The notes under the pieces are model-generated. The model saw only the letters and a program-made list of their open reading frames with translations. It was not told the DNA's origin and made no database searches. Below are positions 1-64,000 of a DNA stretch of 64,000 bases, one piece after another (positions within the stretch are counted from its first letter, which is position 1; each line of letters begins with the position of its first letter). The stretch is from an uncultured delta proteobacterium (GTDB taxonomy: Bacteria; Myxococcota; Myxococcia; Myxococcales; Myxococcaceae). The DNA is taken from assembly GCA_963771175.1 (NCBI GenBank), contig CAVYSY010000026.1:512001-576000 (forward strand). The letters are read 5' to 3'. A program made the position numbers and the translations under genes.

Positions 1-107
1 CGAAGCGGTGGGATTACATCGACCCACTCCAGCGGTCACCTACTTCCGTCCGCTTCCCGACGGTGCCTGGAATCGTATGCTTCCCGCCCCCAGCGCCCCA
101 CCCGCCC

Positions 108-1039
108 TCACGCCCGGAGCATCGCCAGGGCGCGCTGGAAGTCCTCGGGCAGTGGCGCCTCGACGCTCACCAGCGCACCCGTGGCGGGGCTCGGCAGCGA
201 GAGGCGGAACGCGTGCAGCGCATGGCGGCCGATCGCCTTCGCCGCCGGGTGCGTGCGCGTCTCCTCGGGGCCGTACAGGGAATCGCCGAGCACCGGGGAA
301 CCCCGCCTCGGCCATCTGCACGCGGATTTGATGCGTGCGTCCCGTCTCCAGCTTCACCTCCACCAGCGTCGCGCCCCGGAGCCGCTCGCGCACCTCATAG
401 GAGAGCGCCGCTCGACGCGCCGAGCGCACCTTCGTCGTGAAGCGCCGCGGGTCCTTCGGGTCCCGGCCATACGGCGCCTCGAGCCGGTCTCGCTCGGGGG
501 TCTCCCCCAGCACGAGGGCCCAGATAGCGCTTGTCCACGCGCTTCTCCTGGAACGCCCGGTCGAGCGCCGCGACGGCCTCGTCCGTGCGTGCGAACGCGA
601 GGCAGCCGCTCGTCTCCCGGTCCAGCCGGTGCACCACGCCGGGCTGCGCGAGCCCCTCCACGTCGAACGGAGGCAGCCGCGCCGCCAGCAGGTCCACCAC
701 CGAGGGGACATTCCCCGAGGGCTCCACCACCAGGTCCGGCGGTTTGTTCACGATGACCAGGGATGCGTCGTCGTGGAGCACGGGCAGCTCGGGGCCCTCG
801 ACGGAGCGCCTCACCTGAGCGCGCGGCGGAGCACGCGGTGGCGGGCGGCTGAGCTCGATCTCCTCCCCACCCCAGAGCTTGCGCGTGGGCTGGCACTTCT
901 TGCCTCGGATGCGCACGAGCCCCTGCTCGATGAGCACACGCGCCCGCTCCAGCGAGAGCCCGGGCACGTGCGCCGAGAGGTACTTGTCGAGCCGATCGCC
1001 AGCGGCCTCGCGGGGGACGGAAATTTTCTGGAGCGACAT
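108..1039 (-). CDS. RluA/RluD-family pseudouridine synthase with S4 domain (two apparent frameshifts near 520 and 295)
   Basis: S4-like N-terminus (DRLDKYL), VNKP, catalytic HRLDRETSG, GRTHQIRV and LGDSLYG...ALHA motifs spread over three frames (395-1039, 40-711, 108-293). Confidence 0.9.
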
Positions 1040-1147
1040 GGGGGCTCCCTTCTACGGCGCGGCCTTCCGAGAAACCACCAGGGACTCCGGGCATCACAAA
1101 GACCCGCGGGGCCACTCAGTCTCGGGGGAGGCTCACCGTAACCTCGC

Positions 1148-1187
1148 GGTGTGTTCGAGCGTATAGAGGTGTGTTCGAGCATACAGA
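1148..1187 (+). repeat. Tandem 20-bp direct repeat GGTGTGTTCGAGC(G/A)TA(T/C)AGA
   Basis: Two adjacent copies at 1148 and 1168, 18/20 identical, directly upstream of the TVP38 operon. Confidence 0.8.
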
Positions 1188-1191
1188 GAGG

Positions 1192-1935
1192 ATGAGGGAG
1201 ACCCCGTTGGACCACGAGCATCCGGAGATGGCACGAGGAGGCCTCGGGCGATGGGCAGCGGGAGTGGCGGCGGTGGTGGCGCTGGTGCTCGCCTTCAAGC
1301 TGCTGCCCGTCAACACGTGGCTGCTGGCGCTCGTCGAGCGCATCCGCGACACGGGGATGGCGGGCTCGGTGCTGTACGTCGTCCTGTACGTGGTGGCGAC
1401 GGTGCTGGTGCTGCCCGCCTCGGTGCTGACGCTGGGCGCGGGCTTCGCCTATGGGCCCGTGTACGGCACGCTGCTGGTGGTGGTGGCGAGCAACCTCGGG
1501 GCGCTGGCCGCCTTCCTGCTCGGGCGCACGGCGCTGCGCGAGCAGGTGAGCCGCCGCCTCGCGGGCCAGCCGAGGTTCTCCGCCGTGGACGCCGCCGTGG
1601 CCGAGCAGGGCTTCAAGGTGGTGTTGCTGCTGCGCCTCTCGCCCCTCTTCCCCTTCAACCTGCTCAACTACGCGCTGGGGCTCACCCGCGTCCGCCCGCG
1701 TGACTACGTGCTCGCGTCCTTCCTCGGGATGCTCCCCGGCACGGTGCTCTACGTGTACCTGGGCTCGCTGGTGACGAGCCTCGCCCAGCTCACGCGCGGC
1801 GAGCGCCCCGACTCCGGCCCCTACGGGCAGCTCCTCTTCTGGGGCGGGCTGGCCGCCACCGTCCTCGTCACCGTGTACGTCACCCGCCTCGCTCGCCGGG
1901 CCCTGGACGCCACCCTGAAGGAGACCCCGACGTGA
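1192..1935 (+). CDS. TVP38/TMEM64 (DedA/SNARE-associated) membrane protein
   Basis: LTLGAGFAYG, LLRLSPLFPFNLLNYALGLT and GMLPGT motifs; start uncertain (1171/1192/1228). Confidence 0.9.
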   Translation: MRETPLDHEHPEMARGGLGRWAAGVAAVVALVLAFKLLPVNTWLLALVERIRDTGMAGSVLYVVLYVVATVLVLPASVLTLGAGFAYGPVYGTLLVVVASNLGALAAFLLGRTALREQVSRRLAGQPRFSAVDAAVAEQGFKVVLLLRLSPLFPFNLLNYALGLTRVRPRDYVLASFLGMLPGTVLYVYLGSLVTSLAQLTRGERPDSGPYGQLLFWGGLAATVLVTVYVTRLARRALDATLKETPT

Positions 1936-3437
1936 ATGCCCCGCATCTGCTCGACGGTGACGCGCACGACGCCGCGCTCACCGCGCTCACCCACCCGGCG
2001 GACTGGAAGAACCCCACTCCCTCGGGGCGCTACAACCTCGTCGTCATTGGCGCCGGCACCGCGGGCCTCGTGGCCGCCGCGGGCGCGGCCGGGCTCGGCG
2101 GGAAGGTGGCCCTCATCGAGCGGCGCCTGCTGGGCGGCGACTGCCTCAACTTCGGCTGCGTGCCGACCAAGGCCCTCCTCGCCTCGGCGCGCGTGGCCGC
2201 CACCGTGCGCGGCGCGAGCTCCTACGGGGTGGAGGCCGGTGAGCCCCGGGTGGACTTCGCGCGGGTGATGGAGCGGGTGCGCTCGCTGCGTGCGGGCATC
2301 GCGCCCCACGACTCGGCCGAGCGCTTCCGCGGCCTGGGCGTGGACGTGTTCCTCGGCGAGGGCCGTTTCGTCGCGCCCGACGCGGTGGAGGTGGCAGGCC
2401 AGCGCCTCACCTTCGCGCGCGCCCTCATCACCACCGGAGGCAGCCCCTCGGTGCCGGACATCCCGGGGCTCGCGGAGGCGGGCTACCTCACCAACGAGAG
2501 CGTCTTCACCCTCACCGAGCTGCCCCCCCGGCTGGTGGTGCTCGGCGGAGGCCCCATCGGGTGCGAGCTGGCCCAGGCCTTCCGGCGGCTCGGGGCCCGG
2601 GTGGCGCTCGTCAACCAAGGCGCCCGTCTGCTGCCCAAGGAGGACCCGGATGTGAGCGAGGTGCTCGCCCGGCGCTTCGAGGCCGAGGGCATCACCTTGC
2701 ACCTCGGGGCGAGGGCCACCCGCGTCGAGGCCCATGGCCCGGTGAAGCGCCTGCGCTTCGAGCGCGAGGGCGCGGAGGGAGCCGTGGAGGGCGAGGTGCT
2801 GCTCGTGGCCACCGGCCGCGCGCCGGTGGTGGGCGGACTGGGGCTCGAAGCCGCCGGGGTCCAGCACGGTCCTCACGGCGTCGAGGTGGATGACCAGCTC
2901 CGCACCACCAACCCGCGCATCTACGCGGCGGGGGACATCTGCTCGCGCTTCAAGTTCACCCATGCCGCGGATGCACTCGCGCGGGTGGCACTGCAGAACG
3001 CCCTCTTCTTCGGCCGCAAGAAGGCCAGCGCGCTCGTGATTCCCTGGTGCACGTACACGGACCCCGAGGTGGCCCACGTGGGCCTCACCTCGCGCGAGGC
3101 CGAGGCCCTCGGCGCCGTCACCCTCACCGTGCCCATGTCCTCCATGGACCGTGCCCTCCTGGACGGCGAGACCGAGGGCTTCGGGCGCATCCACGTGGAC
3201 TCGAAGTCGGGCCGGCTGCTCGGCGGGACACTGGTGGGCGCGCACGCCGGGGAGAACATCGGCGAGCTCGCGCTGGCGATGACGATGGGCCTCACCGTGG
3301 GGGCGCTGTCCAACACCGTGCTCCCCTACCCCACCCGAGGCGAGGTGCTGAAGCGGCTCGGCGACGCGTGGAACCGCCGGCGGCTCACCCCTCGGACGAA
3401 GGGTTTCCTCACCCGGTTGCTCTCCTGGCGCCGGTGA
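1932..3437 (+). CDS. Mercuric reductase-like FAD-dependent pyridine nucleotide-disulfide oxidoreductase
   Basis: GAGTAG FAD motif, GGDCLNFGCVP redox disulfide, GGGPIG, YAAGD; lacks the C-terminal Cys-Cys of true MerA. Confidence 0.9.
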   Translation: MNAPHLLDGDAHDAALTALTHPADWKNPTPSGRYNLVVIGAGTAGLVAAAGAAGLGGKVALIERRLLGGDCLNFGCVPTKALLASARVAATVRGASSYGVEAGEPRVDFARVMERVRSLRAGIAPHDSAERFRGLGVDVFLGEGRFVAPDAVEVAGQRLTFARALITTGGSPSVPDIPGLAEAGYLTNESVFTLTELPPRLVVLGGGPIGCELAQAFRRLGARVALVNQGARLLPKEDPDVSEVLARRFEAEGITLHLGARATRVEAHGPVKRLRFEREGAEGAVEGEVLLVATGRAPVVGGLGLEAAGVQHGPHGVEVDDQLRTTNPRIYAAGDICSRFKFTHAADALARVALQNALFFGRKKASALVIPWCTYTDPEVAHVGLTSREAEALGAVTLTVPMSSMDRALLDGETEGFGRIHVDSKSGRLLGGTLVGAHAGENIGELALAMTMGLTVGALSNTVLPYPTRGEVLKRLGDAWNRRRLTPRTKGFLTRLLSWRR

Positions 3438-3453
3438 TGCTCGCATGGGCCCG

Positions 3454-4104
3454 ATGACTCCCGAGGTCGCCCTCTGTGTCTTCGCCAAGCCGCCCCGCGC
3501 CGGGGAGGCCAAGACGCGCCTGACTCCGGCGCTCGGAGCCGAAGGGGCCGCCCGGCTCGCGCGAGCCTTCCTCCAGGACACCTGGGCGCTGGTGACGCGG
3601 ATGCCGTGGGCCGCACCGGTGCTCGCCTCGCCGGGGCCCTGGCCCGAGGGACTCCTGCCCGGCCCGGTGGAGGTGTGGCCCCAGGGCGAGGGAGACCTGG
3701 GCGCGAGGATGGAGCGCGTCCTCCGGCGAGCCCTGGAGCACCACCCAGCCGCCATCGCCCTGGGCGCGGACAGCCCGGGCCTGTCTCCCGAGCACCTGGA
3801 AGCGGCCCGAGCGGGTCTCGCGCACGCGGACGCGGTGTTCGGTCCGAGCGAGGACGGCGGCTTCTACCTGCTCGCGCTGCGACGCCTGCCCGAGGGGGCT
3901 TTCGTGAACCTGCCCTGGAGCCAGCCCCACACGCTGGAACACACCGAGGCGCGGCTGGTGTCGCTCGGACTCACCGTGGCGCGCGTGGCGCCGTTCTTCG
4001 ACGTGGATGTCCCCGAGGATCTCGCGCGCCTGGAGTCGGAGCTGGCCTCGGGACGACTGCGGGCCCCGGCCACCGAGGCCGCGCTCCGGGAGCTGCGGCG
4101 GTGA
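3454..4104 (+). CDS. TIGR04282/DUF2064-like glycosyltransferase (rSAM/selenodomain-associated transferase 1)
   Basis: FAKPP...KTRL, QGEGDLGARM, GADSP, GPSEDGGFYL, DVDVPEDL. Confidence 0.88.
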   Translation: MTPEVALCVFAKPPRAGEAKTRLTPALGAEGAARLARAFLQDTWALVTRMPWAAPVLASPGPWPEGLLPGPVEVWPQGEGDLGARMERVLRRALEHHPAAIALGADSPGLSPEHLEAARAGLAHADAVFGPSEDGGFYLLALRRLPEGAFVNLPWSQPHTLEHTEARLVSLGLTVARVAPFFDVDVPEDLARLESELASGRLRAPATEAALRELRR

Positions 4105-4790
4105 TCTCCATCATCCTCCCCGTGCTCAACGAGGAGCAGCGCGTGGGTCAGCGACTCGCGGAGCTGGCGGCCCTCGGGCCGGACCTCGGCGAGGTGCTCG
4201 TGGTGGACGGCGGGAGCACGGACGCCACCGTGGCCCGGGCCCGTGAGTACCCGGGCGTCACCGTGCTCTCCGCGCCCCGAGGACGTGCCTCGCAGATGAA
4301 CGCGGGAGCCGAGGCGGCTCGTGGGGACGTGCTGCTGTTCCTCCACGCGGACGTCGCCCTGCCCCCCGATGCGCCCCGGCACATCCGCACGGCACTCGAA
4401 GACCCGCGTGTCGTGGCGGGTGCCTTCAAGACGTGGACCGTGAACGACACGGGCCGCCGCTCGTGGCTCGGCCCACTGCTGCACGTCGCGGACCTGCGCT
4501 CGCGGTACACGCGACTGCCCTACGGTGACCAGGCGCTGTTCATCCGCGCCGACGTGTTCCGTCGCGTGGGCGGTTTCCCCGCGCAACCACTGATGGAGGA
4601 CCTGGAGCTGTCCAAGCGGCTGTGGCGCGAGGGCCACGTCCGCACGGTGGATGCGTGCGTCACCGTGTCCGGCCGGCGATTCCTCGCGCGGCCGGTGTTC
4701 TACTTCCTCGCGGTGAATGGCTTCCCGCTGCTGTACCGGCTCGGGGTGTCACCGGCCACGCTGCTGCGCGTCTACGCCCACGTGCGGTAG
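4101..4790 (+). CDS. TIGR04283-like GT2 glycosyltransferase (transferase 2)
   Basis: ISIILPVLNE, VVDGGSTD, GRASQMNAGA, FLHAD, YGDQALF, MEDLE, SGRRF; GTG overlaps the upstream TGA. Confidence 0.9.
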   Translation: MISIILPVLNEEQRVGQRLAELAALGPDLGEVLVVDGGSTDATVARAREYPGVTVLSAPRGRASQMNAGAEAARGDVLLFLHADVALPPDAPRHIRTALEDPRVVAGAFKTWTVNDTGRRSWLGPLLHVADLRSRYTRLPYGDQALFIRADVFRRVGGFPAQPLMEDLELSKRLWREGHVRTVDACVTVSGRRFLARPVFYFLAVNGFPLLYRLGVSPATLLRVYAHVR

Positions 4791-4791
4791 C

Positions 4792-5607
4792 TCACCCTTC
4801 GCGCCGCCGGAGGCGTTCCAATTCGGCCTGTGACTCCGCGAGGCGTCGCTCCAGCTCCTCGCGCAGCCGAGCCTCGTCCGCCAGACGCCGCTCCGCCTCC
4901 TCCAACTGCCGGGCCTCCTCGTCCACGCGTCGCTGCAGCCCCTCCACCAGTGATTCCATCCGGTCGATGAGCTCCTCGTATTCCAGCAGCATCGCGTGCC
5001 CCGCCCAGAAGCGGAGCCGCCCCTCCTCCACCTGCAGCTCCAGTCCCAGCACCTCCGAGGTGTAACGCCCTTGCGCCGGTGCGATGGGGACGTACTCCCT
5101 CGCCTCGGGCGACGGCAGCCGGTACGCCTCCAACCGCTGACGGGCCCGGTCGTAGATGAAGTACTCGGGAATCCCCAGCCGGGCGTAGCGCCTCACGTTG
5201 TACTCGGCGTCCTTCTTCCGGTCGCCGCCGACGTGGACCTCCATCACCCAGTCCAGCCCCTTGCCCTCATGGCTCACCACCCACTTCTGACGGGGGTGTG
5301 GCTCCGCATCGAGCACCGCCACCAGGTCCGGCGCGAAGCGTCGCTCGGCGGGGTAGTACACTGGCAGCTCCGTCCCCAGGTACACCCGCCGCCGTTGCCG
5401 GGAGAAGTACCCCTTGAGGGCCTGCAACGCGCCCATCTTCGCCTGGGAGTGCAGGTCTCCCTCGGGCATCGCCATCTCGTCCCACGTCACCTCCCCGGGC
5501 AGTGCTTCCACCACCCGGGCCCGCTCCTCCTGACTCATCCGCGCCCACTCTTCCCGAGAGGGCGCCCGGGGGAAGGCATCCTCTCGTCCCTGTTCGTCCC
5601 GTGCCAT
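4792..5607 (-). CDS. Uma2 (DUF820) family endonuclease with C-terminal coiled coil
   Basis: MPEGDLH, FAPDL, VMEV, YARLGIPEYFIYD; E/R-rich tail. Confidence 0.9.
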   Translation of the reverse strand: MARDEQGREDAFPRAPSREEWARMSQEERARVVEALPGEVTWDEMAMPEGDLHSQAKMGALQALKGYFSRQRRRVYLGTELPVYYPAERRFAPDLVAVLDAEPHPRQKWVVSHEGKGLDWVMEVHVGGDRKKDAEYNVRRYARLGIPEYFIYDRARQRLEAYRLPSPEAREYVPIAPAQGRYTSEVLGLELQVEEGRLRFWAGHAMLLEYEELIDRMESLVEGLQRRVDEEARQLEEAERRLADEARLREELERRLAESQAELERLRRREG

Positions 5608-5799
5608 GCCCGTCAGGGTGCGGCGAGCAGCGGGCCCGGTCAATCTCCCCCGCGGTGCCCGTGAGCAAGCGGTGGACCATGAGACACAGGCGCGCCGCTC
5701 CGAGTGAACGGGCGTGAGAAGCGCGGCGCTTCCAGGTCTTCCAAGGGCAGGGAGCGTCCCATTCCGCGGACGCCTTCCCCTGTCGAGATGGCTCGGAGC

Positions 5800-6174
5800 T
5801 CAGCCACAGCGGGGCGAGCGGTCCACCACCTCCTGGAACTCGAGACGGTTGCCGGAGGGGTCCCGGACGAAGAAGCGCTGGATGCCGGGCAGGGGCGAGC
5901 CTTCCTCGACACGCACCCTGGCCTCCTCGAAGCGGTCGCGCAGGGCGCCGAGTTCCCGGACCTCGAACGCCACGTGCCGCTTCGAGTCGGCGTTGCGCGG
6001 CTCCGGCTCGTAGGACAGGTGCAGTTGCAGAGCGCCGAGGCGGAACCAGGCACCGGGGCGCCGCTGCCCCTCCGCACGAGCGATCTCCTCGAGGCCCAAC
6101 ACCTCCGAGTAGAACCGCCGTGCGGCCTCCACATCATCCACGGCCAGATTCACGTGCGTCACGCGCCTGAGCAT
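5800..6174 (-). CDS. VOC/glyoxalase family protein
   Basis: HVNLAV..ARRFYSEVLGL, HVAFEV, FFVRDPSGNRLEF. Confidence 0.88.
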   Translation of the reverse strand: MLRRVTHVNLAVDDVEAARRFYSEVLGLEEIARAEGQRRPGAWFRLGALQLHLSYEPEPRNADSKRHVAFEVRELGALRDRFEEARVRVEEGSPLPGIQRFFVRDPSGNRLEFQEVVDRSPRCG

Positions 6175-6759
6175 CCCAAACGCGTACCACAGCCCGCTCC
6201 CTGGAGACACGCCACCAGCCGCGCCTCGTGTCTGCCTCTCCTCGGTCCATCCCTCGGTGTACGAGAGGATTTCCAATCCCTGGATGAGTCGGGGCAACTC
6301 ACCGTCCTCCAACAGGAAGCGGGCCGAGGGATGCGCGTGCCGTTGCAGGTTGCTCCGGGTGGGCTGGGCGAAGACGAGCAGTCCGCCCGGCGCGAGCACC
6401 TCGGGGATCGCCGCGAACAGCGGCCGCCAGAGGTAGTTCAAGCAAAGCACGACGTCGAAGGGCCCGGGAGGTAGCGGCTCGCGCTCCACGTCCAATTGCT
6501 GGACCCGGAGCGACACGCCCGCCTCTCGCGCGGACTCCGAGGCCCGCGCGAGCGCGACGTCCGAGATGTCCACCAGGGTGACGTCCAGGCCGCGCCTCGC
6601 GAGCCAGAGGGCGTCATGCCCGGGCCCGCCCGCCACATCGAGGGCCCGGCCCGTGCTCGGGAGCCGCTCCGCGAGGGACCGGAGGAATACGGAGGGCCCT
6701 CGTGCCTCCACCTGTCCCTGGTAGCGGGCATTCCACCTCCGCCGATCTTCCTCAGCCAT
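6175..6759 (-). CDS. Class I SAM-dependent methyltransferase (TehB-like); reads into the VOC gene as sequenced
   Basis: RWNARY, RALDVAGGPGHDA, VDISDVAL, FDVVLCLNYL; GGAGGT SD before ATG 6759; true 3' end uncertain because of a probable +1 error near 6236. Confidence 0.8.
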
Positions 6760-7019
6760 GGCACCTCCAGAGCGGGCATGACCCGCGAGCACCCGAGAGG
6801 ATGCCATGCGAGCAACGAGACGGCCCCTGGGTTCGATGCTCGCGGACACGACGACCGCTCAGGGCCCGGGCCCGTCCCCTGGAGACGGCGCGTCCCTTCG
6901 GGCCTCACGGCATGCCCGGAGGGTCATGATGGGTTCAATCCTGGAATCAATACCCTCCCGTCCGCGGGCCAGAGGATGAGGGGATCTGCCCGGAAGGAAG
7001 GTGCCGTTTGCCCCACCAG

Positions 7020-9398
7020 ATGGTCCATGGCGTTCCTGGAGAGTGGGAAGCCAAGGGGGAACACCAGCCGGTGGAAGACGAGGTCGAGTCGCGGGAGCTC
7101 GCCCTGTTGATGCTGACCCAGGGCGAGGAGGGTCCCATCGCTGGCTTGAACACCCAGGGGCACATCCAGCTCTGGAGCCGGGACGCCCAGCAACTGACCG
7201 GGCATGTGGTGGCGGACGTGCAGGGCGAGCCCCTCGGGGCCCTCTACCCGCCCGATGCGCGCAAGCTGGCCGAGCGAGCGCTGCGGCGCGCCACGCAGGA
7301 GGGACGCAGTGAGGAGGAGGGCTGGCGGGTGAAGCGGGACGGCACCCGCTTCCGGGCCCGGCAGGTGCTCACCGCCCTCCATGACGCGAACGGCCGGCTG
7401 GTCGGTTTCGCCTGCTCCCTATGCTCCTTGGAGCCGCAGGGCGTGGAGGTGGAGCGGCAGCTCAGCCACGAGCAGGCCGCGCGCGCGCGGGTCGAGACCA
7501 TCCTGGAGCAGCTCTCCGATGCCTTCCTCGTCGTGGACCGGGAGCAGCGGCTCACCTTCGTCAATCACCGGGCGACGGAGGTGCTGCGAAGGCCCCGGGA
7601 GCAGCTCCTCCACCAGCGGTTGGCGGAGATGTTCTCCGCGGACGAGCACGCCTCCCTGGTGCAGGCCACCCAGCGGATCCTCGAAGGGCAGACCTCCGCG
7701 GACTGTGAAGTGCTCCTCGATGGAATCTGGTTCGCCGGTCACCTCAGCGCCGCTGGCGAGGGCGTCTCCATCTACCTGCGGGACAACACGGAGCAGAAGC
7801 AGGCGGAGCAGGTGCATCGCCGCCTGACGTCCATCTTCGAGGCCACCCCGGACATGGTGGGCCTCGCGGATGCGCAGGGCCGGGGTCTCTACCTCAACCG
7901 CGCCGGCCGGCGCATGCTGGGGCTGGGCGAGAAGGAGGACGCCAGCGCCTGGCGCCTCGCCTCGGCCCATACACCCCGGGCCGCCTGGCGGCTGCTCACC
8001 GAGGGCGTGTCCACCGCGGTGCGCGAGGGCTCGTGGACGGGCGAGACGGCCCTGCGCACCCCGGATGGCCGGGAGCTCCCCGTCTCGCAGGTGCTCCTGG
8101 CCCACCGGGACACGAGCGGCCGGCTGGAGATGCTCTCCACCATCATGCGGGACATCTCGGACCGCAAACGCGCCGAGGAGGCGCAGCAGTTCCTCTCCGA
8201 TGCCAGCCGGGTGCTGGTAGCCGCGCTGGAGTACGAGGCCACCCTCCAGAGCCTCGCCCGGCTCATCGTCCCCCGCCTCGCGGACCTCTGTCTGGTGGCG
8301 ATGCTCGAGGGTGATGAGCTGCAGCGCGTCGCCATGGCCCACAAGGACCCGGCGCAGGAGCCGATGCTGGCCCTCCTCGAGCGCTTGAAGGTCAACCCGA
8401 ACGCGGCGGTGGGCGTGCAGGCCGTGGTGCGCACCGGCAAGCCCGAGCTCGTCCCCGAGGTGACCGACGCCTTCCTCTGGGCGACGACCGACAACGATGC
8501 GTACTACTCCGTCCTGCAGCAGCTCGGCTGGCGCTCGACGCTGACCATCCCGCTCGTCGCGCGCGGGCGGACGCTCGGTGCCTTCATCCTCGCCTATACG
8601 GACTCGGGCCGGCGCTATGGGCCTGCGGAGCTCGTGCTGGCCGAGGCCCTCGCGGCCCGCGCCGCCCTGGCCATCGACAACGCCCGGCTCTACCGCGCCT
8701 CGCAGCTCGCCACCCAGGCGCGCGATGACGTGCTGGCCATCGTCTCGCACGACCTGCGCAACCCGCTCAACGTCATTTCACTGGCGGCCAACCGCCTCCA
8801 ACGGCCCCAGTCACCGCAGCAGGAAGACGGGTGGCGCAAGCAGGTGGAGGTCATCCGGCGCTCGGCGGACCGGGCCGTGCTCCTCATCCAGGATCTGCTC
8901 GACGCGACGAAGCTGGAGGCGGGGCGGTTCACCGTGGCGCAGCTCCCCGAGGAGGTGAGTGGGCTGCTGAACGAGGCGGTGGAGCTGCACCGGCCGCTCG
9001 CCGAGGCACACTCGCTCGGGCTGGAGTGCCAGGTGGACGAAGGCGTCCCGGCGGTGCTCGCGGACAGGGGCCGGGTGCTGCAGGTGTTCTCCAACCTCAT
9101 CGGCAACGCCATCCGCTTCACGCCCGCGGGAGGCAGCATCACCCTGTGGGCGCGGAGGGAGGAGAACATGGTGCGCTTCTCCGTGGTGGACACGGGGCCG
9201 GGGATTCCCCCGGAGCACCTGCCGTACCTCTTCGAGCGCTTCTGGCAGGCCAAGGAGGGCGCACGGGAGGGAGCCGGACTGGGGCTCCCCATCGCCCGCG
9301 GCATCGTCGAGGCGCACGGCGGGCACATCCACGTGGAGAGCGCCCTGGGACAGGGCAGCACCTTCACCTTCACCCTGCCGGTGGCGGAACCGGGGTAG
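7020..9398 (+). CDS. Multi-PAS + GAF sensor histidine kinase
   Basis: PAS/PAC motifs ([16 protein letters not shown]), GAF, H-box [26 protein letters not shown]. Confidence 0.93.
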
Positions 9399-9423
9399 GC
9401 CGCCGCCCGGCACGGGTGTCACC

Positions 9424-10186
9424 TCAGAAGAGCGTGTCGGCGAGCTTCGCCCGCGTGTCGCCGGAGAGCGCGGTGAAGCGCATCACCCGCTCGCCCCCGC
9501 GCCACACCTCGAGGGTGCGCGGCAGCATCTCGCCCGTGGCCGGCGAGGTGTAGTCCAGGAAGCGCACGTCCCACGCCGTGCCCTGTCCCGTCCTTGTAGC
9601 GCAAGCGCGCCGGCCGGAAGCCCTCCTTGTAGACCCAGAACTGCGGCTTGCCCTCGCCCGGCGTCCCGAGCACGTACACCACCTCGCCGTCGAAGCGGCC
9701 CAGCGACGTCGTGCGCGGCTCGATGCCCAGTGAGCGCAGGTGCGCCTCCACCACCTCGCGCCCCTCCACCGCCGAGTCCGCGCGCATCGCCAGCAGCGCG
9801 CACACCTGCTGCACCGCCTCCGTCAGCGCGGGAATCTCCGTGCCCTCCAGGCGCTTGCGGCCTCCGGAAGACACCGAGGCCACCGTGTTGCCCTCCGACG
9901 CACCGTCGCCTCGAAGCGGCAGCGGCCCGGCAGCTTCAGGTACACCGAGCCGTCCGCCTCCAGCTCGGGACGGTCCGCCGGCAGGCCCAGCGCCGCCCCG
10001 GCCTCCTTCACCGCCGGGCCCGTAGAAGTGCAGCGAGCCGTCCGCCTTCAGCGTGAAGAGCTGCAGTTCCTCGCGCCCCGCCACCATGCGGCGCATGATG
10101 GCGCCGCCGGGCAGCACGTAGGCGCCCGCACTGAGGGCCGCCAGGACTCCGACGAGGATGACTATCCGCTTCAAGGGGGTGGACAT
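9424..10186 (-). CDS. Exported hypothetical protein, possibly LolA-like fold (several frameshifts)
   Basis: Signal peptide; pieces in different frames join into a coherent protein ending ...RAKLADTLF* at 9424. Confidence 0.6.
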
Positions 10187-10246
10187 ATGGGGCGCCGAAT
10201 CTAGTGATGGCCCACCCCTCCAGCAAGGCAGTTAGGATGCCCGCCC

Positions 10247-11125
10247 ATGTGGCCTCGCCTGACGCTCCTGCTCGCTCTCTCGCTCCCCGTCCTCGCCCAC
10301 GCCCAGGAGGCCGTCGCGCCCGACCTCTTCCGCAAACCACGCGCCGAGGACCTGCGTGACCTCCAGAGTGCGCGCGGCTATGGCATGGGAGGCGCATGGC
10401 GGGCCCTCGGCCTCGGCGCCGAAGCTGGCCTCGGCAACCCCGCCGCCCTCGCCGCCTTCCGCACCTACCGCGTCGAGCTCACCGGCGCCTGGGACTGGGA
10501 GGGCAAGGACGCCTCCGGCATGGTGGCCCTGGCGGACTCGTCCACCAGCGCGTTGGCCGCCGGGGTGTCCTATCAGCTCGTCTCGCTCGGCAAGGGGACG
10601 GAGCGGACCACTGCCCACATCAACACGATCGCCATGGGGCTGCCCATCGCCAACAGCCTCCTCATCGGCGTCTCCTCGCGCTACCTGCTGATGCGCGGGG
10701 CCGCGGCAGGCCAACGCCATCACCGGTGACGCCGGCATCATCTTCCGCCCGAACGAGGCCATCTCCCTGGGCGTCTCCGCCCACAACCTCATCAACACCC
10801 ACAACGCCGAGCTCACCCGCTACTACTCGGCCCACGCCGGCCTGCTCGCGGGCGTGCTGACCCTCGCCGCCGACGTGCGCGCGGACTTCGAGACCCGAGA
10901 GCCGCACCACCCTCACCTACAGCGGCGGCATGGAGTACATCTTCGGACAGAGCTTCCCCGTCCGCGCGGGCTACACCTGGGACGGCTTCACCCGCTCCTC
11001 GCAGCTCGGCGTCGGCATCGGCCTGATGACCGCGGGCGGGCGGCCTGGACCTGGCGTACCGCCACGACGTGGGGGGCGAGAAGGGACGGCTCGTCGCCCT
11101 CACCTTCAAGATGCAGGTGCGCTGA
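10247..11125 (+). CDS. Putative outer-membrane beta-barrel protein (PorV/FadL-like; frameshifted)
   Basis: Signal peptide, ARGYGMGGA...GNPAAL motif, amphipathic strands, GMEY..PVRAGY; ends FKMQVR* at 11125. Confidence 0.65.
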
Positions 11126-11129
11126 GCCT

Positions 11130-14100
11130 TCAGCCGCGCAGCGGGAGGTAGCGCTCGGAGGCGGCGAAGCGCACCAACTCCGCCAGCTCCTGCTCGCTGG
11201 ACTTGAGGGCGCGCGCATCGCCGCCACGGCCGGCCCCGGGCCTCCGCAGGCGACGAGCCCCGCGCGGTTGGCCGAGTGGCGCGCGGCCTCCGCGAGCGCC
11301 GAGGCGTCGAAGTCTGCTGGGCCGACTCCAGCAGCACCCGCGCCCGCTCGTGGGACCTGGGGCGGCAGCGCATCGCGCACCACCCGGGCCTCGGGGCCGA
11401 ACTCCGTGCCACCGCGCAGCACCGAGGAGAGGATGGCCACCGCGCGCAGGAGCTGGTCCTTCTTGAGACAGCGCAGCGCGAGCAGGTCCGGCCCGAGGCC
11501 GAACAGCGCGCGCCCGGCGAAGAAGCGCAGCTCGGCTCGCGGCAGCGCCTGACGCAGCGCCAGCCGCCCCACCAGCAGACGCGGAGCCGCCCGGCGTGGA
11601 CGAGCGTGAAGGGCGGGCCGCTCGTCCTCGGAGAGGAAGATCTCCGGGAGCTGGGCGTCGAGGATGCGCGAGACGAACAGCAGCGCCTCCATCGCGGCCC
11701 GGGCACCGGGGCCCGAGTCCGGACGGAACGGCTCGGAGGAGCCGGCGGCCCGTCCGAAGGCGGGGAAGAGGCGGCAGAGGGCGAGGCCCACGGAGGCGAG
11801 CAGCTCACCCGCTGGGCTTGCGCAGACCGGGGTGGCGCAGGCCGGCGCGCTCCTCGGGGCTGAGCGTGCGACGCGGGGGACGGGGCGCCGCGTCCTTCTC
11901 GTCCCGCGAGCGCGAGGCCACCTCGGCCATCAGCGAGGCACGCGCCGTGTCGCCCCGAGCCGAGAAGAACTGCCGAGAGCTCCCGGTAGGAATTCGCATC
12001 GAGCGGATGTTCGCGCACACGCTCGAAGGCCGCTGGGCGGGCCTCCGTCTGGGCCGGAGCGGGTTTCGCCGCGGAGGGCGCGGCGGGCGCTGGAGCGGCG
12101 GAAGCCACGGGTCCACCTCGGGCCCGGCGGCGAGCGGGATCCATCTTCCCCGGGGGAGCCTCCCAGGCGAGGACCTGAGTGCCTTCCACCTGAACTGAAG
12201 CGGAGGGAGGCGCCTCCTGTTTCCAGTTGGGGGCGAACTCACCGATGGCCGGCATCTCGAGCACGGTGGGCGCGGAAGCGGGCTCGGTGGCGCGAGGCTT
12301 GGGCGTGAGCTCCACCTCGCCGGGAGGCGGGATGAGGACGACGGTGCGGGACCCGCTCGGCTCCTGCCTGGACATGACGTTGCTCGGCAGCTCGGGGTGC
12401 AGCGCCGGAGCCACACGCTCGACGATGGCCCCGCGCAGGTTCTCCGCGCGGTTGGCGTACACCAGCGAGCGAGCCGCATCCCCGAGCACCTCGCGGCAGA
12501 AGCGCGCGAGCCGCTCCCAGGTGCCGAGGCGCTCGGTGTCGTCCTCGGTGGCGGTGGCGGCGTGCTCCATGGCCCACGCGGCCTCGCCGTGCTGCTTGAG
12601 CGCGATGAGCCGGTCCACGAGCAGCAGCCACGCCTCCTTGTGGCCGGGCTCGAAGCGGACCGCCTGGCGCAGCTCGGCGAGAGCGGCTTCGCGGTCGCCC
12701 GCGGACTCCAGCGTGGCCACCAACTCCAGCCGGAACCCGCGCGCCACCAGCCCGCGCGGCTCGCGGGCGATGCGAGCCCGGAGCAATCGGCTCAACCCCA
12801 CCCTGTCCCCGAGCTGCCTCGCCAGCTCCAGGAGCCGGTCCTGCGCGAGGGAGTCCTCGGGGTGCTCCGCGAGCACCTCGGACCAGGCCCAGTGGGCGAG
12901 CCGCGCGTCGGCGAGCGCTCCTCCGGCGTTCTCCGCGAGACACCGAAGCCCCTCCAGGCGGAAGGGCGTGCGACGGGGCACGGCGGCGAGCGCGGCCCGC
13001 AGGCGCTCGACGGCCCGAGGCCGAGCCGCGTCGGCCACGCACCGGACGAGCCCCATCAGGGCCGGGAGAGAGCCAGGGGCGAGGTCCTCGGCCGCCTCGA
13101 AGTCCGCACCCGCGAGGACCCGCTCGCCGATGGACAGCAGCCGCTCGCCGCGAGCCAGGAAGGCGGCGGCGCGGGCGCGGGGGTTGCTCGCGCGCTGCAC
13201 CGCCTCGTCGAGTACGCGCCGCACCGCCCAGTCATCGTTATCGCCGCGCTGGGACAGGAGCCGCACCTGCTCCGCGAGCGCGGTCTTGTCCCCGGTGAGG
13301 GAGACGATCTGCCCGTACACCCGAGCGGCGCCCGCGGGGTCCTGCAGCTCGTCCTCCAGCACCTCGGCGAGCCGGGTGAGGGCCTCGGCGCGAACCGACG
13401 GGTCCTTCGCCCCATCGGCCCGGGCCAGGTAGAACTGCGCCAGCTCGCGCCAGGCGCGGCGCGCGATGAACTGGGCCTCGATGCGGGAGTCTTCCGGGTT
13501 CTCCTGCCGGGGAACGAGCGGGCGAGAGGGCTCGGCGTCCTCCTCGTGGCTCCAGGCCACGGGAGCCTCCGCCCTGGCCGCACCCGGTGGCGGAGTGGAT
13601 GGAGCCTCGGGCCTGGTCGCCGGAGCAGAGGACTCGGCGGTGCCTTGCTGCGAGAGGGCGGCGACCTCGAGGGTCTCGTGCCGATCATCGGAGACCGCCT
13701 CGGAGGAGTCCGCCCCCGAGGTTGGGGCGGGAGCACCCGCGAGCACGTCGGGCAGGTCGGACGCCTCGGAGGTGACTTCGTCCTCCAACCAGGGAGAGGG
13801 CCGCGGGAGGGACTTCCGCTGCTCGCTGGGGGCACGCGGCTCGAAGCGCGCATCCGGAGGGGGGGCGGACTCCGCCGTGGGCTCGTCTTCCGCCCAGGGG
13901 ATGGCGGGCACGACGGTCCCATATACCCGGGTCCCGCTCTCGCCGACCTCGCGCCGGGAAGGCGGTGGGGCTGGGACGGTCCCGTATATCCGCGTCCCGC
14001 CCTCGCCGACCTCGCTCCGGGGGAGCCGTTGCTTGACGGTCCCGTATATCCGCGTCCCGCCCTCGACGAGCTCCGCCCCGAGGGGGCTTCTGGGCGGGAG

Positions 14101-14623
14101 GCTCCGCGTCCCGCATGGCCTCGGAGCGCCCGGAGGGGGTCTGCTCGTGGGGGTTGATGCGACGGGAGAGCACCTCGATGAGCCTCCGGGCGCGGCGGTC
14201 TCCGGGGGACTCGTCGACGAGCACCTGGAGCGTCTCGATGGCGCGGGGGAGCTGCTCCACCCGGCGCAGCAGGCGCGCGAGCCGCAGCCGCACGGCGCGG
14301 CGCGTGTCCCCCCGGGTGTTGCCGAGCGCGGACGAGAGGAGCGCGATGGCGGCGGCCTCGGTGCCCGCGCGCAAGGCGAAGGCGACGAGCACCGCGGCCA
14401 GGCGCGGCGTCATGGGCACGGCACGGCTGGCCCTGACCAGCTCGCCGAAGGCCCGAGCGGCCTGCCCCTCGTTCAGCAGGCGGGCGGCGGTACGCCGGTG
14501 ACGCTCCACGACATCGGGCACGTCGGAGCCATCTCCGGGCGCAGGCATGCCAGCGGGCGAGCGCTGGTGCGAATCGACCGCCTCCGACGAACCGGCGCCA
14601 TTGCCGTTTCTCACGCCACCCAT
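11130..14623 (-). CDS. Large myxobacterial TPR/helical-repeat protein with low-complexity linkers (multiple frameshifts)
   Basis: Helical repeats (ALAELRQAVRFEPGHKEAW), C-terminal AELRFFAGRAL...SANRAGL...SERYLPLRG*; first frameshift in a G run near 14078. Confidence 0.75.
13912..14073 (-). repeat. Three in-frame ~39-bp repeats encoding E(V/L)(G/V)E(G/S)GTR(I/V)YGTV
   Basis: GACGGTCCCRTATAYCCGSGTCCCGC core at 13912, 13975 and 14035; periods 63 and 60 nt. Confidence 0.85.
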
Positions 14624-14644
14624 GGGTGGGGCAGTCTACACACG

Positions 14645-15661
14645 ATGGCGCCTCCGGTCGTCACCGTCCTCCTCCCCGCCCGAAACGCCGAGTCCACCGT
14701 GGCTCGGGCGGTGGGGAGCCTGCTCGAAGGCACGCTGCGTGAAATCCGGGTGCTGGTGGTGGATGACGGCTCCACGGACGGAACACGCGCGGTGCTCCAG
14801 GGGCTGGCGGCGAGAGACGCCCGGGTGGAGGTGCTCGACGGTGGGGGCCGAGGGCTGGTGGCGGCGCTCAACCTCGCGCTCTCGCGGGCCACCTCGCCCT
14901 ATGTGGCGCGGATGGACGCGGACGACGAGGCACTGCCCCGGCGCCTGGAGGCGAGCGTCGCGGCGCTGGAGGCGGACCCGAGCCTGGGTGGCGTGGGCAC
15001 CGGGGTGGAGATGTTCCGGGAGGATCAGCCGGTGAGTCCGTCCATGCGGGACTACGCGACGTGGCTCAACGGGCTCACCACCCCCGAGCGCCTGCACCGC
15101 GAGCGCTTCGTGGAGAGCCCCATCTGCCATCCCTCGGTGTGCCTGCGGCGGGAGGCGGTGGTGGCGGCCGGCGGGTGGGAGCACGGTGACTTCCCGGAGG
15201 ACTACGACCTGTGGCTGAAGCTGATGCACCTGGGCCACGGGATGCACAACCTGCCCGAGGTGCTGTTGCGCTGGAGGGACAGCACGGGACGGCTGACGCG
15301 GACGGACCCGAGGTACGCGCACAAGCGCTTCATCTGGGTGAAGGCGCGCTATCTCGCACGCAGCCGGGAGGTGGCGGGACGTCCACTGACGGTATGGGGC
15401 ACGGGCCCGGGAGGGCTCACCCTCACGCGCTTCCTGCTCTCGGAGGGAGCGCGCGTGGAGCGCTTCATCGACGTGCACCCGCGCAAGGTGGGCACGCGCA
15501 TCCACGGGATTCCGGTGTTCCCGCCGGAGTCACTGGGAGCCCCCCGAGAGGACACCCACCTCGTCGCGGCGGTGGGTGTGCGAGGCATCCGCGACGAAAT
15601 CCGAGGCGCGCTCACCGGGCTCGGCTGGGTTGAAGGCATCCACTTCACCTGCGCCGCGTAG
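14645..15661 (+). CDS. GT2 family glycosyltransferase
   Basis: [34 protein letters not shown]. Confidence 0.92.
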
Positions 15662-15761
15662 GCCAGGAAGGGCCACGGCGCACTCGTTTGTACGGTATGT
15701 AGAGAGTTCGACTCACACCCCGTGGGTACACAGAGCCTGGAGAAAACAGCCCATCGTTCAT

Positions 15762-17609
15762 ATGCGTCGACCCCTGTCCGCAAACACCCTCCTGGTGCTC
15801 ATCCTCCTCCTGCTCGTGGTGGGGTCGCTCGCCCTCGTGCATCCGATGACGATCGGCGCCCCCCTGGCGGTGGGCGCACTGCTCGTGATGGCTGTGCTCG
15901 TGATGCGTCAAGCCCGCGAGCGGGACCTGGCCCACAAGATAGCGGAGCGGAACGCCGCGGAGCTCTCGGCCCAGCTCGCCGAGCAGAGGCGAGTGGAGCA
16001 CGCCCTGCGCATCTCGGAGGCCCGGTTCGCGGGCATCATCTCCCTGGCCGCGGATGCCATCATCTCCGTGGATGAAGAGGGACGCATCACCCTCTTCAAC
16101 CGCGGGGCGGAACAGATCTTCGGCTACAGCCCCCAGGAGGTGCTCGGCCAACCGCTGGAGATGCTCCTCCCGGAGCGCTTCCGGTCCGGCCACCCCGGAC
16201 ACCTCCACACCTTCGGAGGGGCGGCCCTGGCCTCCCGGAGGATGGGGGAGCGCCAGCCCATCTTCGGCCTGAGGAAGAACGGAGAGGAGTTCCCCGCCGA
16301 GGCCGGCATCTCCCGGCTGGAGGTGGAGGGCAAGACGGTGCTGACGGCCATCATGAGGGACGTCTCCCTCCAGAAGCAGGTGGAAGCGGAGCACCGCTTC
16401 CTGGCGCGGGCCGGGGAGGTGCTCTCCAGCTCGCTGGACTCCGATCGGACACTCGCCTCCGTGGCCCAGCTCGCGGTGGAGTCACTGGCGGACTGGTGCG
16501 TCGTGTACCTCTCGGAGGGCGAGCACGTACGCCGGCTGGAAGTGGCCCACCGGAGCCCCGTGCACCAGGAAGTGGCCGTGGCCCTGCGTAACTCCCCCAT
16601 CGACATTCACCAGCTCTTCCTCGCGCGCGAAGTGCTGATGCGGCGGGAGCCCGTGCTCACGCCACACGTCACCCCCGAGGTACTGGAGTCCCTGGCCCAG
16701 GGCAGTGAGAACCTCTCGCTGCTGCGACGGATCGAGCCGTGCTCACTCATGGGAGTGCCCCTCATGAGCGGCAAGCGTCTGTTGGGAGCCATGGTGTTCA
16801 TCTCGACCTGCACGGGACGGAGCTATGGCCCCGCGGACCTGGCGTTCGCCCAGGGGCTGACACGGCTGGCCAGCCTGGCGATGGAGAACGCACGGCTCTA
16901 CCAGTCCGCCCAGCGGGCGACGAAGGCGCGGGACGAGGTGCTCGGCATCGTGGCTCATGATCTGCGCGGTCCGCTCAACAGCATCGCCCTGTGGCACCAG
17001 GTGCTCGAACGGCAGATCCAGAAACACGGGATGGACCTCCAGACCCGGAGCCAGGAGCCCCTGAGAGCGATCTCCTCCGCCTGCAGGCGCATGAACCGCC
17101 TGATCCAGGATCTCCTGGACGTGGCCCGGGTGGAGGCGGGCCAGCTCTCCTTGAACACCAGCCCCCAGACTCCAGCCAGCCTGCTGCGGGAAGCCATCGA
17201 TTCGGCCGGTCCCCAGGCCACGGGGATTCAGCTCCACCTGGAAGCTCCCGAGATGGCGCCCTCGGTCCTGGCCGATCGAGACCGGATCCTCCAGGTCTTC
17301 TCCAACCTGCTGGGCAACGCGCTGAAGTTCACTCCGGCGGGAGGCCAGATCTGGGTGGGAGCGCGGGTGGAGGGAGAGCAGGTCCGCTTCCATGTGCGAG
17401 ATACCGGTCCTGGCATCCCCGCCGAATCGCTCGCGAACATCTTCGATCGCTTCTGGCAGGCGAACCGGGCGGACCGCCGAGGAGCAGGCCTCGGATTGTC
17501 CATCGCCAAGGGCATCGTGGAGGCGCACGGGGGGAAGCTCCGGGTCGAGAGCGAACCGGGCCGTGGCAGCACCTTCTCCTTCACCGTCCCGCAGGCGAAA
17601 CCGCGCTGA
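15762..17609 (+). CDS. Membrane-anchored PAS-GAF sensor histidine kinase
   Basis: Two TM helices, PAS ([19 protein letters not shown]), [29 protein letters not shown]. Confidence 0.93.
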
Positions 17610-17618
17610 CGTCCCCGT

Positions 17619-18572
17619 CTACCCGCGAGCACTCGCTTCCAGCGGACGAATTGACCCCGAGGGAGGAACAAGCCCCACCGCCGCGAAGAAGCGCGCGAGG
17701 TCCTCCGGCACGGGGGCCTCGAAACGCACCGGATTGCCCGTGCCCGGATGAGCCAGCTCCAGCGCCTGCGCATGCAACAGGCACCTCGGAGCCGGAATCC
17801 CTCCGGCCTGCGCCGCGCCTCCGTAGCGCTTGTCCCCGAGAATGGGCGCCCCGAGCGCCGTCAGGTGCGCGCGGAGCTGGTGCGTCCGGCCCGTCTGGGG
17901 CAGCAGCTCCACCAGACAGAAGTCCTCGCCCGCGTGCAGCACGCGGTACTCCGTGAGCGCGGGAATCCCATTCGCCGCACGGGTCGCGCGCCAGCGCCCT
18001 GGACGTGAAGGGTCCTTCGACAAGGGCAGGTCGATAACCCCCTGCGGCGGCAGCTCCACCGGCCCCACCGCCGCGAGGTAGCGCTTGCGGGCCCGGCCCT
18101 CGCGGAACTCCTCCGCCAGCGCGGTCGTCGCCTGGGGCGTCTTCCCGAACACCGTCACGCCGGAGGTCTCCCGGTCCAACCGGTGCACCAGCCCCGCCGG
18201 TCGCTTCAGGTGCGCGCCCACCCGGTCCACCAGGCTGTCCCCCACCCTCCCCTCCGTGGGCTGCGCCGTCATCCCCGCCGGCTTGTCCACCGCGATGACG
18301 TCCGCGTCCTCGTGCAGCACCCGGAGCTCCGGCGCGGAGGCCGGCGACACCGAGAGAGGGCTCTGTCCGCCCTCCTCCAGCACCACCGTCACCACCTGCC
18401 CCGGGGACGGCTTCGCCTTCGCGTCCCGGCACCGGCGTCCGGCCACGTACACCGCGCCCACGTTCACCAGGCGCTCGGCTTCCTCATGAGGAAGGTTCAG
18501 CTCCGCCGCCAGGGCCTCGCCCAGGGGGCGGTTCGCGTGGGGGGCGTCGACTCGGAAGGTGCGTCGCTTCAT
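17619..18572 (-). CDS. RluA-family pseudouridine synthase
   Basis: VDKPAG, HRLDRETSG, GRTHQLRAH, ILGDKRYG, LLHA. Confidence 0.92.
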   Translation of the reverse strand: MKRRTFRVDAPHANRPLGEALAAELNLPHEEAERLVNVGAVYVAGRRCRDAKAKPSPGQVVTVVLEEGGQSPLSVSPASAPELRVLHEDADVIAVDKPAGMTAQPTEGRVGDSLVDRVGAHLKRPAGLVHRLDRETSGVTVFGKTPQATTALAEEFREGRARKRYLAAVGPVELPPQGVIDLPLSKDPSRPGRWRATRAANGIPALTEYRVLHAGEDFCLVELLPQTGRTHQLRAHLTALGAPILGDKRYGGAAQAGGIPAPRCLLHAQALELAHPGTGNPVRFEAPVPEDLARFFAAVGLVPPSGSIRPLEASARG

Positions 18573-18585
18573 TCGGTGGACCTGC

Positions 18586-19623
<1,038 letters not shown>

Positions 19624-19732
19624 CGGGGAGACTCCACAGGTTGATGGCTGACGGGCTCGCCCGAACTCTGGCAAGCCCACCGAGGCGAGCGCAAGACCGG
19701 GCCCCCGGCGGGAGCCCGGCCAGCAGGCGGGC

Positions 19733-20518
19733 CTACACCACCCGGTCGCGCAGGAACGGATAGCGCTCGCGCACCTCCGCCACCGTGTGCGCGTCGAGGG
19801 TGACGAGCGGCACCCCGGATGTCGTGTCGGGCGCGAGCGCCTCGCCCCAGGGGCTGAAGGCGGCCGAGCCGCCGTCATACGTCAGTCCGCCCCCGGTCCC
19901 GATGCGGTTCACCCCGACGAAGTAGCACTGGTTCTCGATCGCGCGAGCCCGGAGCAGCGCGTCCCAATGCGCGCGCCGCGCCGCCGGCCAGTTGGCGATG
20001 AGAATCATCGCATCCACGTTCCTGGCCACCACGCCGAAGAGCTCGGGGAAGCGCAGCTCGTAGCAGATGAAGAGCGCCGTCCGCACACCGTCGATGGTCA
20101 GACAGGTGGACGAGCTCCCCGGCCGATAGTGCTCGTGCTCCCCGCCGTAGGCGAAGAGCCGCTGCTTGCGGTGCACCGCCACCACCCGGCCCGTCGGGTC
20201 GAAGGCGATCGCCGTGTTCACCGTGCAGGGAGCATTCGCATCGGCGCCGGGCTCCTCGCGCACGGCCACGCCGGCCACGAGCCAGACTCCGGAGCGCGCC
20301 GCCAGCTCGCCCAGACGCGACACCACCGGCCCTTCCAGCGGCGTCGCCTGCGTCTTGTCCATGGTGAAGCCGGTGGTGGCCATCTCCGGCAGCACGACGA
20401 GCCGCGCACCGCCGGCCGCGGCGCGAGCCACCAGCGTCTCCGCGGAGGCGAGCGAGGCCTCCGGCGAGTGCCACCCGATGTCGTACTCCCCGAGGGCCAC
20501 GGTCAGGCGGCCGGTCAT
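19733..20518 (-). CDS. Carbon-nitrogen hydrolase (nitrilase superfamily, YafV/omega-amidase-like)
   Basis: Catalytic triad motifs VLPEM, HRKQRLF and ICYELRFPE; ARAIENQ; overlaps the aminotransferase stop. Confidence 0.9.
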   Translation of the reverse strand: MTGRLTVALGEYDIGWHSPEASLASAETLVARAAAGGARLVVLPEMATTGFTMDKTQATPLEGPVVSRLGELAARSGVWLVAGVAVREEPGADANAPCTVNTAIAFDPTGRVVAVHRKQRLFAYGGEHEHYRPGSSSTCLTIDGVRTALFICYELRFPELFGVVARNVDAMILIANWPAARRAHWDALLRARAIENQCYFVGVNRIGTGGGLTYDGGSAAFSPWGEALAPDTTSGVPLVTLDAHTVAEVRERYPFLRDRVV

Positions 20519-21736
20519 CGCGCCTTGTCTCCCAGCAGCGCGGCGCGCAGCAGCTCCGCGCCCTCCAGCACCATCTTCGTGTCGCAGCTGAAGGCGAAGC
20601 GGAGGGCGTCGACGCACGCGTGGCCGAAGGCATCACCCGGCGCGCTGCCGATTCCCTGCGCCGCCAGTCGGGCCGAGAGCTCATCGGCGCTGGAGACGCC
20701 GAGCCGCTGGTAGAGGGACGAGTCGAGCTCCGCCCAGACGTAGAACGCCCCGCGCGGGTTGAACGGGCGCACTCCGGGGATTCCCTCCAGCGCCTTCATC
20801 AGCGCGTCGCGGCGCTGGCGGTACTCACCGCGCATCATCTGCAGGTTGTCCTGCGGCCCGGTCACCGCCGCCAGCGCGCCCCACTGCGCCAGGCTGTTCA
20901 CCCCGTTGATGGTGCAGCGCAGCAGCTTCTGCACCCGAAGCTGCAGCAGCGGCCAGGCGGTGTGCAGATAGCCCGTGCGCAGCCCGCTCATCGCGTGGCT
21001 CTTGGAGAAGGAGTAGACGCTGATCGACCCGCGGCGCCCAGTCGCCGGCCAGCGAGGCGAGGGAGTGGTGCACGTGCGGCTCGTAGATGACGTCCTCGTA
21101 CGCCTCGTCCGAGACGATCCACAGATCGTGTGCGCGCGCCAGGGCGAGGATCGCCTGCAGCGTCTCGCGCGGCATGACGGCGCCGGTGGGGTTGTGCGGC
21201 GTGTTGACGAAGATGGCCCGCGTGCGCGGAGTGATGGCCGCCTCGATGGCCTCGGGGCGGTAGGCGTAGCCCTCCTCGGCGCGCACCGGCACGCCCACCG
21301 GCGTCCCACCGGCGAGCTTCACGTTCTCCGCCACCTCGGTCCACATCGGATCGGGGAGGATGACCTCGTCACCCGGCTCGAGCAGCGCGCCGAAGGTCAC
21401 GTACAGCGCGTGCATCGCGCCGTTGGTGAGGAAGACCTCCTCGGCCTTCGCCCCCTTGATGCCGTTCTTCTGCCGCAGCTTCTCGGCGAGCGCCGCCCGC
21501 AGCTCCGGAATCCCGTCGTTGGGCACGTAGTGCGTCTTCCCGGCCCGCATCGCCACCTGGATCGCCTCCGCCACGTGCGGGGCAATCGAGAAGCTGGGAT
21601 CGCCGGACTCGAAGCGGATGACCCGCTTGCCGGCTGCCTGGGCGCGGAGCAGCCCCTCACGGATCTGCACGATCTTGCCGAAGGAGATCGAATCCAATCG
21701 ATGCGCGGGGAGCTTCTCGGTCACGTCCATTGACAT
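20515..21736 (-). CDS. PLP-dependent aminotransferase class I/II (one frameshift near 21030)
   Basis: NTPHNPTG, SDEAYE, SFSKSHAMSGLRTGY (PLP lysine), GAFY, LRFAFS; GAGGAG SD. Confidence 0.92.
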
Positions 21737-21770
21737 CGTCTTTCTCTCCTCACTGCGGGGGGATGGGGGC

Positions 21771-21806
21771 ACAAAAAAGCCCGCCAGCAGGGGGGGCTGG
21801 CGGGCT
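21771..21806 (-). terminator. Intrinsic terminator in the 5' leader (attenuator) of the aminotransferase operon
   Basis: Perfect 11-bp stem AGCCCGCCAGC/GCTGGCGGGCT, 7-nt loop, followed by TTTTTGT on the minus strand, 35 nt before the ATG. Confidence 0.88.
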
Positions 21807-21832
21807 CGAAGGGAATCCTCCAAAGCAAACAC

Positions 21833-21904
21833 CTAGCCTGGGCCCCTTGAGAGCTGGCTGCGCTTGAAGCGCTTGGCTTTGAGGCTGCTGGTGGTGGCGC
21901 ACAT
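21833..21904 (-). CDS. Putative attenuator leader peptide MCATTSSLKAKRFKRSQLSRGPG (23 aa)
   Basis: ATG preceded by AGGA at 8 nt, TAG stop 26 nt before the terminator; too short for the ORF track. Confidence 0.72.
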   Translation of the reverse strand: MCATTSSLKAKRFKRSQLSRGPG

Positions 21905-21925
21905 GTGTCGGATCCTGAACGAACG

Positions 21926-21954
21926 GACATAACGCAGTGCGACACCACGGTCAA
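21926..21954 (-). promoter_or_regulatory. Sigma70-type promoter for the leader/aminotransferase operon
   Basis: TTGACC-N17-TATGTC just upstream of the leader SD. Confidence 0.6.
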
Positions 21955-21988
21955 CGGCCCCTCCGACAACCATTCCCATGGGGAATGG

Positions 21989-22163
21989 ATTTCCTACAAT
22001 TTCGTAGGAAATGACCTCGGGAGCGACAAAAGCGTAGGACGCGGACGCATCCCCCGCGGCTGGCCTCCATGAACCGGTGGAGCACGGCTCTCCTCACCAC
22101 CGGGAGCCTCCAACAATCCTACGAATTTGTCGGTTCACGAGGTTCAACCTACAAATTCGTAGG
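21989..22163. promoter_or_regulatory. Four palindromic boxes, consensus CCTAC-N6-GTAGG (likely enhancer/operator sites)
   Basis: CCTACAATTTCGTAGG 21993, GCGACAAAAGCGTAGG 22023, CCTACGAATTTGTCGG 22118, CCTACAAATTCGTAGG 22148; 30-bp spacing within each pair. Confidence 0.78.
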
Positions 22164-22262
22164 ACTGGAGAACGGCCGGGAAACCCAGGCAGGCGAGCAC
22201 TCCCGCCCGGAGTCTCCCCACGTTTTCGCGGAGATACGTCGAAGGCCCCGTGCATGGGTGCG

Positions 22263-22279
22263 CTGGCCCTCCTGTTGCA
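22263..22279 (+). promoter_or_regulatory. Sigma54 (-24/-12) promoter of amtB
   Basis: CTGGCCCTCCTGTTGCA (TGGC-N7-TTGCA, GG-N10-GC) about 50 nt upstream of the amtB ATG. Confidence 0.75.
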
Positions 22280-22329
22280 GTGGCTTCGAGGAGTGCGGGC
22301 CCAGGGGGCCCATTGAGTGCGAGGTGCGG

Positions 22330-23658
22330 ATGCCGGGCGGAATCGTCGGAGCCGATGTGGCGTGGGTGCTGGTCGCGAGCGCGCTGGTCATGCTGATGGT
22401 ACCGGGGCTGGCGCTCTTCTACGGGGGAATGGTGCAGGGCAAGCACGTGCTCTCCACCCTGATGCACAGCTTCGGCGCGCTGGCGGTGGTGACGGTGGTG
22501 TGGGCGCTGTGGGGCTACTCGCTCGCCTTCGGAGAGAGCCACGGAGGCCTCATCGGAGGGGCCACTCACCTGTTCATGAAGGGCGTGGGGACAGAGGCCA
22601 AGGGCACGCTGCCGCACCTCCTCTTCTTCCTCTTCCAGGGCACCTTCGCCGCCATCACGCCCGCGCTCATCAGCGGTGCGTACGCCGAGCGGCTCAAGTT
22701 CTCCGCCTTCCTCCTCTTCACGGTGCTTTGGGCGACGTTCGTGTACGCGCCCGTGGCGCACTGGGTGTGGGCTCCGGACGGCTGGCTGCTGAAGCTGGGC
22801 GCGCTCGACTTCGCGGGTGGCGCCGTGGTGCACCTCACCAGTGGTGTCTCGGCGCTCGTGGTGGCGCTCGTGGTGGGCCGCCGCCGGGGCGCGCGGCAGC
22901 CTCCGCACAACCTCGCCTTCACCCTGTTGGGGGCGGGACTCCTCTGGTTTGGCTGGTTCGGCTTCAACGCGGGCAGTGCGCTCGCCGCCAACGAGCTGGC
23001 CGCGGTCGCCGCGGCCAACACCCACCTGGCGGCCGCGGCCGGCATGGTGGCGTGGGGCCTCGTGGACCTGCTGCGGCTGAAGAAGGTGACGGCGCTGGGA
23101 GCCGCCAGCGGGCTCGTGGCGGGTCTCGTGGGCATCACTCCGGCGGCGGGCTTCGTCTCGCCCCTGGGTGCGCTGGCCATCGGCCTCCTGGCCGGCACGG
23201 CCTGCTACGGCGGCGTCCTCCTCAAGGAGCACCTCGGCTACGACGATGCACTGGACGTGGTCGGCGTGCATGGCGTGGGAGGAGCGCTCGGCGCCCTGCT
23301 CACCGGCGTGTTCGCCACCGTGGCCGTCAATCCCGCCGGAGCCGAGGGCCTCCTCGCTGGCGGCAACTGGGCCCTGCTGGGCAAGCAGGCACTCAGTGTG
23401 CTGGCGGTGGCCGCCTTCTCCGCGCTCCTCACCTTCGTCCTCCTCAAGGGGGTGCAGGCGGTGGCGGGCCTGCGCGTGGATGCCGAGGCCGAGCACGAGG
23501 GGTTGGATCCCCACGTCCATGGCGAGCGCGCCTACCACACCGGCGGCATCTCCCTGGGCAGCCACCACGGCCCGACGCCGCGAGAGGCGTCCCCCTCGGA
23601 GGCCAGCGCCCCCGGGAAGAAGGCGCCGCTCAGCACCGAGCCCGTGATGGAGGGTTAG
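22330..23658 (+). CDS. amtB: Ammonium transporter
   Basis: PGLALFYGG, FQGTFAAIT, ERLKF, LDFAGGAVVH, LWFGWFGFNAGS, GLVGITP, DDALDVVGVHG; GAGGT SD before ATG 22330. Confidence 0.96.
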   Translation: MPGGIVGADVAWVLVASALVMLMVPGLALFYGGMVQGKHVLSTLMHSFGALAVVTVVWALWGYSLAFGESHGGLIGGATHLFMKGVGTEAKGTLPHLLFFLFQGTFAAITPALISGAYAERLKFSAFLLFTVLWATFVYAPVAHWVWAPDGWLLKLGALDFAGGAVVHLTSGVSALVVALVVGRRRGARQPPHNLAFTLLGAGLLWFGWFGFNAGSALAANELAAVAAANTHLAAAAGMVAWGLVDLLRLKKVTALGAASGLVAGLVGITPAAGFVSPLGALAIGLLAGTACYGGVLLKEHLGYDDALDVVGVHGVGGALGALLTGVFATVAVNPAGAEGLLAGGNWALLGKQALSVLAVAAFSALLTFVLLKGVQAVAGLRVDAEAEHEGLDPHVHGERAYHTGGISLGSHHGPTPREASPSEASAPGKKAPLSTEPVMEG

Positions 23659-23709
23659 GGGCGCTCGGGCCTTTCCCCCGGCGGCGAAGTGTCTACCTTC
23701 CGCCACCCC

Positions 23710-25230
23710 ATGGACCGTCCCCTCCCCCTGCTGCGCGCGAGCCTGGACGACTTCCTCGCCCAACTGGCCACCCTCCACTACCGCCACGCCGCCGGCCTCG
23801 CCCCCAACCTCCCCCTGCGCGAGCTCTACGAGGACTCGCCCGAAATCGCCTCCCCCGAGGCCTTCGCCGCCGTCACCGAGGCCGTCCCCAAGGCCCAGGC
23901 CAAGGGCGACCTGCTCGGCGTGCGCCGCCTGCGGCTCCTGCGCGACTTCATCGCCACCCAGGTCGAGGAGGCCCTCGCCGCCTCCCAGGCCGAGGCCATC
24001 TCCCAACTGGAGACCCGCGCCCGCCTCCCCGTGGACGACCAGGTCCTCTCCTTCGGCGAGGCGCTGGGTCAACTCCCCCACGAGCCGGAGCGTGGCCGCC
24101 GCGCCCTGCTCGAGGGCGCCACCGGCAACTTCCTCTGGGACAACCGGGGCCTCTACGGCGACCGCCGCGACGCCGCCTTCCGCGTCACCGAAAAGCTCCG
24201 CGCCCCCAGCTACCTCGCCCTGCGCGAGGACGTCTCCGGCATCGCCCTGGACACGCTCGCCGAGGCCGCGAAGGAGACGCTCGCGCGCACCGAGGACGCC
24301 TACCGCGACGTGCTCGCCTACGTCCTCAAGAAGGTGGAGCCCACGCTGCGCGCCCTGCCCTCGGGCAACGCGCGCAGGCACGACCTGCAGGCCGCCACGC
24401 AGGTGCCGTGGATGAGCGGCTTCTTCCGCCGCGAGGACGAGTGGCCCGCCGTCATTCGCTGGCTCACCGAGTGGGGCTTCCACCCCGCCGCCAACGGCCG
24501 CATCCGCATCGACGACGAGGAGCGCCCCGGCAAGGCCTCGCGCCCCTTCACCGCCGCGGTGCGCGTGCCGGACGAGGTGCGCCTGGTGGTGCGGCGGCGC
24601 GCGGGCCTGGATGCCCTCGGGAGCCTGCTGCACGAGTACGGCCACGCCCTGCACCACGCCCACGTGTCGGACAAGCTCCCGCTGGAGCTGCGCCGGCTGG
24701 GGGACGCCTCGGTGACGGAGTCCTTCGCCACCCTCTTCGAGCGGCTCCTCCTGAACGAGGAGTGGCTGAAGCGCTACCTGCGCCTGCCCTCGCCCACCGC
24801 GCGCGACGCCTCCCGCCTGGCGGCCTTCCAGGCCCTCACCGTGCTGCGCCGGCACTGCGCGAAGCTCCCCTACGAGCTGTCCCTCTACAAACACGGCGCC
24901 TCGCCCGAGCGGGCCGAGGAGTACGCGGACGCCCAGCGGCGCGCGCTCTTCGTCGAGCCGCACCCGGGCTTCTTCCTCTTCGACGTGGATCCTCAGCTCT
25001 ACGTGACGCGCTACCTGCGCGCCTGGGCGCTGGAGACTCGCTTCACGGAGCAGCTCACCGCGCGCTTCAACGAGGACTGGTGGCGCAACCCCGCCGCGGG
25101 TCGCTGGCTCCAGGGGTACTTCGGGCGGGGTGGCACCGACGACGCCGAGGCACTCGCCTCGGAGGTTTCGGGAAAAGCACTCGCGCTCCCCGAGGCGGGG
25201 AGCCGCCTCGTGGCCTTGCTGGACCGCTGA
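23710..25230 (+). CDS. Zinc metallopeptidase-like protein (M3/M2 gluzincin-like)
   Basis: RPGKASR, HEYGH zincin motif and downstream VTESFA third ligand. Confidence 0.75.
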   Translation: MDRPLPLLRASLDDFLAQLATLHYRHAAGLAPNLPLRELYEDSPEIASPEAFAAVTEAVPKAQAKGDLLGVRRLRLLRDFIATQVEEALAASQAEAISQLETRARLPVDDQVLSFGEALGQLPHEPERGRRALLEGATGNFLWDNRGLYGDRRDAAFRVTEKLRAPSYLALREDVSGIALDTLAEAAKETLARTEDAYRDVLAYVLKKVEPTLRALPSGNARRHDLQAATQVPWMSGFFRREDEWPAVIRWLTEWGFHPAANGRIRIDDEERPGKASRPFTAAVRVPDEVRLVVRRRAGLDALGSLLHEYGHALHHAHVSDKLPLELRRLGDASVTESFATLFERLLLNEEWLKRYLRLPSPTARDASRLAAFQALTVLRRHCAKLPYELSLYKHGASPERAEEYADAQRRALFVEPHPGFFLFDVDPQLYVTRYLRAWALETRFTEQLTARFNEDWWRNPAAGRWLQGYFGRGGTDDAEALASEVSGKALALPEAGSRLVALLDR

Positions 25231-25247
25231 GTGGCTCCCCCGAGGGG

Positions 25248-25574
25248 CTACTTCTTCTTGCGCAGCGCGCGGACGATCTTGTCCTTCGTCGCGCTGGTGG
25301 CCGCGGCCACCTTGGGCTTGCTGGCCGACTTCGTCTGGCCGGTGCGCTCGCGCATGGCCTTCATGAGCTGCATCTCGATGAGGAGCAGTTCGTCCCCAAG
25401 CTGCTCATTGTTGCCCGCGGCACGAGGAAGCGGCGCGCTCTTGCTGGCAGCCCCGGCACCGTGCCGCATGCGCAGCACCTTCTCCTCCTCGGACGTCAGG
25501 GTGTGCGCCTTCTCCAGCGCCACCTTGGCTTCCTTGGCCGACACCGTCGTGCTGCTACCGACCTTGCGCTCCAT
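25248..25574 (-). CDS. Small basic protein with sigma70 region-4.1-like segment
   Basis: LTSEEEKVLRMRHG resembles RpoD LTPREEKVLRMRFG; GGAG SD; K-rich tail. Confidence 0.7.
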   Translation of the reverse strand: MERKVGSSTTVSAKEAKVALEKAHTLTSEEEKVLRMRHGAGAASKSAPLPRAAGNNEQLGDELLLIEMQLMKAMRERTGQTKSASKPKVAAATSATKDKIVRALRKKK

Positions 25575-25645
25575 CTCCGCTCCCTTGCTTGTGGGCACCT
25601 GAACATCCGAGCATGTCGGACGCGCCTGAGCCGCAACCGACGGGG

Positions 25646-25673
25646 ATTGTAGAGAACGCAAGAGGACGGTCAA
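25646..25673 (-). promoter_or_regulatory. Sigma70-type promoter
   Basis: TTGACC-N16-TACAAT upstream of the 25574 gene. Confidence 0.5.
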
Positions 25674-25773
25674 ATTTTCTTCCAACATCCCGATGCCGCC
25701 CTGTAGCGACCTGCCCCGGAGGCGACAACCAGCGCCCCCGGCCCGGAGAACCCACGGGCCGGGCAAGCCGGGC

Positions 25774-26814
25774 TCAGTTGCCCTCGTCGTCCGAGGGCTC
25801 GTCGGCGGGGGTGGCGGCCCCCGTGTTGGTGGCGTCCTCGGGCTTGTTGCGGGGGATGCCGAAGCGGTCCAGCGCGTCGGCGATACCCTGCGGCTTGTCC
25901 ACGTCCGGCAGGAAGTCCTGGGGCGGCTGCAACCGGGGGTCCTGGCCAATCTCACTCAGCGCGGAATCCAGCACCATGCGCAGCTCGGCGGCGCCCCCCA
26001 CGTCGTTGGCGGGCACCGTGATGCGCCCATCGAGGCGGGCCTTGAGGACCGCGGACGTCTCGGCGTCCACCAGCACCTCGCCGCTCAGGGACTTGGGGGT
26101 GCGGTTCTCGAAGAAGGCCAGGCGGCGCTTCGTGGTGTCATCGCGGCCGTGCTTGGGCTCGAGGAGCGCGGGGAGGACGGCCGGGGTGGTGCCCGTGTCG
26201 CCTTCCGGCCCCAGCTCCACGACGTAGCGCCAGGCGGTGCGGCCCTCATGGGTGACGGTGCCCTGGGGGGCCAGGTGCAGCCGGCCCCGGAAGAGCGAGT
26301 CCACGTCGCGGATGGCGCCGGTGAGCTCCGTGCGGGTGCGCTCGGCCATGCCCCGGTCGCGCAGGCGCTGGCGGAAGGTGCCGTAGCGGTTGCGGGCGTA
26401 CACCTTGCCCTCCACGCGCATCACCTCCAGGCCCTGGTCGCGACTGTTCTCCAGCACACCATGGAAGTCGCCGCCGACCCCGCCGCGGCCGGCCCGGAAG
26501 GTCCGGGTTTCCGACAGTTTGACGGGGGTGGTGCCCGGGGCGCCGGCCCACTCGTAGCTGACGGTGGCCTTGTAGGTGTGGGGGCCGAGGCGCTCGGTCA
26601 CCTCGGCGGCGTCCATGGACAGGATGCGGCGCGCCACGCGGGGATTGTCCGCCACGTCCTCGGGCGGAAGCTTCTCGGCGGCCGAGGCCACCACCTTGGG
26701 CGGGTCCTCGGGAGAGAAGATGCGCACCTTGGCCGCCTTGTCGACGGGGTCCTGACAGCCCACGGCGGCGAGCGCCAGGGCGGCGGCGATGGCGAACTTC
26801 TGGAAACGGGTCAC
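25774..26814 (-). CDS. Hypothetical lipoprotein
   Basis: Signal peptide with lipobox AVGC; strong GC3 codon bias. Confidence 0.8.
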   Translation of the reverse strand: MTRFQKFAIAAALALAAVGCQDPVDKAAKVRIFSPEDPPKVVASAAEKLPPEDVADNPRVARRILSMDAAEVTERLGPHTYKATVSYEWAGAPGTTPVKLSETRTFRAGRGGVGGDFHGVLENSRDQGLEVMRVEGKVYARNRYGTFRQRLRDRGMAERTRTELTGAIRDVDSLFRGRLHLAPQGTVTHEGRTAWRYVVELGPEGDTGTTPAVLPALLEPKHGRDDTTKRRLAFFENRTPKSLSGEVLVDAETSAVLKARLDGRITVPANDVGGAAELRMVLDSALSEIGQDPRLQPPQDFLPDVDKPQGIADALDRFGIPRNKPEDATNTGAATPADEPSDDEGN

Positions 26815-26916
26815 GGCTCCTCCGGCTCCAAGCGGGGGTTGCCCAAATTACGGGGTGGGTGCTGGAGCGGCAAGGGACGGCTTGCGCGCGGCAATGTACG
26901 GGATAGAACGCCTTTT

Positions 26917-27780
26917 ATGCAGAACCTGCGTGACAAGCTCTTGAAGGCCGGCCTGGTCTCCGAGGACCAGGCGAAGAAGGCGGAGACCACCCCAGCCGCT
27001 CGCCGTCCCACGCCCTCCCTGGCGCCTCGGCGTGAGGGACCGCCTTCCGGCGGGGAGAGGGACGCGCGCGAAGCCCGCGAGCCGCGCGGCCGCGAGGAGC
27101 GCCCACCGCGCCGAGAAGGTGGACGGCCCGAGGGTGGGCGTCCCCAGGGCGGGCGCCCCCAGGGAGGTGGCCGTCCTCAGGGAGGTGGCCGTCCTCAGGG
27201 CGGGCGCCCCCAGGGTGGACGTCCTCAGGGCGGGCGACCGGGCGTGGAGTCGGCTGGCAGCGTGGTTCCCAAGCTGCCGCCACTGCCGGGCTCGAAGGCG
27301 GCCCAGCGGATCGAATCCAAGAAGCAGGCGGAGCAGGACCGGAAGCTGCGCGAGCTCGTCCACAACGGGCAGGTGCCCGTGGACGTGGGCGCCACCGTCT
27401 TCTACTTCATGACGCGCAAGGGCAAGCTGCGCCGGCTGGAGCTGACCGAGACACAGGCCAAGCAGCTCGAGGAGGGCGTGCTGGCGGTGGTGGAGCGGCC
27501 GGAGCCGGCTCAAATCGAGCACTCGCTGGTGCCGGCGGAGGTGGCCGAGCAGATGTACGCCCTCTCCCAGAAGTCGGTGCGCTTCCTCAACCGGAAGGAC
27601 ATGCCCGTCGGCTTCATGAACGACGACCAGCTCAAGGCGCAGCAGGCGGCGGAAGCGGCGGGCGAGGTGCAGGAGGTGGAGGAGGACGAGTCCACCGAGG
27701 GCGGCGAGGAGTCCGGCACGGAGGAAGCCGCCGCCGAGGGCACGCCGACGCCCGAGGGCTCCGAGCCCACGCAGTCCTGA
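26917..27780 (+). CDS. DUF2058 (YaiL-like) family protein with GGRPQG repeats and acidic tail
   Basis: MQNLRDKLLKAGLV N-terminus typical of DUF2058; repeats at ~27120-27240. Confidence 0.8.
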   Translation: MQNLRDKLLKAGLVSEDQAKKAETTPAARRPTPSLAPRREGPPSGGERDAREAREPRGREERPPRREGGRPEGGRPQGGRPQGGGRPQGGGRPQGGRPQGGRPQGGRPGVESAGSVVPKLPPLPGSKAAQRIESKKQAEQDRKLRELVHNGQVPVDVGATVFYFMTRKGKLRRLELTETQAKQLEEGVLAVVERPEPAQIEHSLVPAEVAEQMYALSQKSVRFLNRKDMPVGFMNDDQLKAQQAAEAAGEVQEVEEDESTEGGEESGTEEAAAEGTPTPEGSEPTQS

Positions 27781-27808
27781 GCACTCCCACCCCACTTTGA
27801 ACCTCACC

Positions 27809-27843
27809 ACGGGCCCCGGCGAACACCGGGGCCCGTTTCATTT
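27809..27843 (+). terminator. Intrinsic terminator between convergent genes
   Basis: ACGGGCCCCGG-CGAACA-CCGGGGCCCGT followed by TTCATTT. Confidence 0.75.
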
Positions 27844-27855
27844 CCCCCGGTGCGG

Positions 27856-29301
<1,446 letters not shown>

Positions 29302-29533
29302 GTGAAATGGCTCCGGGTTCAGAAGAGGCTGCCCCTCCATTACACCACCCCGGGCCTCAATGGGCGGGCCTGTCGTGGGGCCCGTCTTCCGCACGTCAGG
29401 ACTCCCGCTTCCCAGGCTGGAAACACGGGCGGTGCTGACGCACCGCGGCGGAGTGAGCACGACACGCGAGCGGTTGAGCTCCCAACTCCGTGTTATTCCA
29501 GAAACCCGCCCTGTGCCCTGGCCCGGAGATACG

Positions 29534-30376
29534 GTGTCCTCTCTTCAATCTGGCTCGCCCTCGATTCGGGCTCAGTCGCCTGCGAAATTCCTCCTCGCCA
29601 TCGCGGCCGCCGCGTGCCTCTGCGTCTCCTGCACCACAACCCCGTACGCTCCGCGCGGCTCGCCCTCTTGGGGTGAGCAGCTCACCGGCGGACGCTCCCA
29701 GTTCCACCAGTCGTGCGGAGCTACCTGCGCCGCCCCGGTCAATGCGAGCACCGGGGAGATGCTCGCGCCGGCAGCGGCCCGGGTCAGTCCCGTGGTCGAG
29801 AAGGTCGTCCAGGCTGTTGAGGCCGCCCAGGGATTCATCACCGTCACCAGGTTTCTCGACGAAGCACAGAAAGGCATCGTCGAGGACATCCTGCGCGGGT
29901 GCGTGCGAGAGGCCAATACGAAGGTGGACGATGAACTCTTCGGGAAAGGGCGGTCCTTGCCCGACTCCGAGTGCAACAAAGAACCAACCGTCCGGGACAA
30001 GCTCGCCCCTGATTGGCGGAGGCACCTCGGGAAGCTGAAGCATGCCGTTGCCTTCGAATGCATTCAGCGGCGGCTCTCGGAGAAGTTCCCCGATAACTTC
30101 TCCATCGAGCCGCGCCTCCGAAGAGACGAACTCACCCGGGAGGTGCTACTCACCGACAGGCGAGCCGGCTCGTTGAAGCCGGATATCGTCCTCCACTTCA
30201 CTCGCAACATCACTCGGATTCAGTGCATCTATGACCTCAAGTTCCCCTGCGGCTACGCAGTGGGTAGCAACCCATGGTCACCCGATGTTGTTTTGCAAAT
30301 GAGGTCCTACGGAGGCCTCGGCGGTGAGTGCCCACCTGCCCTCGTCACCCCTCAGTATGGCATCGTTCGCCAATAA
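29534..30376 (+). CDS. Putative lipoprotein toxin with C-terminal PD-(D/E)xK nuclease-like domain
   Basis: Lipobox-like CVSC, KPDIVLH...YDLKFPC motif, immediately followed by a DUF3396 gene; lower GC; start uncertain (GTG 29534 with GGAG). Confidence 0.7.
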   Translation: MSSLQSGSPSIRAQSPAKFLLAIAAAACLCVSCTTTPYAPRGSPSWGEQLTGGRSQFHQSCGATCAAPVNASTGEMLAPAAARVSPVVEKVVQAVEAAQGFITVTRFLDEAQKGIVEDILRGCVREANTKVDDELFGKGRSLPDSECNKEPTVRDKLAPDWRRHLGKLKHAVAFECIQRRLSEKFPDNFSIEPRLRRDELTREVLLTDRRAGSLKPDIVLHFTRNITRIQCIYDLKFPCGYAVGSNPWSPDVVLQMRSYGGLGGECPPALVTPQYGIVRQ

Positions 30377-30384
30377 GAGAGCCG

Positions 30385-31401
30385 ATGCCCTCGACCTACC
30401 CGCGAGTCCGAATACCCGGCCCTGTCAAATACACCTCTTCAACCTCGGGGTCAGGGGTCGTTGAACACTCGTGGGACCGCCTCATCGCACGAGACCTCGT
30501 GCGCATCGTCTTCTTCGTGCCTCGCGACCATTTCGATATCGCGGCGGGGGTATCCCATGCCCTCGACAGTTACCTGAGCGCAGTGGAGGGTCGCCCGAGC
30601 GCCTTGTTCGAATACACCTGCTGCTACTGGGAGCCGTCCAGGCTCGACGACAGGGGTTGGGAGCTCATTCGAGACACCCTGAACCCGAAAGAGCGCAGGT
30701 ACTTCGACGATTACGATGAGGATGAGGCCTTTCATCCAGAGAAGGCCGGTGCGGAGCCCTACTTCGGCATCTACGGTGAACAGGACAGCGGCTTCTCCTT
30801 CGCGTACCACGCGCGCATTCCGTGGCGCGACGCACTGCCCAGCAGCGTGAGTGTCCTCCGCGCCTCCCTGCCAACGGAATACCTCGAGGAGCGGGGGGCT
30901 GGCTTCGTGCGCGAGCTCGTCCTCGACATGGCATCCCGGCTTCCCTTTGCCTCCGGGCACGCGGGCCTTGCGCTTGAGGTCGCGTCCTCCAGCCTGGACC
31001 GATTCGATAGCCTGCGCCCACTGATTTTCCGTCATCCCGGCTTCGATATTCGGGACGCCAGCATTCACGACAATCTCGGCACCCGGGTGGATGGAGTCCA
31101 CTGGATGAACTTCCTGGGCCCGCCCGTGATTGACGAACTCGGGGGGGCAGCGGGCCTCCGCGCGAAGCTCCAATCCTCCTCCACCGTGCAGGAACTAGAC
31201 GGAGAGCGCGTGCTGGTGACCCTGGGGCCAGAGCCCGAAGCAGGAGACCTGGCTCATGGCCAGCCCCTCCCCGCGTACCGCGAACTCGCGCGGGTGCTGG
31301 AGCCCTGGCAGGAGCCATTCCCTTGGGAGTTTCTCCACCACCAGGGCCGCGCCACCGAGGAGCAGGAACTGCGTCGCTGGTGGAGGCGCTTCCTCGACTG
31401 A
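30385..31401 (+). CDS. DUF3396 / TsiV-like immunity protein
   Basis: LPTEYLEERG, LPFASGHAGL, HPGFD, VDGVHWMNFLG, LPAYRELARVLEP, RRWWRRFLD. Confidence 0.88.
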   Translation: MPSTYPRVRIPGPVKYTSSTSGSGVVEHSWDRLIARDLVRIVFFVPRDHFDIAAGVSHALDSYLSAVEGRPSALFEYTCCYWEPSRLDDRGWELIRDTLNPKERRYFDDYDEDEAFHPEKAGAEPYFGIYGEQDSGFSFAYHARIPWRDALPSSVSVLRASLPTEYLEERGAGFVRELVLDMASRLPFASGHAGLALEVASSSLDRFDSLRPLIFRHPGFDIRDASIHDNLGTRVDGVHWMNFLGPPVIDELGGAAGLRAKLQSSSTVQELDGERVLVTLGPEPEAGDLAHGQPLPAYRELARVLEPWQEPFPWEFLHHQGRATEEQELRRWWRRFLD

Positions 31402-31509
31402 TGCAGCGGAGGAGAGAAGCAATAGCACCTGGGGGCTGCCCGCCCCCCCGAAAGGCTCAGCTGAAGGCGTCGTAGCCGGTGCTGGCCTTGCCGAGTACCA
31501 GCGTGTGCA
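31376..31509 (+). repeat. Left copy of the duplicated junction (DUF3396 3' end + gcdH 3' end)
   Basis: 31376-31408 matches 44873-44905 (32/33); 31452-31509 matches 44920-44977 (56/58). Confidence 0.9.
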
Positions 31510-31583
31510 TCTTGGCCCACACCACGGCCACGTTGGCGAGGGTGCCATTCGTAATCCACGTCTTCGAGCCGTTGGGCACCCAG
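31457..31583 (-). pseudogene. gcdH: Internally deleted remnant of glutaryl-CoA dehydrogenase
   Basis: WVPNGSKTWITNGTLANVAVVWAK joined in frame to HTLVLGKASTGYDAFS; matches 45560-45633 and 44925-44977. Confidence 0.85.
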
Positions 31584-32206
31584 CGCCCGCTGCCGGACGG
31601 CACGACGCACCTGCCCTTCACTGGGCTGGAACTTTTACGGCGTGTGGCGTCCCTGGTGCCTCCGCCTCGGGCAAACCTCACGAGGCTCCACGGCGTCTTC
31701 GCTCCAGGCGCCAAACTGCGGCCATTTCTGGTCCCCCAGGCGGAGGAGGAGAGCGCGGGGATTGAGGCAGCGGCCAGAAAGGAGCGGCGGATGAAGGAGA
31801 CAACGCCGCGAGGGGACTGGGCGGAGCTGCTGCGCAGGACGTTCGACTTCGACGTGTTCGCCTGCGTGCGGTGTGGAGGCAGGCGACGGGTTTTGGCGTA
31901 CATGAAGGGAGCAGGAGGGGGACGAGCGATTCTCGCTCACCTGGGCTTGCCCACGGCAGGTGCGCGCCTGGCTCCGGCGCGAGGGCCTTCCCAGTCCGCG
32001 TGGTGTTGAGGCCCCAGCCGCCACAGCCAAGAGAACCCCTGCCGCGCCCCTTCTGGGAGGGCGGCCTGGGCCGGCGTGTACCCCAAGGGGGCTGCGCGGC
32101 CTCTGCACCGGCCGGGCGCACAACTCGGGCGGCCTCCATCAGCGGCCCTCCTCGGCCCCTCGGCACCTGCCCTCCTCCCTCAACAGGCCTTCAATCCGTC
32201 CTATGC
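31584..32206 (+). mobile_element. IS91/ISCR-like rolling-circle transposase remnant (3' part) with putative oriIS end
   Basis: DGTTHL..TGLELLRRVASLVPPPRANLTRLHGVFAP, DWAELLRRTFDFDVFACVRCGG, ILAHLGL, PARGP; ends in TCCTATGC near 32206, where an unrelated gene fragment begins. Confidence 0.82.
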
Positions 32207-32608
32207 TCCGAGTTCTACGTGGACGGCGAGCTGCGATTCACGGACACGGGCACGGACAACCCCTTCCATTTCGGCGGCGAGCACAACCGCTGGGACACCA
32301 CGGGGCTGGCGCCGGGTGGGCACCTGGTGCGCTTCGTCGTGGTGGACAGTGCGGGGATGCAGGACCATGCCGAGGTGAAGGTGTGCGTCGGTGACGGGAA
32401 CTGCGAGCTATCGCAGCCGGACGCCGGGCCGGGCCAGCCTTCGTCCGTCGATGCGCAGGGGGGCTGCGGCTGCGGTGCGGCTCCGGTGGCTCCGCTCGCG
32501 TGGCTGGCGCTGGGCGCGCTGGGCGCGCGGGCGCGGGCGCGCTGGCGCTCCGGCGGAGGCGGGCGCGTGAGGAGTGATTCATACCGCCACTCTCTCGGTG
32601 ACGGATGA
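32207..32608 (+). pseudogene. 5'-truncated gene with Ig-like (Big) domain and MYXO-CTERM sorting signal
   Basis: EFYVDG...WDTTGLAPGGH..VVVD; GGCGCGAAP + hydrophobic stretch + Arg-rich tail. Confidence 0.7.
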
Positions 32609-32705
32609 ACGCGGCGCCACCTGCTCCGGCACCGTCACCCTCTCGGTGCTCGCGGACTTGAGGACGAATGGGTCTCGCGGCCTCGGCCGAAAAATAGAAA
32701 CCGGA

Positions 32706-32729
32706 GTGGAGGCGGCGAGAATCGAACCC
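32706..32729 (-). other. tmRNA/tRNA 3'-end-like fragment (possible att-site remnant)
   Basis: Minus strand GGGTTCGATTCTCGCCGCCTCCAC resembles the ssrA 3' end GGTTCGATTCCCGCCGCCTCCACCA; no rest of the gene. Confidence 0.5.
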
Positions 32730-32859
32730 TCAGACAAGGCGATGGAAAACCCCAGGCAGGACACGCCGGCCCCTCTGCACCCTCCCTCCCCTTCAAGCTC
32801 CCGGGGCCGCTCTGGCTCTCGTATTTCTGACCGGCGGCACTCCCTGCCATCCCGAACGC

Positions 32860-34311
32860 CTACGGAGCCGTCCCGCTGTTGTTGGCGAACCTGAACACCA
32901 TGATGGAGCCTGGATTGGCGAGCACGTCGGTGGCACCGCCATTGGCGTCCTGGGTGAATCCGGCGGAATCCGTAGCGATGTAGAAGGTCCGGTTGTCGGG
33001 GCCGATCGCGAGGTCGCGGTAGCGGTTCACGGTGTCGAAGAGCTGGTCCATGTCCCGGACGCCCTGACCGTCGCCGCTCAGCTTGAAGCGGTACAGCGTG
33101 CCGTTCTTGAGCGACGTGACCAACAAGGAGCCACCCCAACCCGGAATCGCCCCGTCCTGTGGATAGTAGTCCACGCTCGACGGCGCAATGGAGGGCCGAC
33201 AGATGAAGAACGTCTCACCACAGGTCTCGTCCTCGAAATCGTAACCGTTCGGCACGGTGTACAGGGTCTTGATCGGCTCGACGAAGGCCTCCGTGTAGTC
33301 GGTCTCTTCGGCGCGGGGAACGCCCGCCGGGACACTCGCCGGGTCGGTCAGGTTCGTCCAGGTCAGCTCCTGGCAGTTGGGCGCCGCGGACCAGTTGACG
33401 TACGCATACGCCTGATTATCGCGGTACCCCGCGATGTGCGGCCACCCATAGTTGCCGCCTGCCCGGATGATGTTCAGCTCGTCATCGGCGTTGGCGGAGT
33501 GCTCGGCCTGGTAGAGCGTGCCGTCCGGCCCGAACACGATGCCTTGGGGATTGCGGTGGCCGTAGGTGTAGATGTGGCTCCGCACTCCGTTGAACATCGG
33601 GTTGTCCACCGGAATCGCGCCGTCCAGCTCCATCCGCAGAATCTTTCCCTTGTAGGCAGACCAGTCTGCGTTCTGGACCTCGCTGTCGGTCGGAAGTCTC
33701 TGCGCTTCGATGGGCTTGCAGAAGCTGGCGAACTGGTTCGCGCCTTGCTCACCCAGGGAATAGAAGAGTTTCCCGTCCGGACCGATCTTCAGGCGGCCAC
33801 CGTTGTGGTCATCGCCAGCTGGGATCCCCGAAATGAGCTCCCTCGGCTCGCTCAGCGTTTCAGCGTCGGGTTGGTAGGTGAAGCGCACAACCTTCGCGCG
33901 GGGATTGTCCTGTTCATTGCCATCCCCCGGAGTGCCGTCGTAAGTGTAGGCGACGTACACGTAGTCGTTCCCGGAGCCGGCGAGCAGCTCTGGGTGAAGC
34001 GCCATCCCGAGCAAGCCCTGGTGCTGCACGTCGACCAGGACTTCGCCGATGGTGACGGCCACTCGCGTTGTCCCGGATTCAGGGTCTATCCGCGTGACCC
34101 TCCGTCCGGCCCGCTCCGTCACCCAGAGCATGTCGTCCGGTCCCCAGGTCACCTCCCACGGACCTTCGAGCCCGCTGACCAGCACTCGAGCTGGCAACTC
34201 CGGATCCGATGGCTGCTGGCCAGCAGCACTCTCGGTCGGTTGTGGTTTGGCTGGTGCAACTTGACCGCAAGCGACCAGCGAAAACAGAGCCAAGGTCAGA
34301 ATCGTTCTCAT
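32860..34311 (-). CDS. PQQ-dependent glucose/sorbosone dehydrogenase family lipoprotein (soluble GDH-like)
   Basis: Lipobox LVAC, GLEGPWEVTWGPD, HNGGRL, YTYGHRNPQG, DDELN..GGNYGWP, RYRD. Confidence 0.92.
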   Translation of the reverse strand: MRTILTLALFSLVACGQVAPAKPQPTESAAGQQPSDPELPARVLVSGLEGPWEVTWGPDDMLWVTERAGRRVTRIDPESGTTRVAVTIGEVLVDVQHQGLLGMALHPELLAGSGNDYVYVAYTYDGTPGDGNEQDNPRAKVVRFTYQPDAETLSEPRELISGIPAGDDHNGGRLKIGPDGKLFYSLGEQGANQFASFCKPIEAQRLPTDSEVQNADWSAYKGKILRMELDGAIPVDNPMFNGVRSHIYTYGHRNPQGIVFGPDGTLYQAEHSANADDELNIIRAGGNYGWPHIAGYRDNQAYAYVNWSAAPNCQELTWTNLTDPASVPAGVPRAEETDYTEAFVEPIKTLYTVPNGYDFEDETCGETFFICRPSIAPSSVDYYPQDGAIPGWGGSLLVTSLKNGTLYRFKLSGDGQGVRDMDQLFDTVNRYRDLAIGPDNRTFYIATDSAGFTQDANGGATDVLANPGSIMVFRFANNSGTAP

Positions 34312-34550
34312 CGTGGTGACTCCGCTGCGGAGGGGGGATGCAATTCCACTCGATGCCCTCGCCGCGATTCATAGGCCTTGCTGAGTCAAGCTGGGGCTTG
34401 CCGCGCGTGGCAGCTAGCGTCCTGCCGTCAGTGCTCCATGGCGACCAGCGAACACTCAACGCGATGAATATTGGGTAACGGAGCAGTTCCTGCGCGAACT
34501 CTTAGCTTGCGCTGGACGCTCCGCGTGCTCACTCTCGACGAATGAGCAGG

Positions 34551-36290
34551 ATGGCGCGCTTCGTCCCCGCCGTGCGGTGGTTGGGCAGGTACGAACCCAG
34601 GTTCATAGCGCGAGATCTCGCCGGTGGGCTGGCCGTCGGCTCCATGCTTATCCCGCAAGGGCTGGCGTTCGCGCAGATCGTCCAGGTGCCCCCAGTGGCG
34701 GGGCTGTGGTCCGGCATCGCCGCGATGATCGCCTACGCGCTGTGCGGCCCGTCCCGGCACCTCATGGTCGGTCCAGAGGCGGGCACGGCGACGATGGTCG
34801 CTGCCGTGCTCACTACGGCGGGGATGGAATCACCGGAGCAGCGGCTGAGGGGCGCGGCGCTGCTGGCCATCATGGTCGGTGCCGTGCTCGTCATCGCCGG
34901 CAGCTTCCGGCTCGGCGCGATCTCCGACTTCCTCTCCCGGCCGATCCTCGTCGGCTACATCAATGGGGTCGCGCTGGTGCTGATCGCCTCGCAGCTCCCG
35001 GGGGTGCTTGGCATCCGAAGCACGGAGAACGACTTCATTCGGCAGGTCGTGGAGATCACCTCGGAGTTCGGAGACGTGCACTGGCCCACCCTCTGGCTGT
35101 CCGCCTTCGCGCTGGTGTTCCTCCTCGCCTTTCGCCGCCTCCTCCCCAAGCTCCCCGGTGCGGTCGTGGTGGTGACAGCGGGGATCATCCTGTCCGCTTT
35201 GCTCGACTTTCACGCCCGCGGCATCCGGGTGCTCGGGCACATCGAGCAAGGCCTGCCCCGGATTGGGCTTCCCGAGGTGCCGGCCGGCTCAATCCTGGGG
35301 CTCGTCCCCGGTGCTCTGAGCATCGCGCTGCTCATCTATGCGAGCTCAGCGCTGACCAGCCGCATCTTTGCGGACAAGAACCGCTACGAGTTCAAAGCCA
35401 ACAGCGAGCTCTTTGGGCTCGCGGCGGCCAACTTCGCAACGGGCCTCATCCACGGCGTACCCGTCGCCGGGAGCGACGCGCGCACCGCCATCAACGATGC
35501 GGCCGGCTCGCGGACGCAGGCTGCCGGACTGATCGCCTCCGCGGTTGTCGCCACCATCATCTTCCTCCTCGCCCCGGTGATGAACCTGCTGCCGAACGCC
35601 GTGCTCGGCACGGTAGTGATCGCCTCGGCGATCTCGCTCTTCGACCTGCGCGGCTTCGTGCGCATCTGGCGGGTGCGCATGCTGGAGGGCTTCCTCGCGG
35701 TGGCGACGTTCGTGGGCGTGTTGGTCTTCGGCATCCTCCCCGGCGTGCTGGTGGCGGTGGCGCTCGCGGTCGGCGATCTGGTCCGGCGCGCTGCGCACCC
35801 ACATGACGCGGTGCTGGGGCGGCTCAGGGGGAGGCCCGGCTACCACGACATCGAGCATCGGCCGGGCAGTGAGACGCTGCCAGGGCTCATCATCTACCGC
35901 ATCGACGCGCCGCTGTTCTTCGCCAACGCGCGTTTCCTCCGCGAACAAGTCCACAAGCTCATCGACATCGCCCAGGCGCCGGTGCGGATGGTCGTCCTCG
36001 ACTGCGGTGCGATGTTCGACCTGGATGTCACCGCGGCGGAGACGCTGGAGGAGCTCGACCGCGAATTCGACGAGCGCGGCATCACGCTGGCCCTGGCGGA
36101 GCCCCACGCGCCGATGCGACGCGTGCTTCGCCGGTCGGGGCTGCTCCAGAAGCTCGGCCAGGCGAACATCTTCTCCACTGTGGGCGAGTCAATCCGCGCC
36201 TACGTCGAGCGCGCGGAGACAGATCTCGGGCGGGACATCGACTGGCAGCGCGTCGACGAACCACCTCGCCCGAGTGGAGGACCGCCATGA
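34551..36290 (+). CDS. SulP family anion transporter with STAS domain
   Basis: DLAGGL..IPQGLAFA, SRHLMVGP, FLSRPILVGY, RIDAPLFFAN, DVTA. Confidence 0.93.
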   Translation: MARFVPAVRWLGRYEPRFIARDLAGGLAVGSMLIPQGLAFAQIVQVPPVAGLWSGIAAMIAYALCGPSRHLMVGPEAGTATMVAAVLTTAGMESPEQRLRGAALLAIMVGAVLVIAGSFRLGAISDFLSRPILVGYINGVALVLIASQLPGVLGIRSTENDFIRQVVEITSEFGDVHWPTLWLSAFALVFLLAFRRLLPKLPGAVVVVTAGIILSALLDFHARGIRVLGHIEQGLPRIGLPEVPAGSILGLVPGALSIALLIYASSALTSRIFADKNRYEFKANSELFGLAAANFATGLIHGVPVAGSDARTAINDAAGSRTQAAGLIASAVVATIIFLLAPVMNLLPNAVLGTVVIASAISLFDLRGFVRIWRVRMLEGFLAVATFVGVLVFGILPGVLVAVALAVGDLVRRAAHPHDAVLGRLRGRPGYHDIEHRPGSETLPGLIIYRIDAPLFFANARFLREQVHKLIDIAQAPVRMVVLDCGAMFDLDVTAAETLEELDREFDERGITLALAEPHAPMRRVLRRSGLLQKLGQANIFSTVGESIRAYVERAETDLGRDIDWQRVDEPPRPSGGPP

Positions 36291-36487
36291 CGCTCAATGA
36301 TCACCCGGTCCTCGGAGCCATCCTCCGGCTGGGGCTTGCATTCCTGCGGGTGCTCCCGTTGGGATGGGCGCGCGAGCGACGGTCCCGCTCCGCTGGCCTG
36401 CGCTGCCCGCTGCGATCGCGCCGGCAGTAGAGGAGTGAGCCTGGGAGCGCGTGGAAGAGAGGCCACGCGTTTCGTAACCCTCTGGGG

Positions 36488-37135
36488 ATGCGTCAGGTGA
36501 AGCGATGGATCTTGCTCGAGGTGGTCGTCACCGCCACGGCCCTCCTGCCCGTGGCCGCGGCCGCGCAGGGCACCCGCCCGAAGCGTGACGTGTCCGAGAT
36601 CGCGCGTCAGTTCCAGAACCCCCTCCCGGACCTGATGAACGTGCGTTTCATCAATGACGTCGATCTCGGCGTCGGTGAGCTGCCCGACACCGACCTGCTC
36701 GTGCGCGTCAATGCCCTGCTGCCCGTTCGGCTCACGTCGAAGGTGAACCTCGTGGTGAACACGATCCTGCCCCTGCACTCCCGGCCGTCAGCCGAAGCGG
36801 AAGGCGAGCGGATCAATGGCGTAGGCAATGCGCTGCAGCACCTGCTCCTTGGGCCGACGCGCGCCGGGCGTTTCCTCTGGGCGTTCGGCCCCGCCTTCGA
36901 GCTGCCGACCGCCACCCGCCGCGAGCTGGAGACCGGGCGGCTGTCCGTCGGGCCGAGCGTGGTGCTGAGCTACCAGAGCCCTGCCTGGGGGCTTTCCCTC
37001 AACGGCTGGCATCTTCGTTCCGTGACGGGTCCGGACGGGGGGCTCCCCGTGAGCGTGCTCATCGCCTATCGCCTGCTCCGTCCCTTGGAGAGGCAGCCCA
37101 CTGGCCTGGCACCGGACGAAATCGAAAGGGCCTGA
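36488..37135 (+). CDS. Exported beta-barrel-like hypothetical protein of sulfatase clusters (possibly 3'-truncated)
   Basis: Signal peptide, ARQFQNPL, FGPAFELPTAT..L.TGR.SVGP; C-terminus seems abrupt. Confidence 0.55.
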   Translation: MRQVKRWILLEVVVTATALLPVAAAAQGTRPKRDVSEIARQFQNPLPDLMNVRFINDVDLGVGELPDTDLLVRVNALLPVRLTSKVNLVVNTILPLHSRPSAEAEGERINGVGNALQHLLLGPTRAGRFLWAFGPAFELPTATRRELETGRLSVGPSVVLSYQSPAWGLSLNGWHLRSVTGPDGGLPVSVLIAYRLLRPLERQPTGLAPDEIERA

Positions 37136-37197
37136 ACACCCGGGGCCCTCGTGCGCAACGTGGTCCAGGGTCCACCCACCGCTTGAAGGAGCGCACC

Positions 37198-39562
37198 ATG
37201 CCAGGAAAGAAGCCGCCGTCTCTTCGTGGCATCAATCGCGACGTCTACCCCCGTCCCGAGTACCGTTTCTCGGGGGCGAAGATCGGGACGACCTACGAGG
37301 AGTCGAAGCCCGACTTTCCCCAGCTGCAGAAGGCGCCGGAGGGGGCGCCGAACATCGTGCTCGTGCTGCTCGACGACGTGGGGTTCGCCTGGCCGAGCAC
37401 CTATGGTGGTCTGGTGCGCACCCCGACGGCGGACCGTCTGGGCGGCATCGGGCTGACGTACTGCCAGTTCCACACCACCGCCCTGTGCGCTCCCACCCGC
37501 GCTGCGCTGCTCACCGGCCGCAACCACCACTCCGTCTCCACCGGGATCGTGGCGGAGATGGCCACGGGCTATCCGGGCTACAGCGGCATTCTGCCGAAGA
37601 GCTGCGCCACCATCGGTGAGCTGCTCTCGCCAAACGGCTACGCCACCGCGTGGTTCGGCAAGAACCACAACGTCCCCGATTCGCAGACGAGCGCCGCCGG
37701 GCCCTTCGACTACTGGCCGCATCGGCGCGGCTTCGACTACTTCTACGGCTTCGTCGGCGGCGAGACGGACCAGTTCTACCCGGCCCTCTTCCGCAACACG
37801 ACGCCGGTCGACGTGCCGCGGAAGCCGGAGGAGGGCTACCAGCTCACCACCGACCTCGCAGACGACTGCATCCAGTGGATGCGCACCCAGAAGGCGATTG
37901 CGCCCGAGCGTCCGCTCTTCGTCCACTTCGCGCCCGCCGCCGCGCACGGTCCGCACCAGCCGCCGCTGGCGTGGCGCGGTCGCAACAAGGGCCGCTTCGA
38001 CATGGGTTGGGACCACTACCGCGAGGAGACGTTGAAGCGGCAGATCGCGCTGGGGGTGGTGCCGAAGGGCACCAAGCTCACGCCCCGCCCCGAGGGGATC
38101 CCGGCCTGGGACAGCTTCAGCCCCGAGGAGCAGCGGCTGCTCTCGCTGCAGGCGGAGATCTACGCCGACTACCTCGAGCACTGCGACTACGAGGTCGGCC
38201 GCCTGGTGCAGACCCTCGAGGAGCTGGGCGAGTTCGACAACACGCTCTTCATCTACATCCTGGGCGACAACGGCTCGAGCGCGGAGGGCGGCCTCGAGGG
38301 CACGATCAACGAAGGCACCACGATGCAGGGCCTCTCCCCGTCGCTCGAGGACAGCCGCCGGTTCGAGAAGGACTGGGGGATGCCCGGCACCTGGCCGCAC
38401 TTCGCGGTGGGCTGGGCGTGGGCGGGCGACACCCCGTTCCAGTGGACGAAGCAGGTCGCATCCCACTTCGGCGGCACCCGCAACGGGATGGTGGTGAGCT
38501 GGCCGTCGTGGATCGCGGACAGGGGCGAGCGCCGCTTCCAGTTCCACCACGTCATCGACATCGTTCCGACGATCCTCGAGGTGGTGGGGATCGCCGAGCC
38601 GTCGATGGTGAACGGCGTGCCGCAGAAGCCGATCGAGGGCGTGAGCATGGCCTACACCTTCGACCGCGCGAACGCCGAGGCGAAGAGCACCCGCACGACG
38701 CAGTACTTCGAGATGCTGGGGAACCGTGCGCTCTACAAGGACGGGTGGATCGCCAGTTGCCGGCACGGGCGCCTGCCGTGGGAGACTTCCGGCTCGGCGG
38801 ACTTCGCGAAGGACACCTGGGAGCTCTACGACATCGAGGAGGACTTCAGCCAGTCCGAGGACCTCGCGGCGAAACATCCCGACAAGCTGCGCGAGCTGCA
38901 GGATCAGTTCCTCATCGAGGCGGCGAAGTACAACGTGTTCCCGCTCGACGATCGCTTCAGCGAGCGCGCGGATCCTTCGCTGCGCCCGAGCCACTACTCC
39001 GGCCGTTCGGACCTGACCTTCTACCCGGGGATGGTCCGCCTGCCCGAGGGCAGCGCGCCGCGGTTCTCCAACGTGAACCACTCGATCGACGTGTTCGCGG
39101 AGCTCTCCGAGGACTCGCGCGGCGTGTTGATCTGCATGGGCGGCGACATGGCCGGGTGGACCCTCTTCGTCGACGACGATCGGCGGCTTCGCTACCACTA
39201 CAACGCGTTCACCTTCGACCGCTACGACGTGATCTCGCAGGACCCGCTGCCCACCGGCCGCGTCGAGCTCAGGCTCGAGTTCCAGTGCGAGGACGCGCAG
39301 AAGCGGGGAGGCCCTGCCGACGTAAGGCTCTTCTGCAACGGGCGTCCCGTCGCGCAGGGCCGCATCGACAAGCAGGTCCCCGGGCGCTTCAGCGAGAGCC
39401 TCGACGTGGGCGAGGACAAGATGTCGCCCGTGTTCGCCGGCTATCGTGACCGCTTGCCCTTCCGCTTCACCGGGAAGCTGGAGCGCATCGAGGTGAAGCT
39501 GGGCGAGGGCGCCGAGCTGACGCGGGGTGAGCTGCTCCAGGAGCAGCTTGCACCACGACTGA
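37198..39562 (+). CDS. Arylsulfatase (Cys-type, formylglycine-dependent)
   Basis: PNIVLVLLDDVG, CAPTRAALLTGR, FGKNH, DNG, GGTRN; AAGGAG SD; a probable +1 error at ~39549 hides EQLHHD* at 39560-39562. Confidence 0.92.
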
Positions 39563-39578
39563 CGCATGAGGAGCATCC

Positions 39579-40590
39579 ATGCCGAAGCGGCTCGAGCGAT
39601 GGCTGCCGGTCATCGGTTGGATCCGCCGCTATCGGCACCAGGACCTGCCTCCGGACCTGCTGGCGGGCCTCTACGCGCTCCTTCTGCCGATGGCCGCGTA
39701 TTTCCTCTTCGGCACCTCGCGCCGGCTCTCGCTTTCGCCGACCGCGCCTGGCGCCGTGCTCGTCCTGGCGACGGTGGCGCCGCTCGCGGGAGGCGATGCG
39801 GGGCGGTTCATCTCCCTGTCGATCCAGCTCACCGCGCTCACCGGGCTCCTCCTGGTGGGCGCGGGCCTGTTGCGCCTGAGTTACATCGCCTACTTCCTCT
39901 CGCAGCCCGTGCTGAATGGCTACCTCATCGGCGCGGGGCTGCTCATCACCTCGGGGGAGGTGACGGAGCTGCTAGGCGTGGAGGCGAGCGGCGGCACACT
40001 TCCGGCAGCGGTCCGCGCCGTCTCGAGCGCGCAGGATTCTCTGGACTGGACGACGGCAGCCGTCGGGGCGACCGCGCTCGGGCTGCTCGTGGTGCTGCGT
40101 CTGTTTCGCCGTCCACACCTCGGGCCCCTGCTGGCGGTGGGGCTCGCGACCGGGGTCGTTGGCGTCCTCGGGCTGGAACTGCCGTCGGTCGGCCGCATCG
40201 AGGGAGGTCTGCCGGCGTTCGCGCTGCCCGGGTTGCGGTGGTCGGAGAGGAGCGCTCTTCTTCCCCAACGCGGCGGCCGTAGGGGCGCGCGTTCACGTGG
40301 CCATCGAGGAGCCAGGCGCCGACCTCCGGCAGGTCGTCATCGATCTCCGCTACGTCCCGTACATCGACTTGACCGCCTGCCAGGAACTCCTCCATCTCCG
40401 GGACTGGCTCGTCGAGAGGCAGCAATTGCTGCTGCTCGCCCGACCTCAGCCAGACGTCGAGGCGAAGCTGCGACGCAGCGGCCTCGGCGAGGCGATCCTC
40501 CCGCGCTGGTCGAGGCTGCCCTTCAGGCCGGCGCATCGGACGCCCGGACAGTCGGATGCTTCGGAGAAGCCTCCGCCTCCTTACCGTTGA
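39579..40590 (+). pseudogene. Second SulP transporter, internally deleted and frameshifted
   Basis: N-terminal SulP motifs (GTSRRL, FLSQPVLNGY) and a STAS remnant (VVIDL..IDLTA) in another frame; about half normal length. Confidence 0.75.
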
Positions 40591-40596
40591 GGCAGC

Positions 40597-41502
40597 ATGG
40601 AAGAGTTCCTTCAAGCACTGCTGGGCTTCATCGTGCCCTTCTTCGCCGTGGTCAGCATGGCGGGCGCGGGGCTGGGGCGATCGATTCGTGAGGTCACCCG
40701 TCCACTGCGGAGCCCCGCCTTCCTCGCCGCCGCGCTGATCGCCAACTTCGTGCTCGTGCCGGTCCTTGCCTACGGGATCGCCCGGCTGCTGAACCTGGAG
40801 GCGCCGTACGCGATCGGGCTCTTCCTGCTGGCCACCGTGGCGGGCGCGCCCTTTCTCGTGGCGCTCGTCCGCGCCGCGAAGACGGATCTCACCCTCGCCA
40901 CCGGGCTCCTGGTCACCTTGATGATCGGCACGATCATCTACATGCCGCTCGTGCTCCCGGCGGTGCTGCCGTGGGCCGAGGTTCGGGTCATGCAGATCGC
41001 GCCGTCATTGTTGCTCACGATGTTCCTCCCCCTGGTCGTCGGGCTGGTCGTGCACGCGGTGACGCCGCGCCTCTCAGCGAAGCTGGGACCCTTGTTCGGG
41101 CGGGCCTCACAGCTCTCCTTGATCATCCTGGTCGCGGCGACGTTCCTGCTGCACCTGCCGTCGGTCATCGGCATGGTGGGGTCGGGCGCCCTCGCCGCGG
41201 CGTTCCTGTTCACCCTCGGGGCCTTCCTCATCGGCTATACCCTCGGCGGGCGGAAGCCGAGTCATCGGGCCGTGCTGGGGCTGGCCACCGGGCAGCGCAG
41301 CGTCGCGGCGGCCACGATCGTCGCGACCCAGGTCTTCGAGCAGTCCGGACCGCTGGTGATGGTCGTGGTGTCGTCCCTGGTGGCGTTCGTGGTGCTCTTC
41401 CCCGCCGCGTACTTCCTGCGACGCAGCGGCGAGAGGCGGACCGCCCGACAGGTAGGCTTCGAGTCGCCTGGAACCGAAGGTGGGCGCTGGCGCAGAGCGT
41501 GA
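40597..41502 (+). CDS. Bile acid:sodium symporter (BASS) family transporter
   Basis: ALIANFVLVP, GAPF, LATGQRSVAAA; multiple TM segments. Confidence 0.85.
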   Translation: MEEFLQALLGFIVPFFAVVSMAGAGLGRSIREVTRPLRSPAFLAAALIANFVLVPVLAYGIARLLNLEAPYAIGLFLLATVAGAPFLVALVRAAKTDLTLATGLLVTLMIGTIIYMPLVLPAVLPWAEVRVMQIAPSLLLTMFLPLVVGLVVHAVTPRLSAKLGPLFGRASQLSLIILVAATFLLHLPSVIGMVGSGALAAAFLFTLGAFLIGYTLGGRKPSHRAVLGLATGQRSVAAATIVATQVFEQSGPLVMVVVSSLVAFVVLFPAAYFLRRSGERRTARQVGFESPGTEGGRWRRA

Positions 41503-42563
41503 TGATTCCCGACATCCTCGAAGCCACGATCCCCGAACGACTCCTGGCGCTGCTCACGGTGCTGGTGATCGCACTGATCACCTTCTTTCTGGCGCGATGG
41601 ATCGGCCGACGGTTGAAGGGCCGGACCCGGCTGGGGCTGCGCGGCCTCGATCGGCTGGCGGAGCCCGTGACGTTGTTCGTGATCGCGGCGAGCGCCGCCC
41701 TGTTGATGGTCCCCATCGCCATCGACCCGGAGGTGCTCTCGTTTGCAGCCGAGGTGGTGGCGATCTTCGCCGCCTTCTGGTTCTTCTCGCGGGCCCTCGA
41801 GGTGCTCTGGACGACGGGGGAGCACAGCGCGCGGCTGCGGCACAACGCCGTGGCGCGCGCCGCGGTCATGTCGGCGCGACACCTCGGGAAGGTGATCGTC
41901 TGGGTGAGCGCCGCACTCACGATGGCCGTGAAGTTCGGCGCCACGGGCCAGCTCTACCTGCTGCTCGGTGGTCTCGGCGCAGGCCTGGCGCTCGCCGCCC
42001 GGGATCCCATCCGCAACGCCTTCGCGTTCGCCAACATGCTCGTCGACCCGCCGTTCCGGCTCGGAGACCGGGTTCGCATGGAGGAGTTCCGCGGGGGCGT
42101 CGCCGCCGAGGGCACGGTGCTCTCCATCTCCCTGTCGGCGGTCACGCTCGAGACGCCCCGGCATACGCGGGTGGTCGTCTCGAATGTGCGGGTGGGGGAG
42201 CTGCGCGTGGAGAACCTCTCCGTGGCCGACCGTCGCCGGCTGGAGCTGGTCGTCCCCGTTCCCACCGAGCTGTCGACGGAGGCGCTGCGCACCGCGTGCG
42301 ACGAGATCGAGTCGGACCTGCGGGCGCACCCGCACGTTTCCGATACCCACCCCCCACACGTCTGGATCTCCGGCGCCTCGGGGGGGCTCCAGCTCAAGGC
42401 ATCGCTCTGGCTGCGGAAGGCCTCCCGCCGTCGCGAGACCCAGCGGGAGCTGCTGCTGCTGATCCGCGAACGACTCGAGCAGCACTTGAGGCAGGGCAGG
42501 GAGGCTCCGGCCTCGACGAGACGTCCAGCGATCTCGATGGTGCGTCGACCCGAGCCCGTGTGA
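41502..42563 (+). CDS. MscS family mechanosensitive channel
   Basis: TM helices, LALAARDPIRN, PFRLGDRV, V.N...VENLS. Confidence 0.85.
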   Translation: MIPDILEATIPERLLALLTVLVIALITFFLARWIGRRLKGRTRLGLRGLDRLAEPVTLFVIAASAALLMVPIAIDPEVLSFAAEVVAIFAAFWFFSRALEVLWTTGEHSARLRHNAVARAAVMSARHLGKVIVWVSAALTMAVKFGATGQLYLLLGGLGAGLALAARDPIRNAFAFANMLVDPPFRLGDRVRMEEFRGGVAAEGTVLSISLSAVTLETPRHTRVVVSNVRVGELRVENLSVADRRRLELVVPVPTELSTEALRTACDEIESDLRAHPHVSDTHPPHVWISGASGGLQLKASLWLRKASRRRETQRELLLLIRERLEQHLRQGREAPASTRRPAISMVRRPEPV

Positions 42564-42868
42564 GGGACTGCTCCCCAGAAGGTCCACCGGCCCGCGCGGT
42601 CTTTCCCATGCTCACCCACGACTTCGAGAACCACAGCAACCAGCGCGCAGGCGTCCTCGACTTCTTCGCGGGTGTCTTCGAGCCAGCGATGGAAGGCATT
42701 GTCCAGTGGGATGCGAAGCATCCATCGGGCGATGCACGCTGACTCAGCCTCGCCACTCGCCGGAGCCCTGGCGCGGTAACCCGGTGGAGAGGCCGGGCAA
42801 TCGGAGGAGCAGGCCGCGCGCGTGGCGCTGGACCCTGAGCCTGGCCACCTCTGGCCGTGAGCGCCTCC

Positions 42869-43069
42869 TCAGCGCGCCGGCTTCGGGACGTGCTGATCAA
42901 TCAGGATGGGGTTCCCATCGGGATCGATGAGCATGAGGCTCGCGGGTCCGGTGGAGGATTCGTCGGCGGCGGAGGCGAGAGTGAGAGCGCTGGCCTGAAG
43001 GGCCCGCTGGAGTTCGCGGACGTCGTCAAAATCAGCGAGTGGATTGGCGTTGCGGTCCCAGCCCGGGTT
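42869..43069 (-). pseudogene. C-terminal remnant of a VOC/glyoxalase gene
   Basis: NPGWD...DVRELQ...GPAS.MLIDPDGNPILIDQH without an N-terminus. Confidence 0.65.
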
Positions 43070-43325
43070 ATGGGGGCGACTCCCGAGGCCGGGGCGGTGG
43101 CGGGTGGGTGAGCAGGCGCTGCCGCGCAGCCGCTCAGAGTGAGGACAAGCAGCATGCCGCTGAGGATTCGAGGCCGGGGAAGGTGTCAAAGAACTCGTTC
43201 CGACACTTCGCGCCCTTCGAGTCATCTGACACCCTGGGGGCCGGAACCGAGCGTCTGGTGCCCGGCGGGCGCGCGCGGTCGCCTGCCGAAGCCGCGCCCG
43301 CCCGTGGGATTCGGACGCTGCCGAC

Positions 43326-44789
43326 TCACGGCTGGTACGGCAGCGTGTCGAACGCGCCTCCGTAGTACAACCCGACCTTCCGGTTCGACTCGGTTCCCCA
43401 CTGCCCGCAATTGGCGGCCGTGCCGAACACGTTCCCCGTGAAGTCGGTGTACGCGCAGAAGTTGTCGGCGACGTTGTGCAGACGGATGGGGAAATACTCG
43501 TCGAAGCCGCCCTGGTCGTACCTCTCGAGCATCCAGCGCTGCTCGTCGCTGCCGTCGCACGGGTCGGTGACGACGGTCCAGGGGCCGGCGAGGATGCCGG
43601 ACTGGCTCAGGCACTCGCCGTTCGCGAGGTTGCGGAACCCGAAGGCGTCGTCGCCGTCGGGGAACATCTGCCATTGCTGGAGCGGGTCGGCGGGCTCGCA
43701 CGTGCTCGTCGAGTGGACCTTGTCGTCGCCGGCGAGCAGGCAACGGTTCTTCGTCTTGAAGCGGATGACGACGAAGCCCGGGTCATTGTCGCAGGCATCG
43801 CCGATGCCGTCGCCATCGACGTCGGCCTGGTCGGTGTTCGGATGCTCGGGGCAGTTGTCGTCGGCATCGACGAGGGTGTCACCGTCGACGTCGGACCTCT
43901 CGCAGCCGGCCACGGCGGAGACTGGGCAGATACCGCCGTGGCAGCTCCAGTCCGGGAAGTCGTAGGCGATCTTCGCGCTCGACGGGGCGCACTCCATCCC
44001 TTCCAGAGGATCTGCCGAGCATGCCGCCTCGAAGCTGCCGCCGCCGCGCTTCTTGTTCTTGATCACGATGCGCGAGGTCACCGTGCCGGTGAAATCGCCT
44101 GACACCGTGACGGTCCCGCCCTCGTTACCGTTGCCGCTGAAGTCGGTGTCCTGGAGCAGCTGGCCGTCGACCACGAGGTTGAACGTCCGCGCGACCGTCG
44201 TTCCGCCCTCCTCGACGTCGATGGTGACGGCGTGAGCGCAGGCGTCGAAGGTGAACGTGCTGACCGCGCGCAGGCCGTCGAGGCCCACGTTCCAGGCGAC
44301 GCTCCCGGTGTCGCACTGCGCCGACCAGTCGCCGGTGGCCGCCGGGTTCTCGCACCCGTTCAGCTTGCACTTGATCTCGTCCTGCCAGAGCGCGAAGGCG
44401 CGCACCAGCTCTCCGTTGGACCAGGGCAGCACCGGGGCGCAGCTTGCCTTGCAGTCCTCGCTCTCGACCACGTAGCTGGCCTCGTCCGTGCCCGCCGACC
44501 ACGCGATGTGGATTACGTTGAACCCGCATTTGGGCACCGCGATCTGGCGGTTCGCGTCGAGCCGGTTCGGGCAGTCGCCCCCGTTCCAGTCCGGGGTCGT
44601 GCCGTCGGTCGTGAAACAGACCACCGGCTCGTCGTCGAGGTTGATTACTGAGACGAGCGAGCCCACCTCGGGGAGGGTGGTGGCGCTGGGGGGATCGAAG
44701 TGCGACAGGGGGGGCGCGATCCCACTGCTCCCACAGTGGCAGCTCGCGAAGGTCAAGCAAAGGAACGCGGACGCGAAGCGACTGTTCAT
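43326..44789 (-). CDS. Cys-rich exported protein/lipoprotein with thrombospondin type-3 repeats and C-terminal ricin-B lectin domain
   Basis: FASC lipobox-like, [33 protein letters not shown] ricin repeats. Confidence 0.8.
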
Positions 44790-44872
44790 GTTCGGACACT
44801 ATCACCGACCCTGCCAGGCGCCGCCGAAGCGTAGAGGAGGGACGGGAGCCATGTTGAGGGTGAGGGCTGGCG

Positions 44873-44977
44873 GCTGGTGGAGGCGCTTCCTCGACTGACG
44901 CAGCGACGCCCGTCCCTTGAAGGCTCAGCTGAAGGCGTCGTAGCCGGTGATGGCCTTGCCGAGCACCAGCGTGTGCA
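44873..44977 (+). repeat. Right copy of the duplicated junction (orphan DUF3396 stub WWRRFLD* + gcdH 3' end)
   Basis: Near-identical to 31376-31408 and 31452-31509. Confidence 0.9.
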
Positions 44978-46103
44978 CCTCGTGGGTGCCCTCGTAGGTG
45001 TAGACGCTCTCCAGGTTGAGCATGTGGCGGATCGGCGGGTAGGCGTCGGTGACGCCGTTGGCGCCGTAGATGCTCCGGGCCACGCGGGCGATCTCCAGCG
45101 CGGCCTTCACGTTGTTGCGCTTCGCGAGGCTCACCATGACGGGCGTCACCTTGCCCTCGTCCTTGAGGCGCGCCAGCCGCAGCGAGAGGAGCTGCGCCTT
45201 CACAATCTCCTGCAGCATGTCCGCCAGCTTCTCCTGGGTGAGCTGGTAGGCGGCGATGGGCTTGTCGAACTGGCCCCGGGTGAGCGAGTACTCGCGAGCC
45301 CCCTCGAAGCAGGCGATGGCGGCGCCGGTGACGGCGAAGGCGATCGTCATCCGCGCGTTGTTGAGGCACGACAGGGGCCCTCGCAGCCCCGTCACCCCGG
45401 GCAGCACGTTGCTGTCCGGCACTCGGACGTCCTGGAAGGACAGCTCGCTGGTGGTGGAGGCGCGCAGGGAGAACTTCCCCGGAATCTCCTGGGCGGTGAA
45501 GCCAGGCATCCCCTTCTCCACGAGGAAGCCGCGGATGGACTCGGGGCCGCCCTCGTCCGTCTTGGCCCACACGACGGCCACGTTGGCGACGGTGCCGTTG
45601 GTGATCCACGTCTTGGCGCCGTTGAGCACCCAGGTGTCCCCGTCACGGCGGGCGCGGGTGCGCATGCCGGCGGGGTTGGAGCCGAAGTCGGCCTCGGTGA
45701 GGCCGAAGCAGCCGATGATTTCTCCCCGGGCCATACCGGGCAGGAAACGCTGCTTCTGCTCCTCGCTGCCGTAGGCGTGGATGGGGAACATGCAGAGCGA
45801 GCCCTGCACCGAGGCGAAGGAGCGCAGCCCCGAGTCCCCTCGCTCCAGCTCCTGGAGGATGAGGCCGTAGCTGACGGTGTTCATCCCGGCGCAGCCGTAG
45901 CCCTGGAGGTTGGCGCCGAGCACCCCCATCTCGCCGAGGCGCGGCACGAGGTGGGAGGGGAAGGTGCCCTCGCGGAAGTGCTTGCCGATGATGGGCAGCA
46001 CCTCGGTGTCGACGAAGCGGGCGACGGTGTCGCGAGCGGCCTTCTCCTCGGGGGAGAGCAGGTCGTCGATGCGGAAGAGGTCGGTGATGTCCGCGCGCGG
46101 CAT
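44925..46103 (-). CDS. gcdH: Glutaryl-CoA dehydrogenase-like acyl-CoA dehydrogenase
   Basis: ERGDSGLRSFASVQGSL, GCFGLTE, KTWITN, TYEGTHEVHTL. Confidence 0.9.
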   Translation of the reverse strand: MPRADITDLFRIDDLLSPEEKAARDTVARFVDTEVLPIIGKHFREGTFPSHLVPRLGEMGVLGANLQGYGCAGMNTVSYGLILQELERGDSGLRSFASVQGSLCMFPIHAYGSEEQKQRFLPGMARGEIIGCFGLTEADFGSNPAGMRTRARRDGDTWVLNGAKTWITNGTVANVAVVWAKTDEGGPESIRGFLVEKGMPGFTAQEIPGKFSLRASTTSELSFQDVRVPDSNVLPGVTGLRGPLSCLNNARMTIAFAVTGAAIACFEGAREYSLTRGQFDKPIAAYQLTQEKLADMLQEIVKAQLLSLRLARLKDEGKVTPVMVSLAKRNNVKAALEIARVARSIYGANGVTDAYPPIRHMLNLESVYTYEGTHEVHTLVLGKAITGYDAFS

Positions 46104-46188
46104 GGGGGAGTCCTCCAGGGGGGTGGGCGGCTGGGGCTTGTATCACCAGGAGGACCAGACGAACGAGGGCCGGGTATTGTCCGGAGTC

Positions 46189-46950
46189 ATGACGACTCCC
46201 AAGAAGACGGCGGTGGTGACGGGCGCGAGCCGAGGCATCGGCCGGGCCCTGGTGCAGGCCTTCGTGAAGGAGGGCTACGAGGTGTGGGCGCTGGCGCGGG
46301 CGGCGGACGCGCTGGAGTCCCTCGCTCGCGAGTCGGGCGGAGCGGTGCGCCCGCTGGCGGTCGACGTGGCGGACGAGGCGGCAGTGCTGGCGGCGAGCAA
46401 GCGGATTCTCGAGGCGGGGACGCCGCGGGTGCTGGTGAACAACGCGGGGATGACCGTGTCGGCGCCGCTGAACAAGACGTCCACGCAGGACTTCCAGAAG
46501 GTGATGGCGGTGAACGTGACGGCGCCCTTCCTCTTCAGCCGCGAGCTGATTCCGGCGATGGCGGCGGCGGGCGGGGGCCGGGTCATCAACATCGGCTCCA
46601 TCGCGGCGACGCGGGGGGTGAAGTACACGTCGGCCTACTGCGCCTCGAAGCACGCGCTGCTGGGGCTGACGCGCTCGCTGGCGGTGGAGTGGGCGCGCAA
46701 GAACGTGACGGTGAACATCGTCAACCCGGGCTGGGTGGAGACGGACATGCTCACCCAAGCGAAGTCGGCCATCTCGAAGAGCACGGGCCGCTCGGAGCAG
46801 GAGGCACACGCGGTGCTGGCGAACATGAACGCCATGGGCCGGGTCATCCAGCCCGAGGAGGTCGCGGCGCTGTGCGTCTTCCTGGCCTCGGACGCCGCGG
46901 CCTCCATCACCGGCGCGGCCTACAACATCGACGGCGGCGAGGCCGGGTGA
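46189..46950 (+). CDS. SDR family oxidoreductase
   Basis: TGASRGIG, NNAG, YCASK, VNPGWVET. Confidence 0.93.
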   Translation: MTTPKKTAVVTGASRGIGRALVQAFVKEGYEVWALARAADALESLARESGGAVRPLAVDVADEAAVLAASKRILEAGTPRVLVNNAGMTVSAPLNKTSTQDFQKVMAVNVTAPFLFSRELIPAMAAAGGGRVINIGSIAATRGVKYTSAYCASKHALLGLTRSLAVEWARKNVTVNIVNPGWVETDMLTQAKSAISKSTGRSEQEAHAVLANMNAMGRVIQPEEVAALCVFLASDAAASITGAAYNIDGGEAG

Positions 46951-46971
46951 ACGGAAGTCCTCGCCGGCGGC

Positions 46972-48102
46972 TCAGGAAGCCTCGTCCTCGAGGAGGCAGG
47001 GCAGCCGCACGGTGAAGGTGGTGCCGCGCCCCAGGGTGCTCCGTACGTCCAGCGAGCCCCCCAGCACCCGCGTCAGCTCCTTGGCGAGCACCAGCCCCAG
47101 CGCGGTGCTACCCACCTTGCGTCCCTTCGCGTCTCCCACCCGGCGGAACTGCTCGAAGAGCAGGGGGAGCTCCTCCTCGGGGATGCCCCCTCCCGTGTCC
47201 TCGATGGTGAAGACGGCATCGCGGCCCTCGGCGCGCACGGTGAGCGCCACTGTTCCGGACGCGGTGGAGCTGGCCGCGTACGACAGCAGGTGGAGCAGCA
47301 CCTGGCGCAGCTTCAGCTCGTCCGTGCGCAGCAGGTACACCTGCTCCGCGATGTCCGTGGTGAGCTCGACGTCCTTGCCCTCGAGTTGCTCGCGCACCGT
47401 GCCGGCACACTCCTCGGCCATCTCCCGGAAGTTCAGCACCTCCCCCACCACCTCCATCCGGCCCGCGGCGATCCGGATCAGCTCCAAGACGTCGTTGATG
47501 AGCGCGAGCAGCGCCTGAGCACTCTTCTTGACCATGTCGAGGTCGCGACGCCCGGGCGGCGTCAGGCGGCTGCCCTCCTCGAGCATCAAGAGCTCGCAGT
47601 AGCCAATGATGCCGTTGAGGGGCGAGCGGATCTCATGGTTGAGGTCGGCCAGGAACTCGCTGCCGCGCTGGCGCCGCTCCACGGCATTCTGGTGTTCACG
47701 GCGCTCGACGGCCCGCCGCACCTCGCGCTGGACTTCCAGCACCACCTGCGCCAGCCGCCCCATATCCACGTAGCCCTTGGCGCCCGCAGCCAGGGCCGCG
47801 CTCAGCTCCGCCTCGTCCCACCGCGGCGTGAGCACGAGGAAGGCCAGCGCGGGAGCCTTCTCTCGCAACAGCGGCGCCGCCTCCTGGAAGCCGAGCCCCG
47901 CCAGCTCCGCCCCACACACGGCCAGGTCCCACGGATGCTCCAGCGCGGCCCTCAGCGCCTCCGGTGTGGACACCCGCTCCGAGGAGACGTCCAGTCCCGT
48001 CCCTCGCAGCCGCTCCAACACCTGCTGCGTCTCGCGCTCGCCCGCCACGAAGAGCAGGCGCGCGGCAGCCGCCTCCTTCACCTCCGTCACCGCACTGGTC
48101 AT
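46972..48102 (-). CDS. Hybrid histidine kinase-like protein with degenerate receiver and ATP-binding motifs
   Basis: NHEIRSPL H-box, DTGGGI; N-box reads HLLSYA; receiver lacks the Asp residues. Confidence 0.8.
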   Translation of the reverse strand: MTSAVTEVKEAAAARLLFVAGERETQQVLERLRGTGLDVSSERVSTPEALRAALEHPWDLAVCGAELAGLGFQEAAPLLREKAPALAFLVLTPRWDEAELSAALAAGAKGYVDMGRLAQVVLEVQREVRRAVERREHQNAVERRQRGSEFLADLNHEIRSPLNGIIGYCELLMLEEGSRLTPPGRRDLDMVKKSAQALLALINDVLELIRIAAGRMEVVGEVLNFREMAEECAGTVREQLEGKDVELTTDIAEQVYLLRTDELKLRQVLLHLLSYAASSTASGTVALTVRAEGRDAVFTIEDTGGGIPEEELPLLFEQFRRVGDAKGRKVGSTALGLVLAKELTRVLGGSLDVRSTLGRGTTFTVRLPCLLEDEAS

Positions 48103-48175
48103 CCCTCAACTCCTCCTCAATGCGAGGAAACCGCGAAACTCACGTTCCGTCCAGCAACCATGAGGGCGCCCCTCG

Positions 48176-48847
48176 TCAGGAAGGAGGGTCCGACCTTCCG
48201 GGGGAGCACACGAGCCCTTCCCTGACAGACCTGGCGAGACTCCTCGCGGCCAGCTCGCAGTCGTCCGCGGAGCAGATGGCGGACACCACCGAGACCCCGT
48301 CCGCCCCCGCGGCGATGACGGCCGAGGCGTTGGCGAGGGTGATGCCGCCGATGGCTACCACCGGGACGGAGAGCTGGCGTCGCAGGTGGGCGAGGCCCTC
48401 CAGCCCGAGCGCCGGGGTGGCGTCCGCCTTGGAGGCGGTGGGGAAGATGGGGCCCACGCCCGCGTAGTCCACCACCGAGGGATCCAACGTGGGCAGGTCC
48501 TCCGGCCCGGTGATGGACAGTCCCACCAGCGCCTCGGGCCCCAGCAGACGTCGGGCCACCTCGGGTGGCAGGTCGCTCTGCCCCACGTGGACCCCGTCGG
48601 CCCCCAGCGCCAGGGCCAGGTCCACCCGGTCGTTGACGATGAGCGGCACCCCGAGTGGACGGAGCCGGCCGAGGAGCGCGCGGCCCAGCTCCAACATCTC
48701 GCGCGACGACGCATCCTTCTCGCGCAACTGCACCACGGTGACCCCACCCCGCACCGCGGCGAGCACCACGTCCACCAGCTCGCGCCCGCGCGCCAGCGAA
48801 CGGTCGGTGACCAGATAAACGGACAGATCGAGCACGCGCCGGGTCAT
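48176..48847 (-). CDS. thiE: Thiamine-phosphate synthase
   Basis: YLVTD, VQLREK, NDRVD, GVHVGQSD, FPTASK, AIGGI. Confidence 0.95.
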   Translation of the reverse strand: MTRRVLDLSVYLVTDRSLARGRELVDVVLAAVRGGVTVVQLREKDASSREMLELGRALLGRLRPLGVPLIVNDRVDLALALGADGVHVGQSDLPPEVARRLLGPEALVGLSITGPEDLPTLDPSVVDYAGVGPIFPTASKADATPALGLEGLAHLRRQLSVPVVAIGGITLANASAVIAAGADGVSVVSAICSADDCELAARSLARSVREGLVCSPGRSDPPS

Positions 48848-48860
48848 CCAGGGGCCTCTC

Positions 48861-49655
48861 TCAGCGCACGCGGGCGCGGGCGCGCACGGTGGCCTCGTCC
48901 AGCGTGTAGAGCGCGTCCAGCAGGTGCAACTGCAGCGAGCCCGGTCCCTGGGACTGCTCGGCCGCGAGCTCTCCCGCCAGACCCAGCACGGCGAGGGCGC
49001 GCGCGGCGGCCAGCACCGCGTCGGGCTCCACCGCCAGGAAGGCGGCCACGAGCGCGGACGCCGTGCACCCCATGCCCGTCACCCGAGCCATGAGCGGATG
49101 GCCGTTGTCCACCGCCACCATGCGGTCGCCATCGGTGACGTAGTCCGTCCGGCCGGTGACGGCCACCACGGTGCCCAGGGAGGCGGCGAGCCTCCGTGCC
49201 GCCTCGAGCGAGACCTCGGAGGACTGGGTGCTGTCCACCCCGCGCGTGGCCCCCGCCTCACCCGCCACCGCGAGCACCTCCGAGGCGTTGCCACGGATGA
49301 CGGCCGGGGCCTGGCGCGCCAGCTCGGCGGCGGTGGTGGTGCGGTAGCGCGTGGCCCCGGCGCCCACCGGATCCAACACCCAGGGCACCCCTGCCCGACG
49401 CGCGGCCTCCACCGCCAGCCGCATCCCCTCCACCCACTCCGGCGACAGGGTGCCGATGTTCACCACCAGCGCCTGCGAGAGGGCCGCGAAGTCCGCCACC
49501 TCCTCGCGGGCATGCACCATGGCCGGCGAGGCCCCCACGGCCAGCAAGGCGTTGGCCGTGTTGTTCATCACGACGTAGTTGGTGATGTTGTGCACGAGCG
49601 GCGCCCGCTCCCGCACCGCCTTCAGCGACTGCCACACGCCTGCGCTCAGATCCAC
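48861..49655 (-). CDS. thiM: Hydroxyethylthiazole kinase
   Basis: PLVHNITNYV, NIGTL, LDPVGAG, IRGNASE, VTGMGC. Confidence 0.96.
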   Translation of the reverse strand: MDLSAGVWQSLKAVRERAPLVHNITNYVVMNNTANALLAVGASPAMVHAREEVADFAALSQALVVNIGTLSPEWVEGMRLAVEAARRAGVPWVLDPVGAGATRYRTTTAAELARQAPAVIRGNASEVLAVAGEAGATRGVDSTQSSEVSLEAARRLAASLGTVVAVTGRTDYVTDGDRMVAVDNGHPLMARVTGMGCTASALVAAFLAVEPDAVLAAARALAVLGLAGELAAEQSQGPGSLQLHLLDALYTLDEATVRARARVR

Positions 49656-49775
49656 CGCGAGCTCCTCTCATTCGACGAGAAAACCCTACCCGATGGGCAT
49701 CCGGGTGGTAGCTGGTAATACGTGCGTAGGGACACTAGAACGCAATCCACTCCAGGCGCGAAAATACCCTCTGCC

Positions 49776-51368
49776 ATGACCCTCCCCTCTGCTGGCGAGC
49801 TCCCCGTCGGAACGGTTCTGCGGGACACCTATGAGATCTCCTCCGTGCTGGGCCGGGGCGGCATGGGCTCGGTCTTCCTGGCCCGGCACCTGCGGCTTCC
49901 TGGCAAACAGGTGGCCATCAAGGTGCTGCGGAACAACGTGGAGCTGGGCCCGGATGCGCATGCTCGGTTCCGTCGGGAGGCGGAGATTGCCTCCCGGCTC
50001 GATCATCCGAACATCGTCGAGGTGCTCGACTTCGATACCCTGGAGGACGGCTCCGCCTTCCTGGTGATGGAGTACCTCCGGGGGCAGAGCCTCGCCAAAC
50101 GGCTGCGGCAGCGGCGCCTCTCGAACGAGGAGGTGTTCGACATCGCCCGGCAGATCGGCGCGGCCCTGCAGACGGCCCACCGTGCCGGCGTGGTGCACCG
50201 TGATCTCAAGCCCGACAACGTCTTCCTCGTCCCCCACGAGGCTGGGGGAGTGGTGGGCGAGCGGGTGAAGCTGCTCGATTTCGGCATCTCCAAGATCATC
50301 GACTCCCAGACGCTGCAGACCCAGGACTCCGTCCTGCTCGGGACGCCGCGGTACATGGCCCCCGAGCAGGCGATGGGTAAGAACCGGGAGGTGGACGCCC
50401 GCACCGACATCTATTCCTTCGGCTGCATCGTCTACGAGATGCTCGCCGGCAAGGGGCCGTTCGCCAGACTGAGTCTCCCCGAGTTCATCTACCGCATCGT
50501 CCACGAGGCGCCCGACCCGCTGGCCCCCCTCGCACCGGAGGCTCCCGCCCAGGCCGTCGCGGCCGTCGAACGGGCACTCGCGAAACGGCCGGAGGATCGC
50601 CAACAGGACGTCGATGCCTTCATCACCGAGCTGACGGGAAGCCCGCTCCAGACCCTCTCCTCGCACGAGCCCGCTGACACCTCCCCGGCGACCGCGGTCG
50701 CGAGGAAGCGCCCACCCCAGGAGGCTCCGCCCTCGGCCCCCGGAGAGACAGAGCAGCTTCCCGAGACCCCGGCGCCCGAAGCGAGCGCGAAGAAGAGGCC
50801 CGGGGTGGTGATCGCGGCGGCGGTGGCCCTGGTGGGTATCGCCGCCCTCCTCGTGTGGCTGCGTCCCGGAGCACCCTCGGCGCCGGCCTCCGGGCCCGCG
50901 ACAGCGGTGGCAATGACCCAGCCCGCGCCCGCGGCTCCTGCTTCCGCCCCTCCTTCGGCCCCCGTGGAGCCGGCGACTGGCACCCCCTCACCGGCTCCGA
51001 ACGCCCCCACGGAGACCGCGAAGCCCTCCACTACCGACGTTCCCACCCCCACGGGCACGCCGGCCCGGCAGACGGCGCGGACGCATCCGCCGGAGCGGCA
51101 GGGCTCGTCCGAGGTCCTCCCGGAGGCGGCGCGCAAGGACCTGGAGTTGGCGGAGCAGTCGCTGGCCAGCGGCAAGGTCGAGGAGGCGCTCCATCTCATC
51201 CGCCGCAGCCAGCGGGTCCAGCTCTCGGGCGCCTCCTTCGCGCTCCTCACCCGCGCGCACTGCCGCGACCGAGACCTCTCCAATGCCCGCGCGCAATGGG
51301 TCCGGGTCCCGTCCTCGGAGCGCCCACGGGTCCGTCAGTACTGCAAGCTATATGAGATCTCGCTCTGA
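49776..51368 (+). CDS. Membrane Ser/Thr protein kinase with extracytoplasmic C-terminus
   Basis: GRGGMG, VAIK, HRDLKPDN, DFG, GTPRYMAPE, TM helix, P/A-rich linker. Confidence 0.95.
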   Translation: MTLPSAGELPVGTVLRDTYEISSVLGRGGMGSVFLARHLRLPGKQVAIKVLRNNVELGPDAHARFRREAEIASRLDHPNIVEVLDFDTLEDGSAFLVMEYLRGQSLAKRLRQRRLSNEEVFDIARQIGAALQTAHRAGVVHRDLKPDNVFLVPHEAGGVVGERVKLLDFGISKIIDSQTLQTQDSVLLGTPRYMAPEQAMGKNREVDARTDIYSFGCIVYEMLAGKGPFARLSLPEFIYRIVHEAPDPLAPLAPEAPAQAVAAVERALAKRPEDRQQDVDAFITELTGSPLQTLSSHEPADTSPATAVARKRPPQEAPPSAPGETEQLPETPAPEASAKKRPGVVIAAAVALVGIAALLVWLRPGAPSAPASGPATAVAMTQPAPAAPASAPPSAPVEPATGTPSPAPNAPTETAKPSTTDVPTPTGTPARQTARTHPPERQGSSEVLPEAARKDLELAEQSLASGKVEEALHLIRRSQRVQLSGASFALLTRAHCRDRDLSNARAQWVRVPSSERPRVRQYCKLYEISL

Positions 51369-51405
51369 CCCGTGGCAGTCACGCGGGTGCCGGGCCCACA
51401 CCGAG

Positions 51406-52233
51406 GTGACACGCTTGAGACTCGCACTGGCAATGACTGTCCTGGCCTTCGCGCTGGGGTGCGCCCGAGGCACACGCCCCGATGCATCCGCGTCCGTGGG
51501 ACAGGGAAAGGTGTTCTCCGCATCGAGCGGCGAGACGGTGACGATCATCCCGCTCATGCCCGCTGAGAGCAGGAGTTTCCTCCTCTACTTCCAGGGCACG
51601 AAGGATGACGTCGACGGAAAGGTCCTTCTCCAGAAGGCCAACCCGAACCTGACGGAGTACTACGCGCGCTGGCGGGGCCGCGACATGCGGTTCTTCTACG
51701 TGGAGCGCTGGAACAACCGCGAGCGCAACTACCTCCTGGTGCTCAACCGGGATGGGCTGGTCTCTGTCCAGCTCGACGCGGCGCGGACCCAGGCCCTGAA
51801 GGCCGAGGACGTCTACGAGCTGTACCAGCGGCAGATGGCGGATGGCACGATCGGCCGGGGAGAGTCGTTCGATCGGAAGTACTGGATGGACGACACGGCT
51901 CGGCAGTTCGCCCTGAAGGTCCAAGCCCTGAACGAGGCGTGCGGCACGCCGGTGGAGGCCCGCATCGACTGGGACTCCGTCTCGGACAAGCTGCTCACCG
52001 AGGAATCCATCTCCAGCTACTGCGGAGCCCCGCTCGAGGCGCTGCAGAGCCTGTGCAGTCGGTCCGAGGAGGCCCGGCGGACCGTCCGGGCCCGGGTGAA
52101 GGCACTCGACTGCCGGTTTGGAGAGACCATGGACCCACGCATCGAGGCGGAGAAGGTGGTCTGGACGACCCGCGTGGGGTCGGAAACCCTCTCCCCGGAA
52201 GCCACCACCTCCTTCTTCCTGGACAACCTGTAG
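51406..52233 (+). CDS. Hypothetical lipoprotein
   Basis: Lipobox ALGC, paired Cys in the C-terminal domain. Confidence 0.72.
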   Translation: MTRLRLALAMTVLAFALGCARGTRPDASASVGQGKVFSASSGETVTIIPLMPAESRSFLLYFQGTKDDVDGKVLLQKANPNLTEYYARWRGRDMRFFYVERWNNRERNYLLVLNRDGLVSVQLDAARTQALKAEDVYELYQRQMADGTIGRGESFDRKYWMDDTARQFALKVQALNEACGTPVEARIDWDSVSDKLLTEESISSYCGAPLEALQSLCSRSEEARRTVRARVKALDCRFGETMDPRIEAEKVVWTTRVGSETLSPEATTSFFLDNL

Positions 52234-52248
52234 GCGGAGAGTCCACCC

Positions 52249-53064
52249 ATGTCACTCGCACGTTTCCTCGTTCTGACGGTGGTCCTCTCCTCAGGTGGCG
52301 CCCTGGCCCTGGAGCCCCCTTGGGGTAATGAGAAGACCCTGCGTCAACGGATGCTGATGGAGGCCACCTCGGTATGCACCGATGGCCAGGAGCACTACGC
52401 CGTGGTGGTGCCCACGGAGGATGGAAGGCCCCAGTTCTTCTACGGGGATGGGCGCCGGTTCTTCCAGCTCCCCAAGTCCTCCGACAATCAGCTGCCCGGC
52501 TACCTCTTCCTCGATCCGCGCTTCGTCGATCCGAGCGCGAACGCCGACTACTACGGACGGGATCTCCGCCCCTACTCGGCCATCAAGCTGGACCATGAGG
52601 AGAAGACCTGCGCGGTGCGCTGTGGCACCCGGAACACGCCCTTCACGGTGCTCGAGCCCGACAAGGCCCGGGAGCTGCTGCGCCAGGCCACGTACGAGCC
52701 GAGCCCGCAGAAGTACGTGCCCTACGCCCTGCTGCGCGATCCGCGAGGCACCTACTACCTGGTGGACCGGGGCTTCCACCCGTCGGAGCAGAAGTCCTTC
52801 CGGGTGTTCATCGGGCCCCGGGGCAACCTCAAGCAGCAGGAGATGGTCAACGTCATCTCCGACTCCAAGGGGGAGATCTTCTCCACGAAGAAGGGAGACC
52901 TCCAGCTCCTGCTGGACCGGGAGCAGCCCTCGATGTGGATCGTGAAGAAGAAGAAGAAGACGCAGCTCCGCGCGGTGCCCGTCTCCGAGAACCTGCCGCT
53001 CATCTACAACGAGCTGGGGGTCTACGCGGGCGCCCGCCTGGGAACGCCGTGCGACGACCTGTGA
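52249..53064 (+). CDS. Secreted hypothetical protein
   Basis: Signal peptide ending ALA; GGAG SD; codon bias. Confidence 0.75.
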   Translation: MSLARFLVLTVVLSSGGALALEPPWGNEKTLRQRMLMEATSVCTDGQEHYAVVVPTEDGRPQFFYGDGRRFFQLPKSSDNQLPGYLFLDPRFVDPSANADYYGRDLRPYSAIKLDHEEKTCAVRCGTRNTPFTVLEPDKARELLRQATYEPSPQKYVPYALLRDPRGTYYLVDRGFHPSEQKSFRVFIGPRGNLKQQEMVNVISDSKGEIFSTKKGDLQLLLDREQPSMWIVKKKKKTQLRAVPVSENLPLIYNELGVYAGARLGTPCDDL

Positions 53065-53091
53065 GGCGCCACCCCCGGGCTTGAGCCCGGC

Positions 53092-54033
53092 TCACGGGTC
53101 CTCCAGGACCGTCTCCGTGAGGGGGCCGCGCTGCTGTGCGGCCCGAAGCCCTTCACCCACCCACCGGGCCAGCTCCAGAGGCCCGGCCTCGGGGCGGGCA
53201 CGCCGCAGCGGGGAGAGCATCCGGTGGAGCGCCTCGGCCGAGGCCACCCGGTCCTCCGGCCCGCGCGCGAGGCAGGCCCGGAGCAATGGGCGGAGGTCCT
53301 CGTCCACGTCCGCGAGCGGCCCCACGTCCGCCTCGCGGATGCGCTCCATCGTCTCCAGCGGCGTCTCGCCATCGAAGGGCCGGCGCCCGGTGAGCAGCTC
53401 GTGCAGAGTGATTCCCAGGGAGAAGAGGTCGCTCGCGGGGCCCAGCGCGCCACCGCGCACCTGCTCGGGGGACATATAGGCGTAGGTGCCCTTGCGGACT
53501 CCGGAGCGAGTCTGCTCGCGCAGCAGCGTGGCCTTGGCGATGCCGAAGTCGGCCAGCTTCACCTCGCCCAGCCGGGACAGCAGCACGTTGGACGGCGTCA
53601 CGTCCCGGTGCACCAGCCCGAGCGGCCGGCCCGCCTCGTCCTCCAGCCCGTGCACCGCGGCGAGCGCCAGCGCGAGCTCGTCCGCCACGAAGAGCGCCAG
53701 CGGCGCCCCGGGCAGCCCACGCGCCAGGAGGGTGGCCAGGTCCGCGCCCTCCACGTAGTCCAGCCGCACGTAGTAGGCACCATCCGCGTACCCCAGGTCG
53801 TGCACGCCCACGAGGTTGCGGTGGCTCAGCCGCGCGCCCAGCCGGCCCTCCTCGAGGAACATGCGCTCGTAGGTGGGATGGCCCTGGTGCTCGGGGCGGA
53901 GCACCTTGAGCACCACGCGCTTCTCGAAGCCGCTGGCGCCGAAGGCCAGCGCGAGGAACACCTCGGCCATGCCCCCTGCCCCGAGCCGGCGCACGAGGCG
54001 ATACGGACCGAGCTGTCGCGGTAGCTCCCTCAC
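53092..54033 (-). CDS. Cytoplasmic Ser/Thr protein kinase
   Basis: GAGGMAEV, HRDVTPSN, DFGIAK, YMSPE. Confidence 0.93.
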   Translation of the reverse strand: MRELPRQLGPYRLVRRLGAGGMAEVFLALAFGASGFEKRVVLKVLRPEHQGHPTYERMFLEEGRLGARLSHRNLVGVHDLGYADGAYYVRLDYVEGADLATLLARGLPGAPLALFVADELALALAAVHGLEDEAGRPLGLVHRDVTPSNVLLSRLGEVKLADFGIAKATLLREQTRSGVRKGTYAYMSPEQVRGGALGPASDLFSLGITLHELLTGRRPFDGETPLETMERIREADVGPLADVDEDLRPLLRACLARGPEDRVASAEALHRMLSPLRRARPEAGPLELARWVGEGLRAAQQRGPLTETVLEDP

Positions 54034-54057
54034 CCGCTCTAGACTAGCGCAGCCACC

Positions 54058-55392
<1,335 letters not shown>

Positions 55393-55415
55393 CCCCTTTC
55401 CTCCTCTCCCACGCC

Positions 55416-56162
55416 CTACGCCGCCCGCACGGCCACCACCACCGCGGTGATGTTGTCCTTGCTCCCGGCGGCATACGCGTCGCGCACCAGGGCCTCGGCG
55501 ACGCCCGCGGCGCTGCCCTGACCCAACCGCGCGGCAAGCCGCTCCGGCCCGAGCGGCTCGTACAGCCCGTCCGAGCACAGCAGGAACACATCCCCCGCCC
55601 TCACGTCGAGCCGCCGCACGGTGGGCTCCGCTTTCTCCGTCCCGAGCGCCCGGGTGATGAGGTGTCCGTAGGGGCTCTCTCCTCGCGCGGGCGTCTCGAC
55701 GCCGGCCTCCCGCATCTCCTCCAGGATGGAGTGGTCGCGGGTCAGCGCCTCCAACCGCCCGTCCCGCAGCCGGTACAGCCGGCTGTCTCCCACGTGGGCC
55801 ACGGCCGCGCCCCCGGGACCCAGGGAGAGCGCCACCACCGTCGAGCCCATCTCGCGCAGGTGTCCCACGCGGCGCGAGAGCACGGCGCGCTGGGCGAGCC
55901 AGGTGCAGTTGAGGAGCAGGTCCTCCTCGCGGCTGCTTCCGGGCCGGGGCCGATGAGGCCAGGTGGCCTCGGAGTCCCGGGCCACGCGCTCGCAGAAGCC
56001 GGTGAAGGTGTCCACCACGCAGCGGCTGGCCACCTCACCGCCCTCGTACCCGCCGATCCCATCGGCCACCACGAACAGGCCCAGCTCCGCCCGAGCCTCC
56101 CAGGCATCCTCGTTGTGGGAGCGGCGTCCCACGTGCGTCCATCCCGCGCTGTCGATTCGCAT
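55416..56162 (-). CDS. PP2C-family Ser/Thr phosphatase
   Basis: NED, VADGIGG, HVGDSR, LTRDHS, ITRALG, CSDGL, DNIT. Confidence 0.95.
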   Translation of the reverse strand: MRIDSAGWTHVGRRSHNEDAWEARAELGLFVVADGIGGYEGGEVASRCVVDTFTGFCERVARDSEATWPHRPRPGSSREEDLLLNCTWLAQRAVLSRRVGHLREMGSTVVALSLGPGGAAVAHVGDSRLYRLRDGRLEALTRDHSILEEMREAGVETPARGESPYGHLITRALGTEKAEPTVRRLDVRAGDVFLLCSDGLYEPLGPERLAARLGQGSAAGVAEALVRDAYAAGSKDNITAVVVAVRAA

Positions 56163-56190
56163 TGCTTCTGTCCTCCTCGCCCCGGGGAAG

Positions 56191-56206
56191 AGCAAGGGGA
56201 GGGCCG
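56191..56206 (-). promoter_or_regulatory. Sigma54-type promoter of the PP2C gene
   Basis: CGGCCCTCCCCTTGCT (GG-N10-GC) about 30 nt upstream of the ATG, with GAGGAGG SD between. Confidence 0.6.
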
Positions 56207-56394
56207 CCGCCAACCCCGCGAAAGGACACAGGAGCCTGGGGTGTTGGGACTCCAGGAGCCCGGCCGGCGGGTCCACGAGCTGGAGACTCCAGACCCCACC
56301 GCCTCCGAGCCAGCGTGCGGCAGGGGTCAGCCGGAAACACACCTGAGCGTCCGCTGTAAGTGGACTAACGTCGCATCCTCCGGAGGGAGGGCTC

Positions 56395-59300
56395 ATGCGG
56401 ATACCGTCGCGCGAAGCATTGCAGTCGGAGCTGGACTCGTTGGGGTACGGAGCACGCCTCGCGCGGGTCGCCACGCTGGGACGCGACGGCCGAGGCACTC
56501 CCGAGCTGGCACAGCTCCTGGCCGACCTCATGTCGGGCGAGGCCCATGAGGCCTGCCTGGCGCTCGAGCTGGCCCGAGGGGCGCGTGACGAGGCCACCCT
56601 GCTGCGCGGCCTCACCCACCCGTCCACCCTCGTCCGCGCTCGGGCCGCCGCCTTCGCCGGAGACTTCCTCCAGGACGACGCGGCCCTCGAACGGGTGCTC
56701 CCGGAGCTGGCTCCCTTCGTCCGGCGCCGCGTCCTCAAGGGGGTGGCACTCGCCCGGCGGAACGCGCTCGCGGCCCGGCTCCTCCCGGTCGTCCTCTCCC
56801 GCCACGGTGCCGAGGAAGCCGTCCTCCTCCTGCCCGCCCTCGACGCGGAGGCGGTCGGCCGCTTGCTGCGGGAGTTCGGCTACACGGTGCATGGCTGGCG
56901 CACGCTGGTGCACCGCCACCCGGACGAGGTGCTGGCCTTCCTCCGCTCGCGCCTCGCCGACGCACCGGAGCGTGAGCGCGCGAGCCTCTTCGAGACCTAC
57001 CGCACACCGCTGGCCGAGCTCACCCTGCTCCAGAGCGAGGCCGTGCTGGTCCTCGTGCGCGAGCTCGCTCCGCCGGACTCGCTCCCGCGATTCGTGACGG
57101 ACACGCTGCCGCGGCTCATGCGCCGCCACCCGGAGCAGCTCTTCACGCTCCTCACCCGCCCGGCCTTCCGCGAGACGCTCCTCAACCAGGAGCTCCCCAA
57201 CGGCCTGCTGCGCGAGGCCTCGTCCTTCTCCCAGGAGCAGCGGCTCGCCCTCTCGCGACTCCTGGCGGACGCCCCGCTCCAGCTCGCCCGATTCCTGAAG
57301 GCCCTCCCCCCCTCCGAGCGTCCCGCGCTCTTCGCCCATGCCTTCGAGAGCGCGCCGCCGCGCGTGCTGCCCGACACCCTGCTCGCCGTCCTTCCCCACG
57401 CCTCGCGAGACGCCGAGGCCACGCGCCAGCTCGGCCTGCGCGAGGTCCAGGAGAATCGAGACCTGCAGCTCGCCATGCAGGCCCTGCGCGTCATCGAGCA
57501 CTCGCGCGAGCCCCTCCAGAAGGCCGCCTTCGCCAGCAAGGCCGAGGACCGGGCCCGGGCGCTCGCGCTGCTCGTGTCCAGCACCGGCCTGTCCCGTCGG
57601 GGCCTGAAGGAGACGCTCACCTACCTCTCCCGCCTGAAGAACGAGCAGGACCCGGTCCGACAGGCGGCCCTGTCCGAGCTCGCGCGGGTGCCCGTGTCCG
57701 TCTTCACGCCCGAGCACCTCCCGTCCCTCGAAGCGCTGGTGACGTACGTCGTCGAGGCCCGGGACACCTCGCGCGGCACGCAGGTGGCGCTGCAGGAATT
57801 GGCCTTCCGGCTCATCCGCGCCCACGCCACCGGGCCCGAGAGCCCCCTCTTCCGCTTCGCCCTCGACACGCTGAAGCGGCTGGCCGGCCAGTCCGGGACG
57901 CTCGTCCTCCCCCCGCTGGAGCGCGACCTGCCGCGCGGCACCGAGCACCATCTCTTCGCGGCCCTGCTCCCGATGATCCGCTCCGCCAACAAGCGCGAGA
58001 GCTATGGGCTCGTCCTCACGCTCACCCAGGCGCTCGGCCGGCGCGCGTGGAACGTGGACATGCTCCAGACCCTGCTCGAGCCCATCACCGAGACCACGCC
58101 CGACTGGCTCGCGCAGACGGCCATCCAGCTCTGGCTCGAGCCACCGCGCACGCGGGATGTCCGGGTGCGCAAGCTGCTCGACCGCGACGAGAGCATCGCC
58201 ACCCTGCCCCTCGTCTTCGAGCACCTCCACCGGCGCCGGCAGGAGTGGTTGGATCCGTACCTCCAGGGGCGGCGGCTGCACGGGCGCCACACCACGGGAA
58301 AGACGGGCTGGATTCCCCCGGCCCGCGACGGCTTCCACCGCTGGCTGCCGCGCCAGCAACACCGCTTCCGCGACCTGCTCCTGCTCGTCGCCCGGGACAC
58401 CGAGCGCAGCGCCTGGGAGCGGATGAGCGTGCTGCACATCCTGCCCCGCATGCAGGTGGTGACGGTGGACACTCCTCACGCCCTTCCTCGACTCGCGGGA
58501 CGTGCCCACGGTGGAGGCGGCGCTCGGCGCGCTCGCCTGGCTGGACCGGCCGGAGCCGGCACTGCCCCTCCTGTTGGAGAACCTCGACGGAGACCGCGCC
58601 CGGGTGGCCATGTACGCGGTGCCCCGGGTGGCGAAGCGCGTGGCGCCCGAGACGCTCTCCGCCGCGCTCGGCACGCTGCTCTCGCGCGAGAAGCTCAAGG
58701 TGACGGTCCACAAGGAGGTGCTGCGGCTGCTCGGCACCTTCCGCACCGCACGGGGCGTGGCCCTGCTCCGTCAGCAGTGGGACAATCCCCAGCTCCACCG
58801 GGACGTGCGCATCGCCGTGGGCCATGCCGCGCGCCAGTACCTCGACGACGACGCCTCGTGGGAGCTGCTGGAGGCCATGGCCCGGAGCCCGGACGCCAAC
58901 GTGGCCGCGAGCCTCCTCGACCAGAGCCCGTCACGGCTGCCCCCGGCCGCCCGCCCCCGCTACGCGGAGCTCCTCCTCCAGGTGGCCCGACACCCGGAGC
59001 TCACCGTGCGCCGTCAGGCCTTCACGGCACTCCCGGGCTGGTCCGCTGGCATGGAGGAGCCGGTGGCACGCGCGGCGGCCGAACGGGTGGTGGACCTCTC
59101 CGGCGGCGCCGAGTGGCGCGAGGCCACGCGGGCCCTGGTGGACACGACGCGGGAGGGCAAGGCCTTCGAGCAGGTGGTGGCCTGCATGACGGAGCTCCTC
59201 TCCGCGCCCGTCCCCCCGGCGCACGACGCCGCGCCCGAGCGGGACGTGCCCGCGCTCCAGCGGCTGAAGACGCTCAGCCAGGAGCTGCGTGCGCTGCCGA

Positions 59301-59734
59301 GGCCGGTGCGCGTGCGCCTGAGGACACACCTGGACGAGCTGGCCCAGGTGCTCGCCCGGGACACCGCGCTGTGGCCCGAGCGCGCCGCGCTCCGACTCTG
59401 CGGTCTCGAGTGGCGCGACGCGGGGAGCGCCGCGAAGGAGGTGCTGGAGCTGACGGCGGAGGTGCGCGAGGAGCCCCTCTTCGCCCCGACCCTCGCCGCG
59501 CTCGTGTCCGCCTCGGTGGGAGACCCACAGGCCGAGTGGACCCCCGAGACCCTGCTGGAGCTCGCGGACCGGGTGGCCTCCGAGGCCCCCCTCGTCGCGG
59601 TGGGGCTCGTCTCGGCGGCGGGACAACGGCTGCGGTGGCGCGAGGACGCGGCCCGACGCCTGCGCACGCTGCGCCAGCACCCACGGGCCAGCGTGCGTGC
59701 CGCCGCCTACGCCACCCTCACGGCGAGCGAGTAG
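56395..59734 (+). CDS. Large HEAT/ARM-like helical repeat protein (~1110 aa; frameshift near 58475)
   Basis: L/A/R-rich helical repeats; continues in the 58502-59734 frame; GGAGG SD. Confidence 0.75.
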
Positions 59735-60767
59735 TCCCCACGGACGGCGCCTTCGGAGGCAGGGCGAGCGGCCACAGCCGCGCGAGGTCGGAGCGCAGCG
59801 CGGCGGCGCTCGGGTAGCGCTCGTCCGGGTGCTTCCGCATCAGCTTCAGCACCATCTGCTCGAAGGGCTCGGGCAGGTTCGGGTTGAGCGTGCGCGGCGG
59901 CGTGGGCTGCTGCTGCACGTGCAGGAACATGAGCGGCACGGCCTGCGGGTGGCGGAAGGGCAACTGCCCGGTGAGGACCTCATAGGCCACCACGCCCAGC
60001 GAGTAGAGGTCCGTCGCGGGCGACACCGGGTGCGCGCCCGAAATCTGCTCCGGGGCCATGTACTCGGGAGTGCCGAGCACCGCGCCCTGCGCCGTCACGC
60101 CGGCCACGTGCGCGCTCTTGGCGAGACCGAAGTCCATCAGCTTGAGGATGCCCGGCTTCGTGACGAAGAGGTTGCCCGGCTTGACGTCGCGGTGCAGCAC
60201 GCCGCGCCCGTGCGCGTGCTCCAGCGCGGCCGCCGCGTGCGTGAGCCACCGCAGCGCCTCGGCCAGCGTCGGGCGAGGGCCCAGCAGCCGGTGCTTGAGG
60301 TCCTGCCCCACCAGCAGCTCCGTGGTGAGGAAGTGCCGGTCCCCATCCATCCCCACGTCGTACACGCGCACGATGTTGGGGTGGTCCAGTCCCCGCGCGT
60401 GCTCCACCTCCTGGCGGAAGCGGGCGATCTGCGAGGCATCCGCGCTGGGCACGGCGAGCACCTTGAGCGCCATGCGCTCGCCGGTGGTGAGGTCCGTCAC
60501 CTCGTGCACCATCGCGCTGCCGCCGGCCCCCAGCCAGCGTTCCACGCGGTAGCGCTCGGCCACCACCTGCCCGGGAACCAGCCCCCGCACCGTCGGGTGG
60601 GGGGCGCTGGCCTTTGGCGGGTGCTCGCTGCTGTCCCCTAACAGCAGCGTGCGCGCGGGCCCGCTCCCCCGCGACTGAGCGGCGGGGGCCTGTGCTGGCG
60701 CGGGAGCTACCGCCCCCTCCTCGGGGTTCAAGTACGCGACCCCACTGTCGTGCTCATCGTTCGTCAC
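59718..60767 (-). CDS. Cytoplasmic Ser/Thr protein kinase
   Basis: GAGGSA, ALK, HRDVKPGN, DFGLAK, GTPEYMAPE. Confidence 0.93.
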   Translation of the reverse strand: MTNDEHDSGVAYLNPEEGAVAPAPAQAPAAQSRGSGPARTLLLGDSSEHPPKASAPHPTVRGLVPGQVVAERYRVERWLGAGGSAMVHEVTDLTTGERMALKVLAVPSADASQIARFRQEVEHARGLDHPNIVRVYDVGMDGDRHFLTTELLVGQDLKHRLLGPRPTLAEALRWLTHAAAALEHAHGRGVLHRDVKPGNLFVTKPGILKLMDFGLAKSAHVAGVTAQGAVLGTPEYMAPEQISGAHPVSPATDLYSLGVVAYEVLTGQLPFRHPQAVPLMFLHVQQQPTPPRTLNPNLPEPFEQMVLKLMRKHPDERYPSAAALRSDLARLWPLALPPKAPSVGTTRSP

Positions 60768-60794
60768 GGCAGCCTCCCCTCCGCGTACTCAGCG

Positions 60795-61982
60795 TCAGCC
60801 GACGAGCAGCGACACGTTCGAGGCCGCGCCCGTGCCCTCGATGTCCAGGTGTGGCGTGGGCAGGTTGTACTCGGCCGCGGCCGTGGAGGCCTCCATCATG
60901 ATGGGGCCGGCGATCTCCGGCGGCTCGCCGTGGCACAGCAGCGCCACCACGTGCTCCACCGTCCAGCGTCCCATCCGCTGGATGGACACCTGGCCACTCT
61001 GCACCCGGGCCGTCTCCGCCAGCTCCGTGTTGCCCATCAGCTTCTCGTCCGCCGAGGTGCCCAGGTAGCCGCGCGCCAGCGTCAGCACCCGCTCCAGCAC
61101 CGAGTTCCACGCCTGCAGGTGCGAGCGGTCCTGGGCCTCGTCCATGACGTCCAGGCCCACCGGCAGCTTCTCCAACCGGTCCAGGAACGTCTGGACGAGC
61201 GGCCCGCGAATGAGGCGCCCGTGCTGCGGCGCGATGATCTCCACCGCCGGCTCCAGCTTGCGGATGGCGGCCACCACGCGCTGCAGCGCGAGGTTCACCG
61301 GCATGTAGATTTGATGGAAGGCGCGGATGCCGTTCCAGTCGGACTCGTCGGCCCACAGGCCCTGCGCGTTGACGTCCGTGACGCCGCCGAACAGGTCTCC
61401 CGTGAAGAGGACCCGCGTCTCGGGGTCATAGAGCATCACCGCGCCGCGGAAGTGGCAGAAGGGCGAGGGCACCGGCAGCAGCCGGTGGCCAGTGGGCACG
61501 TTGAGCCCGTGGCCGAACTTCTCCGTGGCGATGAAGCGGCTGCGCGGCAGGTTCTGGTGGACGATGAGCCGCCAGGTGTCCTCGGAGCAGAGGATGCCGG
61601 CCTTGGGCGCGTAGCGCGCCGAGATGATGCTCGCCGACGAGCCCACGTCCGGATCCTGGTGGTTGATGAAGACGGCGCTCAGCCGGTCCAACCCGCCGAT
61701 GAGCGACGTCACCTTGGTGGACACCTGGGCGAAGTCGCTGCTCGAGCCCGGGTCGATGAGCAGGTTGAACTCGTTGGGCCGGCCCGTCTTGGGGTCCGTG
61801 CCCCGGAAGCGGCGCAGGTACGGGTTGGAGTAGAAGATGTTGCCCGGATCTCGCTTGCCCACCCAGAAGGTGTCCGGGGCGATCTCCACGGGCACCAGTC
61901 GCAGGTCACTCGCCTGGCTGTCGGACGTTGGGAGGTTGCTCGGCGGGTTGTTTCGATTCGGGTATGCCGGGACGCTGCTCAT
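60795..61982 (-). CDS. Metallo-beta-lactamase-fold di-iron protein (ODP / flavodiiron N-domain-like) with C-terminal extension
   Basis: LIDPG, NHQDPDV, FCHFRG, LFTGDLFG, FHQIYMP, IAPQHG; no flavodoxin domain. Confidence 0.82.
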   Translation of the reverse strand: MSSVPAYPNRNNPPSNLPTSDSQASDLRLVPVEIAPDTFWVGKRDPGNIFYSNPYLRRFRGTDPKTGRPNEFNLLIDPGSSSDFAQVSTKVTSLIGGLDRLSAVFINHQDPDVGSSASIISARYAPKAGILCSEDTWRLIVHQNLPRSRFIATEKFGHGLNVPTGHRLLPVPSPFCHFRGAVMLYDPETRVLFTGDLFGGVTDVNAQGLWADESDWNGIRAFHQIYMPVNLALQRVVAAIRKLEPAVEIIAPQHGRLIRGPLVQTFLDRLEKLPVGLDVMDEAQDRSHLQAWNSVLERVLTLARGYLGTSADEKLMGNTELAETARVQSGQVSIQRMGRWTVEHVVALLCHGEPPEIAGPIMMEASTAAAEYNLPTPHLDIEGTGAASNVSLLVG

Positions 61983-62046
61983 TAACAGGCACTCGCTGCG
62001 AGGGTTGGGGGCCCCTGGGGAAAGGGGGGGAACACCCCCAGAGCAT

Positions 62047-62062
62047 AGCAAGGCGTGGGCCG
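62047..62062 (-). promoter_or_regulatory. Possible sigma54 promoter of the MBL-kinase operon
   Basis: CGGCCCACGCCTTGCT (GG-N10-GC); a second candidate AGGCGCACGATTTGCA at 62159-62174. Confidence 0.4.
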
Positions 62063-62214
62063 ATCACCTCAGCGGCCTGGGCGGCTGGCCCTCCCCCGGG
62101 AGGCTGGGGGCTTCGTGCACCCCGGGCGCAACCACTGCGCGGGCTCGTGTCACGGCACTGCAAATCGTGCGCCTGCGTCAGGAGCCGATAGCCCCGGATC
62201 CATGAGCCGCACCT

Positions 62215-63531
62215 TCAAGGCGACTGGGGACCCTTGCCCGGCGGCTCCCCGAGGTTGCCTAGCTGCTCCTCTGCCTGCTTCACGTCCTTGGAGTACTCGT
62301 CCAGGTAGCGCCGGCGCTCCTCGCTCTCCCACTCGGCCCTGGAGAAGCTGTCCGGCGTGTACTCGCGGGAGGTGTGGACATAGCCGGCGAGCGCCTTCAC
62401 CTGCTCGCGGTCTGGATCTCCCTGCTCCCGGAGGAGGAACCCCTCCACGTCCCGCAGCTTCAAGGGGAAATCGGGGGCATTGTCGTGGATGAGCCTGCCG
62501 AAGACGGTGAGCTTCACCTCGCGCGCCCCGGCCTCCAACTCCTGGTTGAACTCCACATAATAAAACGGAATACCCGCCGCTTCATCCACGCGTCCCACCA
62601 TCACATAGCGGCCGGGCTTGCGAACCTGGAGGCCGACGTAGAGCTGCAGCGAGCCCTGCTCGACCACCTCGCGCACCTTTCCGGTGAAGGTGGCGGGGGG
62701 AGCCGGGGTGAACATGATGTCGAAGAAGGCCCCACCCTCGGCGTTGCCGCTGGCGCGCACGCGGAACTCGATGCGCAGCGTGCCCTCGAACATGGGGAAG
62801 CCCTGGCGGGCCGGCTGGAAGCTCCCGGTCCACGTGCTGTCGCCGGCCACCTCGTCGCCATTGCGCCCCGAATCATTGAAGTCCAGCGGCACCGCGCCGG
62901 CCTGCCCCGCCCCCGCCATGTGCGGCGCCTCGCGGGCGACGGCGGAGTGCACCTCGCAAGGCAGCGGCTGGCCGGAGTTCGCGTTCTCACAGCCCACGAA
63001 GAAGCGCACCACCTCGTCGCCCACGACGAAGACCTTCTCCTGCTTCAGGCGCAGCGAGATGTCGCGCTGCTCCTTGCCGAGGGGCTGCTTGCGCTCGGGC
63101 GAGGACGGGTACACCTGGTCCGGGTGCTCGCTGATCGGCCGCGACTCGGGCGGGTACTTCGTGGACTCCCGGTACGAGTCGAGGGTGAAGCGCGCCCGGT
63201 TCAGTCGCTTCTGCCAGAGCTGACGCTGCGCCTCGCGCTCGGCCTCCTCGGGCGAGAGCGAGGAGTCCTTCGCCTCCGCGAGAGTTCCCGGAGTCGGCCG
63301 CGCGGGCGACCGGGGCGGCGGCTCACGGGCCGGTGCGGAGTCAGAGACCACGGGCTCCGGGCCGGAGGCGGACTCGTCCGCCGAACCCGACCCGGGCCGG
63401 ATGAGCCCCACGGACAACAGCAGCCCTCCGACTCCCAATACGAGGGGAATGAGCAAGAGGAGCCACCGGCCGCGGCGCATGGGACGCTGGGGCCGGGGAG
63501 GAGTGGCGGAGGGGCTGCTATTGGGATTCAT
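62215..63531 (-). CDS. Membrane-anchored hypothetical protein (choice-of-anchor X-like segment)
   Basis: N-terminal TM, FNDSGRNGDEVAGDSTWTG motif. Confidence 0.7.
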   Translation of the reverse strand: MNPNSSPSATPPRPQRPMRRGRWLLLLIPLVLGVGGLLLSVGLIRPGSGSADESASGPEPVVSDSAPAREPPPRSPARPTPGTLAEAKDSSLSPEEAEREAQRQLWQKRLNRARFTLDSYRESTKYPPESRPISEHPDQVYPSSPERKQPLGKEQRDISLRLKQEKVFVVGDEVVRFFVGCENANSGQPLPCEVHSAVAREAPHMAGAGQAGAVPLDFNDSGRNGDEVAGDSTWTGSFQPARQGFPMFEGTLRIEFRVRASGNAEGGAFFDIMFTPAPPATFTGKVREVVEQGSLQLYVGLQVRKPGRYVMVGRVDEAAGIPFYYVEFNQELEAGAREVKLTVFGRLIHDNAPDFPLKLRDVEGFLLREQGDPDREQVKALAGYVHTSREYTPDSFSRAEWESEERRRYLDEYSKDVKQAEEQLGNLGEPPGKGPQSP

Positions 63532-63561
63532 GGGGTTACGTCCAATGCTGCCAGACCTGGC

Positions 63562-64000
63562 TCAGAAGGCGTAGGTGGCCATGTCGGCGCGCACGGGCGC
63601 GACGATGCCGCCCCAAGCGCCGTTGGTGTAGTGGTTGTAGACCTCGCCGTCATCGCGCAGTTCCACCGTGTGGTAGGACCACTTGGCCACGCCGTTGCTG
63701 GTGGCCGCGGTGCCCGTGGTCAGGTCGCCGTCGCAGTACCAGTCGCCGGGGTTGCAGAAGCCGCCGGTGGCGGCGACGCCACCCGTGGAGTGATAGGACA
63801 CGGCCTCATCGTCCTGGCCCGGGAGGAGACCGGAGTAGAGCGTGCCCGAGGCGCCGGCGAACATGTAGAACCACTTCGCGCGCGTGGTGTTGTGGTTGTA
63901 CAGGGAGCGCGCCGTGGAGGTGACCAGGTCGGTCGTGAGCGGATCGCTCGACGCCCACTCGCCCAGGTCGGCCAGCTCGCTGCCGCCGGCGGCACCCGAG
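63562..64000 (-). CDS. Partial (3' end) alpha/beta-hydrolase/lipase-like protein
   Basis: GAAGGSELADLG, LPGQDDEAVSYHS, YNH; runs off the window end. Confidence 0.6.
   Translation of the reverse strand, partial: SGAAGGSELADLGEWASSDPLTTDLVTSTARSLYNHNTTRAKWFYMFAGASGTLYSGLLPGQDDEAVSYHSTGGVAATGGFCNPGDWYCDGDLTTGTAATSNGVAKWSYHTVELRDDGEVYNHYTNGAWGGIVAPVRADMATYAF

Follow-up and report, generated by a model that had tools for sequence, protein, structure and literature searches.

The classical leader-peptide attenuators are those of the trp, his, leu, thr, ilv and pheA operons of enterobacteria. The candidate leader described here, which precedes an aminotransferase operon in a myxobacterial genus (most likely Archangium), shares with them a promoter-proximal short open reading frame (ORF), alternative pairings of the type 1:2 / 2:3 / 3:4, an intrinsic terminator immediately ahead of the first structural gene and a stop codon at which a terminating ribosome would cover segment 2. 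It differs from them in that there is no run of codons for a single amino acid, only a Lys-Ala-Lys-Arg (K-A-K-R) block, and in that no Shine-Dalgarno sequence is seen in four of the five species. The genes downstream form a transaminase/omega-amidase pair and not a biosynthetic pathway, and the element is confined to part of one genus. In Thermus thermophilus, a leader peptide bearing Lys codons reportedly controls a terminator of the lysine biosynthetic cluster; that organism and operon are unrelated to the present ones, and here the two Lys codons are split by Ala and then followed by Arg.

The function of the arrest peptides TnaC and SecM depends on conserved residues near the C-terminus. 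The present leader resembles them in having a short upstream ORF whose ribosome would govern downstream expression, but its C-terminal residues vary between species and are in another frame in one species. The expression platforms of riboswitches (terminator/antiterminator, with P1 as anti-antiterminator) likewise consist of three mutually exclusive helices of similar stability, whereas the present leader has no match among 4227 Rfam families and no conserved aptamer-like core. Macrolide-resistance leader peptides are reported to be drug-sensing and to stall at Arg/Lys-X-Arg/Lys (+X+) motifs (PMC12583479). The K-A-K of the present leader fits the motif and is positioned exactly where a stall would free the antiterminator. 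Unlike in those systems, the downstream genes are metabolic and do not confer resistance, and a +X+ motif is easily met by chance in a peptide rich in Lys and Arg.

The window, by which is meant the whole analysed stretch of 64,000 nucleotides, contains on its minus strand a region of 185 nt that is read as the promoter and 5' leader of a two-gene operon, and that faces the divergent ammonium transporter gene (amt). A promoter-like site, an ORF, a hairpin and a terminator follow each other in this region, in that order. The promoter proposed in the first-pass annotation can be read directly at its place, with a -35-like hexamer TTGACC (21949..21954) separated by a 17-nt spacer from a -10-like hexamer TATGTC (21926..21931). 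TTGAC is kept in all six loci that retain the region. The -10-like hexamer reads TATGAC, TAGGAT, CATCAT or CATTAT in the relatives, and its register shifts while the spacing stays at 17 nt. No call was made on the two hexamers by a consensus promoter scan, because the rule of the scan needs a T at position 6 of the second hexamer, which ends in C. A weak Shine-Dalgarno-like AGGA (21913..21916) is found 8 nt before the leader ATG, where the annotation had placed it, but it has no counterpart in four relatives and is GGGA in the 98% identical contig X10.

The leader ORF (21833..21904, minus strand) was confirmed by direct reading from the ATG at 21904 to the TAG at 21835-21833 and comprises 23 codons, encoding MCATTSSLKAKRFKRSQLSRGPG. 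It includes segment 1, CCTCAAAGCCAAGCGC (21869..21884), which carries the codons L-K-A-K-R, forms the 5' strand of hairpin 1:2 and is invariant at 16 of 16 nt in five species. Segment 2, GGGGC...TAG GTGTTTGCTTTGGAGG (21817..21846), contains the leader stop codon and pairs either with segment 1 or with the 5' arm of the terminator. The pairing partner earlier proposed for segment 1 is also the one obtained here, as segment 1 pairs in the minimum-energy fold with the 3' strand of hairpin 1:2, GTGTTTGCTTTGGAGG (21817-21832). The alternative antiterminator 2:3, of 19 pairs (21789..21846), was identified by folding and by alignment of the five leaders. The intrinsic terminator 3:4 (21773..21807, with the stem at 21777-21807) has a U tract as described before, and the terminator scan gives it a 12-bp stem with 9 G-C pairs, where 11 bp had been noted, a 7-nt loop and T6. 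The distance from the terminator to the aminotransferase start in the window is 36 nt; the Shine-Dalgarno sequence GAGGAGAG of this gene is read at 21744-21751 and its ATG is at 21736. All these elements lie on the minus strand.

The first gene of the operon (20515..21736, minus strand) encodes a class I, AspAT Ib-like aminotransferase. It is present in the window as two frames with a break near 21026, and Pfam PF00155 is found on both pieces. The X10 contig has one base fewer at 21026 and its aminotransferase frames are joined, so the break in the window is an assembly error or a strain-specific lesion. An intact orthologue (L002) has 407 amino acids, and the AspAT Ib-type enzymes are the closest among solved structures. 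All NCBIfam matches of the aminotransferase are below the cut-offs and no equivalog was reached, and the enzyme can therefore not be tied to Lys or Arg metabolism. The second gene (19733..20617, minus strand) encodes an omega-amidase-like C-N hydrolase, of which the best match is a YafV-type amidohydrolase model of NCBIfam, at 145 bits and thus below the cut-off of the model. A HDAC-like gene, also split in the window, is found downstream on the same strand. The operon of genome G001 consists of the aminotransferase and C-N hydrolase genes and is followed by a convergent dehydrogenase gene. A link to rRNA modification or resistance through a downstream pseudouridine synthase was considered and rejected, because the G001 operon ends after the C-N hydrolase.

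A DNA query of 351 nt gave matches in 7 of 41 genomes, all of them in the genus of the window, and an aminotransferase orthologue (90-92% identity) was found in the same seven of the 18 genomes of the genus. The full unit of promoter, ORF, hairpin and terminator is present in five of the seven operon-bearing genomes (the window, G001, G005, G013 and G004). The ORF is absent at two of the seven orthologous loci, where the aminotransferase is intact. In G009 the promoter and the terminator are kept and everything between them from just past the presumed start has been lost; in G007 the terminator directly adjoins an interior part of amt. In G005 the full unit follows an acyltransferase gene, and both amt and the palindromes found with amt in the window are missing there; the unit therefore travels with the operon and is not part of the amt intergenic region.

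The order-wide sample of 301 genomes contained seven other genomes with an aminotransferase homologue at E <= 1e-110, all 50-54% identical and from other families, and the leader was found ahead of none of these seven distant homologues. With a covariance model of the leader, matches were obtained in 12 of 151 genomes of the family. The true ones are G000, G013 and the truncated G009 locus; the remaining 11 matches fall on ordinary terminators that follow genes or tRNAs. Named genome records, scanned with a pattern, gave three Archangium records and one chance match inside a coding region, which makes Archangium the most likely genus. A loose pattern applied to metagenome contigs found segment 1 and the terminator together in none of 120 loci screened, among the matches listed, and the contigs of three soil metatranscriptomes match only parts of the aminotransferase coding region, with 88-99% likeness, and none of them spans the leader. 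Judged by the genomes compared, the element is a narrow, operon-linked feature of part of one myxobacterial genus (most likely Archangium), with five species. The present leader element was not found described in the literature search, and the full-text search, in agreement with the first-pass annotation, found no described leader-peptide attenuator of myxobacteria.

Strong terminator-like sites number 178 in the 9.83-Mb genome according to our own scan, and a terminator on the right strand of a given 100-nt leader is therefore about a 1-in-1000 event. The terminator of the aminotransferase leader is retained at all seven orthologous loci. The distance from its U tract to the aminotransferase ATG is 28-55 nt across these loci, which leaves no room for a promoter of the operon itself, and the operon must therefore be transcribed through the terminator. 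The genome-wide search for other leader terminators gave 32 candidates. Eleven of them belong to a repeat element and the others stand behind tRNAs or small genes; a classical attenuator with runs of codons is not among the 32. The case of the window itself escaped the filter, presumably through the broken aminotransferase frame, and these counts are lower bounds. A transcription attenuator of some kind, with the 1:2 / 2:3 / 3:4 pairings as its switch, is the probable function of the leader.

As far as the aligned leaders can tell, the real support for a switch is conservation and not fold energies. In the five species, segment 1 is an invariant run of 16 nt and the 3' end of segment 2 an invariant run of 11 nt. 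The fourfold-degenerate sites of the adjacent gene are invariant at 64 of 119 positions (54%), and at this rate the probability of a 16-nt invariant run at a given place is about 5e-5. Segment 1 contains the rare codon AAA, which is used 0.72 times per 1000 codons compared with 26.9 for AAG. A single tRNA-Lys(UUU) gene serves AAA, against two genes for tRNA-Lys(CUU). Because the K-A-K-R block is conserved at the nucleotide level, RNA pairing could account for its conservation equally well.

The energies of the three structures in the five leaders are -21.3 to -26.4 kcal/mol for hairpin 1:2, -24.2 to -28.6 kcal/mol for the antiterminator 2:3 and -23.1 to -25.0 kcal/mol for the terminator 3:4. 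The structures are mutually exclusive, of similar stability and formable in all five leaders, and the layout suggested by hand for the window was thus recovered by folding and alignment in each of them. The antiterminator is made up of four helices, GGGGCU:AGCCCC, GGUG:CGCC, GCUU:GAGC and GGAGG:CCUUC. The pairing GGCU-A-GGUG : CGCC-AGCC, already noted in the first-pass annotation, is part of this larger fold when the 3' arm of the terminator is withheld. In the alignment of the antiterminator 93 of 95 cells are paired, and 16 of the 19 pairs never vary. Covariation, which had been named as a check, is seen at no base pair of 1:2 or 2:3 in the five-leader alignment, and the sole compensatory change, from G-C to A-U, affects one pair of the terminator. 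Compared with dinucleotide shuffles, the antiterminator has z values of -1.0 to -2.0, with a fraction of 0.038-0.172 of the shuffles at least as stable. The corresponding values for hairpin 1:2 are a z of about 0 and a fraction of 0.158-0.540. If only energy is considered, the alternative pairings do not clearly exceed chance in such a G+C-rich sequence.

When a ribosome footprint was set over the K-A-K-R codons and the terminator 3' arm was withheld, folding gave the antiterminator in five of five leaders. A footprint at the stop codon gave the terminator in five of five, and a stall at the leader stop codon would favour termination, not read-through. The segment 2 region is freed when the A site lies anywhere from the first Lys codon to about two codons past the Arg codon, and is covered at later positions. 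In folding with ribosome masks, another check proposed earlier, the antiterminator forms in all five leaders when the 3' arm is withheld, but the full-length minimum-energy fold with a stalled ribosome retains the terminator in four of the five species. The read-through model rests, because of this, on a kinetic argument.

An ORF of 21-23 codons and an invariant CATG are present in all five leaders. The peptides, taken from the alignment of the five loci, are MCATTSSLKAKRFKRSQLSRGPG in the window and MLATQKTNLKAKRNQLSRGALVR, MHTTKTSLKAKRGQLCKWGTG, MLTTLDTLLKAKRSRLYERGSG and MLTTLNTLLKAKRNRLFARGSG in the others. The ATG and segment 1 are 18 or 21 nt apart. By eye, the alignment gives two further length differences for the window ORF, of +9 and -3 nt. 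In G001 a 1-nt deletion coincides with a change from TAG to CAG and the ORF ends at a TGA 4 nt further on, with the consequence that all five ORFs end inside segment 2. The conservation of the ORF asked about in the first-pass annotation is accordingly seen in the ATG, in the frame into segment 1 and in the stop inside segment 2, each retained in five of five leaders. The evidence that these kept positions provide for the ORF is suggestive, not strong, because the conserved TAGGTGA gives stops in two of three frames, a 22-codon open frame is likely by chance at 69% G+C and the peptide outside L-K-A-K-R is poorly conserved. Both changes in the ORF of the closest relative are non-synonymous. The ORF frame is the best-scoring of the three frames in all five species, but the coding likeness of the leader ORFs is no higher than the top 17-54% when compared with 1564 small ORFs in uncovered stretches of the genome, a background that also includes genuine short or broken genes. 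None of the five peptides has an exact match in a collection of 15 billion proteins.

No Shine-Dalgarno sequence was found before the leader ORF of the four relatives. Around the start, the leader contains few G (5-9 in 43-46 nt), and its mean unpaired probability of 0.47-0.70 there exceeds the 0.38-0.43 of the remainder. A start region of this kind would permit initiation independent of a Shine-Dalgarno sequence. The five leaders have no run of codons for one amino acid, and only K-A-K-R is conserved among them. Their C-terminal endings are RGPG, RGSG, RGSG, WGTG and a frame-shifted RGALVR. The earlier idea that RGPG could make this an arrest peptide did not hold, as the ending differs across the five leaders and is in another frame in one. 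A nascent-peptide arrest element of the TnaC/SecM type was rejected because the C-terminal residues are not conserved.

Ribosome sensing is the best single mechanism, because start, frame and stop position are all retained and the stall geometry fits, and the probability that the leader is a ribosome-mediated attenuator of the aminotransferase and omega-amidase-like operon is put at about 0.45. Transcription would start about 15-25 nt before the ORF of 21-23 codons. By default, segment 1 would pair with segment 2, the 12-bp/U6 terminator would form and transcription would stop 36 nt short of the aminotransferase start. On reaching the leader stop, a ribosome would cover segment 2, again with termination as the result. 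A ribosome held on the Lys-Ala-Lys-Arg codons would cover segment 1 and the apical stem, and segment 2 would stay free. Free segment 2 would then pair with the 5' arm of the terminator over 19 pairs, and the polymerase would read into the operon.

This mechanism implies that the leader ORF would be translated and that stalling would be the signal. The condition signalled could be a shortage of charged Lys or Arg tRNA, in line with the first-pass annotation, or a general shortage of amino acids or nitrogen. By analogy with the +X+ leaders, the signal could alternatively be drug-induced stalling at the K-A-K motif. A wider idea, and one with very long odds against it, is that the L-K-A-K-R block is a sensor of translation stress, and not of starvation for one amino acid, in a predatory soil myxobacterium. 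It would act either through a +X+ (Lys-Ala-Lys) stall on a compound that binds the exit tunnel or through sensing of nitrogen shortage via the nitrogen-rich Lys/Arg codons, including the rare AAA, and stalling would be coupled to a salvage operon (glutamine transaminase/omega-amidase) next to an ammonium transporter under sigma-54 control.

The divergent ammonium transporter gene amt (22264..23658 with its promoter element, plus strand; Pfam and NCBIfam Amt) starts at about 22325. A sigma-54-type -24/-12 element, TGGCCCTCCTGTTGCA, is found at 22264-22279 and is conserved in the relatives. Four palindromes of 16-18 bp and of the type TCCTAC-N6-GTAGGA are situated at 21992-22009, 22023-22039, 22117-22133 and 22147-22164 and are conserved in four relatives. 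Rfam matches to mir-3524 at 22106-22176 correspond to an inverted pair of these palindromes. The strict form of the palindrome, with an A+T-rich centre, occurs at one other locus in the 9.8-Mb genome, between glnA (glutamine synthetase) and a gene for a GAF/sigma-54 activator, and there are four sites there too. Sigma-54-type elements precede both amt and glnA. From their presence at amt and at the locus of glnA and the activator gene, the palindromes are probably the sites of the activator in a small nitrogen regulon that includes the divergent amt promoter. Since G005 keeps the unit without palindromes, the attenuated operon adjoins this nitrogen regulon but is independent of it.

An attenuator in which something other than the ribosome is the sensor is a possibility on the unlikely side. 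The sensor would be a small RNA, a protein that binds RNA, or a metabolite recognised by an undescribed riboswitch. It would act on the C/A-rich 5' part together with segment 1, or on the hairpin of 62-68 nt, and would in this way select either 1:2 with the terminator or the 2:3 antiterminator; the ORF would be incidental. Such a sensor is consistent with the invariance of segments 1 and 2, which extends to the third codon positions and the rare AAA, and with the changes in the apical stem, which are mostly A/G opposite U and alter the peptide. The Shine-Dalgarno sequence missing in four relatives points the same way, as does a coding likeness that reaches only the top 17-54% of a contaminated background in a 22-codon frame of a length likely by chance at 69% G+C. 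Against this, ATG, frame and stop position are retained in five of five leaders, including the switch from TAG to TGA in G001, and the hairpin is without a conserved multi-helix core. No RNA-binding regulator gene is seen adjoining the operon. The search of the 4227 Rfam families (cmscan, E up to 10) gave no real match on the leader; only RybB and anti-hemB were matched, both on the terminator and far below the gathering scores. It is improbable that the region is a separate small gene, for a small RNA of about 145 nt or a peptide of 21-23 amino acids, with its own promoter and terminator, and that the operon is expressed by constant leakage with no switch. Small peptide genes that carry a terminator of their own and precede other genes do exist in the genome (C36 near 85.3 kb and C24 near 268.4 kb), the alternative-fold energies are not clearly better than those of shuffles, and the G009 and G007 loci keep the terminator without the leader body. 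However, conservation of the peptide does not extend past the RNA-constrained block, the peptide is not on record in the protein collection, the covariance model gives one copy per genome, always ahead of the aminotransferase operon, and the 19-pair complementarity of segment 2 and the terminator arm is kept in five of five leaders.

The conservation of segment 2 could also be due to a sigma-54 promoter, GG-N8-TTGCT (21838-21824, minus strand), driven by a nitrogen-responsive activator that uses the palindromes, with the true transcription start just before the hairpin. This is very improbable. The consensus of sigma-54 promoters has GG and GC elements 10 nt apart, with the letters TGGCAC and TTGC. 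The spacing and the GG/TTGC letters found here fit it, and the window has more copies of the minimal pattern (20) than expected (10.8 +/- 3.5), but the match at -24 is poor (TGGTTAG or AGGCTAG), and TTGC is TCGC in X10 and CTGC in G005. Better matches are found at the divergent amt and at the glnA locus, which have the same palindromes; G005, on the other hand, keeps the element without upstream palindromes, and G009 has lost the element and keeps the sigma-70-like promoter. A start at this site would be about 5 nt before the 12-bp/U6 terminator, and the antiterminator could not form.

Leader-peptide attenuation itself is a textbook mechanism; it is the group that is unfamiliar, as none turned up for myxobacteria in the literature search. 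Because it is restricted to five species of one genus, the general importance of this candidate element is modest. If the ribosome-mediated attenuator is confirmed, it would mean that ribosome-coupled attenuation works in genomes that are very rich in G+C and have few strong intrinsic terminators (178 in 9.8 Mb). Myxobacterial genetics would gain a compact regulatory part, about 150 nt long, and the status of translation would be tied to a transaminase/omega-amidase pair located beside the nitrogen regulon.

Two relatives of the same genus that carry the operon have deletion variants of the locus. In G009 the promoter and the terminator are kept and the body of the leader is gone (locus extract L007, 1452-1532), while in G007 an interior piece of the ammonium transporter gene amt is fused directly to the terminator (L006, near 1641-1720). 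The aminotransferase is intact in both variants. The aminotransferase reading frame of the window is broken near 21026 and the gene is spread across two frames, as is likewise the HDAC-like gene (about 18586-19878 and 17619-19052). In a 98% identical contig of run X10 a single base is missing at 21026 relative to the window, and the aminotransferase frame is thereby restored. The assembly of the window's own genome, G000, is 82% complete and probably contains indel errors.

G000 contains 71 copies of a palindromic repeat on many contigs, for example at C24:171143, C27:56003 and C52:143870; its core, CCTGTCCGAC-N-GTCGGACAGG, precedes a T5 run. The repeat is a terminator lookalike and constitutes 11 of the 32 "leader terminator" candidates of this genome. 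Small peptide genes that have their own terminators and a strong Shine-Dalgarno sequence are found on the plus strand of contig C36 near 85.3 kb, as tandem copies ending in GGGTFF, and on the minus strand of C24 near 268.4 kb (MYVKAQIVRVSATSDKCTCSNGMGTVIIAA); these genes may encode precursor peptides.

The intergenic region between amt and the leader contains four TCCTAC-N6-GTAGGA palindromes (window 21992-22164). Between the last palindrome and the -35 of the leader promoter there is an insertion of about 21 nt (21970-21989) that is itself an inverted repeat, CCATTCCCCATGGGGAATGG, and has no counterpart in the four relatives compared; in the ORF listing of the window an ATG inside it gives rise to a 48-codon extension. 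The weak Rfam matches to mir-3524 on both strands at 22106-22176 are not an RNA gene, but arise because two of the palindromes are inverted relative to each other.

Genome-wide, the strict form of the palindrome is found at a single other locus in G000, where four further sites lie in the stretch that separates glnA from a GAF/sigma-54 activator gene (C6:13.6-13.9 kb, positions 3130-3400 of the locus extract L161). Sigma-54-type -24/-12 elements are found upstream of amt on the plus strand (TGGCCCTCCTGTTGCA, window 22264-22279) and upstream of glnA on the minus strand (L161, about 3030-3045); the window has 20 matches to the minimal pattern GG-N8-TTGCW, compared to 10.8 +/- 3.5 expected. The palindromes are probably the binding sites of the GAF/sigma-54 activator within a small nitrogen regulon.
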